DNA from: Octopus sinensis
Lineage: Eukaryota
Length of the DNA: 11,886 bases
Reading direction: 5' to 3'
NCBI RefSeq assembly: GCF_006345805.1
Contig: NW_021826739.1
Span: 1 to 11,886, forward strand
Shown here: positions 1 through 11,886 of the stretch, piece after piece
How positions within the stretch are numbered: the stretch's first letter is position 1
Layout of the letters: every line of letters starts with the position of its first letter
Translations under genes and position numbers: made by a program
Notes under the pieces: model-generated
Database searches by the model: none
Told to the model about the DNA's origin: nothing
The model's input: the letters and a program-made list of their open reading frames with translations, nothing else

Positions 1-40
1 CTATCTATCTATATATATACTTGCTTTCCAACTCCATACG

Positions 41-89
41 TTGTGAGTGAATTTGGTAGGCAGAAATTGAAAGAAGTATTATATATAAT

Positions 90-142
<53 letters not shown>

Positions 143-311
143 ATTGTGCATGTGTTTGCCTCCCTGTAACTTAGTGCTTCTACGAAATAGATAGGTACAA
201 TAAGTACCTAGCTTTTAAAAAATAAATACCAGTGTCTATACGTTTGACTAAAAATTCTTTAAGTCGATGCCCCAGCATGGCCGCAGTTTAATGATCGAAA
301 CAAGCAAAAGA
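41..311 (+). mobile_element. 5'-truncated octopus SINE (family with internal (TG)n and ...gccccagcatggccgcag...gaaacaagcaaaaga 3' end)
   Basis: Positions 41-76 (ttgtgagtgaatttggtagggcagaaattgaaag) match the reverse complement of 911-947 in this window. Body and tail resemble an abundant Octopus SINE I recall. Confidence 0.7.
91..141. repeat. (GT)25 microsatellite inside the SINE
   Basis: Perfect dinucleotide run. Confidence 0.97.
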
Positions 312-734
312 CAAATCTTTCCTGCGTTTAAAACATTAATGGGTGGTCTGAGGGAGATTTAGCTGCGATAGTATTACGGGAGGAGAGACTAGGTAGAGTT
401 CTTTGATAACTTATTTGTATGCTTAAATACTGTCTGTAAATTGATTTCCTATGTTGCCGCGCAGTGCTGATTGATGTCTTTAGAATATATCTTACAAACT
501 CATAAAGAGACTAACTCAGTGTTTTTGGAGTAAATTAATAACAGTTGAGAGACTGCAACAGAGACTGCAGCAAAATGTAGGGGGGTGAAGCTTGGGGATC
601 GACGACCCAGCATAATAGATCATAATCATATAACATGTAACATGTTGAAGCTATGGAACTAACAACATATGGTGCATATATTGTTACATATTGAACTATA
701 AACTTCAATATCGACTTATACAACGAGTTCGTAC

Positions 735-749
735 GATGATGATGATGAC

Positions 750-792
<43 letters not shown>
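735..792. repeat. (GAT)n microsatellite
   Basis: Near-perfect trinucleotide run; the source of the spurious poly-Met ORF. Confidence 0.97.
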
Positions 793-910
793 TTAATATG
801 CGGAAGATACAGATGCTACGTTGACCAAGTTGAACGGCAAGTCAGAACTGGATATAGCAGCATTTTAAGGGTCATTTTTGGACTAACAACCTCTCTGCGA
901 ACAAAATTTA

Positions 911-1057
911 CTTACAGTTTACTCGTCTACTAAATTTACTCACAAGGTATTAACCATCCCGAAGGTTATGGCTGAAAACACTTGCCCCAGTGTGCCGCGC
1001 TGTGGCACATTCTGAGACAGAATCCATGTGATTGCGAAGCAAACTTCTTAACCATAC
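911..1057 (-). mobile_element. 5' (tRNA-like head) fragment of the same SINE family as 41-311, inverted
   Basis: Reverse complement reads tatggttaagaagtttgcttcgcaatcacatgg...cacactggggcaagtgttttc...ccttgtgagtaaatttagtagacg. It overlaps in sequence with 41-76 and with 1190-1292. Confidence 0.7.
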
Positions 1058-1062
1058 ATCCA

Positions 1063-1188
1063 TCTCTCTCATTCTCCCTCTCTCTATCATTCACTCCTTC
1101 CCCTCTCCCTCTCCCTCTATATATATACAATATATGTGTACGTGTACTTATATAAAATATATATGTACACACACACACACACACACAC
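1063..1188. repeat. Compound (CT)n/(TA)n/(CA)n microsatellite
   Basis: Direct reading. Confidence 0.85.
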
Positions 1189-1189
1189 T

Positions 1190-1292
1190 GCTTAAGACAT
1201 TTGCTACGTAGCAGTGAGTACCAGGATTCAGTTCCAAGGTGTGACAAGTTGGGTAAATGTCTCTCACCAAGCGTCAGGTCGATTCATGTCTT
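1190..1292 (+). mobile_element. Decayed 5' head fragment of the same SINE family
   Basis: gcttaagacatttgctacg...ggattcagttcc...ttgggtaaatgtct aligns loosely with the reverse complement of 960-1055. Confidence 0.5.
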
Positions 1293-1475
1293 GGATCAAC
1301 CTGGCGCTTGCATCTAGTTCGCAATAAAGATCTCTATTTACCACTTCGAAGTCGTGTGTTCATTTCTTCAGTGTGAATCAGCAAAATTGTGGTCTGTATT
1401 GACAGTACTGACACCAGTAATTTATTGGTATTAAGGTCAAGACGACTGATTGTAAAAAGAGTAATCAGAAAAGTA

Positions 1476-1707
1476 AGGCGGCGAGCTGGCTGAAACGTTA
1501 GCACGTCGGGCGAAATGCGTAGCCGAATTTGGTCTGCCGTTACGTTCTGAGTTCAAATTCCGCCAAGGTCGACTTTGCTTTTCATACTTTCGGGGTCGAT
1601 TAAATAAGTACCAGTTACGCACTGGGGTCGATATAATCGACTTAATCTGTTAGTCTGTCCTTGTTTGTCCTCTCTATGTTTAGCCCCTTGTGGGTAGTAA
1701 AGAAATA
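1476..1707 (+). mobile_element. Full-length tRNA-derived octopus SINE (tail type A), first unit of a dimer
   Basis: Pol III A-box-like TGGCTGAAACGTT (1487-1499) and B-box GAGTTCAAATTCC (1549-1561). Highly similar to 3240-3470. Confidence 0.92.
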
Positions 1708-1891
1708 GGTATTTCGTCTGCCGTTACGTCCTGAGTTCAAATTCCACTGAGGGCGACTTTGTCTTTCATCCTTTCGGGGTCGATTAAATAAGTACCAGTT
1801 ACGCACTGGGGTCGATATAATCGACTTAATCCCTTTGTCTGTCCTTGTTTGTCCCCTCTATGTTTAGCCCATTGTCGGCAATAAACAAATA
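1708..1891 (+). mobile_element. 5'-truncated second SINE unit fused in tandem to 1476-1707
   Basis: Starts at internal GGTATTTCGTCTGCC, retains the B box and repeats the body and tail. The whole dimer is flanked by AGAAAAGTA (1467-1475, 1892-1900). Confidence 0.9.
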
Positions 1892-2006
1892 AGAAAAGTA
1901 TACTGCGTGGAGGTTGGCTGACGGTTCGTAGAAATTTGAACAATAAAGAAATTTGACGGTTCGTATCTTGCCGTAAGCCCTGCATTTTATATATTGTTGT
2001 TGACTA

Positions 2007-2217
2007 AGGCTGTCAGCTGGCAGAAACGTTAGCACGTCGGGCGAAATGCTTAGCGGTATTTCGTCTGTCTTTACGTTTTGAGTTCAAATTCTGCCGAGGT
2101 CGACTTTGCCTTTTCGGGGTCGATAAATTAAGTACCAGTTGCCTACTGGGATCGATCTAATCGACTGGTCCCCTTCCCCCAAAATTTCGGGCCTGGTGCC
2201 CAGAGTAGAAAAAATTT
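2007..2217 (+). mobile_element. Full-length tRNA-derived SINE with alternative 3' tail (type B), 10-bp TSD
   Basis: Same head and body as 1476-1641, then tail ggtccccttcccccaaaatttcgggcctggtgcccagagtagaaaaaa. TSD TTGTTGACTA at 1997-2006 and 2218-2227. Confidence 0.92.
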
Positions 2218-2565
2218 TTGTTGACTACTCACAGATCAGCTTTGTCGATCAATGGCGTGTTAGCCATGACAATCCCATCTGTTAATTTTGATCAGGCATA
2301 GATTTCTAGGATTACATTATCCAATATGTTCTTTTGATATTTATGACAGTATTTATTGTGACAGCATGAAAGAGATTTGGCTATTATTTCTAGCAGGTCA
2401 AGCATTATTTATATCTTATTAAACTTTAAAAGACAACACGAAGCAAGGGCAGGGCTCACCTTTCATGATGGCGTTGAAGCATTGGATTCAAACTTTTGTT
2501 CAGTTTATTAAGTGAATGTAACAGCTGCCGGGTCACATTCTCAACTTCAGATCACAACTGCTTGT

Positions 2566-2567
<2 letters not shown>

Positions 2568-2612
<45 letters not shown>

Positions 2613-2764
2613 TGTGTCTGTTGTGTGTGTATGTATGTATGTATGTATGTATGATGTAAGTATGTATGCGTGCATGTATGTATATATTGATGGATAGATG
2701 CATGTAGTGATGTATGTGTGTATGTGTATATATACACACACATATACATACACACATATATGTA
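2568..2764. repeat. Compound (TG)n/(TATG)n/(CA)n microsatellite
   Basis: Direct reading; explains the five overlapping CV/HT-repeat ORFs. Confidence 0.92.
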
Positions 2765-3239
2765 CAGAAGCACGTATACACGCAGTTCCTCAGCACAAGA
2801 CCAAAACGTGCTCTTTTTAATTTTTGGTGACAGTATAGTTCTGTGTCATTGCCAAGTGACCAAACTCTCAATGAATTAGATTACCAAGTTAACATAAAAT
2901 GTACCATAGAAAGGAGCGAAACCCAGGCTCCGCTGCTCGCCTAGCTGAGAAAAAAAACTGTCACGGTATTAGTCGCTCTCTGGCTGGTTTATGGTTGAGC
3001 TTCTGACAGTAGAGACCTCCTGCGTTCTTGGTCCCCGGACCACATTCCTGCTTATCGCAATCGGGGCAGAGATTGCTGTCCGCAAGTGCGAACCCTGAAA
3101 GTCAGAGTGGCTGTTCAAGCACTTCTTCCTCGCTATTATCCGGACCAACGCCGTTTCCATTTCGTCTGCCATGAGAAATGTTTCTATATTGTGAGAGGCA
3201 AGATTCTCCGTATTTGAGTAATACAACGTCGGTATTACC

Positions 3240-3470
3240 TGCGGCGAGCTGGCGGAAACGTTAGCACGCCGGGCGAAATGCTTAGCGGTATTTAGTCTGC
3301 CGTTACGTTCTGAGTTCAAATTCCGCTGAGGTCGACTTTGCCTTTCATCCTTTCGGGGTCGATAAATTAAGTACCAGTTACGCACTGGGGTCGATATAAC
3401 CGACTTAATCCGTTCGTCTGTCCTTGTTTGTCCCCTCTGTATTTAGCCCCTTGTGGGTAATAAAGAAATA
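3240..3470 (+). mobile_element. Full-length tRNA-derived SINE (tail type A), 9-bp TSD
   Basis: A/B boxes are present and the element is near-identical to 1476-1707. TSD GGTATTACC at 3231-3239 and 3471-3479. Confidence 0.93.
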
Positions 3471-3754
3471 GGTATTACCACAGAAAGGATCAAGGAAAGG
3501 AGTCAGTAGCACCAGCAGCATATAACTAATGACTCTGATCTTCGAAGAATGCGGGTTCAAATAGAGCTTTGATTGAAATGCTGGGTGACCGGCAGCAAGA
3601 ATACTCGATTCTCGATTACCACATATAAAATATTGTGGAGAACGCTTGTAGATCATATTTGATTGGTGATTGAGCTACACGTAATTGAAGCTAATAAGAA
3701 TCTCAGAGTGTGGCATTTAACGACAGATCTTAAATATAAAAAAACTGTGAGCAT

Positions 3755-3812
3755 AAAACACAAAAATAACAAACCAAACACAAAGTTTTTTAATTGAAAT
3801 AACAATTTTATT
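3755..3812 (-). terminator. Candidate distal polyadenylation site (AATAAA + GU-rich downstream element)
   Basis: Minus strand: AATAAA at 3812-3807, then ~20 nt later CTTTGTGTTTGGTTTGTTATTTTTGTGTTTT (3785-3755). Upstream TGTA (CFIm-type) motifs sit at 3897-3894, 3889-3886 and 3857-3854. The sequence fits the metazoan consensus; actual use is inferred. Confidence 0.5.
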
Positions 3813-4231
3813 TTAGCTTATAAATTCTTTTTTCATCTTAAAAATCTCTTATATACATTAAATGTTTCATAATATTTCTTCATTATACATATATACACAT
3901 ATACATATATATATATATGAAGTATATATGTAATAATACATACAGACAATTATACATATATTTATATTTAAAAAAAAAGAAAAACATGTTTTTCCTAGTC
4001 TTGCTACTTTGACCTTCCGTAGACTAGGGAGGGTTTACAAAAATACACATTTGATTAATTCAACAAAGTTTTAACAAGAAGCACCGAAGGAAATTCGTTG
4101 CCAAGATTCTGGCAGTATTGGTACCGTAGTATAGCAGTGTTCTCACAAAGGACATGTTGTAAGTTGTTCATGTTTTAGTAACCGCAACATAATTTGCATT
4201 CAGAAAACAATAGCTTCAAATAGGTTATGCG

Positions 4232-4233
<2 letters not shown>

Positions 4234-4272
<39 letters not shown>

Positions 4273-4334
4273 TATTATGTATACATCGATAATAATGTAT
4301 ATATATATATAATATATATATATATATTATATAT
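4234..4334. repeat. (TA)n microsatellite, interrupted
   Basis: Direct reading. Confidence 0.9.
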
Positions 4335-4546
4335 ACGATGCAGATTATGTTACAAGTTAAAACATTACAATATTGTCAAGTGTTAGATTTTTTGTTTCGA
4401 AGATCATCAGTTTTCTCTTCTTTATAAATCAATTATTAAATGAAGGAAATATAAACAAAAAAGTGTTTTACTGAAATCAAATTTTGAACAGATGCAAGCG
4501 CAATGATTTTTGTATTTTATGAAACGTATTTGTGAAGGACTGAAGT

Positions 4547-4774
4547 ATGGATGGATAGATGAGTAGATTGACAGATCCATGAATAGACTGCTGGATAGAT
4601 AGATAGATAAATAGAGAGGTAAATAGATAGCCAAACGGAGAGAGAGAGAGAAAGAGAGACATAGGGAGTGAGAGATAGGTTATATATATATGCTATATAT
4701 ATATATATATATATATATATCTATATATATATATATATATATATCTATATATATATATGCTATATATATATATA

Positions 4775-4810
<36 letters not shown>

Positions 4811-4820
4811 AATATATATA
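4547..4820. repeat. Compound (GATA)n/(GA)n/(TA)n microsatellite
   Basis: Direct reading. Confidence 0.9.
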
Positions 4821-4849
4821 CGGTAGTAGATAAAGATGAATGAAGTCGA

Positions 4850-4991
4850 AGATGATGATTATGGTAAAAGATGGCAGATGATACTGTTGCTGATAATGAA
4901 GGCGATGTTCATCATGATGGTGGTGGTGTTGGTAATGATGATGATGATGATGATGAAGATGATGATGATGATGAGGATGACGATGACGATG

Positions 4992-5023
<32 letters not shown>
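4850..5023. repeat. Degenerate (GAT)n microsatellite
   Basis: Direct reading; gives the poly-M/poly-D/poly-I ORFs. Confidence 0.92.
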
Positions 5024-5159
5024 AACTGTGGGAGGAAACGCTTGCTTGTGTTTAGCCGTCAACAGCTTCACATTAGATTTATTGTAGTTTTTTTTTTCGC
5101 TTTTCGTTGCCCTTGAGGCAAAATAACTTTCATTATTATCCTTATTTACTACAACTATT

Positions 5160-5173
5160 ATAACCATTACTAC

Positions 5174-5206
<33 letters not shown>

Positions 5207-5573
5207 CACCATCACAGAAATTATTATTTTTACTCCTAAAAATGTGCCACTGGAAGCAATCATTTGCTTAAATTAAATAAATAAAACGTATTACGGTTTC
5301 CTAATCCAAGAGTCACAACGACTTATAACGATGGTCATGTAGAAGTCAGAAATTTGGCCATTATGCTGCGCTTTGACTAATAGTAGTAGTAGTAGTAGAA
5401 ATAATAATAATAATAATATAATAATAATAATAATGATAATGATAGTCATAATAATAATATACGTTATATATATTGCATATATACTTTATATGTTTATATA
5501 TATAATTATTACTTAAAATAATAATACAATAATAAAGTATGATGATGATGATGATAATAATAAAATAATAATA

Positions 5574-5606
<33 letters not shown>

Positions 5607-5749
5607 CAATAATGATAATAATGATAATAATAATGCTGATGATTATAGTAATGATAATATTGGTAGCAATAAAGATAATGCCAGTAGTAATATATAAGCC
5701 AAGAGTGATTAAGCAAACAAGAAAGGCGTTTAAACGAACACTAGTGTTG

Positions 5750-5803
<54 letters not shown>

Positions 5804-5837
5804 TACATATATATGTATGTATATATATATACATATA
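5160..5837. repeat. Microsatellite mosaic: (ACT)n 5168-5210, (AGT)/(AAT)/(GAT)n 5380-5690, (TA)n 5752-5837
   Basis: Direct reading; short unique spacers separate the blocks. Confidence 0.85.
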
Positions 5838-6111
5838 TCGAATTTTCTGAATTTAGTTCAGATTTATATTGCAATATTAGAAATGGCGTTTTAATAAACA
5901 TTTATATATTTATGTTATAATAAAATTGTTATTAATAATAAACATCAGCATTATTTAAAGAAAGTTATTATTGTTGGATATTTAGTTGCTGTTTTTCTGT
6001 ATAAAAAAATAAAGAGAGAATACTAATATAACTACAAAAACATTAATAAACGTACAACTTTTTAATATACTTTCGTTTTTTTTTTTATATTTTAATTTTC
6101 CTATAACATGC

Positions 6112-6133
6112 TAATACTGTGATTGTAAAGTGT
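6112..6133 (-). promoter_or_regulatory. Candidate miR-8/miR-200-family target site (8mer seed + 3' supplementary pairing)
   Basis: Plus strand TAATACTGTGATTGTAAAGTGT vs protostome miR-8 UAAUACUGUCAGGUAAAGAUGUC (recalled). Identity at miRNA positions 1-9, 11, 13-18 and 20-22 means the minus-strand transcript is complementary at those positions. Confidence 0.55.
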
Positions 6134-6141
6134 TCCCTTTG

Positions 6142-6281
6142 CATATATACATACATGCATACATAAACACAAATATATACGCATATACGCGCGCGTGCAC
6201 GTACTCCCACATAAAAACAAATATGCATACATACAATCGATATACTAACGAATATATTCATATCTACATATATATATATAT

Positions 6282-6324
<43 letters not shown>

Positions 6325-6449
6325 CATCAGAGTCTGAAAATATGTATGTAAGTGTGTATGTATGTAAATATGTATACATGTATATGTATATATATATTTA
6401 TGTATATATATTATATGTATATGTATCTATATATATCTATATATATATC

Positions 6450-6529
<80 letters not shown>

Positions 6530-6630
6530 ATGCATGCACTCATGTACACCTATGTATATGCATGCGTATATATTTACCACCGCACGCATGTACGCGTACT
6601 TGTGTGAGTGCGTGTATAAATGCGTGTGAA
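6142..6630. repeat. Degenerate alternating purine-pyrimidine tract: (CATA)n, (TA)n, (TATG)n
   Basis: Direct reading. Confidence 0.9.
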
Positions 6631-6969
6631 AGCTAGAGAGATCCAAATGCTATCGTCGTGGAAAAAAGATAGTAGAAAGTAATACACCACTATATATCTA
6701 TGTGTAAAAACCTTGGTTAATAACATCAGATATGACAATTAGTGGCGATTATTAGTTGTCGCTGCTCTTTTGGCTCCAGTTTAATATCGGTCAAAGACGT
6801 ATTACAACCCTGCGTACTCCGTTGCACAGTACTGAGGTGGCTATCGACGCCTCTAGGATTTACACAGCGTCGTTATGTTCTTTGCCGTGTGGCATGAGAC
6901 AGATTTCACAGCTGAGGAGTGGAGCCTCCTTAATTGTGTCGGTCTGTTTGTTGGCTGGTGCCATAAGTA

Positions 6970-7308
6970 ACAAGAACAACAACTATAACAACGGGAGAGC
7001 AGTATCATCTTCATCAAGAACCGGAGAGATAATTCATATAGAAAAATATAACAGCAACTAAATAACAACAACAACAACAACAAAGATAATAATTATTATT
7101 ATGATGATGATGATAATAATATAATAATAATAATATATTTAACAATTGTGAAAACACCAACAACTTTAGAAATCATAACCCTCTTTAGGTGATTATTAAT
7201 TATAATAATTGAATTATTATTATAAGACATTATTTTTTGCTTTTTTTGTTGTTGAAGTGAGGGTATAGGAAGAGACTTCGATGAAAATGCTCTCATATAT
7301 ATAATATA

Positions 7309-7348
<40 letters not shown>

Positions 7349-7425
7349 TATATATAGATATATATTACGCGCACTCACACATGATATTAATTATATATAT
7401 GTATATATATATATATATATATAAT
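6970..7425. repeat. Low-complexity (AAC)/(AAT)/(GAT)n followed by (TA)n 7296-7425
   Basis: Direct reading. Confidence 0.75.
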
Positions 7426-8425
7426 GCAGTTTAACATATATACAGACAAGAGATTTGTACATATACACATATATGCATGAATGCGTGCCAACATATAGTG
7501 CTAAGCGTTTCAGTTTTTGTATATAAAAAAAATTAAAATTAATTAAAAATCTGATTAATTTTGGAGACACTCTTTAAGTGTCGAAATTTTTCCAAAAGAT
7601 TCTTTTCTTTTTTTTTTTTGCTTTGTTTTACAGATTTTTGCGTTTTTGATTGTCCTCTAAGAATAATATTTAAGGTGAGATTAATTTAACTGCTGTACTA
7701 AATAAACATAAATTATTTTTCTTTTCTTTTTTTTTTTGTTTAGTGGTTTTTCTCTTGTTATTTATTGTGTTTTATTTATTCATATCTTTGCTGACAGAAT
7801 GATTTAACTTCTCAGCGGATTGCGTTCTCTGTGTGCCCGGGAGCGGAGAACACAAGCTCGAGTCGTGTTGGTGGCGGTGTTGGGCAGCTAAATGATGGAA
7901 GTAAAAAAAAAAGAAAACAAACAAAAAAAAAAATAAAATATAGAAGCTGACTATCCCAGTTTCGAACAGAAGTGTCATTCTACTATTATCGTTTTGAATA
8001 TTATTATTATTTAATATTTTTGTAATCGGAGGAGTGTGTGCGTGAGTTGGGTAGGGGTTAATTAAAGGAGTTAAGGCGATTATGAAGCAGAGCTTTAAAT
8101 AATTTGTATGATTATCTAATTTGTTCAAAGCTACATCAGTGCCATCGCAATAATAGTAATAATAATAATAACAACAATAATAATAGTAATAATGATAACA
8201 GCTTTTTCTTTTGTTTTTACTTTTACCAGAAAAAAAATTATCAAGCAGACAAAAACAAACAATAACAACACCAAAAAAACCCCCAATGCTTTGTCGGAAT
8301 TTCAGTTCATTTTTGTTGTTGTTGTTATTGGGGTTGGGGATAGGATAAAAAGCATTGAATTGTTGTTGCTGACTGGTACGTCCATCTTTAGAGTGCGACC
8401 TACAGAATGGTGCCAACCGTTATTC

Positions 8426-8453
8426 GGGGTTGGGAATGAGGGGAAACGAAGGG
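8426..8453 (+). other. Canonical G-quadruplex motif
   Basis: GGGG-tt-GGG-aatga-GGGG-aaacgaa-GGG fits G3+N1-7 x4. Confidence 0.5.
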
Positions 8454-8562
8454 AGACAAAGTAGAATATTCGGACATTTTCTTTTTTTCTCCTTTTTTTT
8501 TACGGCCTGCCGTAAAAAAAAAACACACAAAATAAAAATAAGAAAAATAGAGAAAGAAGCAA

Positions 8563-8665
8563 AAACACACACACACACACACATATATATATAAAAACAC
8601 GTAAATATACTATATATATACATATATAAATATTTGTATATTTCTGTGCGTGTGTGTGAGTGTAT
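8563..8665. repeat. Compound (CA)n/(TA)n/(TG)n microsatellite
   Basis: Direct reading. Confidence 0.8.
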
Positions 8666-9429
8666 ATTATGTTCAGAAGTCTATAGAATATTCCGATCTG
8701 GTGAAACATGTAATCATATCAAAGTACATCGCTAAATGATAATTCTTAGAAAGTCACAAATGGTGAAAAAATTTCGAAGAGAAAAAGTTATAAAATATAT
8801 AAAAAGACAAATGTTTTTTTTTCTTATATTTTATCCATTCATGCAAATTATCCGTTATGTGTGTATGTGTTTGTATATGTGTGTATGTGAATGTGTGTGA
8901 ACGTATTGGTGTAATTTTTGCGATTTCAGTTCTTTCTTTGTAAATATATTCTTTGTAATGTTTCTGTATTATTTTTTCAGTCAAAGATATCAGACATTTC
9001 TCTCAGCTCTCGGAGCTATTCATTTTAAAAAAGAAGTATAAAGAAGAAAAGGAATATTTTCTTCATTAACATCAACAACAATAATAGCAACAACAACAAT
9101 AATAACAGCACTATATCGTTAATGTTTCAAGCTTTACAATCAAGTTTATATATTAATTGATCAATGTAAAAAGAAATGTTATTTTTCTTTGAACCAATGA
9201 TTCGGTGATTAGATGTCCATGTTTCGTCGTTTCCCTACCATCGCTACGACCCCCACCGTCACTAGAATTTCTGCTTCCCAACGCCGCTGGTTGGGCTGAT
9301 TCTTTTTCGTTGATGTTATATATATATTTATTTTATATATTTTCCGTTCATATTTTCCATTCATATTCTTTGATAGGTCGTCCATTATTTCTTCATTTGC
9401 CGATCAAACAGTAAAATCGTGTTGATATC

Positions 9430-10824
9430 TCATATGTGACGCTTCATATGCAGTGAGAGATGGTCGCTTCTAGAAAATGCCCGCTCGCACAGATGACATT
9501 GGAAAGGTCTGTCTCCTGTGTGTTTTCGATAATGGCGGGTCAGTTCATCAGAACGAGCAAACTTCCAACCACAACCTTTCCAATTGCAGTGGTAAGGCTT
9601 CTCTCCCGTGTGTGTACGGAGATGAGCCTTGAGATGAGAGCTCTTCGTATAGGTTTTACTACATCCAGTATGAGTGCATGTGTGGTTGGTCTGACGTTTG
9701 CGACCCCAAGAACGTCTGCCTCGTTTCTTTGGAACATTAACCCCGCCCTCAACAATGGCTTGCTGCTGAGGAAGCAACAAGTCCACGAGTTGAGGAGACG
9801 CCGGAGGTGTAATCATTGGATGAGGTAACTGTAACATCGTGTTCTGTGGGTTCCCCAGTTTAGGGAGAATATGAGGAGGCAGAAGGATGGACTGCTGGTG
9901 TGGATGATGAGGGTGCATCATGCCTAATTGGTTGCACTGCATTTGTTTGCGTTCGTCGTGCATCTCAGGGGACGCTGGTGGAGACATGTGACCTGGGATG
10001 ACGTAATGTATTTGATTTGGTTGTTGCGCGGCACCTGCGGGCAAACTATTCAATGTGGCGTTGTAAGTGGCACAAGACGAAGCTAAACTACCGTATTCCT
10101 GTTTGGGAATAACATTCATTGGAGAGGTTTTATATTCGGATTTAACTGTCATCATGTCAACCGGATTGCTGCTATGATGATGTTGATGCTGCTGCTGCTG
10201 CTGTTGATGATGGTGATGATGATGATGATGATGATGACTTTCAGTATCAAACTTGATGTCAGGGATGTCTAGAAAAGCTGAATGGAAGTCTGGGAGTGGC
10301 TCTAAAGTCTCCTGTTTGATTTTCATGGTTGGCTCCTCTTGGTACAGACTTTGGTTTTCGGCGGTGTTGTTCAGAATGAAGTCTAAATCGAGCAGGTGCT
10401 CATAGTTATCCAACATCTGTTCTTGTCCACGGTGGTTGCCCAATAAATAAGACAGCTGGCTGCTGTATGAATGCTGCTTCATCAGGTTAGACATAACAGC
10501 TAAAGAACTCAGATTACTGCCGCTAATGCTGTTGCTGGGGACCATGACGTTTGAAGGGTTATTAACACTGTTGTTGAGATTGTCTGTGGTTGTGGTGTTG
10601 CTGCTATTATTGTTGTTAACGCCACTATTACTCATGGCAAGGATGTGTAGGTTTCCAACGGTCGGCATATTTGCTGACGTGTTCATGCTAGACTGTGGAG
10701 GTTGGTTATGGGTCGGCCGGCTTGGACCGAGGGACAGTTGATCTGACTGCGACATAATATGTAGCATGCTTGTTTCATAAGGTGTGTTATCCTGGTACAA
10801 TAGGTTCTCCACTTCTTGCCAAGT
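9430..10824 (-). CDS. Klf1/2/4: Terminal coding exon (464 codons + TGA; 5'-partial gene) of a Kruppel-like factor, KLF1/2/4 subfamily zinc-finger transcription factor
   Basis: Translation ends in three C2H2 fingers, [82 protein letters not shown], nearly identical to vertebrate KLF2/KLF4 fingers. They are preceded by the basic [13 protein letters not shown] motif typical of KLF1/2/4. The exon also has LLDLDFIL (10372-10395; cf. KLF4 [10 protein letters not shown]) and TPPASP (cf. KLF2 LTPPASP). The first 14 aa of the 478-aa ORF ([14 protein letters not shown]) are the translated polypyrimidine tract, so the real exon starts at 10824 (TWQEVENLL..., phase 0). Confidence 0.96.
9436..9678 (-). 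other. KLF-type triple C2H2 zinc-finger DNA-binding domain (CX4C, CX4C, CX2C fingers), encoded without introns
   Basis: Direct translation. Spacing CX4CX12HX3H-7-CX4CX12HX3H-7-CX2CX12HX3H is diagnostic of KLF/Sp. Recognition helices KSSHLKA / RSDELTR / RSDHLSL imply GC/CACCC-box binding. Confidence 0.97.
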
Positions 10825-10860
10825 CTGAAATGAAAAGAAAAAAAAATTAATTAAAATAAT
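10825..10860 (-). promoter_or_regulatory. 3' splice acceptor (polypyrimidine tract + CAG) of the KLF intron
   Basis: Minus strand reads attattttaattaatttttttttcttttcatttcag|ACTTGGCAA. AG is at 10826-10825, with no other AG in the preceding ~35 nt. TTAAT branch-point-like motifs lie ~20-30 nt upstream. Confidence 0.9.
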
Positions 10861-11090
10861 CTCCACATATATGTTGCTATATATTTCATTAGCGTATATT
10901 TATATATGTGCGCGTACAATCAGTTATTCATGGTGTGCGCACGTGTATGTTAGGTGCATTTAATCAAAGTTTCCTAATCCACTCTGTTACCAATGCCACA
11001 AACTTCCGTGCCAAAATATACAGTTTATATGCAATGGTGTAACATTCACAAAATGGCTCCGAAACTATTAGGAATGTAGATGAATATACC

Positions 11091-11200
11091 GGCAAAAGTC
11101 GACCAAAGCAGGACTTGAACTCAGAATGTAAAGAGCTGGAAAAAAAGATATAGTGAGGTATTTTGTTCGTCATTGTAGCGACTCTACCAATCCACCACTT
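11091..11200 (-). mobile_element. Decayed SINE head remnant (intronic)
   Basis: ggcaaaagtcgacc...ggacttgaactcagaatgtaaag...ccaccactt resembles the reverse complement of the head of the 2007-2217 and 3240-3470 copies. Confidence 0.7.
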
Positions 11201-11232
11201 TTTTTTTGTTTTTGTTAATAATAACAAATTTG

Positions 11233-11398
11233 ATTTCAAATTTTAGCACAATGCCGACAAATTTCGGAGGAAACTATAAGTCTGTTACATCAATCCCAAT
11301 ACTCAACGGATACTTATTTTATCCACCCCGAAAGGATGAAAAGTAAAGTGGACACCGGCATTTCCGGCGTGGTAATGATTTTGCTAACTCGCTACCTT
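11233..11398 (-). mobile_element. Decayed type-B SINE with internal deletion (intronic)
   Basis: ...atacttattttatccaccccgaaaggatgaaaagtaaagtggacacc...ccggcgtggtaatgattttgctaactcgctacctt matches the reverse complement of the SINE, but the B-box segment is missing. Confidence 0.75.
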
Positions 11399-11403
11399 AA
11401 ATG

Positions 11404-11404
<1 letters not shown>

Positions 11405-11468
<64 letters not shown>
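11405..11468. repeat. (AAT)n microsatellite
   Basis: Perfect trinucleotide run. Confidence 0.97.
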
Positions 11469-11478
11469 CAACAACAGT

Positions 11479-11630
11479 GGTTTCTGATTTAGACACAGCC
11501 ACAGTGGGTTACGTCGATGCCATTAATCTCAGCAATTGACCAGTAATTTTATCGAACCCGGAAAGGTAAAATTTTAGCCTGGGTGTGATTTGAAATCAGG
11601 ACTTATAAAAGCTGAAAAAAAATGTCACAA
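11479..11630 (-). mobile_element. Highly decayed SINE remnant (intronic)
   Basis: ttacgtcgat...ttttatcgaacccggaaagg...gatttgaaatcaggac aligns loosely with the reverse complement of the SINE body and B box. Confidence 0.55.
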
Positions 11631-11755
11631 AAATAATGATTACAGGAGATAAATTAAAGCTGGATGATAAAAAAAAAATGTTAGAAGAGATGTGAAAGTT
11701 ATGAGCGAAAATATCGAGAGCTTAGAACAAGGCAAAATTGCTTCATGAGTGCATA

Positions 11756-11756
<1 letters not shown>

Positions 11757-11816
<60 letters not shown>

Positions 11817-11835
11817 CTATCTATCTATCTATCTA
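11757..11835. repeat. (ATCT)n microsatellite
   Basis: Near-perfect tetranucleotide run. Confidence 0.97.
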
Positions 11836-11886
11836 TATTTGAGTATTCCAGAGATACAGGTTTCCCTTAAAGTAATCCTTATTGAT

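Follow-up and report, generated by a model that had tools for sequence, protein, structure and literature searches.

Gene content of the contig

The window analyzed here is the entire 11,886-bp Octopus sinensis contig VCDQ01008093.1 of the assembly GCA_006345805.1, to which all window coordinates refer. It contains, on its minus strand, the end of a Krueppel-like factor (KLF) gene and, in the DNA downstream of this gene, a sequence complementary to miR-8-3p:

9430..10866, minus strand: final coding exon of a Krueppel-like factor, encoding three C2H2 zinc fingers at the C-terminus (open reading frame, Pfam, and homology)
6112..6135, minus strand: miR-8-3p-complementary sequence (sequence and pairing)

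The annotated CDS of the KLF gene occupies 9430-10767 (445 aa), with the TGA stop codon at 9430-9432. Three Pfam zf-C2H2 domains are found at the C-terminus of the protein and end near the stop, which together with the homology identifies the host gene as a KLF. The best match of the protein, with 96% identity, is 'Krueppel-like factor luna isoform X1' of O. bimaculoides, and the vertebrate proteins nearest to its C-terminal 170 aa are KLF2, KLF4, KLF1, and KLF17, from which the KLF1/2/4 label proposed in an earlier note on this DNA appears reasonable. The gene model on the contig is truncated: it comprises 445 aa, whereas the proteins of O. bimaculoides and O. vulgaris have 563-569 aa. The 5' exons are located off the contig. 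The protein also contains a long His/Gln tract. The miR-8-3p-complementary sequence begins 3,295 nt downstream of the KLF stop and is on the same strand as the gene.

Pairing between the site and miR-8-3p

The minus strand at window 6112-6135 reads GAACACUUUACAAUCACAGUAUUA; the plus strand is TAATACTGTGATTGTAAAGTGTTC, and its reverse complement is GAACACTTTACAATCACAGTATTA. Both the sequence and its position agree exactly with the earlier note, where this stretch had been described as an unusually complete miR-8 target site. The site is composed of the following elements:

6112-6119, minus strand: 8-mer CAGUAUUA, pairing with miR-8 nt 1-8
6120, minus strand: position-9 pair, extending the 8-mer
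6121-6124, minus strand: loop between the seed helix and the 3' helix
6125-6130, minus strand: CUUUAC, pairing with miR-8 nt 13-18
6131-6133, minus strand: ACA, pairing with miR-8 nt 20-22

The miR-8-3p sequence given in the earlier note, UAAUACUGUCAGGUAAAGAUGUC, is correct for Drosophila and identical in Biomphalaria glabrata, where bgl-miR-8-3p has 0 mismatches to dme-miR-8-3p. The seed of octopus miR-8 is confirmed, because CAGTATTA is listed as the 8-mer response element of Ovu-Mir-8 (Zolotarov et al. 2022, data file S3, PMC9699675), and the octopus seed thus matches this sequence. The 3' half of octopus miR-8 is presumably the same as the insect and mollusc sequence.

The duplex calculated using RNAduplex pairs nt 1-9, 13-18, and 20-22 of miR-8-3p with the site. 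A 3 x 4 nt internal loop is formed by miRNA nt 10-12 and four nucleotides of the target, A19 is bulged, and C23 is unpaired. The energy of the duplex is -16.3 to -17.1 kcal/mol, compared to -36.1 kcal/mol for the perfect complement. The previous count of 19 paired nucleotides out of 23 includes a nineteenth pair, A11:U, that is isolated and absent from the minimum-energy duplex.

The match to nt 2-8 is perfect and an A is located opposite nt 1, which together form a canonical 8-mer. On the 3' side, nt 13-18 form contiguous Watson-Crick pairs, where at least 3-4 around nt 13-16 are expected for supplementary pairing; the offset is +1, and the TargetScan-like 3' pairing score is 5.0 on the assumption that the 3' half of octopus miR-8 is equal to the insect and gastropod sequence. 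The complementarity between the site and miR-8-3p is real, and its shape is that of a canonical 8-mer with 3'-supplementary pairing. The flanks consist of a degenerate TA/TG repeat on the 5' side and an A-rich tract on the 3' side, in agreement with the island between an A/T tract and a microsatellite that had been noted. The context of the site is AU-rich.

Canonical 8-mer sites with 3'-supplementary pairing (Grimson et al. 2007; Bartel 2009/2018) share with the octopus site the 8-mer with an A opposite nt 1, contiguous Watson-Crick pairs centered on nt 13-16 (13-18 in octopus), a small offset (+1), and AU-rich surroundings. As in those sites, the center of the duplex is unpaired, so that slicing would not take place. 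In contrast to those sites, the octopus candidate has only a putative location in an expressed 3'UTR and was not found to be preferentially conserved. It would also fall midway along a very long UTR, a position at which the efficacy is usually lower.

Candidate polyadenylation signals downstream of the KLF gene

The earlier note had placed the site in the KLF 3'UTR. A sensitive comparison between Octopus and Argonauta hians revealed collinear conserved blocks at 0.91-1.03, 1.57-1.60, and 5.34-5.68 kb from the KLF stop, and no conservation was detected between 1.6 and 5.3 kb. The features that bear on the formation of the mRNA 3' end are as follows:

7834-7858, minus strand: GC-rich block conserved in Argonauta, where an AAUAAA directly follows the same block
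7757..7781, minus strand: candidate proximal poly(A) cluster of three AAUAAA, ~1.65 kb from the stop and ~50 nt after the conserved block
6074..6101, minus strand: AUUAAA and, after it, a genomic A11 run, located 16-40 nt 3' of the site; possible poly(A) signal, not conserved
3753..4150, minus strand: Octopus-Argonauta conserved block with the layout of a poly(A) site, ~5.6 kb from the stop (alignment; Argonauta locus ~28990-29415)
3840-3860, minus strand: UGUA block with two motifs, conserved in Argonauta
3807-3812, minus strand: AAUAAA, conserved in Argonauta
3755-3784, minus strand: GU-rich downstream element, conserved in Argonauta

The cluster at 7757-7781 is a probable proximal poly(A) site, the use of which would exclude the miR-8 site from the mRNA. 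The distal block at 3753-4150 is a candidate distal poly(A) site, the use of which would include the miR-8 site; it shows the order UGUA, AAUAAA, and GU-rich element on the KLF strand, and the conservation stops just beyond it. The A11 run at 6074-6101 is likely to be an internal-priming site in oligo-dT data.

The miR-8 site is located between the proximal cluster (1.65 kb) and the distal poly(A) site (5.6 kb). The existence of a long 3'UTR isoform that includes the site is plausible in view of the conserved same-strand poly(A) site at 5.6 kb, and we infer from these signals that the KLF transcript may undergo alternative polyadenylation with a 3'UTR of ~5.6 kb in its long form. The assignment of the site to the 3'UTR would hold for such a long isoform; it is opposed by the distance of 3.3 kb from the stop, by the proximal cluster at 1.65 kb, and by the median 3'UTR length in octopus, which is 350-380 nt (PMC9699675). 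In our estimate, the chance that the site lies within the mature mRNA is about one half.

Only slightly below an even chance is, in our judgment, the possibility that the site is never part of the mature mRNA. KLF transcripts would then end at the proximal cluster, the DNA of the site would be intergenic, and the distal block would represent an unannotated transcript or regulatory DNA. The short median 3'UTR of octopus agrees with this explanation, as do the conserved block followed by AAUAAA at 1.65 kb in Octopus, with its counterpart at the matching place in Argonauta, and the stretch from 1.6 to 5.3 kb in which no conservation was detected. It is also consistent with the public sequencing run assemblies, in which the site region has no recorded protein or ORF (the site-spanning ORF was searched, and the largest UTR ORF was looked up). 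However, the strand-specific order of the UGUA, AAUAAA, and GU-rich elements follows the KLF strand and is collinear in Argonauta, and the annotations of O. bimaculoides, O. vulgaris, and Argonauta place no further gene in the 10 kb downstream of KLF; both observations count against this explanation.

A stem-loop, UUUUUUUACGGCAGGCCGUAAAAAA, was also found in the 3' flank at window 8496-8520 on the minus strand, 0.9 kb from the stop. Its folding energy is -12.9 kcal/mol (z = -3.1), and in the 37-nt segment that was folded the stem is up to 14 bp long. The stem-loop is conserved in Argonauta, an A-to-G change there retaining the pair as G.U, and it is a candidate 3'UTR regulatory element.

Conservation of the site

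The sequence of O. vulgaris is identical across the site; it is near-identical to that of O. sinensis throughout, and hence the comparison is uninformative. The assembly of O. bimaculoides contains 440 N exactly over the site island. Even with sequence at this place, the comparison would be a weak one, because the unique noncoding DNA of O. bimaculoides is 92-95% identical to that of O. sinensis well outside conserved elements, a level at which a 24-mer survives neutrally in ~1 of 6 cases.

The site island does not align to Argonauta hians, although an alignment was obtained for the blocks located 0.9-1.6 and 5.3-5.7 kb from the stop. Three miR-8 7-mer matches are present at the Argonauta locus, at other positions, with weak duplexes and at chance frequency; no orthologous site was found among them. 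In squid and cuttlefish, the transcript contigs from public sequencing run assemblies contained no miR-8 6-mer in their 3'UTR portions, which were <= 654 nt long. The deep conservation of a miR-8/200-KLF link that the earlier note had considered receives no support from these comparisons: the island is not alignable in Argonauta, the seed matches are at chance level in four octopods, and none are found in the squid and cuttlefish contigs.

The 34.5 kb KLF locus of O. bimaculoides in GCA_001194135.2 contains eleven N runs. Of those that lie in the part aligned to the window, most fall on microsatellite-rich segments. Because the N runs fall there, comparisons of UTRs with this assembly systematically miss microsatellite-rich regions.

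Chance expectation of the match

The seed match occurs at the frequency expected for the composition of the region. The 7-mer AGTATTA is found 4 times in the window compared to 5.1 expected, and when the putative 5.66 kb UTR (stop to distal poly(A) site) was subjected to dinucleotide shuffling, 26% of the shuffles contained the miR-8 8-mer. In each of O. sinensis, O. vulgaris, O. bimaculoides, and Argonauta, miR-8 sites of 7-mer or better are about as numerous as expected. When the 8-mer was fixed and combined with real flanks from the same region, the observed duplex energy was reached in 4.3% of draws, and the observed 3' pairing score of 5.0 was reached in 0.53% of draws. The 3' pairing is the unusual part of the match, and the seed is at chance level.

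When shuffled miR-8 sequences were compared with the region, an equally good site was obtained in 0.16-0.44% of trials by the 3' score and in 2.6-3.2% of trials by energy. The probability of such a site per miRNA is ~0.002-0.03, depending on the metric. As ~138 miRNA families are known in octopus (PMC9699675), the expected number of families with such a site per region is 0.2-0.6 by the 3' score and reaches ~4 by energy, and chance would place such a site, for one or other of these ~138 families, in roughly 20-45% of similar regions. The match is nominally unusual for miR-8 alone but is not unusual once the ~138 octopus families are counted.

A control panel of 63 B. glabrata miRNAs was compared with the same 9.4 kb. 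By energy fraction, the miR-8 site ranks fifth, as 4 of the 63 control miRNAs have a better site in the 9.4 kb. By the Watson-Crick-only 3'-supplementary score, it ranks first among the 30 seed sites found for the 63 control miRNAs.

A second site of the form UUUAC-N-CAGUAUU is located at window 426-440 on the minus strand, 9 kb from the stop; it is a miR-8 7mer-m8 site in which UUUAC pairs with nt 13-17. Its seed is intact in O. sinensis only, with CAGCAUU in O. vulgaris and AAGGUAUU in O. bimaculoides (CAGCATT and AAGGTATT as DNA). The pattern TTTAC-N(1-7)-CAGTATT occurs 2 times in the window compared to 0.03 expected, in a test that was formulated post hoc. The idea that the two sites are copies of one repeat was rejected, as no alignment is obtained between their flanks and only O. 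sinensis has the second site. A miR-8 7mer-m8 site that is private to O. bimaculoides lies there at 2.5 kb from the stop (locus ~27050-27087, -18.1 kcal/mol), and no miR-8 seed site is listed at the matching position in O. sinensis. These observations show that near-identical site architectures come and go between close species and arise easily in this DNA.

Possible function of the site

The explanation that we favor, and hold to be somewhat probable, is that the site is a neutral complement to miR-8-3p in the AT-rich, unconserved DNA downstream of KLF and, if it is included in a long isoform, an ordinary and mild canonical target. Neutral mutation in such DNA would create the 8-mer together with its 3'-supplementary complement. 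The site would be present only in the long 3'UTR isoform, if this isoform exists, and in cells expressing both the isoform and miR-8, an Argonaute-miR-8 complex would be expected to bind it as any canonical 8-mer. The outcome would be a mild destabilization of the mRNA or a translational repression, which the pairing of nt 13-18 may strengthen somewhat. The site is thus probably neutral and at most an ordinary young canonical site; on this reading it is neither a deeply conserved miR-8/200-KLF element nor a trigger of target-directed miRNA degradation (TDMD).

Unlikely, though with a weight that deserves consideration, is a selected and functional canonical miR-8 site in the long KLF 3'UTR isoform, specific to the Octopus lineage and convergent, which would lower KLF in the miR-8-rich intestine and suckers. 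It would account for the 8-mer with its position-9 pair and the six contiguous Watson-Crick pairs at nt 13-18 with an offset of +1, and it agrees with the AU-rich context and with the conserved distal poly(A) site, which lies on the strand of the gene. Against a chance origin, the site is in the top 0.5% of real flanks and has the best Watson-Crick 3' score relative to the 63 control miRNAs, which is nominally significant for miR-8 alone, and selection on the site is therefore conceivable; however, these statistics do not survive the count of ~138 miRNA families. Conservation is seen only in the near-identical sister species O. vulgaris, and transcription through the site is itself inferred from the poly(A) signals. 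Within the putative 5.6 kb UTR, the site would occupy a central position, with 2.3 kb separating it from the nearest end, and the context-score work of Grimson et al. in 2007 reportedly found such a position to be unfavorable.

Targeting of KLF4 by miR-200c was reportedly described by Wellner et al. in 2009. That miR-200c targets KLF4 in mammals, a precedent on which the earlier note had relied, is documented (PMC4416001), and because this targeting exists, the prior for a functional octopus site is raised. Ovu-Mir-8 is expressed in the intestine and suckers (supplement of PMC9699675), which is also in favor of function. On the other hand, no KLF entry was found in the portion of the conserved-MRE list of Zolotarov et al. 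that was searched; the authors call the list incomplete, and its silence on KLF carries little weight.

The mammalian and octopus cases are alike in the miRNA family, as miR-8 is the protostome member with the seed AAUACUG, and in a target that belongs to the KLF1/2/4-like group. They differ in that no homology of the sites was found, and the cephalopod relatives examined were without an orthologous site. Any functional miR-8-KLF link in octopus would be an independent gain and thus convergent. It is improbable, in our estimate, that the Octopus lineage gained a strong 3'-supplementary miR-8 site in a long isoform of a KLF1/2/4-type gene and thereby recreated the miR-200-KLF4 link by convergence, a proposal whose extreme version holds that the site also tunes the stability of miR-8.

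Comparison with TDMD triggers and miRNA genes

Known TDMD triggers are typically conserved and abundant. As a trigger, the KLF transcript would bind miR-8, expose the miRNA's 3' end, and recruit ZSWIM8, upon which miR-8 would decay. We regard this as very improbable. The site resembles the triggers CYRANO-miR-7 and NREP-miR-29b, and AGO1-miR-999 and h-miR-7 in Drosophila, in its seed match, in its central loop, and in 3' pairing near the miRNA 3' end, here reaching nt 22. Unlike these triggers, it has a short 3' helix with an interruption (6 + 3 pairs), its energy ratio is below published thresholds, and conservation was not found.

The thresholds of TDMDfinder are >= 7 consecutive 3' pairs, a bulge of 2-8 nt, and an energy ratio of >= 0.7 relative to the optimal TDMD duplex (PMC8887481). 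The Drosophila CLASH screen of Sheng et al. 2023 used > 7 pairs in a row within the last 8 nt, or 9 in a row, with a duplex energy cut-off of -16 kcal/mol (PMC10102002). The site has the seed pairing (nt 1-9) and a central bulge within ~2-8 nt (nt 10-12 facing four target nt), and its duplex, at -16.3 to -17.1 kcal/mol, lies just beyond the energy cut-off set by Sheng et al. 2023. However, the 3' helix has 6 consecutive pairs (nt 13-18), followed by the bulged A19, 3 pairs (nt 20-22), and the unpaired terminal C23, which is below the pair counts of both TDMDfinder and the Drosophila CLASH screen. The energy ratio is 0.64-0.68 when the duplex is compared with -25.3 kcal/mol for the optimal TDMD duplex, and it is thus also below the threshold. 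The site passes on seed and bulge and fails on the two discriminating properties, and the resemblance to TDMD triggers suggested in the earlier note does not extend to these. In addition, miR-8 is not mentioned among the Dora-sensitive miRNAs of PMC10102002.

The plus strand at 6112-6135 could also be read as a miR-8-like miRNA gene, or as the decayed copy of such a gene, as UAAUACUGUGAUUGUAAAGUGUUC resembles miR-8 at 19/23 nt, with the exact seed and GUAAAG at the matching place, but this is hardly credible and was rejected, since no hairpin is formed on either strand (z-scores of +1.05 and -0.26 compared to shuffles), neither flank holds a complementary arm, and no Rfam mir-8 match is obtained even at E = 10. 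The sub-threshold Rfam matches near the site (mir-297, mir-466, and mir-3149) correspond to TG/TA microsatellites.

Implications for the KLF 3' region

The neutral complement that we favor mainly illustrates how easily a seed with 3' complementarity can arise in long, AT-rich DNA downstream of octopus genes. Because complementarity arises so easily, such sites should be interpreted as regulatory elements or TDMD triggers only with the support of both conservation and transcript evidence. If the site were functional, it would add one more predicted miRNA-target pair, in which an epithelial miRNA family regulates a KLF in a cephalopod as well as in mammals. The architecture of the KLF 3' region is described better by the conserved poly(A) sites and the stem-loop than by the miR-8 site.

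Seed matches to a further miRNA, miR-252a-5p, were observed in SINE-like repeats at ~1474-3405, which lie beyond the distal poly(A) site and whose copies include a 184-bp tandem pair at 1527-1891. The matches are located at window 3368-3374, 2129-2135, 1789-1795, and 1605-1611 on the minus strand. When the B. glabrata miRNA sequence was used, the pairing at these sites was wobble-rich and extended over 19-20 of 21 nt, with energies of -22 to -25 kcal/mol.
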